Under the pieces are notes generated by a model. The model saw only the letters and a program-made list of their open reading frames with translations. It was not told the DNA's origin and ran no database searches. Shown here piece by piece: positions 1 to 64,000 of a DNA stretch of 64,000 nt. The translations under genes were made by a program, and so were the position numbers. Origin of the DNA: Vulcanimicrobiota bacterium (lineage in GTDB: Bacteria > Vulcanimicrobiota > Xenobia > Xenobiales > JADMJV01); the NCBI GenBank assembly GCA_050250895.1, contig JBFWNU010000001.1, positions 96,001 through 160,000 on the forward strand, read 5' to 3'. The first letter of the stretch is position 1. Each line of letters opens with the position of its first letter.

Positions 1-798
1 CGCGCCGGTCGCGATCGCATCAACATGGCTGACTGCGAAGAGGCCATCGACCGCGTGCTGATGGGTCCCGAGCGCAAGAGCCGCATCATTCCCGAGCGCG
101 AGCGCGAACACACCGCCTACCACGAGGCCGGCCACGCTCTGGTGGCGCGAGCTCTGCCCGAATGCGACCCGGTCCGCAAGGTGACGATTCTGCCTCGTGG
201 CATGACCATGGGCGTGACCCACTCTACCCCCGAAGAAGATCGCTACAACTTCCGCAAAGACGACCTCGTCGCCCGCATCTGTATGCTGATGGGCGGCCGG
301 GCCGCCGAAGAGATCGCGTTTGGCGAGATCTTCACGGGCGCCCAGAGCGATATCGAAAGAGCTACCGACCTGGCCCGCGATATGGTCTGCCGCTACGGCA
401 TGAGCAACATCCTGGGACCGGTCAATCTAGGGGCCAAGAATTCCCAGGTATTTCTAGGCCGCGACCTGCACGAGACCCGCAACTTCTCGGAAGAGGTGGC
501 CCGCCAGATCGACGAGGAGGTTCGCCAGATCATCCAGGGCCAGTACGAACGGGCCAAGATGGTGCTCGAGGAGCAGCGCGACAAACTCGATCTGCTGGCG
601 TCTGAGCTGATCGTCTCCGAGGTTCTCGACGAAGAGGATCTCGACCGTGTGCTCGGCCCCTCGGGACGCCAGCTCAAGAGGCAAAGAGAGCAGCAGGAGC
701 CGGCCGCGCCTGCCGCTGCCCCCCAACGGGACGAAGAGACCTCTAAGCGCAGCAATCCTCTGTTGGGGGGACCGGCCCCCAAGCCAAACCCTGCGTGA
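1..798 (+). CDS. ftsH: ATP-dependent zinc metalloprotease FtsH, C-terminal part (5' partial)
   Basis: HEAGH zinc motif, GGRAAEE and TGAQSD peptidase M41 signatures; frame is open from position 1. Confidence 0.95.
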   Translation, partial: RAGRDRINMADCEEAIDRVLMGPERKSRIIPEREREHTAYHEAGHALVARALPECDPVRKVTILPRGMTMGVTHSTPEEDRYNFRKDDLVARICMLMGGRAAEEIAFGEIFTGAQSDIERATDLARDMVCRYGMSNILGPVNLGAKNSQVFLGRDLHETRNFSEEVARQIDEEVRQIIQGQYERAKMVLEEQRDKLDLLASELIVSEVLDEEDLDRVLGPSGRQLKRQREQQEPAAPAAAPQRDEETSKRSNPLLGGPAPKPNPA

Positions 799-1982
799 GC
801 CGTCCCATCGTTCTCTGCCTGGCTAGCTTTTTCAAAGGCCAACGGTTGCTGGAAGCCTATCATCAGCATGGGGCAAGTTTGGTACTGGTAGCCGAGGCAC
901 AACTCAAGGACCAGCCCTGGCCCGACTTTCTGGAAGAGAAGTTCTTTGTTTATGACATGCGCAACCTGGGCGACCTGAAGCGCGCCATCGCCTACCTGGC
1001 ACGGACCCGCCGCTTCGAACTCGTCGTGCCTCTGGAAGAGTATGTCATGGAAACGGCCGCCTTCTTGCGCGAGCAGTTCCAGTTGCCGGGGATCGGTGAA
1101 ACCCAAACCCGGCTGGTGCGCGACAAGCTGGCCATGCGCCATCGGGCCCGCCAACGAGGGGTGGCCGTGCCGGGGTTTGTTCATCTTTGTCACCACCCCG
1201 AGGTGGACGATTTTACCCATTCGGTGCCCCCGCCCTGGATGGTCAAGCCGCGCTGCGAAGGCGGGGCTGTTCAGATCGAAAAGCTGCACACCCCTCCGGA
1301 AGTGTGGAAGACCATCGAGCGACTGGGGGACCGTCAGGCCGACCACCTGCTCGAGCAGTTTATCCCCGGCGAGGTCTATCACGTCGACTCGTTGCTCTAT
1401 GATGGCGAAATTCTGCTCTCGGTGGCCAGCCGCTATGGCCGCCCCCCTTTCAACGTGTGGCACGAAGGGGGCGTCTTCAGCTCGCGCACCCTGCCGGACC
1501 ACGACCCGGTGGCCCGCGGGCTGGCAGACATCAATCGCCAGACCCTGCAGGCCCTCGAGGTCGAGCGCGGGGTGACCCATGCCGAATTCATTCGAACCCA
1601 GGACGGAAAGCTCTATTTCCTCGAAGTAGGAGCTCGGGTAGCCGGAGCCAACCTCGATCGCCTGGTCGAGGCAGCCACGGGAGTCAACCTTTTCGACGAA
1701 CTGGCCCGTCAAGAACTTTCCCGCCTGGCGGGTTCGTATCATTTCGAGGGCGCCAGAAATCGCTGCGCCGGGCTGGTGGTCTGCCTGTCGAAGATCTGTG
1801 ATCCCGACCTGCGCGAATTCGACGACCCCGAAATCGTCTGGCGTTTGCAGAAAGGCAACCACGCCGGCCTGGTGGTGGCCGCCGAGACGGCCCATCGAGT
1901 GGAAGTCCTCGTCAATGACTATGTCGAACGCTTCACCGCCCACTATCTGGCCGTGCTGCCTCCAGCGGACCGGCCGGCTTGA
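795..1982 (+). CDS. ATP-grasp domain protein
   Basis: RDK..MR, VKP, LLEQFIPG, HAEF and YFLEVGAR motifs; GTGA overlap with ftsH stop. Confidence 0.85.
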   Translation: MSRPIVLCLASFFKGQRLLEAYHQHGASLVLVAEAQLKDQPWPDFLEEKFFVYDMRNLGDLKRAIAYLARTRRFELVVPLEEYVMETAAFLREQFQLPGIGETQTRLVRDKLAMRHRARQRGVAVPGFVHLCHHPEVDDFTHSVPPPWMVKPRCEGGAVQIEKLHTPPEVWKTIERLGDRQADHLLEQFIPGEVYHVDSLLYDGEILLSVASRYGRPPFNVWHEGGVFSSRTLPDHDPVARGLADINRQTLQALEVERGVTHAEFIRTQDGKLYFLEVGARVAGANLDRLVEAATGVNLFDELARQELSRLAGSYHFEGARNRCAGLVVCLSKICDPDLREFDDPEIVWRLQKGNHAGLVVAAETAHRVEVLVNDYVERFTAHYLAVLPPADRPA

Positions 1983-2554
1983 TCCACCAGGGGCTGGAGG
2001 TCTGCCTCTTCGAGCAATACCAGGGTTGGCTCGACTGGCTCGACCAGAACCACACTCAGACCGAGAGCATCTGGCTGCAGTTCGCCAAGAAGGCCAGCTC
2101 GAAGCGTTCGCTCAGCTACGAGGAGGCACGCGAGGGGGCCCTGCGCTACGGGTGGATCGACGGCCTCAAGAATCGCCTCGACGACGACTATCACCTGATC
2201 AAGTTCTCGCCCCGCCGGCCCCGCAGCCGTTGGTCGAAAATCAATCGCGAACTGTGTGAGCAACTTCTGGCCGAGGGCAAGATGTTTCCCTCGGGACGCG
2301 CTCAGGTCGAGGCGGCCCAAGCCGACGGACGCTGGGAGGCTGCTTATCCTTCCCAGGCGACCATCGAGGTTCCCGACGATCTAAAGGCAGCGCTCACGGC
2401 CAATCCCAAAGCGCTCGAAACCTTCCAACGGTTGACCAGTTCGCAACGCTTCAGCATTCTCTATCGGCTCCACGACGCCAGGCGACCCGAGACCCGCCAG
2501 CGCCGTCTGGATCAGTTTCTGGCCCTGCTGCTGGAGGGCAAGCCTCCGCGTTAG
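1979..2554 (+). CDS. YdeI/OmpD-associated family protein
   Basis: WL..NH, ALRYGWIDG, FSPRRPRSRWS.IN, C-terminal A..PETR.RR. Confidence 0.9.
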   Translation: MIHQGLEVCLFEQYQGWLDWLDQNHTQTESIWLQFAKKASSKRSLSYEEAREGALRYGWIDGLKNRLDDDYHLIKFSPRRPRSRWSKINRELCEQLLAEGKMFPSGRAQVEAAQADGRWEAAYPSQATIEVPDDLKAALTANPKALETFQRLTSSQRFSILYRLHDARRPETRQRRLDQFLALLLEGKPPR

Positions 2555-2592
2555 AAGCAGGTCTTTTCAGCCCGGCTCTCCAACCTCCGACC

Positions 2593-3066
2593 ATGCGTCG
2601 AGTCTTGTTTTTCCTCTTGCTCTGCCCCCTGTTGGCCTTCGGGCAAGACCAGGTCAGCCAGGTCAGCTCGTTTCACGACTCCTTTGGCAACCTCGGCAGC
2701 TTTTGGCTGGTGCGCTATCAAGGCAAGGACTATGCCCTCTTCAAACTCAAGAGCAACGACGAAGAGGGCGACGCCGACATCGTACTCGACGCTGATAGCT
2801 TTGCGAAGTTCGAAGAGCTGGTGGAGGGCCTGCACCGCTCCAAGAACTCGCTCAAAGACGATGGCTTCACTGTGCTCGATACGCTCAAATCCGACCAGGC
2901 CACCCTGGCGGCCATTCACGGCCGCCTCAACGGAGTGCGCTTCAAACTGTTGCAGATCACGGTGGAAAAACCGGGGGAGCCCAAACGCGAGCACCGCATC
3001 ACCATCGATGACTACAGCGGCCTGCGCTCGGCTCTAGCCAAGTTCAAACGCAAGCTCCCCTGGTGA
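2593..3066 (+). CDS. Hypothetical secreted protein
   Basis: N-terminal signal peptide (MRRVLFFLLLCPLLAFG); host-like codon usage. Confidence 0.75.
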   Translation: MRRVLFFLLLCPLLAFGQDQVSQVSSFHDSFGNLGSFWLVRYQGKDYALFKLKSNDEEGDADIVLDADSFAKFEELVEGLHRSKNSLKDDGFTVLDTLKSDQATLAAIHGRLNGVRFKLLQITVEKPGEPKREHRITIDDYSGLRSALAKFKRKLPW

Positions 3067-3103
3067 GGAAGGCTCCTGGAGCCGCGCCGTAGAATGATTC
3101 CCT

Positions 3104-3640
3104 ATGGATCTGACCGCCCCCTCACTGCCGGTTCCCGACTTCGTGCTCTTGCCGGGCTGCACCGTGACCCTCCAGATTGGTCACCCCGAGCTGCTGCGTC
3201 AGGTCCGACTCGCTGCCGAACATCGCAACTTTCTCTGGGTGCGCCGCGATCACCCCGGCGCTCAGATGGGCTGCCTATCCGAGGTTCGTTCGGTGACCCG
3301 CAACGCCACCGGCTACGCCGTGCACCTGGTCGGCCTGCAGAGATTTCGTTCTCTCATCGAGATGCACACCGCCAAGGGAGTCCTGGCTGTCGGCCAGATC
3401 CCTCAGCAGATAGCGTTGCAAGGCGAACTGCCCGAACTGCCCGGGCTGCCGAAAATGGTGGCCGAGCTGCGCGGTCAAGTGGCTCCCGAGCTGTGGCTCG
3501 ACATGGCGGCCTTTCACTTGCGCCTTAGTCCCGACGACAAGCAGGCTCTGCTAGCCCAGGCCGATGCCAACCTGCGGGCCCAGTATCTGCAAGAGTGTCG
3601 GCCCCAGCCCAAGCCCAAGCTGGCCTACTGCGCCAACTAA
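3104..3640 (+). CDS. LON peptidase substrate-binding domain-like protein (stand-alone)
   Basis: VLLPG..V.L.I, GL.RFR and KQALL....R patterns of Lon N-domain proteins. Confidence 0.6.
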   Translation: MDLTAPSLPVPDFVLLPGCTVTLQIGHPELLRQVRLAAEHRNFLWVRRDHPGAQMGCLSEVRSVTRNATGYAVHLVGLQRFRSLIEMHTAKGVLAVGQIPQQIALQGELPELPGLPKMVAELRGQVAPELWLDMAAFHLRLSPDDKQALLAQADANLRAQYLQECRPQPKPKLAYCAN

Positions 3641-3701
3641 TTTCCCTTTCACTGGAGGGATGATAAGCCGCCCAGGCAATTGCCCAAGTGGGGAGATTTG
3701 C

Positions 3702-4433
3702 ATGGTTTATCAAGCTCTAGGTGTAAAGTTCCACCCTGTGACCCGGGCCCAGGCCGTCGACCGGGTGCGAGAAATGCTAACTCAGGATCGTTTTCACCAG
3801 GTCGTCACCCTGGGCACCGAGATGGTGATGCGAGCCCAAGAAAATGGCGAGTTTCGCGAGGTAGTCAATCAGGCCGATCTGGTGACCGCCGATGGGGTCG
3901 GGTTGGTGCTGGCCTCGAAGCTCTGCAACCTCCATACGCCCGAACGGGTGGCCGGTATCGAACTGTTGGTGCAGCTGATGGAGCACCTGCCGCGGGAGGT
4001 CAAGTATTTCTTGCTGGGAGCCGCCCCCGGAGTGGCCGAACAAGCGGCCCAGAACCTGCGCGCCCAATACCCGGGTCTGGCCATCGTGGGTGTCCAGGAC
4101 GGCTACTTCCAAGACGACGAGGCGGTCTTGCAAGCCATTGAAGAGTCAGGAGCCCACGTACTGCTAGTGGGTCTCGGCTCGCCTCGCCAGGAGGACTGGC
4201 TCTATCGCCATCGCCATCGCCTGACCGCCCGCGTCGGCATCGGCGTCGGTGGCAGCTTCGATGTCATCAGCGGTCGATTGTCACGCGCTCCCCGGTGGAT
4301 GATCGCTCTCCACCTCGAGTGGCTCTATCGCCTGCTGCGCGAACCACGGCGCATCCTGCGCATGATGGCCCTGCCGCGCTTTGCCTGGCGAGTGCTCGTT
4401 TCGGGCGGACGGGCCGTCCAACAGCTGCTCTAG
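3702..4433 (+). CDS. WecB/TagA/CpsF family glycosyltransferase
   Basis: ADG.G, ERVAGI, FLLGA.PG, VGLGSPRQE, GVGGSFD, RAP.W...LEWLYRL..EP.R. Confidence 0.95.
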   Translation: MVYQALGVKFHPVTRAQAVDRVREMLTQDRFHQVVTLGTEMVMRAQENGEFREVVNQADLVTADGVGLVLASKLCNLHTPERVAGIELLVQLMEHLPREVKYFLLGAAPGVAEQAAQNLRAQYPGLAIVGVQDGYFQDDEAVLQAIEESGAHVLLVGLGSPRQEDWLYRHRHRLTARVGIGVGGSFDVISGRLSRAPRWMIALHLEWLYRLLREPRRILRMMALPRFAWRVLVSGGRAVQQLL

Positions 4434-4439
4434 CCGCCT

Positions 4440-5162
4440 CTACCTACCTGGAGTTTTCGCGCCGCGAAAACCGACATCGTGTCAGGTCACCCCGACTTGC
4501 TCGATGGCAAAGGCATAGACTCTGTTATCCCGGGCGGGGTAGCCGTAGGCGCCGCCGCGAATCAGGTGGCGGACCGGCCTGCCGGGGTAGTCGTCGGCCA
4601 CCCATTCCCAGGCGTTGCCCACCATGTCGAGACACCCGTACGGGCTGGCTCCGCCGGGAAAGCTGCCGACCGCGGCCAGCCTCGAGGTGAGCGAGCAGAC
4701 GTTGGGTCGATGCTCGGCCCGGCCCACGTTGGCCAGCTTCTGGTCGTAGCGGTTGCCCCAGGGATAGGTTCGTCCGTCGGTGCCGCGGGCGGCTTTCTCC
4801 CACTCGAGTGCGGTGGGTAGTCGCTTGCCCATCAAAGCCAGGAGCTCGGCTGCCTGCGGTCGGGTGAAACCGGTGGCTGGATGGTCGTCTTCGCCAGCCG
4901 CAAAACGATGCTCCGGCTTGACGGCCTTGACCTGGGCGTTGGTGACTTCGGTAAGGTCGATGTAGAAACTGGCCACCCGGACCGGCCGCAAGGCACCGAC
5001 CTCGCTGTCGGCATCGGCGTCGTTGCTGCCGGTCAGGAACTCGCCGGCGGGCACCAGCACCATGCCTTCCGGAGTGGCCTGCTGCAATTGCTCGAGGCTC
5101 GGCGGTTGGGCACAGGCCAGAGCCAACACCAACAGAAGCGGCAACCAGTGGGAGCGAGTCAT
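4440..5162 (-). CDS. FGE/SUMF1-family (FGE-sulfatase domain) lipoprotein, probable selenoprotein with in-frame TGA at 4482-4484
   Basis: EVTNAQ, RLPT..EWEKAARG, SPYG..DMVGNAWEW, RGG motifs; lipobox LALAC. Reading through TGA gives T-U-HDVGFRGAKTPGR-stop and restores the family C-terminal GFR motif. Without readthrough the CDS is 4482-5162. Confidence 0.8.
4453..4471 (-). promoter_or_regulatory. Putative bacterial SECIS hairpin
   Basis: GTTTTCGC-GGC-GCGAAAAC, a perfect 8-bp stem beginning 10 nt after the in-frame TGA, with a G-starting loop. Confidence 0.55.
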
Positions 5163-5212
5163 GCTAGTGCAAACCTTCGAGGCAGCCGCAACGTTCCCAT
5201 TTCCAGGACATT

Positions 5213-6415
5213 TTGCCGACCGTGGGGTATTTCTATCATGTGGGAGCTGGGCTGGCGTTATATCTTCATTTTCCTTACTGTCGCAGCCGGTGCACTTATT
5301 GTGACTTCAACGCCCACGCCGCCCCCGAGACGCCCGAGCCGCAAGCCCGCTACATCGCCGCCCTGCTGACCGACATTGCCAACCAGCCCGATCATGCCAT
5401 CGAGACCATCTTCCTGGGGGGCGGTACCCCCAGCCTCAATCGCGCGCAAGATCTGGTGGCCGTGCTCGAGGCCTGCCGGCGCCAGTTTCGCCTGAGTCCC
5501 CAGGCCGAGGTCACCATGGAGGCCAACCCCGGAACCGTGGACGAGGCCAAACTCGCAGCCGTGCGCGCGGCCGGTATCAATCGCCTGTCGCTGGGTGTCC
5601 AGAGTTTCGAGCCCCACCTTCTCAAGCTGCTCAATCGCATTCACGACGTGGGAGAGGTCGAAGAGGCGGTGGCGGCCGCCCGCCGGGTGGGCTTTGACAA
5701 CCTGAGTCTCGACCTGATCTATGGGCTTCCGCAGCAGACCGTGGCGGGCTGGGAGCACACTTTGACCAAAGCCATCGAGTGCCAGCCCGAGCACCTCTCG
5801 GTCTATCAGCTGACGGTCGAGCCCTCGACCCGGCTCGAAGCCCAGATCGCCAACGGCGAACTGAGTCTTCCCGAGGAAGAGGTGATGCTGGCCATGGACG
5901 CCCTCACCCAAACGCGTCTGGCCACAGCCGGCTACCGGCGCTACGAAATCTCGAACTGGTCCAGACCCGGCCGCGACTGCCGCCACAACCTGATCTACTG
6001 GCGCGACGAGCAGTACCTGGGGCTGGGCTGTGGGGCCGTTTCGTACCTGGACGGCTGGCGCAGCAAGCGCATCATGCATCCCCACTATTACTGCGCTGCC
6101 ATCGAGTCGGGTCGCAACCCCCTCAGCGAGGGCGAGCGACTGGGCACCGAAAAAGCCCTAAAGGACACCGTCATGCTGGGGCTGCGAACCCTCGAAGGCC
6201 TGCCCCTGGAGCGGCTACGCCGCCGCTACCCCGAGCTAGACCTGACCCCGTTGCTTGATTTCTTCGCCTCGCTTCCTCCCGAGTGGGTGACCCAGAACGG
6301 CGAAGTGGTGCGCTTGACTCGAGCCGGCGCCGACCTTTCCAACGAGGTCTTCTTTCGCCTGATGGACACGGCTCTGACCCTTTCATGCATATTTCAGCCG
6401 CAGGAGGTAGCCTAG
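5213..6415 (+). CDS. hemW: Radical SAM heme chaperone HemW (true start may be GTG 5240)
   Basis: LYLHFPYC...C.YCDF, GGGTPS, EANP, YEISN, HNLIYW. Confidence 0.9.
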   Translation: MPTVGYFYHVGAGLALYLHFPYCRSRCTYCDFNAHAAPETPEPQARYIAALLTDIANQPDHAIETIFLGGGTPSLNRAQDLVAVLEACRRQFRLSPQAEVTMEANPGTVDEAKLAAVRAAGINRLSLGVQSFEPHLLKLLNRIHDVGEVEEAVAAARRVGFDNLSLDLIYGLPQQTVAGWEHTLTKAIECQPEHLSVYQLTVEPSTRLEAQIANGELSLPEEEVMLAMDALTQTRLATAGYRRYEISNWSRPGRDCRHNLIYWRDEQYLGLGCGAVSYLDGWRSKRIMHPHYYCAAIESGRNPLSEGERLGTEKALKDTVMLGLRTLEGLPLERLRRRYPELDLTPLLDFFASLPPEWVTQNGEVVRLTRAGADLSNEVFFRLMDTALTLSCIFQPQEVA

Positions 6416-6424
6416 AGGGTACCA

Positions 6425-9400
6425 ATGCGGGTCAATCCATCAAATATCAAGCCAACATCCCCCCCGGTGCAACGGGCTGAAACCAGCCCCACGCCCCCCG
6501 AGTCAGAGAAAGTCGACTCGGTCGACATCTCTAAAGACGGCCCTCTCAAGAAGGCCGGGCAGATTGCGCGGCGGGTGGGCCGCTGGCTGGCGGGCGCCTA
6601 TGACGCTACCAAGACCGCCATGGCGATCGCTCCCACCCTGGGACACCTGGTGATCGCCCGCGAGCTGGCCCGCCTCGAAGGTTTCGTGACCGGCAAAGAG
6701 CCGATGACTGCCATCGACTACCTACGCGCCCGAGCCCCCGGACTCTACTCCCGCAATATCAGTGGGCTGCTCGACGTGGCGTCGGGTCCTAGTGAATCGA
6801 TGGGTCTTTCCCTGGATAGCCTGCTCGAGGTCGAGCGCCATTTCTATCAAGTGCTGGCTCCGGTCAAGAACGCCACCGGCATCAAACAGGTGCCCCCTTT
6901 CATCCGCGAACTCGCCGAAGCCCCGTTTCGTCCACCGGGCACCCCTTACAGCGCCTTCGTTTTTCTGGGTGACCAGCGCAAAGCCGACGCCGCCCACATC
7001 ATGACTCTGTGGAACAGCCCTGACCGCCCCCCGGTCAATCCCTTTGACGAGACCGACGATCGCCACCGCATCTGGCAGGCGCTGGGCGAGATGTCCCAGG
7101 AGAACACCCTGCCCGTTTTCGTCGACCTTGACAACAACGCTTTCACCTATACCGGCACCGAGTTCATGGCCAAGCGCACGCTGGCCTCGATGGTCGAGCG
7201 CAACAACAACTTCGGGGATGGCTTCCTCGATGCCGGGCTCTACTACAGCTGGCTGACCACCCGCCTTGACTCGTATTATAAGGTGCTCGAGCCCTGGCTG
7301 CGCGAGCGCAATCCCGAGCTGGTCGGCCAGACCGATCAGATCAAGACGGCCCTCACCCCACCCTGGCTCGGCGGTAGCAAGAGCGGCCTGGGCCCCTGGC
7401 CCTCGACCGGCGCCGTCGGGAAGGCCCTCGACATCTTTCGAGAGCTCGGCAAGAAAGTCGACTACGACAAGGAGACGGCCGAGGGATTGTGCGCCTTCGC
7501 CGATGCCGCCGTCACCCTGGACCGCGATCTGCTGACCGGGGTCCAGACCCACTGGATCAAGTTGCTGCGAGAGGTCGGTCACGAAGGCCGTCATGACATT
7601 CTCAAGCCGCTGCAACGCGCCTGGATTCACCTCAACATCATCGACCCCAGCCACCCCGATTTCGATCTCGTTTCTCCCGCGCAGGCTCCCTTGCTGGAGG
7701 TGCTCGAGGGTCCGCCGCCCGTCATCCATCGGCGTCCCTATGACCGCTCGCTAGCCATTGGCGAGGTGGTCGACCACAGTCTCGACGGGTTGGGCATCAG
7801 CGAGCGCCGGGCTTATGTCACCGAAACCAAAGCCGGCATTGCCGCCCACAAAGGCAACCTCGAGCGCCGCGAACTGCGCGTGCGCGAGGCCGTTCCCAAC
7901 TATGGGGGGCTCGACATCGGCCGGGTGCTGCGCGGCGAGTATGAATTGAGCGAAGTCAACGAGCGGCTCAAAGAGCTCAAGGCCTCGCTCAACGGCGAAG
8001 AACTACCTCGCGACCAGAACCTCGAGGTACATCGCCATTACGCCATTCTCGACTGGTATGCCAACGCCGACCGCCGCTACGGCGACGTGGATATCGGATT
8101 GCTGGCCGACGCGCCGCTATTTCGCGAGAGTCCGCTGGCGGTGAGCGAGTATTATCAGCCCGGCCAGACCGGCTACGTCAGCATGTTCCCGCCCGAAAAG
8201 CCGGCCGAGGTCAAGCTGGCCGAAGGCCAGCAAGAGCCCAAAGTCATGAACGTTTCGCAGGTGTTCGAGGGCGGCGGCGGCCGCGGTTTTGCCTATGTCG
8301 AGTGTCTCAAACAGTTGCACGAGAGCCTTGAGAAGAACGAAGGCCTCTTCCGCATCGACGAGTTCGTGGGAACTTCGGCCGGGTCGATCACGGCCATGTT
8401 CCGGGCTGCAGGCTTTCAACCCAACGAGATGCGGGGCGTGCTCGAGCGCGTCGACTTCAAGGAATTCAACTCCGACGCCATCTGGTTGATGGGCGGGGTG
8501 GACCCGAAGGTGCGTGGGGTGAACCGCACCGGCATCTTCTCGATGCAGAAGATGTACAAGACCGTCTATCAGCTGCTTTCAGAGAAGTTGGGCATCGAAG
8601 GGCGACCGATTCTGTTCCGCGATCTGCCCAACAAGCTCAAGCTGGTCACCATCGTGCTCAACACCGACCTGCCCGAAGACGATCCGCTGCGCCAACTCAT
8701 CGCCGACGACGGCCGGTTCGTCATGAGCAGCGAAACCACACCCAATTTCGACGTGGTGGGCGCAGTGCTGGCCTCTTCAGCCGTCCCCGGCTACTTTCAC
8801 TCTCCCCAGATGGAGGTGGCCCGAGCCGGCACCGATGACGAGGGAAATCAAGAGATTCGTCGCTATCGCATGCAATTTAGCGACGGAGGCGTGGTCGACA
8901 ACCTGTCCATTTCTTCGGCCACCAAGGACTCCGACAAGCGCGCCCTGCTGGTACTCCCCGCCCACTACCAGACCGTCGACCCCGAAACCGGCGAAGTCAT
9001 CAGTCTCGACACCCTCAACTTCGACACCTCGAATCTCGACAAGATCGACGAGCACAACAAGATGCTCTATCGTCGTTTCACCCCGCAGCTGAGCGAACTG
9101 CTTCATCAGGCCAACCAGCTGGGCACCGAGCGCACAGTCATGGCCTTCAATCTCGGCACCGACAGCCAGCAGAAGCTTCCGGCCCTGCTGGGCTCGAACT
9201 ATGACCAGACCGAAGAATTACACCAACTGGCCGAGCTGCAAGGCTTTGCTCGCCTTTCGATGGAGGATAGCCGGGCCGTGGTCGACAGCGCCACCTCGAA
9301 GCCGGGCACGTTCAACAAGGTTCTGGGTTTCCTCTTCGATCGCTACGTCGACGGGGTCAGCGGCGAAGACAACGGATTCGAGCCGACCCACGACGGCGGC

Positions 9401-9613
9401 AAGTTCCATCCCGGCACCACCGAAGAAGAAGATATTCTCGACATCGGCCGTTCAGCCGGAGCCTGCGCCCTGGCCAACACCACCGAAGAGTTCCACCAGC
9501 GACGCTTCGAGACGCCGCCGAACGCAGACGGAAGTCGAGCAGACGGTAGTCGAGCAGACGGTAGTGGTCAGACGGTAGACGGTAGAAGTTCTGGGTGGAA
9601 ACTGACATCCTAG
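6425..9613 (+). CDS. Large patatin-like phospholipase domain protein
   Basis: GGGGRG oxyanion loop, GTSAG nucleophile, SSAVPG and DGG in the C-terminal half; N-terminal ~600 aa unrecognised. Confidence 0.85.
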   Translation: MRVNPSNIKPTSPPVQRAETSPTPPESEKVDSVDISKDGPLKKAGQIARRVGRWLAGAYDATKTAMAIAPTLGHLVIARELARLEGFVTGKEPMTAIDYLRARAPGLYSRNISGLLDVASGPSESMGLSLDSLLEVERHFYQVLAPVKNATGIKQVPPFIRELAEAPFRPPGTPYSAFVFLGDQRKADAAHIMTLWNSPDRPPVNPFDETDDRHRIWQALGEMSQENTLPVFVDLDNNAFTYTGTEFMAKRTLASMVERNNNFGDGFLDAGLYYSWLTTRLDSYYKVLEPWLRERNPELVGQTDQIKTALTPPWLGGSKSGLGPWPSTGAVGKALDIFRELGKKVDYDKETAEGLCAFADAAVTLDRDLLTGVQTHWIKLLREVGHEGRHDILKPLQRAWIHLNIIDPSHPDFDLVSPAQAPLLEVLEGPPPVIHRRPYDRSLAIGEVVDHSLDGLGISERRAYVTETKAGIAAHKGNLERRELRVREAVPNYGGLDIGRVLRGEYELSEVNERLKELKASLNGEELPRDQNLEVHRHYAILDWYANADRRYGDVDIGLLADAPLFRESPLAVSEYYQPGQTGYVSMFPPEKPAEVKLAEGQQEPKVMNVSQVFEGGGGRGFAYVECLKQLHESLEKNEGLFRIDEFVGTSAGSITAMFRAAGFQPNEMRGVLERVDFKEFNSDAIWLMGGVDPKVRGVNRTGIFSMQKMYKTVYQLLSEKLGIEGRPILFRDLPNKLKLVTIVLNTDLPEDDPLRQLIADDGRFVMSSETTPNFDVVGAVLASSAVPGYFHSPQMEVARAGTDDEGNQEIRRYRMQFSDGGVVDNLSISSATKDSDKRALLVLPAHYQTVDPETGEVISLDTLNFDTSNLDKIDEHNKMLYRRFTPQLSELLHQANQLGTERTVMAFNLGTDSQQKLPALLGSNYDQTEELHQLAELQGFARLSMEDSRAVVDSATSKPGTFNKVLGFLFDRYVDGVSGEDNGFEPTHDGGKFHPGTTEEEDILDIGRSAGACALANTTEEFHQRRFETPPNADGSRADGSRADGSGQTVDGRSSGWKLTS
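9525..9590 (+). repeat. 15-bp direct repeats (GCAGACGGTAGTCGA-like) encoding ADGSR repeats at the patatin gene 3' end
   Basis: About three full copies plus degenerate ones. Confidence 0.7.
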
Positions 9614-9905
9614 TCAGCCCAGCGGCGCGGCGCGCAGCGCCGATAGGGAGTGACGAGAACGCCACCCACGTTCCCGAGTCGCCCCCTGATCATACGTTCT
9701 CGTCAATCCCGTCAAGCCGCGGCCGGGCTGACGAGCATTTGGTAGTCAGCCCAGCGGCGCGGCGCGCAGCGCCGATAGGGAGTGACGAGAACGCCACCCA
9801 CGTTCCCGAGTCGCCCCCTGATCATACGTTCTCGTCAATCCCGTCAAGCCGCGGCCGGGCTGACGCTCACATCGTAGTCAGCCCAGCGGCGCGGCGCGCA
9901 GCGCC
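9611..9905. repeat. 132-bp tandem structured repeat (~2.2 copies), REP-like
   Basis: Units start at 9611, 9743 and 9875; terminal inverted repeat GTCAGCCC/GGGCTGAC; internal stems. Confidence 0.9.
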
Positions 9906-9939
9906 AGGAGGGTGGCTACTGGGGCTGGTATTGGTGCTC

Positions 9940-10788
9940 ATGCTGATCAATCCAATTCAGGCTGATCCCTATCGCGACCAGATTGACGAATGGCACCGGA
10001 CCCGCCTCGAGAGCCTGCACCGGCCCGACGGCTGGTTGAGCCTGGTCGCCCTGCACTGGCTCGACGATGGCCGCGCCTACACCCTCGGCTCGCAGGCCGA
10101 CCTCGACCTGCCCGATTCGGCTCCGCCCGTGTTGGCCCGCGTGAGTCGCCAGGGCAAACAGGTTCGCTTCGAGTTCACCCAGCCGGTGCAGTGGGGCGAA
10201 GAGCAAGTCTCCCAGGCCGAGGTGTCGACCGGCGATCCCGAAGGAGCCAAGCCCTTCCGCTTCGGCAGCCTGTTGTGGTATGCGATCGAACGCGACGGCC
10301 AGGTGGGTCTGCGGATCAAGGATAGCCAGAGCCCAGTCAGAACGAATTTCACCGGCATCGAACGCTTTCCCGTGGATGCCCAATGGCGAGTCGCCGCCCG
10401 GTTGGTGGCCCATCCGGGAAAAGTCGAAGTGCCGTCGGTGCTGGGCGGTCAGACCAGCGAAGACTCTCCCGGAGAGGTCGTCTTCACCCATCAGGGACGG
10501 GAATATCGTCTCAAAGCCCTGGCCGAGCCAGGCGAGACGGGGTTGTTCATCATTTTCGCCGATAAGACCAACGGAAAGTCGACCTATGGGGCAGGGCGAT
10601 TTCTCTACACCGAGGCGCCCGAGGCCGATGGCAGCGTCTGGCTCGACTTCAACAAAGCCTACAACCCCCCGTGCACATTTACACATTTTGCTACATGTCC
10701 GCTCCCCCCAGGCCAAAATCGACTCGATTTTGAAGTCCTGGCGGGAGAAAAGCAGTACACTTCTGATACATTTCCCCACAAAGATTGA
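9940..10788 (+). CDS. DUF1684 family secreted protein (start uncertain, roughly 9919-9940)
   Basis: GWLSL..L.WL, F.D.TNG..TYGAGRFL, DFNKAYNPPC.F...ATCPLPP..N.L...V.AGEK. Confidence 0.9.
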   Translation: MLINPIQADPYRDQIDEWHRTRLESLHRPDGWLSLVALHWLDDGRAYTLGSQADLDLPDSAPPVLARVSRQGKQVRFEFTQPVQWGEEQVSQAEVSTGDPEGAKPFRFGSLLWYAIERDGQVGLRIKDSQSPVRTNFTGIERFPVDAQWRVAARLVAHPGKVEVPSVLGGQTSEDSPGEVVFTHQGREYRLKALAEPGETGLFIIFADKTNGKSTYGAGRFLYTEAPEADGSVWLDFNKAYNPPCTFTHFATCPLPPGQNRLDFEVLAGEKQYTSDTFPHKD

Positions 10789-10828
10789 CTACAACTTCAG
10801 GTAGAGTGGCCTGGATAGGAGGTCGAGC

Positions 10829-11533
10829 TTGAAATATTCTTCGATGCCCCCCAGTGAAACCGGCCATCGCGGACGCGTGCTGGTGGTTGAGGACGAAACC
10901 GAGATCCGTGAATTCATCCGTCGCTACCTCGAAGACGACGGCTTTGAAGTCCTGACCGCCTCGAGCGGACACCAGGCATTGGACCTGGTCCACCAGCAGG
11001 TAGAGTTGCTGGTGCTCGACCTTGGCATTCCCGGTCCAGACGGCTTGGATATCATCCGCCGCCTGCGCGAATTTAGTCCAATTCCGATCCTCATCGTGTC
11101 AGCCCGAGGGGAAGGGGCCGACCGGGTCACCGGACTCGAACTCGGAGCCGACGACTACCTGACCAAGCCGTTTCTACCCCGCGAGCTGGTGGCTCGCGTC
11201 AAAGCCCTGCTGCGACGCTCGCGGCTGCCTTCGCTGGGCAGCCAGTCGAGCGGACCACTGGTGGTCGATCCCAATGCCCGTCGGGTGTTGCTCGAGGGCG
11301 AGCCGGTCGACCTGACCCCCCGCGAGTATGACCTGCTCAAGACGCTGGCCCTGGCTCCGGGCAAGAACTTCACCCGAGAAGAGCTACTCGATCGCGTCTG
11401 GGGGCCGGAGTACCTCGGCGACGCCCGCCGGGTCGACCTCTATATCAGCAAGATCCGGGCCAAACTCAGCCGACCCGGAAAGCCCGCTCCCATCCGCTCG
11501 ATCTGGGGAGTAGGCTACCGCTTCGAAAGTTGA
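10829..11533 (+). CDS. OmpR-family response regulator
   Basis: Receiver domain (VVEDE, GADDYLTKPF) plus winged helix (LTPRE..LL, WGVGYRF). Confidence 0.95.
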   Translation: MKYSSMPPSETGHRGRVLVVEDETEIREFIRRYLEDDGFEVLTASSGHQALDLVHQQVELLVLDLGIPGPDGLDIIRRLREFSPIPILIVSARGEGADRVTGLELGADDYLTKPFLPRELVARVKALLRRSRLPSLGSQSSGPLVVDPNARRVLLEGEPVDLTPREYDLLKTLALAPGKNFTREELLDRVWGPEYLGDARRVDLYISKIRAKLSRPGKPAPIRSIWGVGYRFES

Positions 11534-11600
11534 CCTTCCCTCAAAGGCAGGAGACCCCTGGTGCTGCTGGAATTTTTCTCAACACAAGGGGATTTAGCGC

Positions 11601-11888
11601 TTGCGACATTGGAAAACAGCCTCACTCTGGCTCAATTTGACCGCTTTCGCCCTGTTTTTGGTGGGTTCGGTCATGGTCTATCTGCTTCCGTCGCAACTGG
11701 CTCAACTGGGCCTGACGCCGGTGATGGGCAAGATCGTCTTGCTGCAACTGGTCAGCTTCATCCTCTTGCTCGGTGCATTTCAGACCTGGCTGGGTGACGG
11801 TTGGCGGCGGGCCTCTTTGGCCGCCTCCTTCCTAGTCCTGGGCGAGAGCCTGATGATCGCCGTGCTCTTTCCCACTATCCCGAGCTGA
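11601..11888 (+). CDS. Small membrane protein
   Basis: Three hydrophobic segments; fills the gap between the response regulator and hpt. Confidence 0.6.
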   Translation: MRHWKTASLWLNLTAFALFLVGSVMVYLLPSQLAQLGLTPVMGKIVLLQLVSFILLLGAFQTWLGDGWRRASLAASFLVLGESLMIAVLFPTIPS

Positions 11889-11921
11889 AGGATCCCATCT
11901 CTAACTGGCAAAGGTGAGCCG

Positions 11922-12470
11922 ATGACCAGGGCCCTACCGCCAGAACTCACCCGTGTTCTCCTCGCTGAGGAGCTGATCCAGCAACGCATCCGCGAACTGG
12001 CCGAGACCATTTCACGCGACTATCAGAATGAAGAACTCATTCTGCTTTGCGTACTCAAGGGCTCGCTGATGTTCACCTCAGACCTGATGCGCCATCTTGA
12101 CCTGCGCGTGATGGTCGACTTTATCGGCATCTCGTCGTATGGCGAGTCGACCCGCTCGTCAGGCGTAGTGCGCATCGTCAAGGACATGGAAGAGAACATC
12201 AGCGGACGCCACGTGCTGGTGATCGAAGACATCGTCGACACCGGCCTGACGCTCAACTATCTGCGTGGCGTGCTCAAGCTGCGCAATCCGGCCAGCGTGA
12301 AAATCGCGACCCTTCTCAGTAAGCCGTCGCGCCGCAAGGTCGATGTGCCCATCGACTATCTGGGCTTCGAGATCGACGATCATTTCGTGGTGGGTTACGG
12401 CCTCGACTACAAGAGTTTCTACCGCAACCTGCCCTACATCGGCATTCTCGACCCCTCGCGCGAAGGCTAG
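11922..12470 (+). CDS. hpt: Hypoxanthine phosphoribosyltransferase
   Basis: VLKGS..F..DL, VLVIEDIVDTGLTL, FVVGYGLDY...YRNLPYI. Confidence 0.97.
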   Translation: MTRALPPELTRVLLAEELIQQRIRELAETISRDYQNEELILLCVLKGSLMFTSDLMRHLDLRVMVDFIGISSYGESTRSSGVVRIVKDMEENISGRHVLVIEDIVDTGLTLNYLRGVLKLRNPASVKIATLLSKPSRRKVDVPIDYLGFEIDDHFVVGYGLDYKSFYRNLPYIGILDPSREG

Positions 12471-13597
12471 CGCCGGCGCAGGGCCAGGATGGTCACGTTG
12501 TCGCGGCCACCGGCTTCGAGGGCTTCATTGAGCAGCGCCTGAACGCAGGTCTTGAGGTTGTCGCCCTGCTCGGCCACGATCCGCTCGAGCACCCCCGGGT
12601 CGACCTCTCCGTTGAGACCGTCGCTGCACAGCAACAGCACGTCACCCGGTTGAAAATCCAGCACCGCGGCCTGAGTCCTGGATTTTTTCTTCCAGGCCGG
12701 CTCGACCAGCACTTTGCGTTCGGGAGGCGAGCCGCCCAGGCTCGAGGTCAGCCGGCTGCGCATCGGATGGGTGCGAGCCTCTTCCTCGCTGACCAGGCCC
12801 TCTTCTTGCAGATAGCGCACCACCGAGTGGTCCTGCGTCCGATAGATCACCTCGCCGTCGCGGAAGTGATACAGGCGAGAGTCGCCGGTATAAGCATGAA
12901 CCGCGAAGTCTTTGGTGATCACCGCAGCCACGGCGGTGGTCCCCATCCCCTGAAGCTTGAGTTCCTTAGAAGCCCGGTGTCGAATCGCTTCATCGGCCCG
13001 TTCGAAACTATCATGCATGGCTCGATGGACCGCTTTGGCCTCGTAAGAATCGAGCTTGCCGAGCATCCCTCCGATGGTTTTGACGGCCACGCTACTGGCC
13101 ACCGACCCACCCGAATGTCCGCCCATCCCGTCAGCCACCAAGGCCAAAACCCCCTCGCGACCCACATCGAGCAAGAAGCGGTCCTGATTCTCGCTGCGGA
13201 CCAGACCCTGGTGGGTAGTGGCGTAGCCCTCGAGCCAATCGAAGCCGAACAGTTCGACCGTGTCGTCAGAGGCGCTAGCCCCCTCCTCGGCGGCCGGCTC
13301 ATCAGCCGCCCCCGCGCTCTCTTCGGGCTGCTCATCCTCGTCTTCGCGACGCGGCTCGCCACTGACTAAAAGCGTCGACCAGCTACCGCTACGGGCTACC
13401 ATCAGCAGCAAGAAGGCAGCCATCCCACCCAGAACGACGCCAAAGAACATCTTCAAGAGGGAACGCAGGTCAGGCCCGTCGTTACCCTCGAACTCTATTT
13501 CCTTAAACACCCGCGTCTGTTCTACCCGGGCGCCCCCGGATCCCCCCCGAACGCGATTGGGCCACTCGACATCCCTGTAACAGATTGGTAACAGCAA
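12467..13597 (-). CDS. PP2C-family Ser/Thr phosphatase with N-terminal TM segment (true start probably downstream of 13597)
   Basis: R..NQD, VADGMGGH, MGTT, GDSR.Y, LLCSDGL, GG.DNVT. Confidence 0.9.
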   Translation of the reverse strand: MLLPICYRDVEWPNRVRGGSGGARVEQTRVFKEIEFEGNDGPDLRSLLKMFFGVVLGGMAAFLLLMVARSGSWSTLLVSGEPRREDEDEQPEESAGAADEPAAEEGASASDDTVELFGFDWLEGYATTHQGLVRSENQDRFLLDVGREGVLALVADGMGGHSGGSVASSVAVKTIGGMLGKLDSYEAKAVHRAMHDSFERADEAIRHRASKELKLQGMGTTAVAAVITKDFAVHAYTGDSRLYHFRDGEVIYRTQDHSVVRYLQEEGLVSEEEARTHPMRSRLTSSLGGSPPERKVLVEPAWKKKSRTQAAVLDFQPGDVLLLCSDGLNGEVDPGVLERIVAEQGDNLKTCVQALLNEALEAGGRDNVTILALRRR

Positions 13598-13671
13598 GGG
13601 CGAATTTCCGGCTTATGATGACGTCGTCCCGGGGGGGAAAAAACCCGGAAGCAAGTCGAGAGGACCAGGCA

Positions 13672-13839
13672 ATGCAGTCATATTCTTACCAACCGGAGCC
13701 TCGCGCAGAAAGCAGTGCCAAGCCTGCCGTTGGCCCTAGCGCTCACTGGTCGCACCTTCGCCGCCACGGTCAGGCGGACGTGCTCGCCAGCAAGGCTCGA
13801 GACTACATCCAGGCGATGCTTCGCCAAGATGGAAAGTAA
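13672..13839 (+). CDS. Small hypothetical protein (55 aa)
   Basis: GAGAGGA RBS before the ATG; terminator downstream. Confidence 0.5.
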   Translation: MQSYSYQPEPRAESSAKPAVGPSAHWSHLRRHGQADVLASKARDYIQAMLRQDGK

Positions 13840-13880
13840 CAAAGTTTCTTACCGATAGCGTCGTTCATTAGCTCCTGTTT

Positions 13881-13912
13881 GCCACCGCCTAAAAACGGTG
13901 GCCTTTTTTTTT
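13881..13912 (+). terminator. Intrinsic terminator
   Basis: GCCACCG-loop-CGGTGGC followed by T9. Confidence 0.8.
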
Positions 13913-13926
13913 GCGCAGCGGGAGAA

Positions 13927-14382
13927 CTAGTTGAGCAGACGGCGCTTGAGCAGGCGAATCTCGGTGGACTGAGCGTTGTAGGAAAAGCCCAACTCGTCGA
14001 CCAGGTGGCGCAACAGCGTCAGTCCGAGACGTCGTTCGCCGGGGCCAAGACCAGGCAGGCGACCCAGCCCATCTTCGCCGACTCGCGAGAGGGTCACCTC
14101 GACCTCGACTCCGTCGCCATTGAGAAAAGAACGAATATTGAGCCGCGATGTGCTCGAGAGCCCGGAATCGAAAGCCTGGTAACAGGCCTCTCCAACCGCC
14201 AGCTTCAAGTCCTCGATCTCTTCGATGTTGAAGCAGAGGGCGTTGCCCAGTCCCGCCATGATCAAGCGGGCGATGCGAATGAATTCGGGCCGGGCGGGAA
14301 TTTCCAGAGCAAACTGTCGCAGTTCCTGAGTCACGACCAGAGTATACCCTCGGGCCTTTGACTCTAAAACGCACGAAAGCAA
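13927..14382 (-). CDS. RsbW-like anti-sigma factor / HATPase protein
   Basis: IPARPEF...ARL, IEDLKLAVGEAC, GLTLLRHLVDE; ATP-binding motifs look partly degenerate. Confidence 0.8.
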   Translation of the reverse strand: MLSCVLESKARGYTLVVTQELRQFALEIPARPEFIRIARLIMAGLGNALCFNIEEIEDLKLAVGEACYQAFDSGLSSTSRLNIRSFLNGDGVEVEVTLSRVGEDGLGRLPGLGPGERRLGLTLLRHLVDELGFSYNAQSTEIRLLKRRLLN

Positions 14383-14395
14383 GCAGAATCAGGGT

Positions 14396-15451
14396 TTAGA
14401 GAGGAGGTCCGGGGGGAAGGACCACCCTTTTCGGCCGGGCCTCTTCGCCCTCTTCGGACTGAGCCGGGCGACCCGGAACATCCGCGAACACGACCACGAT
14501 GCGACCGTTCTCTACACCAAATTGGGACACCTTGCACTCGACCTGGCAGGGAACCTTGGGCCAGGGATTGATCATCACCGACTCGTTAGTCACCTCGATG
14601 AGGCCGCGGGCCTTCTTCTCGAAGGTGCGGATCAGGCCAAGCAACAGATTGCGCGAAAATCCAGGCAGCCCGATGTTGGTCCCCGGCACGTAGAACCGGT
14701 CGAAGTAGATGCCGAACAGGTTGTGCTTGGTCTCGAGGCGCAAGTCGACGCGAAAGGAAAGCGATAGACCCATCTTGACGCTGCCGCCGACAACCATCTT
14801 CTGCCCCGGCAACTCGATATGGAGATCATGGACCACATCGGGAGCCTTGCTCTTGCCCACGGCCAGGGCCCGGCCCAGGAACTTCTCGGCCACTTCGACC
14901 CGCAGCCCGTGAATGACCACCATGGTATTGGCCAGAGCCGCCTTCTTGTTAGGATTGTTGAGGTCGAAGTCGTAAAGGCGCACCAGCACGTCCTTGACCA
15001 CCACGCACTCCTCGTCGCCCAGCAGCAGCCTGACCTTGTCCAGCTTGACCTCGAGTTCTAGCACTTTCTTGGCGGTCAGCTTGACACTCAGTTTGAGGTT
15101 GTCGAGGATCACCGTGTCGAACAGTTCGTGGGCCCGCGCGGCCAGCGGTTCTTTGATGACCTCCGCCAGACGGGCGAAAAAGGGTGGCGCCATCTTCAAC
15201 ACCATGTGCCCCACCACTGGCTTGAGCCGAATGGAGGGGTCGGTGGGGGTAGGCGGGATCACGTCTTCGAGGCCGAATTTGAGGTGCTGGAAGCTCAGAC
15301 CCTCGAGCTTGCCGTCGCCAGCGCTGAGATCGACAGAGTCGATCCCCGCAGCCACCGCCAGCGCTCCTCCGGGAGCTGTGTTGACCGAGGCCGTGGCCTG
15401 ATTCACGGCGACCGTATTGATTAGATTTAGATATTTACCGATCTGATCCAT
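14396..15451 (-). CDS. Hypothetical protein
   Basis: Long ORF with host codon usage; GAGGT RBS before ATG 15451. Confidence 0.75.
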   Translation of the reverse strand: MDQIGKYLNLINTVAVNQATASVNTAPGGALAVAAGIDSVDLSAGDGKLEGLSFQHLKFGLEDVIPPTPTDPSIRLKPVVGHMVLKMAPPFFARLAEVIKEPLAARAHELFDTVILDNLKLSVKLTAKKVLELEVKLDKVRLLLGDEECVVVKDVLVRLYDFDLNNPNKKAALANTMVVIHGLRVEVAEKFLGRALAVGKSKAPDVVHDLHIELPGQKMVVGGSVKMGLSLSFRVDLRLETKHNLFGIYFDRFYVPGTNIGLPGFSRNLLLGLIRTFEKKARGLIEVTNESVMINPWPKVPCQVECKVSQFGVENGRIVVVFADVPGRPAQSEEGEEARPKRVVLPPGPPL

Positions 15452-15479
15452 GCTTACCTCGAGCCGCGCTATTCTTGGC

Positions 15480-15803
15480 TCAGTAGATCCCTTCCTGGAA
15501 CGCCGACTTGGAAACGACCAGATCGATGGCGTGCTTATTGACGGTGACGAAGTCAGCACGGTAGAGCAAGCTGTCGCCCGAGATGGAATAGACCTCGGCG
15601 TTAGTGATGGGCAGAAAATCTCGAATCCGGTTGTTGAGCTCGTCAGAAAGGCGGGCGTCCATCAGCAGGTACAGTTCGCCCTCGACCCGATGATTGCGGG
15701 TGAAGATGATCACCTCGCGTCGCTCTTTGGGAATCTTCAGAGACACTCGGTAGCCTTCTTGAAGTCGGGCCCCAAGCCTGCTGCGCATCCTCCTGATGGT
15801 CAT
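15480..15803 (-). CDS. Conserved hypothetical protein (DUF6812-like)
   Basis: RVEGELYL...ARLSDELN...DFLPITNA...FVTVNK..I pattern. Confidence 0.7.
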   Translation of the reverse strand: MTIRRMRSRLGARLQEGYRVSLKIPKERREVIIFTRNHRVEGELYLLMDARLSDELNNRIRDFLPITNAEVYSISGDSLLYRADFVTVNKHAIDLVVSKSAFQEGIY

Positions 15804-15808
15804 CTACC

Positions 15809-15837
15809 TTGACACAATCCGCGCCTCACCCTATAAT
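15809..15837 (+). promoter_or_regulatory. Consensus sigma70 promoter of rplJL
   Basis: TTGACA (15809-15814), 17-nt spacer, TATAAT (15832-15837). Confidence 0.9.
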
Positions 15838-15924
15838 GTCGCACTGAGAACAGAGGAAGGAAGAGCCTTTTCGACTCTTTCCGAGCGACCCGGGCGCGGG
15901 CCGCTCGACGGAAAAGCCAGGCCG

Positions 15925-16035
15925 CGGCCGCAGACAGCAGGTTTTGCATAAATCGCCCTCCGGGTGAGCCTGCCGAGGCAGCAAAGTCAGAGACCCCTCT
16001 GGCTTTCTACCTCCTGTCGGCGCGGGAGGTTTTTT
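15925..16035 (+). promoter_or_regulatory. Ribosomal protein L10 leader with attenuator
   Basis: CCGCAGACAGCAGG...TAA...CCTGCCGAGG core, then ACCTCCTG/CGGGAGGT hairpin with T-tract, upstream of rplJ. Confidence 0.85.
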
Positions 16036-16076
16036 CGTATCCCCCGGTCTCCGACAAGAGAGAGAGGAGGAACGCG

Positions 16077-16640
16077 ATGAAATCTCATGCAGAGCAAATG
16101 CAACGCCGACAAGAGTCGGTGGCCACTCTCAAAGATTGCTTCGAGCGAGCCAGTATCGCCATTCTGGCGGACTATCGCGGTGACGGGTCCGGTCTGACCG
16201 TTAAGGAAATTACCGAACTTCGTGGCAAGCTCAGGGAGAACGGCGGCGAGTTTCGCGTCGTCAAGAACACCCTGGCCAAGCGCGCCGCCGCCGAAGCGGG
16301 AGTCAAGGGGCTCGACGATCACTTCAAAGGTCCTATGGCCATCGCTTTCGGCTATCAAGACCCGGCCGCCGTGGCCAAGGCCATTTTGGACTTCGCCAAG
16401 GACAAGAAGGATCGTTCACTTCCTGAGGTCCGCAGCGGCTACATGGAAGGTGAGGTTCTCAGCGACGAAAAGCTGAAGGCCATCGCCGACCTGCCGAGCC
16501 TGCCGCAAATCCAGCAGCAGCTCCTCGGCCTGATGCTCGCCCCGCATCGCAACATCATGGGCGTGATGAACGCACCCGGACGCCAGATGGCAACCGTCAT
16601 CGACGCCTGGAAGAAGAAACAAGAGGAGGGCGGGGCCTAG
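16077..16640 (+). CDS. rplJ: 50S ribosomal protein L10
   Basis: DYRG..GLTV..ITELR.KLR, VVKNTLA.RA, LPS. Confidence 0.97.
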   Translation: MKSHAEQMQRRQESVATLKDCFERASIAILADYRGDGSGLTVKEITELRGKLRENGGEFRVVKNTLAKRAAAEAGVKGLDDHFKGPMAIAFGYQDPAAVAKAILDFAKDKKDRSLPEVRSGYMEGEVLSDEKLKAIADLPSLPQIQQQLLGLMLAPHRNIMGVMNAPGRQMATVIDAWKKKQEEGGA

Positions 16641-16674
16641 CTCCCCGACCGCAAGAAATTAGGAGGAAATACCA

Positions 16675-17058
16675 ATGGCTAAAGTAGACAAAGCTGACCT
16701 CGTTGAGGCTATCTGCAACCTGACCCTGCTCGAGGCTGCCGATATCGTGAAAGAACTCGAAGAAAAGCTCGGCGTATCGGCCGCGGCTCCCATGGCGATG
16801 GCGATGCCCGTCGGCGGCGGCGGCGCTGCCGCTGTTGAAGAAGAAAAAACCGAATTCAACGTCGAACTCACCTCGGCCGGCGCCAGCAAGATCCCCGTGA
16901 TCAAAGTCGTTCGCGCCGTCACCAACCTTGGCCTCAAAGAAGCCAAGGAGCTCGTCGAGAGCGCACCCACCAACGTCAAAGAAGCCGTGCCGAAGGAAGA
17001 GGCCGAGAAGATCAAGGCCCAGTTCGAAGAGGTCGGCGCCACCATTACTATCAAGTAA
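16675..17058 (+). CDS. rplL: 50S ribosomal protein L7/L12
   Basis: [30 protein letters not shown]. Confidence 0.98.
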
Positions 17059-17072
17059 CTCTCTCTTTCTCG

Positions 17073-17104
17073 AAAAGACCCCGGTTTTGCCGGGGTCTTT
17101 TTTT
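17073..17104 (+). terminator. Intrinsic terminator of rplJL
   Basis: AAAAGACCCCGG-TTTTG-CCGGGGTCTTTTTTT. Confidence 0.9.
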
Positions 17105-17176
17105 GTTCCAGCTCAGGATTCTTTGCTCGCAAGCAGGCCGCTTCGAGGGCTGGTTAGAATTGCCGGTGTTAGGTCC

Positions 17177-17638
17177 ATGGACTCCATCGAAACCACTCCC
17201 AACCCCCGCGTGCGCGCCGCCGTGGCGATTTGCCACGACGAGTCGATCTTACTCGTCTGTCACGAGAAAGCGGGTCGTCGCTACTGGCTCTTACCCGGGG
17301 GCGGCATCGACTTCGGCGAGCCGGCTCATCAGGCCGCCCGGCGCGAAGTGCTGGAGGAGACCGGGCTGGAAATCGAGATGGGACAGCTGTTGTTGGTCAA
17401 CGAGACCCTGGCTCCCGACGGCTCGAGGCACCTGCTGCACCTGACCTTTGCCGGAACCTTGACCGGCGGACACTTGCGACCCTCGCTCGACCCCCGCGTC
17501 TGCGGAGCTCGCTGGGTGCCCCTCGACGAACTGGCCGGCGTAACCCTCCATCCTCCCCTGGCTCCGCAATTGCTGGAAGCCCTCGACGGCGGCTACGGCC
17601 ACCGCGACCGCTTCCTCGGTAACCTCTGGGTCGACTGA
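17177..17638 (+). CDS. NUDIX hydrolase
   Basis: Nudix box GGGIDFGEPAHQAARREVLEETG. Confidence 0.92.
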   Translation: MDSIETTPNPRVRAAVAICHDESILLVCHEKAGRRYWLLPGGGIDFGEPAHQAARREVLEETGLEIEMGQLLLVNETLAPDGSRHLLHLTFAGTLTGGHLRPSLDPRVCGARWVPLDELAGVTLHPPLAPQLLEALDGGYGHRDRFLGNLWVD

Positions 17639-17744
17639 GGGAGCCGCTGCCCGGAGAAGGGAGCCGCTGCGCGGAGAAGGGAGCCGCTGCGCGGAGGAGG
17701 GAGCCGCTGCCCGGAGAGCGGAGCCGCTGCGCGGAGAAGGGAGC
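17639..17744 (+). repeat. 20-bp tandem repeat x5 (GGGAGCCGCTGCSCGGAGAA)
   Basis: Five near-identical units directly after the NUDIX stop codon. Confidence 0.9.
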
Positions 17745-18018
17745 GAAACTCGCTGTCGCTCGTTTCGAGGTTCTGGTTAGGCGGCCTGCGGCCGCAATCC
17801 TTCGGGCGCGTAGCCGCGCCGAATTCGGAATTCGGTAGTGGGGGCTGCCCGAATCTAGCTCGCTGGTTAGCAGCCGGTCTTCCGCGCGGAAGTGGCCCCC
17901 GCCGCGACTTCCTCGGCGAGAATGGCCCGCCCGCGGGATGCCGAGCGGCTCGTACTTCCATACTTCCAGCTGGAAGACATGCCAGTTGCCAGTTCTCGGC
18001 CGGCGCGAGGCCAGCACG

Positions 18019-18627
18019 GCTAGCCCAAGCTGCAAGGTCCGCGACTCGGCCGGACTTCCGTGCGGAAGTGGCCCGGCGGAGGCCAGTCCACGGCTTGCCG
18101 TGCCAGAGTTACGACGCGTAGCGTCGAGTAACTCAAAGTCTCACTGGCGAGCGCAAGCGAAGCCAGTGCTCCCATCTCCGGGCGCAGCCCGGCTCCCTTC
18201 TCGACGACGAAGTCGTCGCCCCGCTAGGCCAAGCTGCAAGGTCCGCGACTCGGCCGGACTTCCGTGCGGAAGTGGCCCGGCGGAGGCCAGTCCACGGCTT
18301 GCCGTGCCAGAGTTACGACGCGTAGCGTCGAGTAACTCAAAGTCTCACTGGCGAGCGCAAGCGAAGCCAGTGCTCCCATCTCCGGGCGCAGCCCGGCTCC
18401 CTTCTCGACGACGAAGTCGTCGCCCCGCTAGGCCAAGCTGCAAGGTCCGCGACTCGGCCGGACTTCCGTGCGGAAGTGGCCCGGCGGAGGCCAGTCCACG
18501 GCTTGCCGTGCCAGAGTTACGACGCGTAGCGTCGAGTAACTCAAAGTCTCACTGGCGAGCGCAAGCGAAGCCAGTGCTCCCATCTCCGGGCGCAGCCCGG
18601 CTCCCTTCTCGACGACGAAGTCGTCGC
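18019..18627. repeat. 204-bp tandem repeat x3 built from hairpins (REP/BIME-like)
   Basis: CCAAGCTGCAAGG recurs at 18025, 18229 and 18433; copies look identical; internal palindromes. Confidence 0.92.
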
Positions 18628-18702
18628 TCCTTTCTCACGAGCAAAGCGAGTTGCTCCTCTCTCACGAGCAAAGCGAGACGCTCCTCGCGAGCAACGCGAG
18701 CG
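18626..18702. repeat. 27-bp repeat (GCTCCTYTCTCACGAGCAAAGCGAG) x2 plus a degenerate copy
   Basis: Direct reading. Confidence 0.7.
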
Positions 18703-18818
18703 CCCCTTGCCAGTTTGTGAACTTCGTTCCACAGCTCTGTGGGTAACCCGGTGGACAAACAGGCAAAAGCCCGAAGGCACGCCGCATGAAAGCAAAAAAC
18801 CTCCATAAAATCAGGGTC

Positions 18819-18847
18819 TTGACATCATAGCCGAGGTGCGGTATCTT
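18819..18847 (+). promoter_or_regulatory. Sigma70-type promoter driving the candidate large ncRNA
   Basis: TTGACA (18819-18824), 17 nt, TATCTT (18842-18847), with an A-rich UP-like tract at ~18788-18810. Confidence 0.8.
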
Positions 18848-18853
18848 GCATTC

Positions 18854-20007
18854 ACTCCAGTCACGGAGTCGCCCCGCCAAGCGAGAGAGGCGGAGGGGTC
18901 TGGCACCCCCGACGGGTATCGGTCGAAGGGTCAGAGGTTAGACGCAAACCTTCGTGGTCACCGTCCTAGACGGAGCACCATCAAGCGTCTCCAGCGTCTC
19001 GACTGGAAAAATCGAGACAGGGCTCGACAGCCAGGTCTGGAACCCGCGAGGGGAAAGGGCGCCCGGGGCAACTCGGGAGATCCGCCAGATGAAGGTGAGC
19101 GAGGAGTTCGGTTGGTGACCGAACAGCGGAACACTCAAACGCCGCGCCACTCCACGGTGGCCAAAGAGAGTGGGGAGCACCTTCCCTGAGGTGTCCGGCC
19201 CACGCGGGATGTGGGAAGTGCCCTGACAAGCACAGAGCGGAGCTGCGACGGTTCTCTCGAGAACTCAAGCCGTGACGGTCGGCAGACCGTTGAAAAAGAG
19301 CGCAGGGGTGCATCTCTCCAGAAAGATGCTGAAGTCATCCATCAAATGGGGTGACAGGGCCCGCAGCCCAGGTTGGAACCGCGAGGATCAAGACTACTGC
19401 GAGGAACACTCGGAGTAGAGCCGACCCAGGGTAGAAGCGGGGTGCTCGAGAGCAGGACGGTGCTCGAGCAGCGGAGCGAAGGCTGCCGCACGAGGGTGAG
19501 AATCCTCGTCAAAGACTTCGGGGTTGCGAACAGACCTCAGACTCGCCCAGAGCCGCACTGGTAGAAAACGGGAGACGAGGCATCGTCTGAAACCCACGGC
19601 GGTGGAGCCGATGGGGGGTAACTCGGACCAGACGCAAAGGCGTCAAACGCGGGGGCGGAACTGCTAGGAACCGCGACGCGAGAGCGTGAAAAATGGAGCA
19701 GGGGTAGCATGCAGACCAGAGATATGCGCAGCGCTTCGTCTGAAGGCATTCGAAGCGAGGCCCGGCGCCTTAAACGGACCCGCGAGGGATAAAATCTTGG
19801 AGACAAGATGCCGGCTTAGGCGGACTCCCGGGAGCCTGGTGCAGGTGGGAAGGCGGCCAGGCAACGGTAGCATCCGATCTACCGTGACGTGCCAGCGTCC
19901 AAGGCGGATGATAGAGTATCGCCTCGATAAAAGCGAAATGCGTCTGTCGGACTGGTGAAGATGGCAGACCACAAAGACGCGTGCCGAGGAACGCGTCTTT
20001 TTTTTTT
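18854..20007 (+). ncRNA. Candidate very large (~1.15 kb) highly structured non-coding RNA, class unassigned
   Basis: Own promoter and terminator; no credible ORF; more than 20 short helices with multiple GNRA tetraloops and G-U pairs on the + strand; A-rich linkers. Confidence 0.75.
19973..20007 (+). terminator. Intrinsic terminator (may be bidirectional)
   Basis: AAAGACGCGT-GCCGAGGA-ACGCGTCTTT with a T-run to 20007. Confidence 0.92.
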
Positions 20008-20027
20008 GCCCGGCGACCGAAGTGAAC

Positions 20028-20210
20028 TTACTGCCTTTCGCGACTCTCTTCAAGAGCCTGGCGGCTGTAACACGCCATCGCCTCGTCGAGGGTGGCGTGC
20101 CTTTCACACCACCAAACCTCCCGCGGATGCTGATGGGAGAACGTGCCCCCACAATCCTCGTAGATGAATTTGCCGTTGGGTAACTCCTTGACCGGGATCG
20201 ACTGGTGCAT
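20028..20210 (-). CDS. Small hypothetical protein (60 aa, Cys/His-containing)
   Basis: AAAGGCGGAG RBS before the ATG; ends next to the terminator. Confidence 0.5.
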   Translation of the reverse strand: MHQSIPVKELPNGKFIYEDCGGTFSHQHPREVWWCERHATLDEAMACYSRQALEESRERQ

Positions 20211-20411
20211 TGGCTCCGCCTTTCACCGAGAACGCGTCCCTGACCGGTGAGACCTGACCGCGTCCTCATCACTCCCTACCGCCCTTTGCGCTGGGAACGA
20301 CTAACTCTTAACATTCGACGACGGCCCGAATCGGCCTTCGCTCGGGGAAGCTATTTGATCGAAGCGGGGCCGCTCGGGTTTGAGACCCGAGGCCTGGCTG
20401 TATAAGAAACT

Positions 20412-20786
20412 ATGGTTGAAGCGTTCGGCCCTCAAGGCATAGGTTATCCCAACGAAGAGGTGGAAATCACCCGCTTGATCCGGGACCGACTTGGACGCGA
20501 AAAGTGTCTCGAGCCCAGTGAGCGCGAGACCGTCGCCTACCGTATCGCCGAGATCATGGTCGCCGCCAAGCGGATGTACTCGACCTCGCTTCCCCGTTTA
20601 ACCAACGCCAACGGAGAATCCAGCGCCACCATGGAAGAGGACCTCAGCGGCATGTCGATGACCTTCTTGCACCTGTGTGACCTCCTACAAGACTTTCGAA
20701 GCGCCTTTGCCCTCGCCCACGACCAGGAACCGGCCCCAGCCTACGATTCTGATGGCGAAGATGAAGACGAGTCTTGGGAGCCTTAA
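20412..20786 (+). CDS. Hypothetical protein with acidic C-terminus
   Basis: ATG start, host codon usage, upstream of trxA. Confidence 0.7.
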   Translation: MVEAFGPQGIGYPNEEVEITRLIRDRLGREKCLEPSERETVAYRIAEIMVAAKRMYSTSLPRLTNANGESSATMEEDLSGMSMTFLHLCDLLQDFRSAFALAHDQEPAPAYDSDGEDEDESWEP

Positions 20787-20837
20787 AGCGGTCGATTGTT
20801 CGAAAGGTGGTCGACCGAGCGAAGCGAACGGCCCGGT

Positions 20838-21152
20838 ATGAAGCAAGTAACAAAAGATGACTTCGAAGCTGAGGTCATCCACTCCAACACCACGGTATTC
20901 GTGGAATTCGGAGCCGACTGGTGCGCTCCTTGCAAGCGCCTGGAGCCCCTGCTCGACAAGCTGGCCACCGACAACGCCGGCCGCCTGAAGGTGGTCAAGG
21001 TCAACGCCGAAGACGACCAGCCCCTGGCCGTGAAATACCAGGTCCGGGGTCTTCCCACCATCGTAGTCTTCAAGAACGGCGAACCGGTCGACCGCAAGAA
21101 CGGCTTCCAGTCCGAGGCCAACCTCAAGAAGCTTCTCGACGACCACGCCTAA
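20838..21152 (+). CDS. trxA: Thioredoxin
   Basis: WCAPC active site, GLPT cis-Pro motif. Confidence 0.93.
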   Translation: MKQVTKDDFEAEVIHSNTTVFVEFGADWCAPCKRLEPLLDKLATDNAGRLKVVKVNAEDDQPLAVKYQVRGLPTIVVFKNGEPVDRKNGFQSEANLKKLLDDHA

Positions 21153-21192
21153 CTAGAGAACGTCACCCGGGTGGCCTTCTCGGGGAGAATTG

Positions 21193-22242
21193 CTAGTCTT
21201 CGCAGACGGCCCGATTCTTGCCGGAGCGCTTGGCCTGATAGAGGGCTCGGTCGGCTCGCTCGAGGAGGCTGGCCATGGTGTCCTCTTCACGGCTGAGGGC
21301 GACCCCCATGCTAACCGTGACTTGTAGCCGAGTAACCCGACCGGCCACGGTGAGCAAGAGGTCGATGCTGGCGATCGAGCGGACCACCTGTTTGGCCCGG
21401 CGAAAAGCCTGGCTCAGGTTGACGTTTTCGAGAATGATGACGAACTCTTCGCCGCCGTAGCGAGCGATGAGATCGCTGGTCCGAGTCATTTTGTAGCTCT
21501 GCTTCACCAGCGCCTTCAAGACGCTGTCGCCGGCCGGATGCCCATAGGTGTCGTTGATCTGTTTGAAGTTGTCGATATCCCAGATCAAGATGGCAAACGG
21601 CGATCCGCCCAACACGTGGCGCTCGAGTCGCTCGCGCACCCGAGTTTCGAGAGCCTGCCGGTTGGCGCACCCGGTCAGAGGGTCGGTCAAGCTGGCGTCC
21701 ACGGCCCGTGAGAGATCGCAGTTGAGGCGCCGGATCTCCTGGTTCATTTCCCGCAGCATCTTCTCTTCGCGCTGTTGCCGCTCTTCTAGTTCCTGGCGGA
21801 TCACGGTGGCCTGTTGGCTAAGAATTTCGCGCATCTTGCGCAGGTCATCGAGGCGGGCGGCTTCATCGAGATAATGGACGCTGCGCTCCATTCGGTGATG
21901 GAAGTCTTTGTTCTCGCCGGTCAGACCGCTCAGGTTCTCGGCCATCACGCTGACGATGCTGCGGAACTCCTCTTCCCGCTCGCGGATGTAGGTCTTTTCG
22001 CGTTTGCTCTGGTCGAGGGCCGCATTGCGGCAAGTCTCGAGGGCTTGCCCCCACTGGCGGGGTTGGTCGAGGGCCAATGTGCTCAGGAGTTCGTCGATGG
22101 AGGCCAGGAAGGAATGGTTGTCCACCTCCTCGAGATCGAGGCTGAATCTCTTGAGACAATAGAGGGCCACCCGAAGGGAGTCCAGATAGAACTTGCGGTC
22201 GCACGGTTCCGCAACTGTTAAGGTTCGCCTCAGGTTGAGCAT
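21193..22242 (-). CDS. Diguanylate cyclase (coiled coil plus GGDEF domain)
   Basis: DPLTG..NR, DIDNFK.INDTYGH..GD, RYGGEEF. Confidence 0.95.
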   Translation of the reverse strand: MLNLRRTLTVAEPCDRKFYLDSLRVALYCLKRFSLDLEEVDNHSFLASIDELLSTLALDQPRQWGQALETCRNAALDQSKREKTYIREREEEFRSIVSVMAENLSGLTGENKDFHHRMERSVHYLDEAARLDDLRKMREILSQQATVIRQELEERQQREEKMLREMNQEIRRLNCDLSRAVDASLTDPLTGCANRQALETRVRERLERHVLGGSPFAILIWDIDNFKQINDTYGHPAGDSVLKALVKQSYKMTRTSDLIARYGGEEFVIILENVNLSQAFRRAKQVVRSIASIDLLLTVAGRVTRLQVTVSMGVALSREEDTMASLLERADRALYQAKRSGKNRAVCED

Positions 22243-22253
22243 CGTCTATCCTT

Positions 22254-25200
22254 TCATGCACTCAGCCGGGCCCCGCGCAGAGCGCGCGAGACAACATCGG
22301 CAATCTGGTTGAACTCGTAGGGCTTGTTAATGACGCCCAGCAAGCCTTCGTCAAGAATCTCCTGGACCGTCTGATTGAGACTATAGCCAGTCGAGAGGAT
22401 GGCCTGGACTTCGGGGTTGACTCGCTTGAGGGCACGGAAGCAATCTCGCCCGTCCAGGTTTGGCATGATCATATCGAGGATCACCAGGTCGATGTCCCGG
22501 TAGTGTTCTTTATAATAGTCCAGTCCCTCGAGTCCGTCGGATTTGGTGACGACCTCATAGCCGAGTCTTCGCAGCATCTTGTTGGCCATGTTACGAATAA
22601 TCTCTTCATCATCGACCACCAGGATGCGGCCGCGACCGGGGACGGGGGCGGCTTTGGGAGTGGGCACCGGCACGCTGCGGACACCCTCGTAGACCGGGAA
22701 GAACAGTTTGAAAGTGGTGCCGTGTCCGACCCGGCTCTCGACTTCGATGTGTCCCTCGTGGTTCTGGACGATGCCGTAGACCATGGCCAGACCTAGACCG
22801 CTGCCATTCTCTTTGGTCGTGAAGAACGGCTCGAAAATGCGCTTGAGATTCTCGCGAGGAATGCCCTGACCTTCGTCGATCACCTCGACCAGCAGGATGG
22901 GCCCCGAGGCCGACGGTTTGGGGTCGGTCATCGAGTCCACATTCGAGGTCCTGAGGCTGAGTCGCCCACCCTGGTCGGCCATGGCGTGACCGGCATTGAT
23001 GGCGAGATTGAGCAGCACCTGACTCATCTGGCTGGCATCGCCTCGCACCCAGGCCTTTTCGGCGTGCAGCAGACCCTCGGCCAGGATTCTCTTGTCCGTG
23101 GTGCGGCTGAGCAGCGTCAGTACCTCGGCGATGGTCTCATGCATCGAGAAGGCTTCGTGCTTGTTCTTGCCGCGACGAGCAAAGCCTAGCAGTTTCTGGG
23201 TCAAGTCGGCGGCCCGTTGGGCGGCCTTGTGGATCACGTCGGCCGCCTGATAGGTTTCCTCCCAATCTTCATGGGAGCATTTCAGCAGACTCGAGTAACC
23301 CAGGATGCCGCTCAAGAGGTTGTTAAAATCGTGGGCTACTCCGCCGGCCAGCGTGCCGATGGCTTCCATCCGTTGAGCCCGATGGAGGCGCTCTTGCATG
23401 GCCACTTCCTGGGTCACGTCCTTCTCCACCCAGACCATTTCTCGGACCCTACCCTCGGGGTCTCGGATGGGAGACACGGTGAGTTCGACCTCGAGCTTGT
23501 CGCCCTCGGGGCCGTGCCGACGGCGTCGACCGGACCAGACCATCTGGCGGTCGATGGCCGCGCGAATCTCGGGATCGTCGGCCAACTGGTGGCGACCCGA
23601 ACCGGCAATAGCCTGAAAGGCCGAGTTCGAGTATTGCACCAGGCCATCCAGGTCGGTAATGGCGATCGCTTCGGCACACTGCTCGATGGCCGCCACCAGG
23701 CGCCCGCGCTCATTCTCGATGGTCTTGTGTTGGGTCAGGTCACGGAGGGTTCCGCGCGAGCCGAGCAGATTGCCCATCTCGTCATAAACGGGCCGACTGA
23801 CGTAGTCCACCCAGCGGGTGGTCCCGTTGCGGTCCACGATACGAAACTCGCACTCGACCTCCTCGGAAGGCACACAGTCATCAGGGTCGGGCACCAGATG
23901 CCGGTCCTGAGGATGAGCGATGCGGAACAGAAAGTTCGTGTCCATCTCGAACTCGAAAGGCTCATAGCCCGAGATCCGCTTGCAGGCCGGCGAGGAGTAG
24001 AGAAAGTGGCCCTGAGGGCTGCGCCAGAACTCCCAGTCGTAGGTGTTCTCGGCGATAATGCGGCACTTGGTCTCGGAGATGCGCACGGCCTCGCGGGCGG
24101 CCATCCGGTCGGTGACGTCCTTGACCACGGCCAGAGTAGCTCGCTCGCCTCTGAACTTCATCGGGCGCTGGTGCACTTCCACCTTGAAGGTGAGGCCATC
24201 CTCGCTCGAACAGGTGGCCTGGTAAGAACAAGAGTCGCCATCGACCCAGGCAGACCCAAAGGAACGAGCCAGGTGTTCGGCAGCCAAAAGGTCCCAGATC
24301 TTGCGGCCCACCAGGGCGCAAGCCGGGGCTCCCAGGCGCATCGAGCAGTTCTCGTTGACGCTGAGCACCTGACCCTGCCGGTCGAACACCAGCACCATGT
24401 CGGGGATTCCCTCATACAGGAACTGGAAGGTCTCTTGAGAGGCCCGTAATTCGTCGTCCTTTTGCTCGAGCAGGTCGTGGATGCGCATGAGAGCTCGGGC
24501 CCGACCGACCTTGTCGGCCAGGTTGACCACATAGTCCGGTTCGACCGGGGCCCGCACGCAGGCATCGGCGCCTTCGCGAATCCAATCCACTTGAGACGAG
24601 GAGGTACCGGGTTCGAGCACGACGATGGAGACGCAGGCCGAGGTCTGGTCCCAGGTGCGATGGAGAATCTGGCGCGTCCAGCCCTGAGCGTGACCCTCGG
24701 CCAGAATGGCCACCTCGGGTCGCAAACTCTCTAGCCGACCCACGGCCTCCTCGACCGAGTCAGCGATGGTGACATTGTACCCACACCGCCGAAAGCTCGA
24801 TGCCAGTCCCGCCAATCCGGTGGTCCGAGAAGGGACCAGCAGGGCCCGCGGCCGGATACGCGGGAGAGCCCCTTTGAGCAGCTCGCGCACGCAATCGAGC
24901 AACTCGGCGGCGGTAAAAGGAGCAGCCAAAAAGGCGTTAGCACCGAGGCCCGCGGCGATGTTCTGAGCGTCCTCGCCACAGAAGATGGCCGACATGGCCA
25001 GCACGGGGACGTCGTTGTAGACTTCGAATTCCGGAGAACGAAGCAGCCGACAAAGCTTCCAGCCGTCGATCTCGGGCATGTGCAGGTCGGTGACGACGAG
25101 CCGAACCGAAATTCCGCGCTCGAGGTTGGCCACCGCCTCCACCCCGCTCGCGCAAGCCTCGACTTCATAGCCCTGATTTTGCAGGATCCGGGCCGTTTTG

Positions 25201-25265
25201 CGCAGCTGGGTCAGATTGTCGTTGACGACCAGAATCAGGCCTTTGTCCTCCCCGAGATCGTTCAC
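22254..25265 (-). CDS. Hybrid sensor histidine kinase (REC-REC-like-PAS x3-HisKA-HATPase-REC)
   Basis: AHDFNNLL, NLAINA, G.GI, FEPFFTTK, GSGLGL; receiver domains at both ends; GTG start overlaps the Hpt gene stop. Confidence 0.93.
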   Translation of the reverse strand: MNDLGEDKGLILVVNDNLTQLRKTARILQNQGYEVEACASGVEAVANLERGISVRLVVTDLHMPEIDGWKLCRLLRSPEFEVYNDVPVLAMSAIFCGEDAQNIAAGLGANAFLAAPFTAAELLDCVRELLKGALPRIRPRALLVPSRTTGLAGLASSFRRCGYNVTIADSVEEAVGRLESLRPEVAILAEGHAQGWTRQILHRTWDQTSACVSIVVLEPGTSSSQVDWIREGADACVRAPVEPDYVVNLADKVGRARALMRIHDLLEQKDDELRASQETFQFLYEGIPDMVLVFDRQGQVLSVNENCSMRLGAPACALVGRKIWDLLAAEHLARSFGSAWVDGDSCSYQATCSSEDGLTFKVEVHQRPMKFRGERATLAVVKDVTDRMAAREAVRISETKCRIIAENTYDWEFWRSPQGHFLYSSPACKRISGYEPFEFEMDTNFLFRIAHPQDRHLVPDPDDCVPSEEVECEFRIVDRNGTTRWVDYVSRPVYDEMGNLLGSRGTLRDLTQHKTIENERGRLVAAIEQCAEAIAITDLDGLVQYSNSAFQAIAGSGRHQLADDPEIRAAIDRQMVWSGRRRRHGPEGDKLEVELTVSPIRDPEGRVREMVWVEKDVTQEVAMQERLHRAQRMEAIGTLAGGVAHDFNNLLSGILGYSSLLKCSHEDWEETYQAADVIHKAAQRAADLTQKLLGFARRGKNKHEAFSMHETIAEVLTLLSRTTDKRILAEGLLHAEKAWVRGDASQMSQVLLNLAINAGHAMADQGGRLSLRTSNVDSMTDPKPSASGPILLVEVIDEGQGIPRENLKRIFEPFFTTKENGSGLGLAMVYGIVQNHEGHIEVESRVGHGTTFKLFFPVYEGVRSVPVPTPKAAPVPGRGRILVVDDEEIIRNMANKMLRRLGYEVVTKSDGLEGLDYYKEHYRDIDLVILDMIMPNLDGRDCFRALKRVNPEVQAILSTGYSLNQTVQEILDEGLLGVINKPYEFNQIADVVSRALRGARLSA

Positions 25266-25612
25266 GCTGCCACACTTCCTCGATAGCGGCGCAGCTCGTC
25301 CAACAGCGAGTAGGTCTCGTAGCGTAGTCGGGGCATGATGTCCAGGGCCCGGTCGATGGCCCCGCGGCGAGCCAGTTGCTCGACCTCGTGGGCCAGACGC
25401 ACCACATCCGGGGCACAAAAGATGGCCAGCGAGCCTTTGAGCGAGTGTGCCTCAAGCCGAGAACGCGCGCTGTCCCGACTGTTGAGGGCTCGCTCGACCT
25501 CTACCAATTGCTCCGGTGCGTTCTCGAGGAAGCAGTCGATAAGATCATAGAAGAGAGCACGATCCTGGTCGAGCGAATCCAGTATCTCCTGCTCAGGTAT
25601 CCTGTATGCCAT
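25262..25612 (-). CDS. Hpt phosphotransfer protein
   Basis: AHSLKGS motif; AAAGGAG RBS. Confidence 0.9.
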   Translation of the reverse strand: MAYRIPEQEILDSLDQDRALFYDLIDCFLENAPEQLVEVERALNSRDSARSRLEAHSLKGSLAIFCAPDVVRLAHEVEQLARRGAIDRALDIMPRLRYETYSLLDELRRYRGSVAA

Positions 25613-25650
25613 GGTGTCTCCTTTGAATATATGTCACTCTGCCTTTGCCA

Positions 25651-25677
25651 ATATCGGCCAGCCAGACGGGCGTTTAA
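25651..25677 (-). promoter_or_regulatory. Possible sigma28 (FliA)-type promoter for the Hpt-kinase-DGC operon
   Basis: TTAAA-N14-GCCGATAT on the minus strand; spacer is one short of TAAA-N15-GCCGATAA. Confidence 0.4.
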
Positions 25678-25717
25678 TACCCCTTTAGAAAAGTAGGGAT
25701 CGCCCGATACTCACCGC

Positions 25718-27043
25718 GTGAATATCGCCATGAAGCATGAACCGGCCCGGCGCGCACGCCAACTGGCTGCCGAGCTGAACAATCTGGAATTCTTGGAAGC
25801 GAGCGGACGCGTCTGCCGGGTCACCGGAATGCTGATCGAATCCCAGGGCCCTCCTGCCGGCCTGGGCGCTCTCTGTCGGATCGACACCGGTCCCGGTCAG
25901 TCGCTGCCGGCCGAGGTCGTCGGTTTTACCGAAACTCGGGTGCTCTTGATGCCCATCGAATCTATGGGCAACATCCGTCCGGGCAGTCCGGTCACGGTCG
26001 TCTCGGAGGGCTTTCGGTTCGGCTACACGCCGGATCTGCGCGGCCGGGTTCTGGACGGGTTGGGACGACCCATCGACGGCCGGCCCCTGCCGGTCCATAC
26101 TCGCAAGGTTCCTCTCGACCGCAATCCGCCCTCGCCCCTGGAACGTCCCCCGGTCGACCAGCCGCTGACCACCGGTGTGCGGGCCATCGACGGCCTGTTG
26201 ACCCTGGGTCGCGGCCAGAGGGTCGGGCTGTTCGCCGGGAGCGGCGTGGGCAAAAGTACCTTGATGGGCATGCTGGCTCGAGGCAGCGAGGCGGACATCA
26301 ACGTCATCGCTCTTATCGGAGAACGCGGTCGCGAAGTCGGCGAGTTCGTGCATCAACACCTCGGTCCCGAGGGATTGGCCCGCTCGGTGGTGGTGGCCGC
26401 TACCTCGGATCGCTCGCCGCTGGAGCGCATCAAAGGAGCCATGCTGGCTACCGCCATCGCCGAGGCCTATCGCGACGACGGGCTCAACGTGTGCTTGATG
26501 ATGGACTCGGTCACCCGCGTGGCCATGGCTCAGCGAGAAGTCGGCCTCACCGTGGGCGAGCCTCCCACCTCGCGCGGTTACACCCCTTCGGTCTTCGCCG
26601 TCCTGCCCCGCCTGCTCGAACGGGCCGGCAACAACACCCAGGGCTCGATCACCGGAATCTATACCGTGCTGGTCGAGGGCGACGATATGAACGAGCCGGT
26701 GGCCGACACGGTGCGCGGAATCCTCGACGGCCACATCATTCTATCGCGAAGACTGGCCCACCAGAATCACTACCCGGCCATCGACATCCTCGGCAGTGTG
26801 AGCCGGGTAATGAATCAGATGGTCGTACCCGAGCACCGTCAGGCGGCCGGCCAGCTGCGGGTGCTTCTGGCGGATCTGGCCGAGGCCCGCGAGCTGTTGG
26901 CTCTGGGGGGTTATGAACGGGGCAACTCGGTCGAATTCGATCGTGCGCTGGCGGCCGAGCCGGCGCTCAACGACTTCTTGCGTCAAGACGACCCTAACCC
27001 CACAGCCTTTCCCCAGCTCGTGGCCAGGATGAGTGAGGTATAA
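25718..27043 (+). CDS. fliI: Flagellar export ATPase FliI
   Basis: GQRVGLFAGSGVGKS, LIGERGREV, DSVTR, GYTPSVF, LLERAG. Confidence 0.95.
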   Translation: MNIAMKHEPARRARQLAAELNNLEFLEASGRVCRVTGMLIESQGPPAGLGALCRIDTGPGQSLPAEVVGFTETRVLLMPIESMGNIRPGSPVTVVSEGFRFGYTPDLRGRVLDGLGRPIDGRPLPVHTRKVPLDRNPPSPLERPPVDQPLTTGVRAIDGLLTLGRGQRVGLFAGSGVGKSTLMGMLARGSEADINVIALIGERGREVGEFVHQHLGPEGLARSVVVAATSDRSPLERIKGAMLATAIAEAYRDDGLNVCLMMDSVTRVAMAQREVGLTVGEPPTSRGYTPSVFAVLPRLLERAGNNTQGSITGIYTVLVEGDDMNEPVADTVRGILDGHIILSRRLAHQNHYPAIDILGSVSRVMNQMVVPEHRQAAGQLRVLLADLAEARELLALGGYERGNSVEFDRALAAEPALNDFLRQDDPNPTAFPQLVARMSEV

Positions 27044-27045
27044 CG

Positions 27046-29745
27046 ATGTTAGATTTCTCTCTTAGCGCCGGCTTTCCGGCCAGTTTCCGTCCGACCGAGG
27101 TCCAACTCCAAGCGACCCCGGGGGTGCCTTTCTCGGAGCAGCTTCTAGCCTTGTGGCAGCAATCTCAGCCCGCAACCATGCCCACTCCCGAACAAGTCGT
27201 GGCCAGTTGGGGCGTGCCGCACCCGCAGCCGTTCATTTGCCCGGCCGAGCCGGCTCTTCCGGCGCCCGCTGGCCAGCCGGTCGCTCAGGCCCACCTTCTC
27301 GCTCCCTCGCTCGAGGTCAAGCCGGCAGAGACCACCCTCGAACCGATCGAGAGCGCTCGGATCCCCGTCTTTCAAGCTGCACCCAAGCCCGTTCCCCAGC
27401 CCGCGGCGGGCCCGGTCGTGGCCCCCCCCACCCGGGCCGTGGCTTCAGACCCGATGGGCTACCAGAGGCAGCCTTCCGAGCGGCCAGCCGGAGTTCAACC
27501 CTCGTGCTCCAGCCTTCCGGTCGTAGCCCAGAGACCCACGATGACACCACCCGTTGCAACCCGGGTCGGCGCTGTCGAGACCGTGCTCGAACCGATAGCC
27601 ACCTTGCCTGTCGTGCCCAAGGAGCCACCGACCCTGGTTGGGGCCGGGCTTTCCGCGTTCGAGCCGACTCCGCCGGAGAGCCTGACCCTGGTGGCCGTCG
27701 AACACCAGCCGAGCTGGGCGCCCCGTGTTCTGAGCCCCGAGGTTCCCACCGCCTCACCCAACGAGCCCGCGCCAGACGTGCCAAGCGAGGAGCAGCCAGA
27801 ACCGGAGGAGGAGCCGGTGGCTCATCAGGTGGACCACTCTTGGGAGCCCGAGCTACCTCGGTTGGAGCAGGAGCCTGAGCAGGATGAAGGGCTCGACCCA
27901 AAACTCGCAGCCGGTTTGCCCCTTTCCCAGCCCAGCTCCGAGCTCGAGCCCGTCACGCCAGGCCCCCAGCCGACCGAAGGCCGGCCTCAGAACCTGGACG
28001 CCCAGGAGTCAACGCCGGACCACGCCCCGGCCAAGGTGCCCGGTCATGTCCCGGTGGAACGACCCGAGCCGCTCCCTCAGCCTTCCCCCCCCGAAGCGAG
28101 CGTCACCCAGACTGCTCCCAGACCTGCTCCCGAGCAAGCCCGGACCAACCCCGGCCCTGAGCGAGTGGTCCCCCTACCGGTCTTTGCTTGCGCGCCGCGG
28201 CCGCAGCCGTCCCCTGTCGACGAACTCGTGCCTGTCTATGGCGCGCGCCCGAAAATCTCGCCGACGGTGGCAGTCCCCCAGCCGGCCCCGGCGCTAAAAC
28301 CGTCGGTGGCCCCGGTGCCGGCCCAACCGACCCCCCGGGCCGGGGTCGCCAGCGAGCCTCAGCCGACCGCCAGACCGCAGCCTCAGTTGCCTGACAGCAA
28401 GCCTCGAGCCACCGTCCCTCAGCTCCCGGCGGCCGCCTTTCTCACCCCCAGGGTCGTGCCCATCCAGGTCCAGGCGATGCCACCGAGCAGCCACGAACCG
28501 ACCGCCCTGGCTATCGAACCGGTCGCACCAGCCCAGCCTTCCGCCGGGATGGTTCCGCTTGCCGACCCGGGACCGGTGCCCGTTTTCCAGCCGGCTCTAC
28601 GCCTCCAACTGGCCGCCATGACCCCTATCGGAAAGCCATCCGGCCGTCAGGCCCAGAGCCTGTCGACCTCGCAGCTTCCGGCCTCGGCCTTTCTGACCCC
28701 TCGGCCGTTTCCGATGGAGCCGCAGCCCGTCCAGCCCAGCCAGCCGTTCTCGCCGCTCCTCCTTCCTGACCAGGAGTTCTCCAAACCAGAAGTCAGCCGG
28801 GGCGAGGTCGCGATGAGCGAGCCCGGTGGCCCCACCACGAGGGTGCAGCCGGTACCGGGAAACGCTGCTCCCCCGGAGCCGCCACGACAGGGTTCCCCCC
28901 GCCCCCAAACGCCGGCCGCGGGGCCCCAAGAGCAACCGGCCTCGCAGCCGGCCTCCCAGACCCTACCGGCGCCGACCCCAGCGCTTTTGCCCCGGGAGGC
29001 GCCGACGGTCGTGATTCCACCCCGGGCTCAAACGGACCCCCAGCCCAAACAACCGGCTCCGGTCAGCCAGGACCCCGACCGATCCCCGGCCCCGGCCGCC
29101 CCCCGGCCGAGGCTGGTGATGATGGAGCAACCCGCAACGGGCGCCGCCCCGGCCCCCGCGCCGAACACCACCGAAGCCACGCCCTCTCGCCTGCCGCAAG
29201 TGTTTGAACCGGCCCTGCCGGTGAAGACCGCGCCCAGGGTCGTTCCCAAAGAAGACAAGCCAGAGCCGGCACCCGAACTCGAACTGGCTGCCGCCAGCCC
29301 CCACCGAAACGAGGGTCCCGAGTTGCCTCGCCACACCGTCCCGGTGGGCTCGGTTGGACGCTTTTTGGCCCGCGAGATCCCCCAGCACCAGCACGGTCAT
29401 ATCGAGATCGAGTTAGACCCTGATCGCCTGGGGCGTTTGCGCATCGAACTCAGGGCCTCGGATGACGGCAAGAAAATCGAAGGCGTTTTGCACGTGAGTG
29501 CCGACCACGCCCGCGACGCCCTCGAGAGCCAGATGCCCGAACTGCGCAAGGCCCTCGCCTCGCAAGGGATCGAGTTGCGCACCCAGGTGGTGGCCGACCC
29601 TTACGGACCCGGCGTGGCTGCCGATAGTAAGGGGGAAGGTCGTCAACCGCGACAGCAGTCGCAACCCGCCTCGGCGGGCCCCGACCTCGCCACCGACGAG
29701 ACGCCGGTCGCCAGCGACCAGGCGCGACGCGGACTCTATGCCTAA
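27046..29745 (+). CDS. fliK: Flagellar hook-length control protein FliK (long, Pro-rich)
   Basis: C-terminal I.L.P..LG.L.I.L...LE.QMPELR.ALASQG domain; located before flgD. Confidence 0.8.
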   Translation: MLDFSLSAGFPASFRPTEVQLQATPGVPFSEQLLALWQQSQPATMPTPEQVVASWGVPHPQPFICPAEPALPAPAGQPVAQAHLLAPSLEVKPAETTLEPIESARIPVFQAAPKPVPQPAAGPVVAPPTRAVASDPMGYQRQPSERPAGVQPSCSSLPVVAQRPTMTPPVATRVGAVETVLEPIATLPVVPKEPPTLVGAGLSAFEPTPPESLTLVAVEHQPSWAPRVLSPEVPTASPNEPAPDVPSEEQPEPEEEPVAHQVDHSWEPELPRLEQEPEQDEGLDPKLAAGLPLSQPSSELEPVTPGPQPTEGRPQNLDAQESTPDHAPAKVPGHVPVERPEPLPQPSPPEASVTQTAPRPAPEQARTNPGPERVVPLPVFACAPRPQPSPVDELVPVYGARPKISPTVAVPQPAPALKPSVAPVPAQPTPRAGVASEPQPTARPQPQLPDSKPRATVPQLPAAAFLTPRVVPIQVQAMPPSSHEPTALAIEPVAPAQPSAGMVPLADPGPVPVFQPALRLQLAAMTPIGKPSGRQAQSLSTSQLPASAFLTPRPFPMEPQPVQPSQPFSPLLLPDQEFSKPEVSRGEVAMSEPGGPTTRVQPVPGNAAPPEPPRQGSPRPQTPAAGPQEQPASQPASQTLPAPTPALLPREAPTVVIPPRAQTDPQPKQPAPVSQDPDRSPAPAAPRPRLVMMEQPATGAAPAPAPNTTEATPSRLPQVFEPALPVKTAPRVVPKEDKPEPAPELELAAASPHRNEGPELPRHTVPVGSVGRFLAREIPQHQHGHIEIELDPDRLGRLRIELRASDDGKKIEGVLHVSADHARDALESQMPELRKALASQGIELRTQVVADPYGPGVAADSKGEGRQPRQQSQPASAGPDLATDETPVASDQARRGLYA

Positions 29746-29754
29746 GGAGGCAAC

Positions 29755-30159
29755 GTGCTCACAATCCAAAACGGGGGGGCTTCCGCCAACACCTCGGCGG
29801 CGTCGTCCTCATCCGGACTGACCAACGCCAGCCAGCGCCAGGACTTTCTCAACCTGCTGCTGGCCCAGCTGACTCAACAAGACCCGCTCGAGCCGATGGA
29901 CAACGAAAAACTGATGAGCCAGATCATCGGCATCGAGACCCTGGACCGACTGGAAGGCCTCAAACAAAGCATGGACGGCCTTACCAAGTCGAGCGCCGTA
30001 GACACCTTCGGTCTGCTCAACAAGCAAGTCGAGCTAACCGTCGATGGCAACGCCATCAAAGGAACCGTCGAGAGTATTCGCCTGAACGGCTCCGAGCCGC
30101 AGGTCGTCATTCACGGGGTGGCCCACCCCATAAGCCAAATTACCGCTGTCAAGAGCTGA
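29755..30159 (+). CDS. flgD: Flagellar hook capping protein FlgD
   Basis: FLNLLLAQL.QQDPLEPMDN. Confidence 0.93.
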   Translation: MLTIQNGGASANTSAASSSSGLTNASQRQDFLNLLLAQLTQQDPLEPMDNEKLMSQIIGIETLDRLEGLKQSMDGLTKSSAVDTFGLLNKQVELTVDGNAIKGTVESIRLNGSEPQVVIHGVAHPISQITAVKS

Positions 30160-30170
30160 AAGGAACATCG

Positions 30171-31430
30171 ATGAGCATTGCGCTTTTTACCGCCGTGTCG
30201 GGACTGAACAACTTCCAGGGAATGCTGGATGTGGTGGCCGACAACATCTCCAACATGAACACCACCGGCTTCAAAGCCAGCCGGGTCAACTTTCAATCGC
30301 TGATGAGCGAGACCCATCTGCCGGCAGCCGCCCCGCGCGGCGAGATGGGGGGACGCAACCCCATCCAGACGGGTCTGGGTAGCACCGTCGGCTCCATCGA
30401 CCGCGTCTTTCGCCAGGGCGCTCTCGAGCAAACCGGTAGCAACACCGACCTGGCCATCACCGGCGACGGCTTTTTCATCGTCCAGGACGGTAGCATCAAC
30501 ACCTACACCCGCAACGGCCACTTTACCGTCGATACGGCGGGCGACCTGGTCGATTCGCAGGGCCACTACGTGCAGGGTTGGCAGGCGACCGACGGTCTGG
30601 TCGACCCCAATGGCCAGCTCGGCAAGGTCAACATTCCCCTGGGTGAACAGATGATTGCCAAGGTCACCGAGAACGTCAGAATGGCCGGCAACCTGGATGC
30701 CTCCTCGGGCGTCTACAGCCCCGGCCCCCCGGCTACGGGCGGCCAGTACACCACCGAGATGACCGTCTATGACGACATCGGCGGCGCCTACAAGGTCCCG
30801 GTCACCTTTACCCGGGTGACTCCGGGTGCGGGCGTGGCCGCCGCCTGGGATTGGACCGCCGACTTCGGTGGCACCAACGTCGGCTCGGGAACGGTGGCCT
30901 TCGACGCCAACGGCCTCTATGACCCCGCCAACTCGACCGGCACCTCCGTCAGCCTCACCCCCACCAACAGCGCCAACCCCTTTACGGTCGACCTGGACTT
31001 TGGCGGGATGACCCAGTTTGTCACCAACGGCGAATATAGCGTGCTGCCAGCCAGCCAGGACGGCTTTCCGGCTGGCACTCTGCTGTCGTTTGACATCGAC
31101 CAGCAGGGGATCATCACAGGCCGCTTCACCAACGGCCAGCTGCGGTCTATCGGCCAGGTGGGCATGGCCTTCTTCGCTAATCCCAAGGGCCTGCAGGGCT
31201 CCGACGGGGGTCGATTCCTCGAGTCGGCCAACAGCGGCGTGGCTCAGGTCGGAGTGCCCGGTTCGGGTCCGCGCGGCTCGCTCAACCCCGGCTCGCTCGA
31301 GATGTCCAACGTCGATCTGACCGGCGAGTTCTCGAAGATGATTCTGGCCCAGCGCGCCTTCCAGGCGAACTCCAAAGTCATCACGACGATGGACGAGATT
31401 TTGAACGAAGTGAACAATCTTAAGAGATAG
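30171..31430 (+). CDS. flgE: Flagellar hook protein FlgE
   Basis: NISNMNTTGFK, DLAI.GDGFF, YTRNG.F, LEMSNVDL..EF..MI.AQRAFQAN. Confidence 0.95.
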   Translation: MSIALFTAVSGLNNFQGMLDVVADNISNMNTTGFKASRVNFQSLMSETHLPAAAPRGEMGGRNPIQTGLGSTVGSIDRVFRQGALEQTGSNTDLAITGDGFFIVQDGSINTYTRNGHFTVDTAGDLVDSQGHYVQGWQATDGLVDPNGQLGKVNIPLGEQMIAKVTENVRMAGNLDASSGVYSPGPPATGGQYTTEMTVYDDIGGAYKVPVTFTRVTPGAGVAAAWDWTADFGGTNVGSGTVAFDANGLYDPANSTGTSVSLTPTNSANPFTVDLDFGGMTQFVTNGEYSVLPASQDGFPAGTLLSFDIDQQGIITGRFTNGQLRSIGQVGMAFFANPKGLQGSDGGRFLESANSGVAQVGVPGSGPRGSLNPGSLEMSNVDLTGEFSKMILAQRAFQANSKVITTMDEILNEVNNLKR

Positions 31431-32219
31431 ATGAACTTCTTAAGTCTCTGGAAAAGGCTCGACATTGCTCCCCTGGTGGGTTTTGCCCTGGGGGGGCTTT
31501 GTATTGCCTGGACCCTGATGGGCGAAGGGGGGAAGCTATCGGCCTTCGTCTCGACTCACGCCTTTCTGGTCGTGGTGGGAGGCAGCTTCGGCGCCTCTCT
31601 GGTGGCCATCCGCTCCCAGGACGTGGCCTCGCTGTTGAGGGTTCTGCCTGCCCTTTTGGGCACCGACAGCGAGGCTCGTCAGCGGCTGGCCACCTATCTC
31701 ATCGGCTGCGCGCGCGTAGCCCGCAACGAGAGCCACCTGCGCCTCGAGGCGTCGGTCGACAAAGCCGAAGAACCGGCCCTCGGCCGCGGCCTGCAACTTC
31801 TGGTCGACGGCCTGGGCGGGGACTTCATCAGCCAGGTCTTCGAACTCGAGAAAGAGCGGGAGCGCAAGATCTATCAGGCAGCCGAGAAATTCTTCGACAG
31901 CCTGGGAGGCTTCTGCCCGACCTTCGGCATCGTGGGCACGGTGATGAGCCTGGTGGGCGTGCTGGGTCACCTCAACCGACCAGAAATGCTGGCCCAGGGA
32001 GTAGCCGAGGCCTTCATCGCCACCTTCTACGGAGTCTTGTTCGCTAACATGGTCTTTCTACCGCTAGCCATGCGGGTCAACCGCATCGCTCAGGACCGTC
32101 TCGAAACCCTCGACATGATTCTGGTCGGGTTGCTGGCGATCGAGCGTCTCGAGCACCCCACCCTGATGCTAGAGCGGCTACAGGTCTATCTGGGACCGGT
32201 CAGGCCGGCCGATGAGTAG
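31431..32219 (+). CDS. motA: Flagellar stator MotA
   Basis: GLQLLVDG, PTFGIVGTV.SLV..L, AFIATFYGV..AN..FLP. Confidence 0.92.
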   Translation: MNFLSLWKRLDIAPLVGFALGGLCIAWTLMGEGGKLSAFVSTHAFLVVVGGSFGASLVAIRSQDVASLLRVLPALLGTDSEARQRLATYLIGCARVARNESHLRLEASVDKAEEPALGRGLQLLVDGLGGDFISQVFELEKERERKIYQAAEKFFDSLGGFCPTFGIVGTVMSLVGVLGHLNRPEMLAQGVAEAFIATFYGVLFANMVFLPLAMRVNRIAQDRLETLDMILVGLLAIERLEHPTLMLERLQVYLGPVRPADE

Positions 32220-33156
32220 CGGCGGTGAATCGGGACGAACCCGCTGGCTGGTTTCTTATGCCGACATGGTGACGCTGTTGTTCGCCCTCTTTCTGATCCT
32301 TTTCGCCCTTTCGTCGGTCGACAACGCCAAGCTCGAAGAGTTGGCCATCGCGCTCAACCAGCGTTTGCGCGATGTCGAGCCGGGCCCGCTAGAGCCGGCC
32401 ACCGGCCAGGTCGAAGACCCCGATCTTCTGCTCGAGCAGGCCTTGCGCCGGCTGGGCGGCAGGTTCAGGGTCGAGCGCGAAGCGCGGGGCGTGGCGGTGG
32501 CCCTGATGGCTGACGGGGTACTGTTCGACTCAGGCCAAGCCGAGATCAAACCCGAGGGCCGACACCTTTTGGGTCAACTCATCGAGGTGGCTCAGGTGGT
32601 CAAAGTTCCTCTGCGCATCGAGGGCCACACTGACGATGTGCCCATCTCGACCGAACTCTACCGCTCCAACTGGGATCTGTCGGTCCATCGCGCTTGCTCG
32701 GTAGCCAGGCTCTTTCTCGAGGCCGGTGTACCCGAAGAGCACTTGTCGGTGATGGGCTTTGGCGAGCAGCGCCCATGCGCGGGCAACGATACCGTCCAGG
32801 GTCGAGCGGCCAATCGGCGAGTGGTGGTTCTTTTCGAGACTCGACAAGGGCGCGCCCCGGCCGAGGACAATCGTATGGATCGAGATGCTAACGAGTCCGA
32901 CAGTCCAGACCTTGATGACCGGGGGCGGTCCCGAACAACTCGCCACCGGCGTGCACATCCTGATCATTCTGACTTTGATCACGTTGGCCCCAGCCTTGTT
33001 GGTGTTGACGACCTCCTTTACCCGCATCGTGGTGGTGCTGGCCCTGATGCGTCAAGCCCTGGGAACTCCCTCGATACCCCCCAACATGGTCTTGATCCCA
33101 CTGGCCCTGTTCTTGACCTTGCTGTCGATGGGCCCCACCCTGGACCGCGTCTATGA
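32212..33156 (+). CDS. motB: Flagellar stator MotB (reading frame runs on over fliP)
   Basis: WLVSYADMVTLLFALF, IEGHTDD.PI, NWDLS..RA, NRRV. Confidence 0.9.
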   Translation: MSSGGESGRTRWLVSYADMVTLLFALFLILFALSSVDNAKLEELAIALNQRLRDVEPGPLEPATGQVEDPDLLLEQALRRLGGRFRVEREARGVAVALMADGVLFDSGQAEIKPEGRHLLGQLIEVAQVVKVPLRIEGHTDDVPISTELYRSNWDLSVHRACSVARLFLEAGVPEEHLSVMGFGEQRPCAGNDTVQGRAANRRVVVLFETRQGRAPAEDNRMDRDANESDSPDLDDRGRSRTTRHRRAHPDHSDFDHVGPSLVGVDDLLYPHRGGAGPDASSPGNSLDTPQHGLDPTGPVLDLAVDGPHPGPRL

Positions 33157-33562
33157 AGAGGCACTGATCCCCTCGCTCAACGGCGAGTTGGCGCCGCTCG
33201 ACGCTTACGCCAAGGCGGCCGCCCCGCTGCGTGACTTCATGCGACGGCAGACCCGACGGGCCGAACTCGAGACCCTGATGGAGTCGGCCCGCCTGCCGAT
33301 GCCCGAGAAACTCGAGGATATTCCCGACCGCGTGCTGGTGCCGGCCTTCGCCCTCTCGGAACTCAAGGCGGCCTTCACGATGGGCTTTCTAATCTTCCTC
33401 AGCTTTATGGCCGTCGACCTGGTGGTGGCCGGCGTCCTGATGGCCCTGGGCATGTTTATGGTCCCGCCCAGCACCATCTCGCTGCCCCTCAAGCTTCTGC
33501 TCTTCGTCATGGCCGACGGTTGGAACCTGATTGCGCATGGCTTGCTTACTAGCTTCCGTTAA
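32885..33562 (+). CDS. fliP: Flagellar export gate protein FliP
   Basis: TSFTRIVVVL..MRQALG...PPN, PAF.LSELK.AF, LGMFMVPP..ISLP.KLLLFV..DGW. Confidence 0.95.
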   Translation: MLTSPTVQTLMTGGGPEQLATGVHILIILTLITLAPALLVLTTSFTRIVVVLALMRQALGTPSIPPNMVLIPLALFLTLLSMGPTLDRVYEEALIPSLNGELAPLDAYAKAAAPLRDFMRRQTRRAELETLMESARLPMPEKLEDIPDRVLVPAFALSELKAAFTMGFLIFLSFMAVDLVVAGVLMALGMFMVPPSTISLPLKLLLFVMADGWNLIAHGLLTSFR

Positions 33563-34612
33563 CACCAGGGGCTTGCGGGCCGGTTGCCCCATCAGCGGGG
33601 CGAAATCCCCGGCCAGGGCGTAGGCAATCGGACGAGTGAACTCGAGCCGTTCGCACAGAATCTTGAAGATGGCCGTGATGGGAGTAGCCAATAACATACC
33701 GATGCCGCCCCAGATAGCTCCCCAAACGGTCAGGGCGAAAAGAATGATGACGGGGTGAAGCTCGAGAGAGTCTCCCATCACCTTGGGCTCGACGACATTG
33801 CCGATGGTGAAATGGATCAAGCCCGGAATGAGGATGGCGGCTACGGCCGCACTGGGAGAAACCCCTGGCGAGAACAGCACCAGGGGCAGGGGCAGCAGAG
33901 TAGAGATAATGGAACCGATGTTGGGAATGAAATTGAGCAAGAAGGCAAACAGCCCGAACACGATGGCCAGATCGATATTGAGGATGAGCAGCACCGCGCC
34001 CACCAGCACCCCCGTGATGACCGAGAGCACGGTCTTGGTAGCGATATAGCTCCTGACGTGGCGGTCGATGTCACCCCACACCCCCGGTAGCGGATCGGTG
34101 CGAGTGGCACCACCGAAGAGAATGAACACCAGCGAGAGGAGCACCACCGTCAGCTGCGATAGCAGGAAGAAAATGCCATTCGTGGTCGCCGCCAACACCG
34201 ACCCGATGCTGGCCGTGAATTCTGAGGTCAGCCGCTCGAACATCTCGTCCTGGCGCTCCTTGGCGAAAGGCAGACGGTCGATGGTCTGGTCAAGCACATA
34301 GCGAAAGCGGGCCACATAGGTCTGGGACTGCTCGGTCAGTTCGGTCACCGAGGTGGTGACCACACCGGCCAAAAGAAACAGCACCACCAGCGACAGGGCC
34401 AGGGTGAGCGAGACCGACAGCGGCCGGGGCAGGTTCCACCGCAAGGTGAACCAATCGATCAGGGGACTCATGACCGAAGCCAGAAAGACCGCCAGCACGA
34501 AGGGGACCATCACGTTGCGCAGCCAGTAGGCCGCCATGCCCGCCGCCACCAAAGCCAGAACCAGCAAGCAAATGGTGCGGATCCGGGCCTCTAGACGGAC
34601 ATAGTCGGGCAT
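33389..34612 (-). CDS. AI-2E family transporter
   Basis: Multi-TM; LLNFIPNIG, GNVVEPKVMG..L.LHP, WG.IWG..GMLLA.P; 3' end overlaps fliP convergently. Confidence 0.9.
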   Translation of the reverse strand: MPDYVRLEARIRTICLLVLALVAAGMAAYWLRNVMVPFVLAVFLASVMSPLIDWFTLRWNLPRPLSVSLTLALSLVVLFLLAGVVTTSVTELTEQSQTYVARFRYVLDQTIDRLPFAKERQDEMFERLTSEFTASIGSVLAATTNGIFFLLSQLTVVLLSLVFILFGGATRTDPLPGVWGDIDRHVRSYIATKTVLSVITGVLVGAVLLILNIDLAIVFGLFAFLLNFIPNIGSIISTLLPLPLVLFSPGVSPSAAVAAILIPGLIHFTIGNVVEPKVMGDSLELHPVIILFALTVWGAIWGGIGMLLATPITAIFKILCERLEFTRPIAYALAGDFAPLMGQPARKPLVLTEASKQAMRNQVPTVGHDEEQKLEGQRDGAGRDHKHAQGHQDAGHHQVDGHKAEED

Positions 34613-34661
34613 GGTGAAGAATTGGGCGAGTCGTCTACCTGTCCTGTCCACCGAAGGGCCC

Positions 34662-34992
34662 AAGTCGGCCCAGCGGCGCGGCGCGAAGCGCCGGCAGGGA
34701 GCGGCGAGAGCGCCCCTGCCGTCGCGAGTCCAGCCTCCTGGACATTCGCTCTCGTCGCTCCCGTCAAGCCGCGGCCGGGCCGACGCACTTCTAGTCGGCC
34801 CAGCGGCGCGGCGCGAAGCGCCGGCAGGGAGCGGCGAGAGCGCCCCTGCCGTCGCGAGTCCAGCCTCCTGGACATTCGCTCTCGTCGCTCCCGTCAAGCC
34901 GCGGCCGGGCCGACGCACTTCTGGTCGGCCCAGCGGCGCGGCGCGAAGCGCCGGCAGGGAGCGGCGAGAGCGCCCCTGCCGTCGCGAGTCCA
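34662..34992. repeat. 130-bp tandem structured repeat (~2.5 copies), same family as 9611-9905
   Basis: GTCGGCCCAGCGG at 34664, 34794 and 34924; terminal inverted repeat GTCGGCCC/GGGCCGAC. Confidence 0.9.
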
Positions 34993-35079
34993 CGGACATT
35001 TGGACTAGTAGGTATTTACCGCACGAGATGGGTGTTTTCCCCACTTGGAATGGGGGTTCGCCCACCGACATAATGGAGT

Positions 35080-36699
35080 ATGGGTTGTCGGGCCAAAAGG
35101 GGAGCCACTCTAGCCACCGCTCTAGTGGTCGGAAGCCTGGCCTTTCTGGCCGCCTTCATCCTGGCCGGCAGCAGCTTCGCCGAACTGGGTTACGCCCAAC
35201 GCATCGGCAACGAGCGTCGCGCCCTCAACCTGGCCGAGTCGGCCACCCAGATGGCAGCCGCTCGCTTGTTGCAAAACGACAGCTACGGCCAGGCTGGCGA
35301 GCAGTTTGAACTCGAACTGGCCGGAGCCTGGGGCGGATTGACCTTCGTGGTCGGCGAAACCCCCTACTCCACCTACAACCTCGACAGCGAGACGGCTGTC
35401 CAGGGCTTTGGCGGCCGGGTCGTTCCACCCCATTCCATCCACCTGGTCGGCTATGCCCGCTGCGCCAACGTGGTGCGGCGCTCGGAAATGGTAATCACGC
35501 GTCCCCCTTTCCCCTTCGTGGTGGCCGCTTCGGGGCCGATCATTTCCCAGGATGGCCTGGTGGTCGGCACCCTGGACGACTCGGGCAACCTCGAGGCCGG
35601 GCCCGACGAGCTACTGCCTGGACACCTGGCCAGCAACAGTTCGGAGCTTTCAGCCATCGAGCTGCGCGGCTCGGGCTTTGTGGCCGGCAACCTGCGGTCG
35701 GTGGGGGGCATCACCCTCGATCCCACCATCGAGGTGCGCGGCCAACAACTGACCGCTCGCGACCCGGTCGAACTCCCCCGCATCGCCCTGAGCGACTTCG
35801 ACCCGGCACGCACGGGCGACCCTTATCAGGACCTGCCGCGAGAAATGGTCGGCCAGACCCTGGTGGGAGTTCACCGCGGTCTCGGCGATCTGACCGTGGT
35901 GGGTGACCTGAACCTATCGGGCGCGACCCTTTTCGTAGATGGCGACCTGACCGTCTATGGGGGAGTGACCGGCAAGGGCCTGGTGGTCGTCACCGGCCAG
36001 GTCAAGCTGGGCGGAGCCGAGCTCTCGAGCCAGAACCAGTCGGTCTTTCTGGCCGGCAGCGATGTCACTTTGAATGGCTCTTCGCAACAGCAAAGCAGCT
36101 TTCAAGGGCTGGTCTACACCGAGGGAAACTTCTCGGCCAGCGATATTCGAGTGGTGGGGGCTTTCGTAGCTAATGGTCCTGATAGCAAGACGGTGCTCGA
36201 ACGGGCCAGCCTGGTGGCTCAGCCCGATTACACGCGTCTTGACCTGGAGGAAGTATTGGCCGAACAAGACTTCGCTTTCGGCTTTCGCGATGCCGGCGCC
36301 GGCATGCCCGATTTGCTGTATCAAACCGGCACGGGTCCGGCCCTGACCGACACGTTCATCGTCAAGGTGCGCCTGATCGAATCCCACGGCCGGCGCCTTC
36401 TGCAGGTGACCAACCCCTTCACCGGCGCCATCCTGGAAGGCGACGAAAGCCAGGCCGGCCAACTGCTGGCCGCGGCGGCCAACGAGGCTGGCCAGCTGGT
36501 CGCACCGTCCGACTTCAAGGTCTGGGACCCGAACCAGACGGTGGGCCGTCAAGAGCGTGCGTATGGCGACCAGCTCGACGAGATGCTGAGTTCGGCTCGA
36601 CCCCCCGCCCAGCTCTCGCCGCGGCTCGGTCACTTCGACCTCAACGAGTTCCTGGGCCGGGACGCCCAATGGTCAGTGCTGGTGTGGAGGTCGATATAA
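35080..36699 (+). CDS. PilX-like pilus assembly / minor pilin protein
   Basis: KRG|ATL hydrophobic N-terminus, RALNLAESA, G.L.V.GDL beta-repeats; first gene of the pilin cluster. Confidence 0.6.
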   Translation: MGCRAKRGATLATALVVGSLAFLAAFILAGSSFAELGYAQRIGNERRALNLAESATQMAAARLLQNDSYGQAGEQFELELAGAWGGLTFVVGETPYSTYNLDSETAVQGFGGRVVPPHSIHLVGYARCANVVRRSEMVITRPPFPFVVAASGPIISQDGLVVGTLDDSGNLEAGPDELLPGHLASNSSELSAIELRGSGFVAGNLRSVGGITLDPTIEVRGQQLTARDPVELPRIALSDFDPARTGDPYQDLPREMVGQTLVGVHRGLGDLTVVGDLNLSGATLFVDGDLTVYGGVTGKGLVVVTGQVKLGGAELSSQNQSVFLAGSDVTLNGSSQQQSSFQGLVYTEGNFSASDIRVVGAFVANGPDSKTVLERASLVAQPDYTRLDLEEVLAEQDFAFGFRDAGAGMPDLLYQTGTGPALTDTFIVKVRLIESHGRRLLQVTNPFTGAILEGDESQAGQLLAAAANEAGQLVAPSDFKVWDPNQTVGRQERAYGDQLDEMLSSARPPAQLSPRLGHFDLNEFLGRDAQWSVLVWRSI

Positions 36700-37073
36700 T
36701 CGCCCGGCGAGGCTTGAGCTTGATGGAGGTGGTGGTCACCACCTCCATTCTGGCCATGGTCTTCATGCTGGTGGCCAATCTCTTCCCCACCAGCTTCATG
36801 GCTTTGCGCACCTCGGGCCAGCGGATGGAGGCCGAGAGCCTGGCCGCAAGCCTGCTCGAAGACTACCGCAGCCGACCCTATTCCCAACTGCCGGTGGGCC
36901 TCGACGTAAGCCCCCAGGCAAGCGGTTCCTATCAAGCGCGGGTTCGGGTCGTGCCCGTGAGCGGCGAAGACCCGACCTATCTGGTCGAACTCCAGGTCGA
37001 GGTGCGCTGGGCCGACAAAGTCGGCTCGCACCAGACCCACCTTTCAAGCTATGTTGCAGCATTACCGCAATAA
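36669..37073 (+). CDS. Type IV prepilin-like protein (PilV-like)
   Basis: RRG|LSLMEVVV class III signal with E5. Confidence 0.8.
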   Translation: MVSAGVEVDIIARRGLSLMEVVVTTSILAMVFMLVANLFPTSFMALRTSGQRMEAESLAASLLEDYRSRPYSQLPVGLDVSPQASGSYQARVRVVPVSGEDPTYLVELQVEVRWADKVGSHQTHLSSYVAALPQ

Positions 37074-37647
37074 TAACCGGGCCATGACCCTGGTCGAAAC
37101 GCTGGTGGCTGCCGGCCTGAGCTTGCTGTTATTCGTCTGGGCCGTGCGCTGGCTGCTGCCGATGATGGGCCTCCAGGCCCGTGGGTTAGAACGAGCCGAA
37201 TTGCAGCACCAGACCACCCGGGCTCTCAGCCTGCTGCGCCGCGACCTCGGTGCCAGCAATCCGGCCGGGATCCGGACGGTGGTGCGGCCCGACCAGGCGG
37301 TGGTGGCCATTCAACCGCTCGGTTCCGTGGCCTCCGACGGCACGCTCAGCTGGACGCCCGGGCTGGTGCTCTTTCGCTACGACCAGGAGCGCAGACAGGT
37401 GGCGCGACTTGAGTGGGACGCCCCCGCCGGTGCCTCTCTGAGAAGACCGCTGGCCTTGAGCGATGACCAGCTCTTGAGTCTCTCGAACCAGGCGCGCCTG
37501 GATCGGGTAGTGGCCACCAACGTCTTTCACTTCTCGGTCGAGGGTCAGACCCTGCCGCTGCGTATCGAAGTCGGCCTGCTTGGCCGGTTCGACGGCAATC
37601 GCTATTGCGTGGCCGAGACCTTTGGTTTGAGGACCCCCACCCGATGA
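37051..37647 (+). CDS. Type IV prepilin-like protein (PilW/PulJ-like)
   Basis: RA|MTLVETLVA signal, L.RDL motif. Confidence 0.75.
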   Translation: MLQHYRNNNRAMTLVETLVAAGLSLLLFVWAVRWLLPMMGLQARGLERAELQHQTTRALSLLRRDLGASNPAGIRTVVRPDQAVVAIQPLGSVASDGTLSWTPGLVLFRYDQERRQVARLEWDAPAGASLRRPLALSDDQLLSLSNQARLDRVVATNVFHFSVEGQTLPLRIEVGLLGRFDGNRYCVAETFGLRTPTR

Positions 37648-38639
37648 ACACTCGCGACGCCGCCAGCTTTTGCCGAACCCTGGGGATGATGTACCGGGCC
37701 GGCCTGCCCATCCATCGCAGTCTGACCGTATTGGGTCAGCGCGAGGCGGTGGCCTACCTGATGCGAGGAGAGCCCTTATGGCGCTCGCTGCAGCGGGCTC
37801 GAGTACTTGACCGGGTACCCATCCAGATGATCCGGCTAGGCGAAACCGTGGGCAACCTGCCCCAGGTGCTGGACCGCCTGACCGAGTTTCTGGATTGTCT
37901 CAACCGCGCCCGCGGACGCATTCTCAGCGCCCTGGCCTATCCCGCCATGGTGCTTTTGGTGTGCCTGGCGGTGCTGGCCTGGCTACCCGGCTTTCTCTTT
38001 CGCCCGGTGCTCGAATTTCTGGCCAATACCGGGGGTGAGTTGCCCACTGCCACCCGACTGGCTCTCTTCTTGTGTGCGGCCCTACGCAACCCTCTGCTGT
38101 GGCTGGGCGCGGCCGTGCTCTTAGGCCTGACCTATCGAGCCTTCAAAAACCGGCAGGCTCCCCTCGACCCTGGGTGGGAGCAACGGTTGCTCAGGCTGCC
38201 GGCGGCGGGGCGAGGCTGGCGAAATCTGGTGGCGCTTCGCTTCGGCCGCGGACTCGAGGGTGTGCTGGCCAGTGGGGCGCCTCTGATGACGGGCCTGAGT
38301 CTATGCGCTGAGGCCTCTGGCAGCGGGCTCTTCCAAAGTCAAGTCCGCAGCTTGATCGAGGACATGCGCAACGGGCACTCGCTGGCCAACGCTCTCGAGC
38401 GGCTCGACCTGCTCCCCCTGGCCTATCGGCGAGCTCTCAAAGTGGGAGCGGAAACGGGCCGGCTCGAGCAGATGTTGCCGTCGCTCAATACCATGGCCGA
38501 AGAAGAATTCGAGCTTCTGCTCGAGAGTCTGGTCACCTTGCTCGAACCGCTGGTGATGTTGCTTCTGGGTGGACTGGTGGCCCTGATGATCGCGGCCACT
38601 CTGTCCCCCTTCTTGGAACTGATGAGGTCTGTGTTATGA
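37644..38639 (+). CDS. Type II secretion system F / PilC family protein
   Basis: Two T2SSF repeats (AGLPI..SL; GETVGNL; AL.YP; GAETGRL; LEP). Confidence 0.9.
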   Translation: MNTRDAASFCRTLGMMYRAGLPIHRSLTVLGQREAVAYLMRGEPLWRSLQRARVLDRVPIQMIRLGETVGNLPQVLDRLTEFLDCLNRARGRILSALAYPAMVLLVCLAVLAWLPGFLFRPVLEFLANTGGELPTATRLALFLCAALRNPLLWLGAAVLLGLTYRAFKNRQAPLDPGWEQRLLRLPAAGRGWRNLVALRFGRGLEGVLASGAPLMTGLSLCAEASGSGLFQSQVRSLIEDMRNGHSLANALERLDLLPLAYRRALKVGAETGRLEQMLPSLNTMAEEEFELLLESLVTLLEPLVMLLLGGLVALMIAATLSPFLELMRSVL

Positions 38640-40972
38640 AAAGATGGCTCCCCCCAATCCTGGTCCTGGCTATCGGTCTGATGTTGGTGGTCTTTTTGCG
38701 CCTGGAGGAGACGAAGGCTCGGGCCCAGGCCGACCAGGGTCTGGCTCGGCTGGCCACCCTGGGGGCCGAGCCGCTCCTTCTGGGGATCAACGAGCAGCTC
38801 GATCTCGAGTGGGTCCGGGCCTTTCCTCAGCTACGAGGGCTAGAGGTGGCCGACAATGAGGGCAAAGTCCTCGAGCGTTTCGGCGAGAGTGGCCAGGGAC
38901 AGCTCTTCACCGTGCGTTCCGCCGGCCAGGCCATCGGCAGCGTCAGGCTCAATACGGCTGCCGTCAAATGGAGTCCGTTGCCTCTGGTGGCCGTGCTCTT
39001 GATGACGGCCCTCACCCTGGCCTCGACCTCGAAGCCGGTCCGTCTGGTGGCCGCCACTTCTCCCCCGCCAACGCCTGCATTGCTACCCGAGAATCTGACG
39101 GGATCGATTCGCAGCGCTCTGGGAGAGGTCGGGCAAACCGACGCCGGCAAAGCCCTGGCTCGCGAGCTGTCCGACCAGCTGCGAGCCGGCAGCGTGGTGC
39201 TGGAGCTCAACCGTGACCTGACCATCCGCTCGGTGGGCGGCTCGCTCGAGGGTCTGGGCTATGCTCGAACCGAGATGGTGGGTAAGCCGATCACCGCCTT
39301 TCTAAAGGGCTTTCGGCCCGACCAGATCGAGGAACAACAGGCCAGTTGCCTGACCAAGGCCGGCGCTCCGCTGGCCTCGCATGTCTCGGCTGTGCCGGTC
39401 TTGAGCCCCTCCGGCGAACTCGAGAAAGTGGTCGTCGTGATGCGCGACAGCACCTCGGGCGGGCGGCGCGTGCGCGAGCGCCTGGGCGAACTCGAGGCTC
39501 TACACCGCAGCCTTTGTGACAACGCCAACGACCTGATCGTCAGCGTCACCGCCGACGGCACTATAGCCTATGCCAACCAACGCTGGCGCGATCTCACCGG
39601 CGAAGAAGAGTCGATCGGGCGCACGTTGTTGATGACGGTCACTCCCAAACATCGCCTCGGCTGTCAGGAGTATTTCTATCAGGCCCTGATGCAGGGCCGG
39701 GCCGGTCCGTTCGAACTGCAGATCCAGGGCGACGCCCCGGCCACGCTCGAGGGCTCCTTCCACCTCACTCCCAAGGTCGAGGGCCGCCCCCAGCTGATCA
39801 TGGGCATCTTTCGCGATGTCACCTCTCAGCGCGAAGCCGAAGAGCGCTTTCGTCACGCCCAGAAGATGGAGGCGGTAGGTCGATTGGCGGGGGGTATCGC
39901 CCACGACTTCAACAACCTGCTGACCATCATCTTCAGCTATACCTCGATGCTCGAGATGGAGGCAGAAGAGCACGAGGAGTTGATCGAGTACGTGCGCGAG
40001 TTGCGCCAGGCGTCGGAGCGCGCTGCCGGCCTGACGCGCCAGCTTCTGCTCTTTAGCCGAAGCCAGACCGACGAGCCGGTGGTGCTCTCGCTCAACGGCC
40101 TGACCCGGGATCTGACCCGCCTGGCCGAGCGCCTGCTGGGTGAGAAGATCGATCTGCAGCTCTTGCTCGAGGCCAAGCCAGACCTGGTGATGGGCGACCA
40201 GAGCCAGCTTGAACAGGTGCTGATGAATCTGCTGGTCAACGCTCGCGACTCTCTCAACGGCGAGGGGCGGGTGCGCGTGCAGACCGGCCGTCGTCGCATC
40301 GACGGTGGCGTTCCCAAAGGGCTCAAGCCCGGCGAGTATGTCTTTCTCGAGGTCTCGGACAACGGTTGTGGCATTCCCGAGGATTATCTCAACCGCATCT
40401 TCGAACCCTATTTCACCACCAAGATCGGCGGCCGCGGCACCGGACTGGGCCTTTCCACCGTCTATGCTATCGTGGAACGCTATCAAGGCCAAATTCAAGT
40501 TGACAGTCAGCTCGGACAGGGCACCACCTTTACCGTTCTGTTGCCAGCGGCCCACAAGTCGGCGGTGGAGGCCAATCAGGCCAGCGTCGAGGAAGCCTGT
40601 TGCCAGGGTCACGGCCAGACGGCCTTGCTGGTCGAGGACGAAGAAGCTGTGCGCAGCGCCATCGGAACCATGCTCTCTCGCTGCGGCTTTCGGGTGTTGT
40701 CAGCTCGCGATGGAGAAGAAGGCGAGGGAATGATCCAGCAACACGTCGACGAGATCGACCTGCTGGTGACAGACCTGGTCTTGCCCAAGCGGAGCGGCCC
40801 CGAAATCGCTTCCGTCTACGCTCAGAAGAAACCCGACGGCAAGATTCTCTACGTCTCGGGCTATCCTGCCGACGTCATCCGCGACCACGGGCTACCCGGC
40901 CAGGGAGCCTTTCTAAGCAAACCGTTTGGAGTCTCGGAGCTGCGTTCCAAGCTGAGGTCGCTGAGCGGATGA
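38636..40972 (+). CDS. Membrane hybrid sensor histidine kinase (PAS-HisKA-HATPase-REC)
   Basis: AHDFNNLL, NLLVNARD, DNGCG, GTGLGL, C-terminal receiver. Confidence 0.93.
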   Translation: MKRWLPPILVLAIGLMLVVFLRLEETKARAQADQGLARLATLGAEPLLLGINEQLDLEWVRAFPQLRGLEVADNEGKVLERFGESGQGQLFTVRSAGQAIGSVRLNTAAVKWSPLPLVAVLLMTALTLASTSKPVRLVAATSPPPTPALLPENLTGSIRSALGEVGQTDAGKALARELSDQLRAGSVVLELNRDLTIRSVGGSLEGLGYARTEMVGKPITAFLKGFRPDQIEEQQASCLTKAGAPLASHVSAVPVLSPSGELEKVVVVMRDSTSGGRRVRERLGELEALHRSLCDNANDLIVSVTADGTIAYANQRWRDLTGEEESIGRTLLMTVTPKHRLGCQEYFYQALMQGRAGPFELQIQGDAPATLEGSFHLTPKVEGRPQLIMGIFRDVTSQREAEERFRHAQKMEAVGRLAGGIAHDFNNLLTIIFSYTSMLEMEAEEHEELIEYVRELRQASERAAGLTRQLLLFSRSQTDEPVVLSLNGLTRDLTRLAERLLGEKIDLQLLLEAKPDLVMGDQSQLEQVLMNLLVNARDSLNGEGRVRVQTGRRRIDGGVPKGLKPGEYVFLEVSDNGCGIPEDYLNRIFEPYFTTKIGGRGTGLGLSTVYAIVERYQGQIQVDSQLGQGTTFTVLLPAAHKSAVEANQASVEEACCQGHGQTALLVEDEEAVRSAIGTMLSRCGFRVLSARDGEEGEGMIQQHVDEIDLLVTDLVLPKRSGPEIASVYAQKKPDGKILYVSGYPADVIRDHGLPGQGAFLSKPFGVSELRSKLRSLSG

Positions 40973-42537
40973 AAACGGTCCTCGCGATGTGGCTGGCTCT
41001 CAGCCTGGCGGTCCTGGCCGACCCTGTCGAGATTCACTTCGAGACCGTCCCGGCCGGCGCCAGCGTCCTGCTACAGACCAGCCACGGAGAGCAAGCCCTC
41101 CCTCGCCGGGGGCCGGCGGTGGAGTTCGACCCCAGCCGGGCTCAAGATGCCATTCTCACCTTTCGACTCATCAAGAACGGCTACGAGACGCTCGAGGTGC
41201 ACATTCCTCGCGAACGGCTGAACCATTCGCCCATTCGCTGGCCCCCGGACTCGACCCGCTACCTGCGACTGCAGCCACAACTGGTGCAGGCGACCTTTCA
41301 CACTCGCCCTGCGGGAGCCGCCGTGTGGGCGGTTAGGGCGGGGCAGTCCGACGAGTATCTGGGCCGCAGCGACGAGGTCTTGAGCCTGAGCCTGGCCCAA
41401 CTACTAGGCGATACCCAATCCGGCTTCTTTCAGGTCCAATTCCGCCTCGACGGCTATCACGCCGAGACGATCCCCATCTCCAACCACTTCTTCGGACCCG
41501 GCCGCGCGAACCTGTGGCCGCCAGATGGTGCCTATGGCTTGAGGCCGGTTGGCGGATGGCCGGTCCGCGCCTGGTCCTGGTTACGACAGAATCCAACGCT
41601 AGCCGCCTCGGCTTTGATGTTGACCGTGGTCCTGCTCAGCCTTGGCTGGCCCCTGGCCTCTGGTCTGGGGCGCCGTCTGGCCCGGGCCCGAGTGCTCGAG
41701 GACGCTCGCGCCAGCGAGAGCGCCAGCCTGGTCGGCAGGCGCCTCGGCCAATACCGCTTGCTGGCGCCATTGGGCGCCGGGGGAATGGCCAGCGTCTATC
41801 ATGCGGTTCCCGACGAAGCGTTCGGCGGTCCTCCCTGCGCCATCAAGGTGCTCAACTACGGACAGGACCATGAAGCGTTCAAGCGCGAGGCCAATCTGCT
41901 ACGCCAGTTGCAGCACCCGAACATCGTCCGGCTCGACGACTGGGGCGAACAGAACGGCCTTTACTACCTGGTGACCGAGCTGGTCCAGGGGACGACGCTC
42001 GAGGAGCAGCTGCTGACGCCGATGCCGGCCGAACGGCTGCTGGCGCTGATGCAACCCGTCATGGCGGCGGTGGATTTCGCTCATCAGCGCGGCATCGTGC
42101 ACTGCGACCTTAAGCCCGCCAACGTGCTGGTCGACCGCGACGGCACCCCCAAGGTGGCCGACTTCGGCATCGCCCGCCTGCTCGAGCAACAGCCCGAGCA
42201 GGAGAGCCGCCTGTTGGGAACCCCGGGCTATCTTGCGCCCGAGCGCTTCTCGGGTCGCCCAGCTACCGGAGCCGCCGACCAATATGCCCTGGGAGTGATG
42301 CTCTATCGCGGCCTGACCGGCCATCTGCCCTTCCCCGTCGAGCCGGGCGCCCTGCTCAGCCCCGACCAGGTAGGGGGCCGTCCCCCCTCCTGCGCAGAGA
42401 TCCCCCCGGGGCTGCGTGAGGTGGTCGCCAGAATGCTGGCCCCCAGGCCGGAAGATCGCTTCGAAAGCGTCGGCGCGGCCCTGGTCGCCCTGACTGCGAT
42501 TCCACTGTCTGTGGCCTCGTGGCCCACCTCGACCTAA
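40969..42537 (+). CDS. Membrane Hanks-type Ser/Thr kinase with N-terminal extracellular PEGA-like domains
   Basis: Signal peptide, TM, LGAGGMA.VY, AIK, HCDLKPAN, DFG, GTPGYLAPE; ATGA overlap with upstream gene. Confidence 0.92.
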   Translation: MKTVLAMWLALSLAVLADPVEIHFETVPAGASVLLQTSHGEQALPRRGPAVEFDPSRAQDAILTFRLIKNGYETLEVHIPRERLNHSPIRWPPDSTRYLRLQPQLVQATFHTRPAGAAVWAVRAGQSDEYLGRSDEVLSLSLAQLLGDTQSGFFQVQFRLDGYHAETIPISNHFFGPGRANLWPPDGAYGLRPVGGWPVRAWSWLRQNPTLAASALMLTVVLLSLGWPLASGLGRRLARARVLEDARASESASLVGRRLGQYRLLAPLGAGGMASVYHAVPDEAFGGPPCAIKVLNYGQDHEAFKREANLLRQLQHPNIVRLDDWGEQNGLYYLVTELVQGTTLEEQLLTPMPAERLLALMQPVMAAVDFAHQRGIVHCDLKPANVLVDRDGTPKVADFGIARLLEQQPEQESRLLGTPGYLAPERFSGRPATGAADQYALGVMLYRGLTGHLPFPVEPGALLSPDQVGGRPPSCAEIPPGLREVVARMLAPRPEDRFESVGAALVALTAIPLSVASWPTST

Positions 42538-42612
42538 ACTAGCCGGCGAGTTCGACCCCATCCGGTTGGCCGACTTCTCTGCCGATGGACGTCGTGGCGC
42601 GGAGGGCGAAAG

Positions 42613-43332
42613 GTGCCGAGCGCGAACCGGCTATCTATGCAGCCCAGACTCCTCTTGCTCCTTAGCGCCTTCTTCTGCCTATCAGCTCTGGCGTCGGCAC
42701 AACCCACCGGAATCTTCATGGTCGGAGAATCCGAAGGTGATGACTTTCGCCGCCGGCTGACCCTGAACGGCCAACGAGGGACTCTGAGTGAGCTCGAGCC
42801 GGCAGAGGCGCCCTCGGTGGAGTTCACAGTCACGGCCATCGGGGCCAGACTCTATCACCTTCGCGGCACCGAGCAGCGGGAGCCCTTTCGAGCTTACCTT
42901 CGATTTCGCTCCGACCACGACGCACTCATCTGGGTGTCGGGACAGAACCGGCTGTTTCTGGCCCTTCGCCAGGCGGACACGAGCCTGGTGGAGGAACTCC
43001 AGGGTGACTGGAAGGCCCTGGTCGCAGACCAATTGGCCAGCGCCAACCTCACCGGTGACCAACTGGTTCTGCCAACCCCAAGCGGCGAGCTGCGGGCGCG
43101 ACTCATTCCCCTGGTCCCGGACGCTGAGGGCGAAGTGCGGATGGTGGCAGTTCCTGAAAACCAGGACTCGTTCTTGCTCTATTTCGTGGCCCTAGAACCC
43201 GATCTCTGGCTGCTGCGAAACCACGAGGAGGACGACTTCGTGCTGCTCTTTCGTGGAGAAACGCCCCCCTGGGTGAACGCTGAGCTCAAAGCTCGGAAAG
43301 AACAACAAACGCTGGTCGCGCCCCCTGAGTAG
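42613..43332 (+). CDS. Hypothetical secreted protein
   Basis: Signal peptide from ATG 42637. Confidence 0.7.
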   Translation: MPSANRLSMQPRLLLLLSAFFCLSALASAQPTGIFMVGESEGDDFRRRLTLNGQRGTLSELEPAEAPSVEFTVTAIGARLYHLRGTEQREPFRAYLRFRSDHDALIWVSGQNRLFLALRQADTSLVEELQGDWKALVADQLASANLTGDQLVLPTPSGELRARLIPLVPDAEGEVRMVAVPENQDSFLLYFVALEPDLWLLRNHEEDDFVLLFRGETPPWVNAELKARKEQQTLVAPPE

Positions 43333-43349
43333 CTCGAAGCCCTTGCCCG

Positions 43350-44213
43350 ATGAAGCCCTTCTGGAGTTGCTCCGCTCATAGCGAACACGGCGCCCGGCCC
43401 TGGCCCGCCCGCCCTCTCCTGAACCAGGCCTGGACGAGATTTTGGGAACCAGCCTACTACGCAGCGCTCGTGGCCAGCGGTCGGCTGGCGGCCCGCCTCA
43501 AGCTCAACCTGGTCGAGGCCGGTAGTGGAGGCTTCTCCAAGCGGCGGCGGCGCTGGGCTCCGCTGGCGGTGGGAATGGCCAATTGGTATCTTCGCGTCAC
43601 GGGCGCGGGGTTTCGCATGCTCACCTGCCAAGAATGGCTCGCCTGGGAGCGCGCCGTGCACACTCAGGTCTTGAGCCGGCCCGTTCGGGTCGATGGGGTG
43701 ACCCTGCACACGCCGGCTTTGCCTGGAACAACGCTCCTTGAATACTTGGCCTCTTCCGACTCTGGGCCGGCTAAAGTCGAAGCGATAACAAGCGCTTTGG
43801 CGGAACTAAGACGCTTGCACCATCTTCAGGTCAATGGCAACTGGTTTACTCATGGCGATGCGGCCACCCACAACGTCTGCTATGCAGACGGACAGGCCTT
43901 CTGGCTCGACTTCGAGCGTCGGCATCGGGGCCGCGGGTTGGTCTGGTGTCGCGCTCAGGACCTGCTGGCGTTCGTCAACTCGGCGGCCACCGCCCTCAAA
44001 GAAGACCTTGGACTGCTTAAGCGGGCGCTGGTGCGTGGTTATCCCGATCCGGAGGTACTGCAAGAACTGGCTGGGCAGGCTCGCGATTGGCGCTCCAACC
44101 CGGTCGATCTCCAGGTGATTCAGGCCCCCTGGAGCTACTCCCTCCGCTCCAGGCTCGAAGAGCTTCTCAGCGACTGTTCTGTCAACGCCTCCGTGGCTGA
44201 ACCCACGAGCTGA
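43350..44213 (+). CDS. Kinase-like fold hypothetical protein
   Basis: LRRLH...HGDA..HN and LDFE resemble the catalytic and Mg-binding loops of APH/Kdo-like kinases. Confidence 0.55.
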   Translation: MKPFWSCSAHSEHGARPWPARPLLNQAWTRFWEPAYYAALVASGRLAARLKLNLVEAGSGGFSKRRRRWAPLAVGMANWYLRVTGAGFRMLTCQEWLAWERAVHTQVLSRPVRVDGVTLHTPALPGTTLLEYLASSDSGPAKVEAITSALAELRRLHHLQVNGNWFTHGDAATHNVCYADGQAFWLDFERRHRGRGLVWCRAQDLLAFVNSAATALKEDLGLLKRALVRGYPDPEVLQELAGQARDWRSNPVDLQVIQAPWSYSLRSRLEELLSDCSVNASVAEPTS

Positions 44214-44509
44214 GAGGCCCGCCGAGTGGCTTTCCCGAGACACCCTCTTCGAGGGCTGAAGTCGCGGTGACCCTTCTGCCTTCAAACTCCTTACTAGCCA
44301 CAGCGATGCTTGCGTCAATTTGTCCGGCTTGCTTCGGCCTCGCGACGGTCCCCCAAGGCCCAATTCGGTGAACATTTCCTTGTCGAAGAACTCGATCATC
44401 TCGGTCGTCTGTGACCGGAATTGGCGCCTCTTCTCGGGCCGCCCGGGGGCTCCCGTCGATAGAATTGTGAACTTTCACGCCCAACTCGTTCGCTATCGAA
44501 CTGAAGCCT

Positions 44510-44625
44510 CGAACTGAGCGCCAGCTCAGTTCGCTCCCATCTCGGCGCCCTGCGCCGCTCCCATCTCCACGAAGTGGCTCCCCTCTCGTCGGCGAAGCCG
44601 GCGCTTTTTGTCGGCCGAAGGGCGA
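44510..44625. repeat. Intergenic hairpin cluster related to the 204-bp and 72-bp repeats
   Basis: GAACTGAGC/GCTCAGTTC stem, GCTCCCATCTC linker twice, CCAC-GAA-GTGG, CGGC-GAA-GCCG. Confidence 0.6.
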
Positions 44626-44629
44626 GAAG

Positions 44630-45547
44630 CTACTTGAAGTTGACTGGTGAGTTCACTTTCCAGCCGCCCTCTTTGACCAGCTCGAGAGTGGCTTTTTTCG
44701 GCACTTTCTCACCGGTTTGAAGGTCGGTAATGGGCATCTCGACCACCACCGTGGCCGTATCAGAGCCGACCTGCTCGTCGACCACCGTGGGCGTGCCGGT
44801 GCGCAAATCCTCGAGGAAAGTGAACATCGTCTTGAGCATCAATTGCACGAAAGGGTTGTCGCCGCCACCTTCGGCACCCGCAGCCGCAGGCTTCTGGGCG
44901 GCCATCTGTTCTCGAGAAGCCTTCATCTTTTGTTTCATCTCTTTGCGCAGCGCTTTGGACATGTAGGGCATCTGCTGGACCGCCAGCTGTTCCATGGCCT
45001 CCATGCCGGCTTTGAGATCGGCCTCGTTCTTCATGGCCAGCAGCGACTCGGCCGAAGGGAGGTTCTTCATGGTCGCCATCATTGCCATCACCACTTCGCC
45101 GGGCGATTTGCCCACGGCCGGCTCGTTACTCCAGTCGCCCCCGCTCGGGGCGACCACCTGGTCGACCAGATACACATCGACCGTGCCAAGCTCTTTGTTG
45201 GGAGTGACCTTGGCACCCAGTTGCCTGGCCACTTCCGCCAGGTTGACCATCACTGGGCCCGCTCCAGAGGTGCTGCTGACCGGCTTGCCTTCGACCACCA
45301 CTACGCCCTCGGAGATCAATTCCCGACCGTTCTGGTCGTCGGGTTGGCGGGTCACCAACCAGCCGCCTTCGACGGCGCGGGCATGCACTCCCAGGGCCTG
45401 AGCCAGAGGCGCCAATTCGACCATCATCTGGGCTCCACTACCGCTGACCGCACCCTGGAAGGGTCGATTGCGAATGAACAATTCCTCCGCTTGGGCGGCC
45501 CCTCCCAGCAGGCAAAGAAAGAACACCAAGACAACCCACGAACGCAT
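44630..45547 (-). CDS. Hypothetical secreted protein
   Basis: Signal peptide MRSWVVLVFFLCLLGGAAQA; GGGAGG RBS. Confidence 0.8.
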   Translation of the reverse strand: MRSWVVLVFFLCLLGGAAQAEELFIRNRPFQGAVSGSGAQMMVELAPLAQALGVHARAVEGGWLVTRQPDDQNGRELISEGVVVVEGKPVSSTSGAGPVMVNLAEVARQLGAKVTPNKELGTVDVYLVDQVVAPSGGDWSNEPAVGKSPGEVVMAMMATMKNLPSAESLLAMKNEADLKAGMEAMEQLAVQQMPYMSKALRKEMKQKMKASREQMAAQKPAAAGAEGGGDNPFVQLMLKTMFTFLEDLRTGTPTVVDEQVGSDTATVVVEMPITDLQTGEKVPKKATLELVKEGGWKVNSPVNFK

Positions 45548-45621
45548 AAAATCTCCCTCCCAGGACTTTGCGAACTCCATCGTTTCAACCTTCTGTAAGC
45601 ATGGCTTGATAGGCTGCAGGA

Positions 45622-47085
45622 GTGAACGTGCGCCCACCCACGCCAGGGTTGAGATACGTTGCTTTAGGTGACAGCCTCACGGCGGGCTTTCAAGACCTCA
45701 CGCTGTGCGGCGAGAGCCAGGTCAAAGGCTTTCCCCAGCTGATCGCCGACGCGGCCGATATCGACTTCGAGACCCCCGCGGTCGGCAATCCCGGCGCCCC
45801 GCCCTGTCTTTTCCGAGGGGGTCGAGCAACCGCCTGGCATGCCCTGGGCCAGGTCTGCAAAGTGGCGCTGGGAATGGCTCTTCCCGGAGCCTTTCTGGCC
45901 GGCGGTTGGGTGCCCCCCGAAAGCACACTCCTGCCCCTGAACTGGCTGCTGGGCAGTCGCCAGGCCAGCCAGCGCCCGGCCGACAATCTGGGGGTCCCGG
46001 GTTTTGAGCTGCGCCACCTCGAGACCATTGCCAACACCAACGATCTGATGGCCGAGATGGCAGGACGGGCTACCTTCATGGGTCAGATGCCCATCATCGC
46101 CCCGGTAGTCAAAGCCGTGCTCCAACAAGGTGGCAACTGCAGCCAGGGTAAATCGGCAGTCACCCGCGCCGTCGAGGCCAATCCCGATCTGATCACCCTG
46201 TGGGCCGGCTCCAACGACGCCCTCGAGCCCGCTCTGATGGGCCATGTCGATGACCAGACCTTGACTCCGCTCGAGGACAAGCGCTGGACCTATCACGCTT
46301 ACAACCCGCTCAGCGGCACCCGGACTCCCTACGAGACCCAGCAGGTGATGCCCGGTTTTCGCAGCTCGCTCGACAGCCTGGTCACCCGGCTGCTCAAAGA
46401 GACCAGTGCCGAGATCCTGATGATGAATCTGCCCGACGTGACCCTCATCCCTTATCTGCGTGAGGTCGGTCAACCGGTGGGGCGCCTGCCGTTCCGGGTG
46501 GTGACGCTCGGCGGCAAAGACATCACCGAGTCGCTCGAGAACTGGAAGATCCCTGACGAGGTTCGTTCGCCCCAGCCCGGCGCCCGCGATCGCTTCCCGG
46601 CCGGCACCAAGGTCGGTCTCGGGTTCGTCCTGGCCAAGTTCTCGTCCAAAGAGCAACGCTTCACCGAAGATGAGGTGCTCGACCCCGACGAACTCGAGAC
46701 CATTCGCGAGCGCACCGCCGAATTCAACCAGCTGATCGAGCAGGCTGCCAACAGCAGCGAGCGCATCCATCTGGTGGATGTGGCTGCCCTCTTGCAGCGC
46801 TCCCGCAACGGAGTCGCCCTTCGCGGCGAAGGCCCCGAGGACACGGTCATCAACAACTTCGCCGGAGTCCGCAACGCGGCCAACCAGGACGGCTACTTCA
46901 GCTACGACGGTATCCACCCCAGCGATGTCGGCCACGCCATCCTGGCCAACGAGATGCTGACGGTGGCCAGGGCCAAGCTGTCCGAGAACCCGCGCTTTGG
47001 CCAGCTCACCAACGCTTCCCTGATCGACGAGAAGGCGATTCACGCCGACGATCCCCGCACCCGACCGGTGCTGGTTCTCCGCTAA
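45622..47085 (+). CDS. SGNH/GDSL hydrolase
   Basis: ALGDSLTAG, N.GVPG, GSND, DGIHPS. Confidence 0.9.
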   Translation: MNVRPPTPGLRYVALGDSLTAGFQDLTLCGESQVKGFPQLIADAADIDFETPAVGNPGAPPCLFRGGRATAWHALGQVCKVALGMALPGAFLAGGWVPPESTLLPLNWLLGSRQASQRPADNLGVPGFELRHLETIANTNDLMAEMAGRATFMGQMPIIAPVVKAVLQQGGNCSQGKSAVTRAVEANPDLITLWAGSNDALEPALMGHVDDQTLTPLEDKRWTYHAYNPLSGTRTPYETQQVMPGFRSSLDSLVTRLLKETSAEILMMNLPDVTLIPYLREVGQPVGRLPFRVVTLGGKDITESLENWKIPDEVRSPQPGARDRFPAGTKVGLGFVLAKFSSKEQRFTEDEVLDPDELETIRERTAEFNQLIEQAANSSERIHLVDVAALLQRSRNGVALRGEGPEDTVINNFAGVRNAANQDGYFSYDGIHPSDVGHAILANEMLTVARAKLSENPRFGQLTNASLIDEKAIHADDPRTRPVLVLR

Positions 47086-47112
47086 GCGCCGCCCGGAAGC
47101 AGGGTCAGAATT

Positions 47113-47739
47113 CTAGATCAGGTTGCGGCGGCGGGCCGTCTCGAGGGCCTGGAACAGATTCTTCGAATCGAGCCGTTTGAGAATGCCGCTGCGATACTTT
47201 TCGATGGTCTTGGGACTCAGGCACATGTCGTCGGCAATCTCGCGGGTAGTCAAGCCCCTCGAGATGCGCAGCATGACTTCGCGTTGGCGAGAGGTCAGCG
47301 GATTCTCGGGTCCGGGCTCGCGGCTGCGGACGGCCGTGGCCAGCGCCGCTGCGGCTTCTTTCGAGAGGTGATGGTGTCCGCGGGCCACAGAACGAAGAGC
47401 CTGCAGGTATTCCTCGGCCCCGGCCGACTTGGAGAGGTAACCATGCACCCCCGACTCGACTAACATCTGCACCTCGTTGGGTTCCGAGCGACAGGTGCAG
47501 ATGAGCACGGCCGTGTCCGGCTGCTCTTCGAGCAGGCGCAGAGCCACCTCGCGCCCGCTGGACCCCGGCACTTCGAGGTCGATAGAGACGACATCGGGTC
47601 GCGCCTGCCGGACGGTGGCCCAGAGTTCGTCCGCGGTGGTGGCCTCGCCCACTACCTCCATGTCATTCTGGGAATTGATCAGCCGAGAGAAAGCATTGCG
47701 CACCATCAGATGGTCTTCCAGTAGCATTACACGAATCAC
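47113..47739 (-). CDS. NarL/LuxR-family response regulator
   Basis: Receiver plus LT.RQ.EV...GLT.REIA..M.LSPKT helix-turn-helix. Confidence 0.93.
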   Translation of the reverse strand: MIRVMLLEDHLMVRNAFSRLINSQNDMEVVGEATTADELWATVRQARPDVVSIDLEVPGSSGREVALRLLEEQPDTAVLICTCRSEPNEVQMLVESGVHGYLSKSAGAEEYLQALRSVARGHHHLSKEAAAALATAVRSREPGPENPLTSRQREVMLRISRGLTTREIADDMCLSPKTIEKYRSGILKRLDSKNLFQALETARRRNLI

Positions 47740-48599
47740 AGCGTATCCTCCACAACGGGCAAACTAAGATAGGGACCTTCCCTACGACATCCGGCTTCTT
47801 CCAGCAACTCCAGCAGCAGTTCGGTCGGGGCTTCGAGATGAGCCGGTAGCTCGATGCGACCCCGACCCGAAGTCGTGAGCGATCCCAGTTGATACTCGAG
47901 TTCTTCGAGCAGGTCGATCAACTGGCCGTCGCATTCGAAGTGGGTTACGCTCGGCTCGGCTAGAGGCCCACTGAGCAGTTCGCGCAGGTGGATGGCCGCG
48001 CGGGTCATAGCGCCGGACACCATCTCGGTCGACTCGAGCTTGTCGGGTCCCCCGGCCATGCACATCAGTTCGAACTCGAGCCGAGCCACCGTCAACTCTT
48101 GGCAAGGGACTCTATGCAAGCTGTCGCGCATCTGCCGGCGTCGACCGGCGGTCCGCTCGAGCTGGGATTTGACCCAGGTCCGCCACCGCGACTCTCGAGT
48201 GGCGGCCTCGTGTCGACCGAGATAGGCGGCGGCCCGCTCGACCAGCCGCTCATTAGCGGGATGGCTGACCAGCACGGCGCCTCTCGCGAAACGACAGGCC
48301 AGAGCGGGCCTATCCATACCGAGTGCTTTGGCCAGGCCATCGCCGGCCAACGGTCCGAAACCCGGCTCGAGCGAAGCTCGAAACCGCCGGCCCGGGCGCC
48401 TGGCTCCGGCGGAGGCTTTGACCGCCCAGCGGTCGCCCTCTTCCACCAGCAGATGAGCTTCATGGTGCCCGCCCGGACTCACCAGCCCTTTGAGCACTTG
48501 TAGCTCATTGAGGGTGAAGCCGGGCGACAAGATAGCCTGCTCGTAGGCGGCGACGGTCGACGGCAGCAAAGATGCGATAGACAAGCCCGAGGTCCCCAT
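47736..48599 (-). CDS. Hypothetical protein, possibly a degenerate HisKA_3-type sensor
   Basis: Coupled to the response regulator; RDSLHRVPCQEL resembles a HisKA_3 H-box; no clear HATPase motifs. Confidence 0.5.
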   Translation of the reverse strand: MGTSGLSIASLLPSTVAAYEQAILSPGFTLNELQVLKGLVSPGGHHEAHLLVEEGDRWAVKASAGARRPGRRFRASLEPGFGPLAGDGLAKALGMDRPALACRFARGAVLVSHPANERLVERAAAYLGRHEAATRESRWRTWVKSQLERTAGRRRQMRDSLHRVPCQELTVARLEFELMCMAGGPDKLESTEMVSGAMTRAAIHLRELLSGPLAEPSVTHFECDGQLIDLLEELEYQLGSLTTSGRGRIELPAHLEAPTELLLELLEEAGCRREGPYLSLPVVEDTL

Positions 48600-48747
48600 T
48601 CATGAGTTGACTGGAAGCGGTGGTCGGCCTGCCCGGGCCTCCTATCCGAACCTCCACAAAGTCTCTATCGGCCAAGACCGTAGATTCTCAAGCCCTCAAT
48701 TCCCGCATGAGGAAGGGCAAAAGCCCGTCGACAACCAAACAGTGGTG

Positions 48748-49620
48748 ATGAGCGAAGCGGCTGAGTTCGTAATCTTGACGGGGCTTTCCGGGGCAGGCAA
48801 AAGTCTGGCCATGAAGTGCTTCGAGGATCTGGGCTTTTTCTGCGTCGACAACCTGCCCCCGGTGCTGATCCCCAAGTTCGCGCAACTCTTTGCGACCTCC
48901 AGCTCCAATCGGCTGGCGCTGGTGATTCGCGGCAGCGAGCAGCGCCAGGAACTAAAAGAAGCTCTCGAGCAACTGCCGGCCCTGGGCTTTGAACCCAAGA
49001 TCCTGTTTCTCGAGGCCACCGAAGATGTGCTCTTACGACGCTACGCCGAGTCGCGCCGACGCCACCCCAAAGGTCGAAATCAGGGAGTGCTGCAGGCCAT
49101 TCGTGAAGAGACCCAGCTACTGGCCCCGCTCCGCAAGATGGCCGATCGTATTCTCGACACCTCCACGCTCACTCCCCATCAGCTCATGCGCCGTCTGCAG
49201 AGCCTGTTCAACATGGTCGGCGAACAGAAAATCGCGCTCCATCTGGTCAGCTTCGGCTTCAAACACGGTCTGCCTCGCGACGCCGATTATGTCTTCGATG
49301 TGCGCTTCTTGCCCAATCCTTATTATGTAGAAGAGTTACGTCCGCTGACCGGAATGGACCCGGCCGTCCGCCAGTACGTGCTGGATCGGCCCCAGGCCGA
49401 AGAGTTCCTGGCTCGTCTCAAGGCCATGCTCGACTTTGTTCTGCCCCGTTATTTCGCCGAAGGAAAGCAGCATTTGACCCTGGCCATCGGCTGCACTGGC
49501 GGCCAGCATCGCTCCACCTCGATCTCCGAACACCTGGCCAAGGAATATCGCAAAGAAGGGCACTTCGTCTCGGTCCAGCATCGAGACATGAAGGTCGACA
49601 AAGTCAAAACCCCCTCGTGA
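48748..49620 (+). CDS. rapZ: RNase adapter RapZ (YvcJ)
   Basis: TGLSGAGKS, FCVDNLP, SFGFKHG, DVRFLPNP, GCTGG.HRS. Confidence 0.96.
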   Translation: MSEAAEFVILTGLSGAGKSLAMKCFEDLGFFCVDNLPPVLIPKFAQLFATSSSNRLALVIRGSEQRQELKEALEQLPALGFEPKILFLEATEDVLLRRYAESRRRHPKGRNQGVLQAIREETQLLAPLRKMADRILDTSTLTPHQLMRRLQSLFNMVGEQKIALHLVSFGFKHGLPRDADYVFDVRFLPNPYYVEELRPLTGMDPAVRQYVLDRPQAEEFLARLKAMLDFVLPRYFAEGKQHLTLAIGCTGGQHRSTSISEHLAKEYRKEGHFVSVQHRDMKVDKVKTPS

Positions 49621-50927
49621 GATCCCGATTTCGCAAATGGCTGACGCCGGGCATCGGCATCAAGCGCTGGCTGCTTTTGTCAGTGACCGGGTTGCTTTGC
49701 TTCACCCTGGGCATCCTGGTGCTGGCCGATGTGCCGGCGGACTTTTACTCTTTCCTGAGGGCTCGGGTCTCGATCCGAGCCACGGTGGGGGTTTTCAGCA
49801 TTCTAGCCGGCCTGGTCATCATGGTGGTGGCGCTCTATCGCTGGTTTGGCACCATTTTTGCAGCCGTCGCGCCCAACGAGAAGAAGCTGCTGGTGGACGT
49901 TCTCTACGAGCGCCGTCAGCTCGAACACGGCCTGAAAATCGTGGCCATCGGAGGTGGCACCGGCCTGAGCTGCCTGTTGCGTGGTCTCAAGCCCTATTCC
50001 AGCAACCTGGTCGCGGTGGTCACGGTTAGCGATGACGGCGGCAGTTCGGGGCGCCTATCGAAAGAGCTGGGCGTTCTTCCCCCCGGCGACATACGCAACT
50101 GCCTGGTCTCGCTAGCCGACGACGAGTCGCTGCTGTCGGAGCTCTTCGACTATCGCTTCCAGGACGGCCACGGTCTCGAAGGCCACTCCTTCGGCAACCT
50201 CTTCCTGGCCGCCCTGACCAACATGGCCGGCGACTTCGAAGAGGCCATCAAGATGTCGAGCCAGATCCTGGCCACCCGGGGCCGGGTGCTGCCGGCCACC
50301 CTCTCGACCGTGACCCTGTGCGCTCGCTATGCCGATGGCAGCGAAGTGCGCGGTGAATCGGCCATTCCAACCGCGGGCAAGCCTATCGCCGAGGTCTATC
50401 TCGACCCGCCTCGCTGCCGACCTCCAGCCGAGGTGCTCGAAGCCATCGCCCAGGCCGACGCCATCGTGATGGGTCCCGGCAGTCTTTTCACCAGCGTCAT
50501 TCCCAACCTCATGGTAGATGGCATCGTCGAGGCCCTGCTGGCCACTTCGGCCCCCAAGATTTATGTCTGCAACGTCATGACCCAGCCCGGCGAGAGCGAA
50601 GGCATGGGCGCGGCCGATCACCTGGCCGCCCTGCACCAACACGCCGGCGCACCCGTGGTGGACTATGCCCTGGTCAACATCGAGTCACCCGCTCAGGTCA
50701 GCCTGCTCAACTATAAGGCCCACGGTGCCGACACGGTCGCCCCCCAGTTGGCCGACCTCGAGGCCCTGGGAGTCACTCCCGTGGCCGCTAGCCTGGTCAG
50801 CGCCGACGATCTGGTGCGGCACGATTCTACCCGGCTGGCCTCGGCCCTCATCGACCTCATCGCCCGCCACAAATCAAGAGAAGCCGCGGTGGCCGCGGCT
50901 CCTCGTCATCTACGCGCCGTCAAATAG
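49617..50927 (+). CDS. yvcK: YvcK/GlmR gluconeogenesis factor with N-terminal TM helices
   Basis: GGGTGL, DDGGSSGRL, PPGDIRNC, GH.FGNL, GPGSLFTS. Confidence 0.93.
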   Translation: MRSRFRKWLTPGIGIKRWLLLSVTGLLCFTLGILVLADVPADFYSFLRARVSIRATVGVFSILAGLVIMVVALYRWFGTIFAAVAPNEKKLLVDVLYERRQLEHGLKIVAIGGGTGLSCLLRGLKPYSSNLVAVVTVSDDGGSSGRLSKELGVLPPGDIRNCLVSLADDESLLSELFDYRFQDGHGLEGHSFGNLFLAALTNMAGDFEEAIKMSSQILATRGRVLPATLSTVTLCARYADGSEVRGESAIPTAGKPIAEVYLDPPRCRPPAEVLEAIAQADAIVMGPGSLFTSVIPNLMVDGIVEALLATSAPKIYVCNVMTQPGESEGMGAADHLAALHQHAGAPVVDYALVNIESPAQVSLLNYKAHGADTVAPQLADLEALGVTPVAASLVSADDLVRHDSTRLASALIDLIARHKSREAAVAAAPRHLRAVK

Positions 50928-50930
50928 CCG

Positions 50931-53636
50931 TTACAGGCTGCCGGCTTTGACGATCGACAGCTTGTCGACGGCCAGGTGCCGATTCATCGCTGCCTTGATA
51001 TCCTCGGCCGTGAGCGCTTCGACCCTGGCCATCCACTGTTTCCGCCATTCCATGGTGCGGTCCAGGAAAAGATAGCTTTCCAGGGTGCTGGCCAGGGCGC
51101 CGTCTTTGCCCAGGGAGACCTTCAAGGACTCGAGATAGCCCTTCTTGGCCGCCGCCACCTCGTCGGCCGTGAAGCCTTCAGACAGGGCTTTGGCCAGCTC
51201 TTCCCTGACCGCCACCTCGACTTTGGCCATGTTTTCGGGGGCAGCGATGGCATAGACGAAGAACCGTCCGGATTTATCCAGGGCGTTAGCCGAGACCTGC
51301 GAGCCCACTCCGTAGCTCAGGCCCTCCTTCTGACGAATGCGGGTGGCCAGACGCGAGTTCAAAAAGCCTCCGCCCAGAATGTAGTTGCCCAGCACCAGAG
51401 CAGGATAATCGGGGTCGGTGTCTTGCAAAGCCAGGTTGTTGGCCGCAAAGAAGATGGCATTGGCTTTGTCGGTCACCTGGATGGTTTCGTTGATGGGCCC
51501 GACCAGGTTCGCCTCTTCGGGGATCCGGGCGTAGGCAGCCGGACTCTTCCAATCGCCGAAGAGTTGCTCGAGCAGCGGTTTGATCGTCTCGGGGTCAAAG
51601 TCTCCCACCACTGCGATCTCGCCCTGGCTGGCGCCGTAGAAGTTCTGATAGAAGGTCCTGGCCTGCTCGAGTTTAGCCGCCTTGACCTCGGCGATATCCT
51701 CCTCGAGGGTCGACACGTAACGCGGGTCGCCTTTGGGATAAGGAGCCAGGTGGCGGCGCAGCCTGGTGGCCGCCAGGCTCTGAGGATCGGTCAGATTCGA
51801 CTCGATGTCCGCCAGCGTCCCTCGCACCAGTGTGTCGAACTCGTCTTGCGGAAAGCTCGGCGAGCGCATCACTTCAGCCGTCAGTTTCAACACTTCGGGC
51901 AAATTCTCGCGGGTGGTCTCGAAGGCCGCCTCTAGCGAATTCGTGTCGCCGTCGACGCCCCCGTTGGCTTTCAGCTGATCGAACAGGTCGGCCAGTTGTT
52001 GGCGAGTGTGCTTGGTGGTGCCGCGCATCAGCATCGAGCCGGCGAAACTGGCGGGCGTTTCGAGCCCCTGGAGGTTCTCGAGATTTCCGAAGCGGAAAGT
52101 GATGGTGAAATTGACCGCTTCACCGCGGTTCTTCTTGGGCAGTAAAGCTACTTTGACGCCCGACGACAAGGTATAGCGGGTGACCCTCGATTCGATGTTA
52201 TCGGGGCTGGGGTCGAAAGCCTCGCCGGCCGACATCCCCTCGCGTCCCTTGTAGTCGCCGACCACGGCGCTGAGGTCAGCCACCTCGGGAATCTCGGCTC
52301 GCTCGGGACTGGCGGTGGGAATGAACACACCCAGAGTCCGGTTAGACTGTTTTAGATACTTTTCGGCGGCGGCTGCCACCTGTTCGGGGGTCACCTTCTC
52401 GAGCCGGTCACGGTGGAGGAAGAAAAGCCTCCAGTCGCCCATGGCCGCCCACTCCGAGATTTGCAAGCTGATCCGCTCGCTATCGCGAAAGGTCGATTCG
52501 AGACCTTTGAGAAGCGAGGTCCGAGCCCGCTCGACTTCTTCCGGGGTGGGATTCTTGAACTGTTCCACCACCTTGAACATGGCATCACGCACTTTGTCGG
52601 TCGAGCCGTCTTTGCGCAGCTCGGCCATAAAGAGCATCAGGCCCGGCTCCCGCAACTGAAAGGCCCCTCCATAGATCGAGGTCGCCAGCTTGGTCTTGAC
52701 CAGGGCCTCATAAAGACGTCCCGAGGGGGTGTCCCCGAGAATCTCGCCCAGGATGTCGCAGGCTGCGAAATCTTCGTGAGCGCCTGAGGGAATGTGATAG
52801 GCGGTGGCCACCGCCTGCACCTCGCCCACCCGGCGTAGCGTCACCGAGCGCTCGCCGTCTTGCGTGGGCTCGACGGTGTAGGTCGGGAGGAGCTTGCGCT
52901 CGGGACGAGGCAGGTTGCCGAACTTCTCGGCCACCAGGGCCAGCGTCTGCTCGGGGTCGATCTTGCCAGCCACCATCAAGATCGCGTTGTCGGGCTGATA
53001 GTACTTGTGGTAGAAGGCTTGCAGCCGCTCGATGGGCACCCGCTCGATGTCGCTGCGAGCTCCGATGGTGGCGTTGCCATAGTTCTGCCACAAAAAAGCG
53101 GTCGAGAAGACACGCTCCATCAAGATGCTGGTGGGACTGTTCTCGCCCGACTCGAATTCGTTGCGAACGACGGTCATCTCGCTGTCAAGGTCCTTCTTGG
53201 CGATGAAAGAGTTGACCATGCGGTCACTCTCTAAATCGAGCGCCCACTGCAGATTCTCGTCAGAGGCCGGAAAGGTCTCGAAGTAGTTGGTGCGGTCATA
53301 CCAGGTGGTGCCGTTGGGGCGAGCCCCGTGAGCGGTCAGCTCTTCGGGAACATTGGTGTGATTGGTCGAGCCTTTGAACATCAGATGCTCGAGCAGATGG
53401 GCCATGCCCGTCTCACCGTAGCCTTCGTGCCGCGAACCCACCAGATAGGTGATGTTGACCGTGATCTTCGGCGAAGTCGGGTCGGGAAACAACAACACTC
53501 GCATGCCGTTGTCGAGTTTATATTCGGTAATGCCCTCCACCGAGGTCACCTGTTGCACGCCGGCCGGCAGCGTCTGGGCCGGGGCCACGCCCCAGCCGAG
53601 CAACAGGCAAAAGAGGGTCAACAAAGTCTTTTTCAT
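50931..53636 (-). CDS. M16 (pitrilysin-family) secreted zinc protease
   Basis: Signal peptide; G.AHLLEHLMFKGS; SRL..RIR..EGLSYG. Confidence 0.95.
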   Translation of the reverse strand: MKKTLLTLFCLLLGWGVAPAQTLPAGVQQVTSVEGITEYKLDNGMRVLLFPDPTSPKITVNITYLVGSRHEGYGETGMAHLLEHLMFKGSTNHTNVPEELTAHGARPNGTTWYDRTNYFETFPASDENLQWALDLESDRMVNSFIAKKDLDSEMTVVRNEFESGENSPTSILMERVFSTAFLWQNYGNATIGARSDIERVPIERLQAFYHKYYQPDNAILMVAGKIDPEQTLALVAEKFGNLPRPERKLLPTYTVEPTQDGERSVTLRRVGEVQAVATAYHIPSGAHEDFAACDILGEILGDTPSGRLYEALVKTKLATSIYGGAFQLREPGLMLFMAELRKDGSTDKVRDAMFKVVEQFKNPTPEEVERARTSLLKGLESTFRDSERISLQISEWAAMGDWRLFFLHRDRLEKVTPEQVAAAAEKYLKQSNRTLGVFIPTASPERAEIPEVADLSAVVGDYKGREGMSAGEAFDPSPDNIESRVTRYTLSSGVKVALLPKKNRGEAVNFTITFRFGNLENLQGLETPASFAGSMLMRGTTKHTRQQLADLFDQLKANGGVDGDTNSLEAAFETTRENLPEVLKLTAEVMRSPSFPQDEFDTLVRGTLADIESNLTDPQSLAATRLRRHLAPYPKGDPRYVSTLEEDIAEVKAAKLEQARTFYQNFYGASQGEIAVVGDFDPETIKPLLEQLFGDWKSPAAYARIPEEANLVGPINETIQVTDKANAIFFAANNLALQDTDPDYPALVLGNYILGGGFLNSRLATRIRQKEGLSYGVGSQVSANALDKSGRFFVYAIAAPENMAKVEVAVREELAKALSEGFTADEVAAAKKGYLESLKVSLGKDGALASTLESYLFLDRTMEWRKQWMARVEALTAEDIKAAMNRHLAVDKLSIVKAGSL

Positions 53637-53682
53637 AGGGCCTCCAGCGAGTAGAACCCCTCCGTTCGGTCCCTGTTTCGGG

Positions 53683-54834
53683 TTACCCTTCGAAGCTGAT
53701 TGCGCTGGCCCCGATGCGTCCGGCCAGCCCCTCGAGCGCCTTCTCCAACCGTTTCGACCGGGCAACCCCAGGTTTGACGCCGTTCTCCCACCACAACCCC
53801 CGCACGACAATCTGACTCTGCGGACGCTCGAACTTGGCGTCGAGCCGGCCCACCAACCGCTCCCCCTCCAGAATCGGCAAAACATAGTAGCCATACTGCC
53901 GCTTCTGCTCCGGCACGAAGGCCTCGAAGCGATAGTCGAAATCGAACAGCCAGGCCACTCGCTTGCGGTCTCGCACCAGCGGGTCAAAAGGCGCCAGCAG
54001 GCGCATCCGCGCGGCCGGCTCGCCAATTTCCAACTGCTCGAAGTCGGCGCGAGCATAAAGTTCGCGCCCGTCTACTCTCACTTTAGGCAGATTTTGGTCG
54101 CACCACTTGTCCACCTGGGCCCCGGTGAAGAGGTTCCAGAAGGCCCCGATCTCGCTGGCGGTGCCCACGCCCAGTCGCTCGATGGCGCTGCGGCAGGCCC
54201 AGGCCAGCACTACCTCCCGACCGGGCTTCTCTTGTTGAAGATGCTTTTCGGGAATGACCCGTTCGGTCAGGTCATAGACCTTCTCGAAGCCCTGGCGCCC
54301 GGCGATCATCAACTCTCCCGAACGCCATAGATGCTCGAGAGCCGCCTTGGCGGGGGTCCAGCCCCACCATTTGCCCCGTTGCTCACCGGCCTCGCGAAAG
54401 CTTCTGGTCGGCAGCGGGCCCTCTTGCTCGAGCCGTTGTCGAATTTGCTCCATCATGGCTTCGGGCTCGGCTCCCAGCCGCTCCATCCACCAGCCGTTGC
54501 GCTGGATGCGTTGCTTGAAGCGCTCGAAGCGATAATGCCAATAGGGAAAGTTCTGGGCGGGAATGATCGAGGCATCGTGAGTCCAGTGCTCGAAAAACCG
54601 CCGCTTCTTCTCGAGGAGCTGAGCCAGGAACTCGGGCTTGTAGCCGTCCATCCGGGCTCCCAGAATCAGATGATGGGCCCGTTCGAGCACGTTGATCGAG
54701 TCGATCTGAACAAATCCCAGATGCTCGATGATCTCGGCCGCCCGGTCGGCGCTGGCCTTTCGCCGTGGCGACTCGAGCAGGTCTTGCCCGGCCATGAACA
54801 AGCGCCGAGCCCGGTCCCGACTCAGTTCCGTCAT
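53683..54834 (-). CDS. YcaQ/AlkZ-family crosslink-repair DNA glycosylase
   Basis: QIDSINV..RAH, EHWTH.AS, LLAPFDP, YRFEAFVP..KR.YGYYVLP. Confidence 0.9.
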   Translation of the reverse strand: MTELSRDRARRLFMAGQDLLESPRRKASADRAAEIIEHLGFVQIDSINVLERAHHLILGARMDGYKPEFLAQLLEKKRRFFEHWTHDASIIPAQNFPYWHYRFERFKQRIQRNGWWMERLGAEPEAMMEQIRQRLEQEGPLPTRSFREAGEQRGKWWGWTPAKAALEHLWRSGELMIAGRQGFEKVYDLTERVIPEKHLQQEKPGREVVLAWACRSAIERLGVGTASEIGAFWNLFTGAQVDKWCDQNLPKVRVDGRELYARADFEQLEIGEPAARMRLLAPFDPLVRDRKRVAWLFDFDYRFEAFVPEQKRQYGYYVLPILEGERLVGRLDAKFERPQSQIVVRGLWWENGVKPGVARSKRLEKALEGLAGRIGASAISFEG

Positions 54835-55349
54835 GGGGTGACCGTGACTTCGATCGGCTCCGACACCACCGTGAGCGTGGCTTTCACCTCTTTGGGCCGG
54901 CCTTTGCCGTGCTCCCCCTCGGCGAATTCGTAGTGAACCCTGAACCGATATTGCCCTGGCTCGAGGTCGAAGAAAGCCTGCGGCCCCGGGATCCAGCTCA
55001 TCAGCTCGAGCTTGTCTCCAGGCTCGAGGCCGACTCTATCCTTCTCCCAATCCGGATCATACAGGCCGCAGCGCCCGATTCCGTGCCGTTTGACCGCCGT
55101 CCACCGGTCCCCCTGACGGCGCTCGGCCGAGAAATATACGTACGGCTCGCGCCAGGCCGATTCAGAGCCATCGCCCGGTTTGACCACGGTCACTGTCCTT
55201 TTGCCTCGGTTGATCAACCAGGCCTCGAGTTCGATGTTGTCTCCCACCTTCACGGTAGTCGGACCCTTGGCCCCAACGACGAGCTCGAGCCCATCCTGGG
55301 CCCTGGCCCCCAGCAGCAGCACCAACAGCAACAACAGAGTCTTTCGCAT
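54831..55349 (-). CDS. Hypothetical secreted protein
   Basis: Signal peptide MRKTLLLLLVLLLGARA; ATGA overlap with the next gene. Confidence 0.75.
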   Translation of the reverse strand: MRKTLLLLLVLLLGARAQDGLELVVGAKGPTTVKVGDNIELEAWLINRGKRTVTVVKPGDGSESAWREPYVYFSAERRQGDRWTAVKRHGIGRCGLYDPDWEKDRVGLEPGDKLELMSWIPGPQAFFDLEPGQYRFRVHYEFAEGEHGKGRPKEVKATLTVVSEPIEVTVTP

Positions 55350-55460
55350 GCTCGAGCTTTCGCCGCCCTCCGGCCGTTCTCCCCGAGCAACCTGGCCCGC
55401 GCGCAAAGTCGGGACGTTTGTTCGAAAGGAAGGCCTTTTGGGCCCCAGAAAACCACCGCC

Positions 55461-56039
55461 ATGCGCCTCTTCATCGCAGTCAAACTGCCGACCGACGCCG
55501 CCCAGAGTGTCTCTGAGCTGGTGGAGCGACTGCGTCCGCAGGTCAGGGGAGTAAAGTGGGTCGACCCCGGCCTGATGCACTTTACCCTGAAATTTCTGGG
55601 TGAGACCGAGCCGAGCAGGCTAGGACAAATCCAGGCCGCCCTGGCCCAGGTGCAAGCCGCTCCCTTCGAAGTGCAGCTCGAAGCTGCCGGGGCCTTTCCC
55701 AACCAGGGACGCCCCCGAGTGCTCTGGGTCGGGGTGAGCGACGGCGCTCAGCCGATGAGCTTACTAGCCGAGCAAATCGAGCAAGTGCTTGGCCGTCCCC
55801 GTGAAGAGCGACCCTTCAAGCCCCATCTCACGATCGGACGCATCAAGCGGCCCACCCGCCAACCCGACCTGCAACTGCCCCAGGCTAGATTGGCCCGATT
55901 TCGAGTGGAGAGTTTCGAGTTGATCCGCAGTCAGCTGACACCGGCCGGACCGAAATACCATGTTCTATCAAGTTTCGGGTTGCATGCCGGGGCCAAGGTC
56001 GCTACACTAGGTTGTGAATCTGGTTCAAAGAAAGTTTGA
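55461..56039 (+). CDS. thpR: RNA 2',3'-cyclic phosphodiesterase
   Basis: MRLFIA, HFTLKFLG, PRVLW, PHLTIGR (2H motifs). Confidence 0.93.
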   Translation: MRLFIAVKLPTDAAQSVSELVERLRPQVRGVKWVDPGLMHFTLKFLGETEPSRLGQIQAALAQVQAAPFEVQLEAAGAFPNQGRPRVLWVGVSDGAQPMSLLAEQIEQVLGRPREERPFKPHLTIGRIKRPTRQPDLQLPQARLARFRVESFELIRSQLTPAGPKYHVLSSFGLHAGAKVATLGCESGSKKV

Positions 56040-56092
56040 AAAAAAGTCTCTGAGCGAGAGCGTTCGAGACACTGAAACCGAGGTACACTGGA

Positions 56093-57118
56093 ATGGATAG
56101 AAAGAAAGCTCTCGATATGGCCATCGGCCAGATCGAGCGCCAGTATGGAAAGGGAGCGATCATGAAGTTGGGAGAAGCTACCGCGCGCTTTGAAGTGCCG
56201 GTCATCCCCAGCGGCTCGATCGCCATCGACACTGCTCTCGGCATCGGCGGTTTCCCCCGTGGCCGTGTAACCGAACTCTACGGACCGGAGTCTTCCGGTA
56301 AGACCACCCTGGCCCTACACGTGCTTGCCGAAGCGCAGAAGCTTGGCGGCGTAGCAGCCTTCATCGATGTCGAACACGCTCTAGACCCGCTTTACGCGGC
56401 CAATCTGGGCGTCGATGTCGACGAACTCTACGTGGCTCAGCCCGATACCGGTGAGCAAGGCCTCGAGATCGTCGAGACGCTGGTGCGCTCGAACGCGGTA
56501 GATGTTGTGGTAGTCGACTCGGTGGCTGCCATGGTTCCGCGCGCAGAAATTGAAGGCGAAATGGGCGACACCCACGTGGGCCTGCAGGCCCGCCTGATGT
56601 CGCAAGCCCTTCGTAAACTGACGGCCGTCATCTCCAAGAGCAAGACGGCAGTCATCTTCATCAACCAGATCCGCGAAAAGGTCGGAGTGATGTTCGGCAA
56701 CCCCGAAACCACCCCGGGCGGCCGCGCGCTCAAGTTCTACTCCTCGGTGCGCCTCGAGGTGCGCCGCATGGACTCGATCAAGCAGGGCGGCGAACTGATG
56801 GGCAACCGGGCCAAGGTCAAGGTTGTCAAGAACAAACTGGCTCCGCCTTTCAAAGTGGCCGAATTCGACATCCTGTACGGAAAGGGCATCTCCCGCGAGG
56901 CGAGCCTGATCGACGTGGGTGTGGGAGCCGGCGTCGTCAGCAAGTCCGGCACCTGGTATTCCTATGGCGATGCTCGCCTGGGCCAGGGCCGCGACAACGC
57001 TCGGGTCTTCCTCGAGGAAAATCCGCAGGTCGCCGACGAGATCGAGCGCCAGGTTCGCGCCCTTTCGGGCATGGACCGCTCGACCCGCAACGGCGAAGCT
57101 GTCGCTGTTGAAGCCTGA
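56093..57118 (+). CDS. recA: Recombinase A
   Basis: [35 protein letters not shown]. Confidence 0.99.
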
Positions 57119-57542
57119 CGAGCTAGAACAGAAGGCCCTCGACCTCCTGTCGCGGCGTGACCACTCTCGCCAGCAGCTTCGCCTGAAGCTGCTGCAGCGA
57201 GGGGCCACCCATGAGGATGTCGAGGGCCTTTTAGCGCGGCTGGCCGAACGTGGCCTGCTCGACGAACGGCGCTTTGCCGATGCCTTTATCCGCTCACGAG
57301 TTCGCAAAGGCCTGGGGAAAGAGCGCCTGCGGCAAGAGCTGATCAGCCGCGGGCTGCCTTCGGACATCGCCGGCACTGCCGTAGCCGAAGCCGAACTGCC
57401 CGATGAAGAAGAGCAGGCTTTCCGCTTAGCCGAAGCCCGCCAGTCCCGCGGCCCCGAAGCCCTCTACCGCTTCCTCCGACGCCGTGGTTACTCCAACGAG
57501 ACCTGTCGCAACGTCCTACGCCGGTTGGCCCCCGAAAGCTAA
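57108..57542 (+). CDS. recX: Regulatory protein RecX
   Basis: [26 protein letters not shown]; follows recA. Confidence 0.88.
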
Positions 57543-57871
57543 GCCCGCAGGGTTTCGCGGGAGGGGGCGCGGAGAAGGTTCGCGGGACTCGAAACCGTGG
57601 TGTTCTGACGGCTTTGAACACGGAGAAAAGGAGAACACGGAGAGGTTTCCGGCCTGGGCTACGCGCTACGCGTGCTGCTCTGGCGATTTTTCTTGGTTGA
57701 GGCAGCATGAGATCGGCCAGGCGACAGGCCACTTCCGCACGAAAGCTTGAGTCGCCGCAAACGAGCCGGCTCTTCAGTTCTTGCTTCTTGCTTCGACCAC
57801 GCGCCGCGCCTGTTCCGTGCGGAAGTCGGCTTGCCCCGCGACCGTGGCCGAGCTACCCAGGCTGGCCGGCG

Positions 57872-58086
57872 GCAGGCCGAAATCTCGACGGCGAAGCCAC
57901 GCGGCTCCTTTCTCGACGGCGCAGCCGGCGCTCCCCGTCGGCCGCAGGCCGAAATCTCCGCGGCGAAGCCACGCGGCTCCTTTCTCGACGGCGCAGCCGG
58001 CGCTCCCCGTCGGCCGCAGGCCGAAATCTCCGCGGCGAAGCCACGCGGCTCCTCTCTCGACGGCGAAGCCGGCGCTCCCCGTCGGC
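57872..58086. repeat. 72-bp tandem repeat x3 with GNA-loop hairpins
   Basis: GCAGGCCGAAATCTC at 57872, 57944 and 58016. Confidence 0.9.
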
Positions 58087-58104
58087 GCGAAGCGACGACG
58101 CCGC

Positions 58105-58482
58105 TCAGCCGTCTTCTTTGGGGGCGGCCCAGAGCAGAGCGCCGATGAGAGCCGGTTGCAGTGGTAGGCGGGCCCAGGCCATCCACGGCTCGGAGGGAAA
58201 GCCATGGAACTTCACTCCCGAGACGGCCATGTAAATGTTGGCCGGAAAGACGGCTACCAGCAGGGCCGACAGGCCGAGAGCGGCGCCTCGCTGGGCAGGC
58301 GTGAGCAGACCCACCCCGCCCAGGATCTCGCAGGCGCCACTGATGTAAACCAGCTCACGAGGAAAAGGCAGGGCCGGCGGCACGATGCGCGTGAACGACT
58401 CGGCGTCGGTAAAATGGGCCACCCCGGCGGTCACGAACAGGCCCGCCAGGGCGATACGGCCGGCTAGCTTGAGCAGGTTCAT
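58105..58482 (-). CDS. DoxX-like membrane protein
   Basis: AG.AHF, VY.SG..EI.GG, AVFPANIYM, RLPLQ. Confidence 0.88.
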   Translation of the reverse strand: MNLLKLAGRIALAGLFVTAGVAHFTDAESFTRIVPPALPFPRELVYISGACEILGGVGLLTPAQRGAALGLSALLVAVFPANIYMAVSGVKFHGFPSEPWMAWARLPLQPALIGALLWAAPKEDG

Positions 58483-59843
58483 TCGCAGTAAGGGTCGGCC
58501 AGAGACAGCGCGTCGTCGAGCATCTCCATGCCTTCGGCCAGCTCCTCGTCGGTGATGCACAGGGGCGGCACGGCGAAGACCCAGTTCCAACGCACGAAGG
58601 TGTTGAAGCCGAGGTCCTTGAGGCGGGCGGCCACTTTCGCCATGGGCTCGGTGAGGGGCTTGTTCCAGCCGCACATCGGCTCGCGGGTCTCGCGGTTCTT
58701 GACCAGTTCGAGCACTTTGAACAGGCCGACACCGCGGACGTCGCCCACGCACGGATGCTTGGCCTGCAGCTTCTCGAGTTCCGAGCGCAGCTTGTGACCC
58801 ATCTGCGCGGCTCGCTCGATGAGGTTTTCTTCTTGGTAGACCTTGATACACGCGGCGGCGGCGGCGCAGCCGATGGGGTGCGCGCTGTAGGTGAGTCCGC
58901 ACCAGAGCGCGTTGGTATCGAAGTAGGCGCCGATCTCTTCCGAGACCACGGCGGCCCCGAGGGGGACATAACCGCAGGTGAGTCCTTTGGCGCATACCAT
59001 GATGTCGGGCTCGACGTCGTAATGGTCGATGCCGAACCATTTGCCGGTGCGTCCGAAGCCCGACATGACCTCGTCGACGATCAACTTGATGCCGTACTGA
59101 TCGCAGAGTCGGCGAATGCCCTGCCAGTAGGTCTTGGAATGAGGTGCGATGATGCCGCTCGAGCCGCTGTAGCCTTCGAGCAAGATGGCGGCTACATTGT
59201 CGGGGCCTTCCATCTGGATCTGTTCCTCGATGAGGTCGATCAGGGCCTGATCCCCCTCTTCGGGACTGCAATGGCGATAGAGCGGGCTACGATAGGAATA
59301 GGGGTCTAGCATGCGCACGATCCAGGGCACGCCTGGCTCGTTGGCTAGACGGCGGGGGTCGCCGCCAGCGGTCATGGCTCCGAAAGTAGCGCCGTGATAG
59401 CTGCGGTAGCGAGTAAAGACCTTTTGGCGGCCGGTGACCATGCGGGCGATTTTCATGGCGTTCTCGATGGCGTCAGCGCCGCCGAGGGTAAAGAACGATT
59501 TCTTGAGCTTGCCGGGGGTGACTTCAGCCAGCAACTGGGCGGCCTCGCCACGAGCTTTGCTGGCCAGGCCGGGATAGACAAAGGCGAGTTCGGCGGCCTG
59601 CTTTTGAATGGCTTCGATGACCTTGGGGTGACCATGTCCGATGTTGACGTTCATCAGCTGGGACGAAAAGTCGATGTAGCGCTTATCGTCCATATCCCAG
59701 AAATAGACGCCCTTGGCCCGGGCGATCGGAGCGGGTGTGATGGCCCCCTGGACAGACCAGGAGAAAAGCGAATACTCCTTATTCTGATCGATGACTTTCT
59801 GAGCTTCGGCCGAGTAGCCTTGAACACTGGTTGACGCGGACAT
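58479..59843 (-). CDS. Class III aminotransferase
   Basis: SYHG.T, LIVDEVMSGFGRTG, AKGLT.GY.PLG, TYSAHP; GGAGG RBS. Confidence 0.95.
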   Translation of the reverse strand: MSASTSVQGYSAEAQKVIDQNKEYSLFSWSVQGAITPAPIARAKGVYFWDMDDKRYIDFSSQLMNVNIGHGHPKVIEAIQKQAAELAFVYPGLASKARGEAAQLLAEVTPGKLKKSFFTLGGADAIENAMKIARMVTGRQKVFTRYRSYHGATFGAMTAGGDPRRLANEPGVPWIVRMLDPYSYRSPLYRHCSPEEGDQALIDLIEEQIQMEGPDNVAAILLEGYSGSSGIIAPHSKTYWQGIRRLCDQYGIKLIVDEVMSGFGRTGKWFGIDHYDVEPDIMVCAKGLTCGYVPLGAAVVSEEIGAYFDTNALWCGLTYSAHPIGCAAAAACIKVYQEENLIERAAQMGHKLRSELEKLQAKHPCVGDVRGVGLFKVLELVKNRETREPMCGWNKPLTEPMAKVAARLKDLGFNTFVRWNWVFAVPPLCITDEELAEGMEMLDDALSLADPYCE

Positions 59844-59947
59844 AGTACCTCCCTTTTTGCCCTGCAACATTCTCACTTGTGCGACCGGGGCCCTCCCCGA
59901 ACACCTGAGCGGAAGGGAGTTTGCGCCTCGGCACAAATAGCCGGCCG

Positions 59948-60658
59948 ATGTTGCGCAACAAGATTCAGGCTATCGAATCCGACGACCCCCAGTACTCTCA
60001 CCTCAGTCTCGAAGAGCGGCGCCGCCGGCTGCGGGTGCGATGCTATGTCAAGGTCGACCTGGGCGAGCTGGGTCGGGGCATCGTCACCGACCTCAGCATG
60101 GAGGGGGTGCGCATCAAGTTGGCCCAACCTTTGAGCGAGGGTGACGAGGTCTTGATTCGCTACACCGAGTCCAGTCAGGGAGACGTGCGTTGTCGCGCCG
60201 TCTGGACCCGCCAGGAGCGCGACCAAACGGTGGCCGGCCTGACCTACCATGATAGCGGCGAGAATATGCGTCGTTCCTGGGTGAAGTATGTGCTCGAGGG
60301 CCTGGGCTTCGACGAGACCAAGACTTTTCAGCGCCGCAAGCATATTCGCGCCGAAGCCTCGATTCCGGCCCGAGTCTTGAGCGAGCCCAGCCAGAAAGGG
60401 CGGGTCGTCAACGTCGGCATGGGGGGTGCTCTGCTCGAGACCGAATCGCCACTGGTGCCCGAAGAGCGCATCCAGCTCGAGGTCTGTCAGTGGCGTATCT
60501 TGCCGGCCCTGCGAGTCGAGGCCGGCGTGCTGCAGACCCGCCAGGAGAAGTCGGGCGGCCCCTATCTGAGCAGCCTGCTGTTTCTAGAGATGGAGCCGGA
60601 TCAGGTCAAGTTGCTGGGCAACTACGTCATCCATCTCATCAATCAGACCGAGGTGTAG
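59948..60658 (+). CDS. Tandem PilZ-domain protein
   Basis: Two RxxxR ... D/NxSxxG-like motifs (ERRRRLR..DLSMEG; QRRKHIR..NVGMGG). Confidence 0.85.
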   Translation: MLRNKIQAIESDDPQYSHLSLEERRRRLRVRCYVKVDLGELGRGIVTDLSMEGVRIKLAQPLSEGDEVLIRYTESSQGDVRCRAVWTRQERDQTVAGLTYHDSGENMRRSWVKYVLEGLGFDETKTFQRRKHIRAEASIPARVLSEPSQKGRVVNVGMGGALLETESPLVPEERIQLEVCQWRILPALRVEAGVLQTRQEKSGGPYLSSLLFLEMEPDQVKLLGNYVIHLINQTEV

Positions 60659-61659
60659 GCGACCAGGCGCTCGAGCACCCCGGCGGCGGCCCCTGAGGCC
60701 AGCGCCTGGCGGGCCAGGGCCAATCCGGCCGTGAAATCCTCGGCTAAATCCGCGGCCACGAGAGCGGCGGCCGCATTGAGCGCCACGGTGTCGGCCCGGG
60801 GACCGGCTTCACCGGCCAGAATGGCTCGGGCGATGGTCGCGTTCTCGGCCGGTCCGCCTCCGGCCAGCGCCTCGAGGGGAGCCAGCTCGAGGGCGAGTTC
60901 GGCGGGATGGAGTTCGAACTCCTGAATGGCTCCCTGACGCAGGCGGGCCACCCGCGAAGGCCCCGAGGGAGAAAACTCGTCAAGACCACCGTGCCCGTGC
61001 ACCACCAAGCAGCTTTTGATGCCCAGACGCTGAGCCAGCTCGGCCACCGGACGCACCCACTCGGGGCTGAAGACTCCGATCACCTGGGCTTCGGCCCCGG
61101 CCGGGTTAGACAAAGGACCGAGCAAATTGAAGACGGTACGAATGCCCAGGCTGCGGCGAACGACGGCCACATGGCGCATGGCCGGATGAAAATGAGGGGC
61201 GAAGAGAAATCCGAAACCCACCTCGTCAACGCAGCTGGCCACCCGAAGGGGATCAGAGACCAGACCAACCCCCAACGCCTCGAGCAGGTCGGCGCTACCG
61301 CACTTTGACGATACCGAGCGATTGCCGTGCTTGGCCACCACCCCACCGGCGGCGGCCACCACCAGGGCGGCCACGGTCGAGATGTTGAAGGTCGAAGCTC
61401 CGTCGCCCCCGGTGCCGCAGGTGTCGACCAGCGGGCGGCGCCTTACCTGCAGGGCCACCTGGTGCCCACGCAGGGCCAGGGCTGCCCCTTCCAACTCGTC
61501 GACGGTCTCGCCCTTGACTCGCAGTCCCATGAGAAAGGCACCGACCAACCCTGGCTCGGCGCCGCCGGCCATGATCTCTTCGACGGCCTGACGACTGGCC
61601 TCGGTGGTCAGGTTACAACCCAGAGAGAGCGACCGCACGGCCTCTTGCAGAAAGGACAC
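60643..61659 (-). CDS. trpD: Anthranilate phosphoribosyltransferase
   Basis: DTCGTGGDG..TFNIST, KHGNRSVSSKCGSAD, RTVFNLLGPL.NP. Confidence 0.97.
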   Translation of the reverse strand: MSFLQEAVRSLSLGCNLTTEASRQAVEEIMAGGAEPGLVGAFLMGLRVKGETVDELEGAALALRGHQVALQVRRRPLVDTCGTGGDGASTFNISTVAALVVAAAGGVVAKHGNRSVSSKCGSADLLEALGVGLVSDPLRVASCVDEVGFGFLFAPHFHPAMRHVAVVRRSLGIRTVFNLLGPLSNPAGAEAQVIGVFSPEWVRPVAELAQRLGIKSCLVVHGHGGLDEFSPSGPSRVARLRQGAIQEFELHPAELALELAPLEALAGGGPAENATIARAILAGEAGPRADTVALNAAAALVAADLAEDFTAGLALARQALASGAAAGVLERLVAYTSV

Positions 61660-61756
61660 GCCTGGCCTTTCTCGTCGGGTCGGGCCGGGCCCTCCGACGG
61701 GTCGTTTACAGCTGGGCAACATCTCGGGGAATGCCGTTCAGTATGGTCGTTCTGTT

Positions 61757-62326
61757 GTGAAGTGGACTCAATCCTCATTGGCTATGCCCCGGTCGACTAC
61801 CGTGCTCGGAGTGGTCGGCGCCACCCGCCTGCTGGCCAGCGCGGGCCTTCCTGACGGGGGACGACTCATCGACCTCGAGATCGGCGGCAAGCAGGCCCGC
61901 GTAGCCGCCGCCCCCTCCTCTGACGGTTGCCTGCATCTGCGCGGTCACGGCCTCGACGTCAAGGTCGACGGCGATCACCTCAGCGGCTATTGCCCGGCCG
62001 GGCGGCTCAAGCTCGAGGTGCTGCGCCAGGGGGACCACACCACCGTCTCGGGCACGGTGGGCGGCGAACCTGTGCGCCTTTCCACCACCCGCTATGGCGA
62101 CGAGGTGTCGATCAGCGGGTCGGTGGGTAACCGCAACGTCTTTCTCACCCAACACCGACAGATCGACGGCCACCTGATCACGGGCTACGCCGGCTCGCAA
62201 GCCATGCATCTGCGCGAACGCGAGATCCCGGGCCAGGGCCCGAGTCTCGACCCGGTCACCTATCTGGCCGCGATTTTGCCGCCGGCCGACAGCAGCCAGG
62301 CGAGCCGAATCAACTACCTGGTTTAG
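61757..62326 (+). CDS. Hypothetical protein (start uncertain)
   Basis: ORF with repeated beta-strand-like SG.VG units. Confidence 0.55.
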   Translation: MKWTQSSLAMPRSTTVLGVVGATRLLASAGLPDGGRLIDLEIGGKQARVAAAPSSDGCLHLRGHGLDVKVDGDHLSGYCPAGRLKLEVLRQGDHTTVSGTVGGEPVRLSTTRYGDEVSISGSVGNRNVFLTQHRQIDGHLITGYAGSQAMHLREREIPGQGPSLDPVTYLAAILPPADSSQASRINYLV

Positions 62327-62368
62327 CGTTCGGCGACTGGAAATACCAACGCGCCTGAGGAGGCGCAG

Positions 62369-64000
62369 CTAAGCGCCCCGGGCCTCGCCTAGATGCTCCA
62401 TGGTCTCGGCGTAGGTGGTCTGCTGGCTCTCTTGCACACCCAGCTGGCTGCTGAGTTGGCTCGAGAGATCTTCGAACTGAGCGATCCGCTCTTGAGTGAC
62501 CTTCTTGGTCCAGGGCAGCTTGGTGAAGATCTGGGGCTCGACGGCGTGCCAGCTGTCGGTGGGTGCCTCGCCCGGCCGATTGGCCGTGATGGTATCCAGA
62601 CTCATCACGAATTGGGGAATGACCGAGCCCAGCAGAGGCGGGAACTTAGGCGTGAGCAAGAACAGCTCGCGAATCACATTCTTATGAGCCACGGTGGCCA
62701 GGGGGTCCTTACCGGTGATGGTCTGGGCCAGACTGACGGCCTTGTCGTCGCTGTCGGGCCCCATCATTTGAGCTCGTTGGGCCTGCCACGCGGCCGGGTC
62801 GTCGAACTCGGCCCCTTTCACGCGGGCCCGCAACTCTGACCCCGGCTCGACCGGAATCTTGGCTTCGACCTCGATGTCCTTGAGCTTGCCGTTGTCGGTG
62901 CGGGTTCGGGCCCGCAGCTCGGCGCGAGCGTCGAGCAGCTTATGGTCGGCAGTGTCGAGATACTCGGTGTCGAGGGTGATGGTCTTGTAATGCTTGACCT
63001 TGTAGCTGCGCATCTTGCCGGTAGCATCGGCCAAAGTCAGCGTCTTGCCTTCGAGCCCCCGCACCGAATCGGCCCCGGCGGCATCGATCACGAAGTGTTT
63101 CTGGTAGTCCTTCTTGGCTTTAGGCTTGGGCGGATCGACCGGTTCAGCCACCACTTCTACACCGGGGAAGACCGATTCGAGATAACGAGCCGCGGCGTGG
63201 GTTTGCTCGGCGCTGGGGCGATAGGTGCCGGAGTTGTTGTTGATGTGGACGCGAATACCCTTGCTGCCGTCGTCTTTGGTGTACGTCTCGGCCCACATCT
63301 CGCCGGCCATGCGCACATCGTCGCTATAGTTGCTCAGCATCAAATGCTTGGACAAGACCCAGTCGGGCACTTTCTTGTCGACGTCGATGCGGGTCACCGA
63401 GATGCGATTTTCTGCCTTGTTGCCGGTGATGATGAAGTTGAAGACGGCCGGCTTGCCCTCTTCACCCACCTGCAGCATGCGGGCCAGTTCGTTGGGCGTG
63501 TAGGCGCCGGTCTCGTCGAAGGTGGCTCCCAGGGCCCCGCGCATGGCGTTGACGGCGGGCTTGGAAAAGGCCAGGCTCTTGAGCTTGTCGACCATACCCA
63601 TCTTCTCGTCTTTGCTATATTTGTCGGCCAGCGTTTTCGGCAGGAAGTCATCGACATTCGTCTGCTTGGGATTAGGCAAAGCCTCGAAGAGCACATGGGC
63701 GCCCCAATAGCGACGAATGGCGGCGGCCAGCAAGCCGGGGCGAGAGTTGCGCAAGCGCACGGGCGGGCCGTCTTCACTCTGGCTGAGTTTAGGCGCCTGC
63801 CGGGCTGCCTTCTCGGTCTCGCGAACCTTCTTGGCCAGGTCCTTGATGTCGCCGGGGGCCTCGTCTTTGCCCAGCATCTTCTCGATGGTGCGCACCGGGC
63901 TCGAAAGTTCTTTCATGATGACGCTGGCGAAGTGGTCTTCGATCGTCGTATCGGTGGTATTGATGAGGTCGAATTCGACCTTCTTGCCCTGATACTCGAG
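62369..64000 (-). CDS. Multidomain hypothetical protein (5' partial) with C-terminal CYTH-like domain
   Basis: Frame open to the window edge; TEYLDT.D..L......LR.R...E.K is CYTH-like; middle KH...AGE...NNNSGTYRP motif. Confidence 0.75.
   Translation of the reverse strand, partial: LEYQGKKVEFDLINTTDTTIEDHFASVIMKELSSPVRTIEKMLGKDEAPGDIKDLAKKVRETEKAARQAPKLSQSEDGPPVRLRNSRPGLLAAAIRRYWGAHVLFEALPNPKQTNVDDFLPKTLADKYSKDEKMGMVDKLKSLAFSKPAVNAMRGALGATFDETGAYTPNELARMLQVGEEGKPAVFNFIITGNKAENRISVTRIDVDKKVPDWVLSKHLMLSNYSDDVRMAGEMWAETYTKDDGSKGIRVHINNNSGTYRPSAEQTHAAARYLESVFPGVEVVAEPVDPPKPKAKKDYQKHFVIDAAGADSVRGLEGKTLTLADATGKMRSYKVKHYKTITLDTEYLDTADHKLLDARAELRARTRTDNGKLKDIEVEAKIPVEPGSELRARVKGAEFDDPAAWQAQRAQMMGPDSDDKAVSLAQTITGKDPLATVAHKNVIRELFLLTPKFPPLLGSVIPQFVMSLDTITANRPGEAPTDSWHAVEPQIFTKLPWTKKVTQERIAQFEDLSSQLSSQLGVQESQQTTYAETMEHLGEARGA

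Follow-up and report, generated by a model that had tools for sequence, protein, structure and literature searches.

A large noncoding RNA family of Candidatus Xenobia with a probable tandem architecture of one complex fold

The + strand between positions 18854 and 20007 of the window, by which we mean the whole 64-kb stretch of DNA that was analysed, raises the question of whether a transcript of more than 1 kb without a recognisable protein product can be a structured RNA in its own right and, if so, of what kind. To our knowledge, very few bacterial non-ribosomal RNAs are longer than 500 nt. We conclude with little reservation that 18854–20007 represents a real new family of noncoding RNA. 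For its identity, its architecture, and an inferred multivalent mechanism taken together, the balance tips only somewhat in favor.

We examined the boundaries of the unit. A sigma-70-type promoter lies at 18819–18847 (+), with the −35 element TTGACA at 18819–18824, a 17-nt spacer, and the −10 element TATCTT at 18842–18847, and it is the sole sigma-70-like site in 17500–21500 (shuffled sequences average 0.4). Measured from the predicted +1 through the last nucleotide of the terminator T-run, the whole gene occupies 18854–20007 (+, ~1,154 nt). It begins with a 5′ terminal hairpin, ACUCC-AGUCAC-GGAGU (18854–18869, +), followed by an invariant CGCCCC, and closes with an intrinsic terminator (19973–20007, +) consisting of a 10-pair stem at 19973–20000 with an 8-nt loop and a T-run to 20007. 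The hairpin heads every copy of the RNA, its second pair changing from C-G to U-A (ACUCC/GGAGU versus AUUCC/GGAAU), and the terminator stem shows compensatory changes among paralogues. All 18 trimmed homologues (6 from the source genome and 12 from relatives) have a TTGAC(A)-17/18-(T/C)AnnnT promoter at a fixed distance 5′ of the hairpin, and a hairpin and T-run terminator ends the unit in the same 18 of 18, which measure 988–1,639 nt. Both the promoter with a start near 18854 and the 10-pair stem with a T-run ending at 20007, which a sequence-only reading of this locus had put forward, were confirmed. These results demonstrate that 18854–20007 (+) is an independent promoter-to-terminator transcription unit.

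Upstream of the promoter, a block at 18712–18818 (+) is conserved in four close paralogues of the source genome, whose homology in alignment A1 begins ~110 nt 5′ of the −35 element (e.g. GGGTAACCCGGTGGACAAAC). This block, beyond the −35 element, may be a regulatory or UP-like region; it was not seen in the inspected upstream stretches from other genera. Across the family the RNA is 985–1,640 nt long, with contigs of ~1.95 kb, and in the loci of a sister family a TTGACA-17-TATATT promoter and a terminator delimit ~1,250 nt.

The absence of an ORF with a recognisable product, also claimed earlier, held for the unit. The longest + strand ORF within it is 90 aa, as compared with 100 ± 32 aa in shuffles, and 3-nt periodicity of variable columns was absent in three clades (chi-square p = 0.61, 0.49, and 0.99). 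Judged from sequence data, the unit carries no detectable protein-coding signal. That the unit is a protein-coding gene, or that its RNA has a dual function through a small ORF, is for practical purposes ruled out: + strand ORFs of 47–117 aa do overlap the unit, but codon periodicity is absent, ORF lengths match those of shuffles, and indels of a length not divisible by three are common among homologues.

Comparison of homologues revealed strong covariation. A3, an alignment of 61 core sequences, had 97.9% of its cells paired, against 28.9–45.6% in slid controls, and 15 of the 44 pairs had changed on both sides, with 272 such cells, which was matched by none of 500 shuffles. In alignment A4 (72 modules), both partners had changed in 41 of the 44 pairs, and 92.6% of cells were paired (33–41% when slid); A4 was fitted to the module model, which favors the structure of that model. 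The full-length consensus contains 262 pairs, of which 155 covary versus 68–77 in slid controls, and 91.2% of its cells are paired versus 36–41%. As to strand, the full-length alignment contains 1,182 G-U cells and 357 A-C cells, and purines predominate on the + strand (GC skew +0.13 to +0.19, AT skew ~+0.3). The folding energy of the 194-nt core was not above that of shuffles (MFE z −0.26 for + and −0.39 for −), and the hairpin density of the single sequence was not beyond chance by folding energy. Because z was not significant on either strand, folding energy was not used as support, and the case for more structure than chance rests on conservation and covariation.

Most of the individual hairpins listed in the sequence-only reading coincide with compensatory helices of the consensus, whereas three were not recovered in that form. 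The pairing of GTCTCGA (18996–19002) with TCGAGAC (19012–19018) was verified base by base, and the recovered compensatory helices are 18997–19002/19012–19017, 19043–45/19050–52, 19063–67/19072–76, 19106–11/19119–24, 19275–80/19285–90, and 19676–79/19684–87. At the hairpin proposed for 19490–19509 the consensus fold has only 19487–88/19507–08, without covariation; the one at 19794–19809 is present solely in the single-sequence fold, and the GTCTGTC/GGCAGAC pairing near the 3′ end is missing from the consensus fold. A central GGGU/GCCC helix is nearly invariant, with 1 changed cell in the 72-module alignment, and since it hardly varies, covariation is no test of it. Long-range pairs of the full-length consensus fold were not adopted because they lack covariation. 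A pairing of ACC.C with G.GGU in the wider alignment A2 was dropped because the closing stem of R1 covaries in 72 modules. A2 also predicted a pairing of CUGC with GCAG, the bases of which are invariant.

The R1 model matches the window unit at three places and each of four sister-family loci at five. Module 1 (18906–19125, +), a degenerate copy of a ~200-nt fold, gives a match of 26.5 bits (E 6.5e-8) that spans the whole R1 model, and the direct repeats D2 and D6 set it in register with module 2. Module 2 (19269–19470, +; 31.2 bits, E 3.2e-9) retains GCAGGGGU and GGCCCG, and its alignment with module 3, at a 396-nt spacing, is set by direct repeat D3. Module 3 (19670–19863, +; R1 197.5 bits) is the conserved core, in which CAGGGGUAGC, CAGCG within GCRCAGCG, UGGUGC, and GGCGGCCA are invariant in 61/61 A3 sequences; core identity between genera is ~91%. 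Linker 1 (19126–19268, +) has its own covarying helices (19174–81/19190–96 and 19200–04/19212–16) and may be a decayed module, as inferred from the five-module relatives, and linker 2 (19471–19669, +) contains helices 19477–82/19515–20 and 19573–78/19583–88, each with 6/6 pairs covarying. The 3′ tail (19864–19972, +) comprises two nested hairpins, 19870–75/19906–11 (6/6 pairs covarying) and 19885–90/19895–900 (5/6).

The fold combines a closing stem with a tetraloop hairpin and a three-helix junction that bears CAGGGGUAGC...GCGCAG...GGCCC; it is completed by a second junction, which has a short GNRA hairpin, and by a terminal hairpin of the GGUGC-AGGNGNG-GGCGGCC type. Two conserved hairpin loops of the module are GNRA loops (GAGA and GCGA); the P8 loop AGGNGNG includes GGA in some members only. 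In the five-module sister family the repetition is nearly regular, with a period of ~255 nt and spacers of ~60 nt, CAGGGGU recurring at 93, 351, 608, 858, and 1062. In the window family, the invariant sequences are kept by the 3′ module alone, and modules 1 and 2 score 26–31 bits. We consider it very probable that the RNA consists of a single ~200-nt fold repeated in tandem and that it arose by tandem duplication of this complex fold.

We examined RNA libraries and metagenome contigs for the family. A relative ~96% identical to the window RNA occurs in contigs of metatranscriptome runs X1 and X6 (one study) at a word depth of ~940–1,090, and these contigs jointly span only 18868–19988, that is, positions inside the unit. 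A 1,007-nt contig over 18891–19895 came from a further RNA run, X5, which belongs to a second study. The missing cover of the flanks in the RNA runs is weak evidence, since the flanks of the relative may differ from those of the window. Among 106 contigs from metagenome collections, whose RNA origin is unconfirmed, 75 do not extend beyond the unit, 36 share their first nucleotide, in the 3′ arm of the 5′ hairpin (CGGRRnCGCCCC), 34 finish inside the terminator region, and 24 span the 5′ hairpin to the terminator. These data show that the family is present in RNA libraries in contigs bounded by the unit; being contigs only, they do not show strand, ends, or level, and DNA may occur in RNA libraries. 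Sampled-word shares were 0.16–0.24, so that no habitat is named from runs without contig mapping.

The same contigs bear on whether the transcript is a precursor that is cut between modules into active ~200-nt RNAs, like tandem sRNA or ToxI-type repeat arrays. Such processing would suit the regular modules and the ~60-nt spacers of the five-module relatives, and it cannot be excluded from contigs. However, contigs of the RNA runs bridge modules (863 nt over 18868–19698, and the 1,007-nt contig of X5), the 24 collection contigs noted above reach from the 5′ hairpin to the terminator, the linkers have covarying hairpins of their own, and no nuclease gene is linked to all copies. We regard a precursor as unlikely.

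To which known RNAs, then, is the family related? A gathering-score scan of the 64-kb window with Rfam 15 found no family at the cut-off in the unit, and eight other family members gave no match in the same type of scan. When 18500–20300 was scanned with E up to 10, there were 10 matches, none usable, and neither GOLLD nor ROOL was among them; the best, BTH_s19 (E 0.068), lies on the minus strand at 18631–18777, outside the unit. The covariance models of GOLLD (RF01998), ROOL (RF03087), and OLE (RF01071) were each unmatched in the window, in 18500–20300, and in the eight family members. A strong full-length Rfam match, which would have removed the novelty of the RNA, was found in none of these searches. 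The independent transcription unit, the lack of coding signal, the extensive covariation, and the absence of an Rfam match support the earlier suggestion of a new class of large ornate bacterial RNA; the other suggestion, an expanded relative of GOLLD or ROOL, found no support.

RNase P RNA was rejected, as its canonical gene lies elsewhere (G000:C1:1125467-1125845, 305.3 bits, RF00010), and so was tmRNA (C3:741155-741536, 180.6 bits, RF00023); the 6S model has a weak sub-threshold match at a different place in the genome. Like RNase P RNA, tmRNA, and 6S RNA, the unit is a structured RNA with its own gene, but their models do not match it. A group II intron or HEARO-type ωRNA was likewise set aside, there being no Rfam match and no recognisable ORF product, and the flanks of the paralogues differing.

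Like GOLLD, ROOL, and OLE, the RNA is long, noncoding, GNRA-rich, and covarying, with an intricate fold and an unknown function, and it resembles them in being a discrete transcript, for which the window RNA has contig evidence only. According to PMC12286853, the genes for GOLLD and ROOL belong to phages and prophages and often sit beside tRNA islands, many GOLLD members exceed 800 nt, and ROOL and GOLLD form 8-mer and 14-mer cages with kissing loops and A-minor contacts. At 985–1,640 nt, the present family is larger; unlike GOLLD and ROOL, the window RNA is chromosomal and multi-copy and lacks a phage or tRNA context, and its tandem homologous domains are not described for GOLLD, ROOL, or OLE in the available part of that paper. 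A tRNA scan of 17000–22000 found no tRNA, the core signature had 0 matches in viral contigs, and the core was without a match in phage (BLAST) and plasmid records. The sequence-only reading was therefore correct in stating that the locus has no phage or tRNA neighbors, and the phage, prophage, or tRNA-island location by which GOLLD and ROOL are recognised is not met. A self-assembling cage or ring made of RNA only, like ROOL or GOLLD and without a protein partner, would agree with a large, ornate, and abundant RNA with many GNRA loops, would have the 8-mer and 14-mer cages as a precedent (PMC12286853), and could use the repeated modules as built-in subunits. The lack of similarity to the ROOL and GOLLD models and the missing phage and tRNA context speak against it, and we consider it improbable.

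A literature search from which subscription journals and supplements were excluded found no large RNA reported for Eremiobacterota, Vulcanimicrobiota, or Xenobia; the part of PMC11484240 that was available gives background on the taxon and nothing about RNA.

Homologues were sought in related genomes and metagenomes and, besides the 106 collection contigs, were found as six diverged paralogues in the source genome (G000), the window unit included, and as R1 matches in 21 of 151 genomes of a phylum sample (per family of genomes, f1 14/15, f2 5/5, f5 1/1, the RNA-negative sister family f3 0/19, and f15 0/71). The RNA occurs solely in lineages with large genomes within one class, Vulcanimicrobiota/Candidatus Xenobia. 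Neither the multiplicity of copies, nor the relatives of 985–1,640 nt in other genomes, nor the tandem repetition had been noted in the sequence-only reading. The genes flanking the window unit fall into the Pfam families L10, NUDIX, GGDEF, and histidine kinase. The flanks of the paralogues differ from each other, and no gene common to the paralogues was found among 726 flanking ORFs from 47 contexts or by Pfam on the flanks.

Multiple copies, some of them 5 kb apart or head to head, could be the trace of a noncoding element that is selfish or mobile, for instance a non-autonomous retroelement or a transposon passenger. However, the paralogues are merely 81–83% identical, which indicates that the duplications are old; homology between them stops exactly at the promoter block and the terminator; one locus is syntenic across genera; and the viral, phage, and plasmid collections were negative and the intron and ωRNA models unmatched. 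A mobile element is accordingly given very little weight.

In 6 of the 47 contexts, including other genera, the RNA is followed on the same strand by a 124-aa ORF (20412–20786 in the window), which in one locus is only 75 nt away; the ORF belongs to no Pfam family, and its protein-atlas model is uninformative (pLDDT 0.53). This arrangement would allow the RNA to act in cis on the downstream gene, as a leader or riboswitch-like element, but in the window a strong terminator and 400 nt intervene, the neighbor is missing from the other five paralogues, and the collection contigs stop at the terminator, which leaves a cis-acting role highly improbable. The glycine riboswitch consists of two small tandem aptamers in a 5′ leader that control the downstream gene. 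The RNA described here shares with it homologous folded domains in tandem, but its domains are larger and number three to five, and its transcript is terminated and gene-independent. The RNA probably acts in trans.

CsrB/RsmZ-type sponges are stand-alone, abundant, trans-acting RNAs with a repeated binding unit, namely a short hairpin with GGA in its loop, and have several paralogues in some genomes. The present RNA likewise repeats one unit along the chain and has several paralogues; in contrast to the sponges, its repeat is a ~200-nt multi-helix domain, it is three to four times longer, no partner is known, and two conserved loops are GNRA (GAGA and GCGA), GGA being present in the P8 loop of some members only. 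By inference from the architecture alone, and with the partner unknown, we tentatively propose a trans-acting multivalent platform, a proposal that we put forward at less than even confidence. Each module would present an identical invariant junction, and one transcript would bind several copies of one partner, whether protein, other RNA, or small ligand; alternatively, the modules would be packed against one another to give a compact particle. Since modules 1 and 2 lack the invariant sequences, the window RNA does not display three identical binding sites, and the multivalent reading suits the five-module sister family better than the window family.

Several stretches of the module 3 core are identical in 61/61 sequences across genera, as is typical for cores with a catalytic or ligand-binding function, so that a ribozyme with the invariant core as its active site deserves mention. 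Known ribozyme models were unmatched, however, no substrate or cleavage site is evident, and a five-fold repeat of a core in one chain is atypical for ribozymes; we think a ribozyme quite improbable. A more speculative and rather unlikely reading is a covalently concatenated pseudo-oligomer, in which three to five homologous ~200-nt domains would dock into a closed RNA particle. Docking would take place within one chain and perhaps between chains. If true, the particle would be the single-chain counterpart of the homo-oligomeric cages of ROOL and GOLLD, or else the RNA core of a ribonucleoprotein machine that is specific to Xenobia and has not been described.

Returning to the tandem array itself, no other RNA built by tandem duplication of a complex fold was found in the literature, subscription journals excluded, and the literature consulted, which was available in part, mentions no cultivated member of the class. 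The RNA is of a size that in vitro transcription, chemical probing, and cryo-EM can handle, and the question is thus directly testable. A chromosomal family of 985–1,640 nt with several diverged copies per genome and a high contig depth in environmental RNA libraries would be a new model for the evolution and folding of large RNAs and a marker of unknown biology in this lineage.

The candidate RNA gene occupies 18854–20007 on the + strand (~1,154 nt). A consensus scan recovered both signals that the sequence-only reading had placed at its ends: the promoter TTGACA-17-TATCTT (18819–18847), the sole sigma-70-like site in 17500–21500 (shuffles average 0.4), and the terminator, a 10-pair stem at 19973–20000 followed by a T-run to 20007. 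The + strand is rich in purines from promoter to terminator. ORFs overlap both strands of the unit, and a coding gene is one of the rival explanations. The longest + strand ORF inside the unit, at 90 aa, does not exceed those in shuffles (100 ± 32 aa), and no ORF in it has a recognizable product. In each of three clades the variable columns fell about equally on the three codon positions (85/95/98, 214/214/193 and 206/203/203; p = 0.61, 0.49 and 0.99, respectively), no 180-nt window departed from an even spread, and indels of lengths not divisible by three were common among family copies.

BLAST and nhmmer searches of the window's own assembly (G000; 9.5 Mb, 17 contigs) revealed six copies of the RNA gene, four of ~1,150 nt that are 81–83% identical and two diverged copies of ~1,070–1,120 nt. 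Homology among the four close copies starts ~110 nt before the −35 element and runs as far as the terminator T-run, and their hairpins carry compensatory changes. Contig C2 carries two of the six copies, 5 kb apart and in the same orientation. Full-length homologues were present in related genomes, and a trimmed set of 18 copies (6 from G000 and 12 from relatives, with three 3′ ends corrected by hand) ranged from 988 to 1,639 nt. All 18 have a promoter, TTGAC(A) and (T/C)AnnnT with a 17–18-nt spacer, at a constant distance ahead of the conserved 5′ hairpin ACUCCAGUCACGGAGU-CGCCCC, and all 18 are closed by a hairpin and T-run. Several sister-genus copies, in a genome of ~60% G+C, have A/T tracts directly upstream of −35, and we infer that these resemble UP elements. 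At four loci (L021, L038, L042 and L083) the gene is preceded, ~100 nt upstream and in head-to-head orientation, by a second, shorter copy, so that the two promoters diverge. Two metagenome contigs, L068 (1,946 nt) and L124 (1,958 nt), match the 5′ part (~3–775) and the core (~1575–1840) with ~800 nt unmatched between them; in some versions, therefore, the RNA may come close to 1.9 kb or be longer still.

A cis leader acting on an adjoining gene is a further rival reading, on which the surroundings bear. Upstream of the RNA gene are rplJ (L10) and a NUDIX gene, and between the latter and the RNA gene are tandem repeats of a 20-nt unit (5.3 copies, 17638–17744) and a 27-nt unit (2–3 copies, 18623–18707). 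Directly upstream of the promoter block, at 18019–18627, lie three strongly self-pairing copies of a 204-nt unit that are 99% identical; parts of this unit recur at many genome sites, commonly as short arrays (89 BLAST hits), in the manner of a REP-type palindromic repeat family. Downstream of the RNA gene are a small ORF on the minus strand and a 124-aa ORF (20412–20786, +). The latter ends in an acidic stretch and belongs to no Pfam family, and a structure atlas offered only a low-confidence model of it with no usable lead; in 6 of 47 contexts, other genera included, an acidic ORF of 124–130 aa follows the orthologous locus. A GGDEF diguanylate cyclase gene and the gene for a hybrid histidine kinase of 1,054 aa, which combines several PAS domains with a receiver domain, come next (21193–25418, −) and look ordinary. 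The other paralogues have unrelated neighbors, among them genes for an S1/P1 nuclease, a WD40 protein and menaquinone synthesis, and a NADAR-domain gene lies upstream of the RNA in relatives. Clustering of 726 flanking ORFs from the 47 contexts yielded no gene common to all RNA copies and only locus-specific synteny. A mobile element has also been weighed for this multicopy gene; the strict core signature had no match in viral contigs, and core BLAST had none in phage or plasmid records.

The 194-nt core (19670–19863) does not fold with better energy than shuffled sequence (z = −0.26 on the + strand and −0.39 on the −), and the argument for more than chance structure therefore rests on comparative evidence. 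In an alignment of 61 non-redundant core sequences, 97.9% of cells of the 44-pair RNAalifold structure were in standard pairs, as against 28.9–45.6% when the partners were slid by 1–3 columns, and 15 pairs (272 cells) had changed on both sides. Of 500 shuffles, none equaled the observed values on any measure but the number of further pair types, where 153 did so. For example, ACGC-GAGA-GCGU is replaced by ACCA...UGGU, ACUC...GAGU or ACGG...CCGU, and GCCUGG/CCAGGC by GUUUGG/CCAAAC; a GGGU/GCCC helix is nearly invariant. For the whole RNA, a consensus fold built from these 61 sequences, aligned by sequence outside the core, contains 262 pairs grouped into 52 helices; at 155 of the pairs compensatory changes occur in two or more sequences (68–77 when slid), and 91.2% of cells are paired (36–41% when slid). 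Its long-range pairs showed no covariation. G-U cells outnumber A-C cells by 1,182 to 357, which fixes the strand of the RNA as +. Of the hairpins listed in the sequence-only reading, GTCTCGA (18996–19002) with TCGAGAC (19012–19018) was found in place and most others proved to be covarying helices of the family fold, but those at 19490–19509 and 19794–19809 and GTCTGTC/GGCAGAC were not recovered in that form.

A covariance model, R1, built from the 3′ core only, also matched 19269–19470 (31.2 bits, E = 3.2e-9) and 18906–19125 (26.5 bits, E = 6.5e-8), both matches spanning the entire model, and direct repeats spaced 337, 345 and 396 nt place the modules in this register too. Three modules are likewise seen in the diverged paralogues (E = 4.6e-22 for one of them). 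The unit of sister family f2, ~1,250 nt long with TTGACA-17-TATATT and a terminator, has five modules; CAGGGGU recurs at 93, 351, 608, 858 and 1062, with GGCC[CU]G ~60 nt further on in most modules. When 72 modules were aligned to the model, a fit that biases the alignment toward the model structure, both partners had changed in 41 of 44 pairs, and the paired share of cells was 92.6%, compared with 33–41% when slid; 0 of 500 shuffles reached this. On this evidence the RNA is a tandem array of one fold. The window's linkers (143 and 199 nt) contain covarying hairpins and, we infer, may be decayed modules.

R1 matched 21 of 151 sampled genomes of the phylum: 14 of 15 in family f1, 5 of 5 in f2, 1 of 1 in f5, 0 of 19 in f3, 0 of 71 in f15 and none in other families. 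Genomes of the positive families are ~5–9.5 Mb, and those of the negative family of the same order are 1.9–4.7 Mb. A 35-nt IUPAC core signature, scanned against one genome each of 185,579 species, matched 15 loci, all in MAGs. Signature-positive records were titled mostly Vulcanimicrobiota or Candidatus Xenobia, with two Burkholderiales, one MAG Selenomonadaceae and one "bacterium." Records titled Burkholderiales or Selenomonadaceae (L027, L037, L039 and L041) carry a Xenobia-type RNA, and we infer that these titles may reflect mislabeling or mis-binned contigs. Since the signature is strict and would miss sister-family modules, spread beyond the phylum is not settled.

A metagenome collection contributed 106 contigs holding the core signature, of which 75 lie wholly within the unit and 29 include over 200 nt of flanking sequence. 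Forty-one of the 106 open with CGGRRnCGCCCC, the 5′ hairpin's 3′ arm (36 of them at the very first base), 34 end inside the terminator region, and 24 show both this start and such an end. Contigs derived from DNA would end at random, and we therefore infer that the bounded contigs are assembled transcripts, although sample types were not verified. Twenty public runs contain 0.16–0.24 of the sampled words, the share expected of a relative. We compared contigs with the window for three RNA runs, X1 and X6 from one study and X5 from another, and one DNA run. Contigs of the relative in X1 and X6 cover 18868–19698 (word depth ~940–1,090; 32 of 831 letters differ) and 19669–19988 (~460–650), and X5 has a 1,007-nt contig on 18891–19895. 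The flanks at 18656–18823 and 20000–20260 had no cover in any of the three RNA runs, although the relative's flanks may differ from the window's. The DNA run held the same relative at a depth of 5.65, with a contig on 20046–20235. Such contigs, which also bear on the rival reading of a processed precursor, establish presence and bridging but cannot give strand, ends or level.

Across the whole 64-kb window, no Rfam 15 family attained its gathering score. When matches with E up to 10 were admitted, the search of 18500–20300 returned only noise (best E = 0.068, on the opposite strand and outside the unit), with GOLLD, ROOL, OLE, HEARO, RNase P, tmRNA and introns absent from the matches; eight further family members had no Rfam match either. 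A ribozyme is among the rival readings. RNase P RNA and tmRNA are encoded elsewhere in G000 by canonical genes that score 305.3 and 180.6 bits, respectively. The genome's sole 6S RNA candidate, G000:C1:76298–76466 (−), lies outside the window and scores 30.7 bits against a family cut-off of 46.4. The absence of a model match agrees with the proposal of a new class of large ornate RNA, like GOLLD, ROOL and OLE in kind. The further suggestion of a GOLLD/ROOL-like relative is not supported: because the defining models are unmatched and the phage/tRNA context is absent, the unit is not a member of GOLLD, ROOL or OLE, and its size, copy number, chromosomal location and tandem-domain build set it apart from them. 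We rate the unit a new RNA class; full-text literature searches, the only basis for calling it undescribed, found no account of such an RNA.

These data establish an autonomous, conserved transcription unit whose RNA structure is conserved over its whole length, with three to five homologous domains per chain and several diverged paralogues per genome, and which is present in RNA libraries. An RNA-only cage like ROOL or GOLLD is a further rival reading. Our own proposal, held tentatively and with somewhat less than even confidence, is that the RNA is a trans-acting multivalent platform. This platform fits the five regular f2 modules well and the window's family less well, because there only the 3′ module keeps the invariant bases. 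CsrB is a sponge RNA built of repeat units, and tandem aptamers are likewise repeat-built; the logic is similar, with a repeated unit here an order of magnitude larger than in those RNAs. Each repeated domain of the platform would present one invariant junction (CAGGGGUAGC, GCGCAG and GGCCC) and a conserved short GNRA hairpin, so that a single chain could hold several copies of one partner; alternatively, the domains could dock mutually, by contacts of the tetraloop-receptor type, to form a compact particle.
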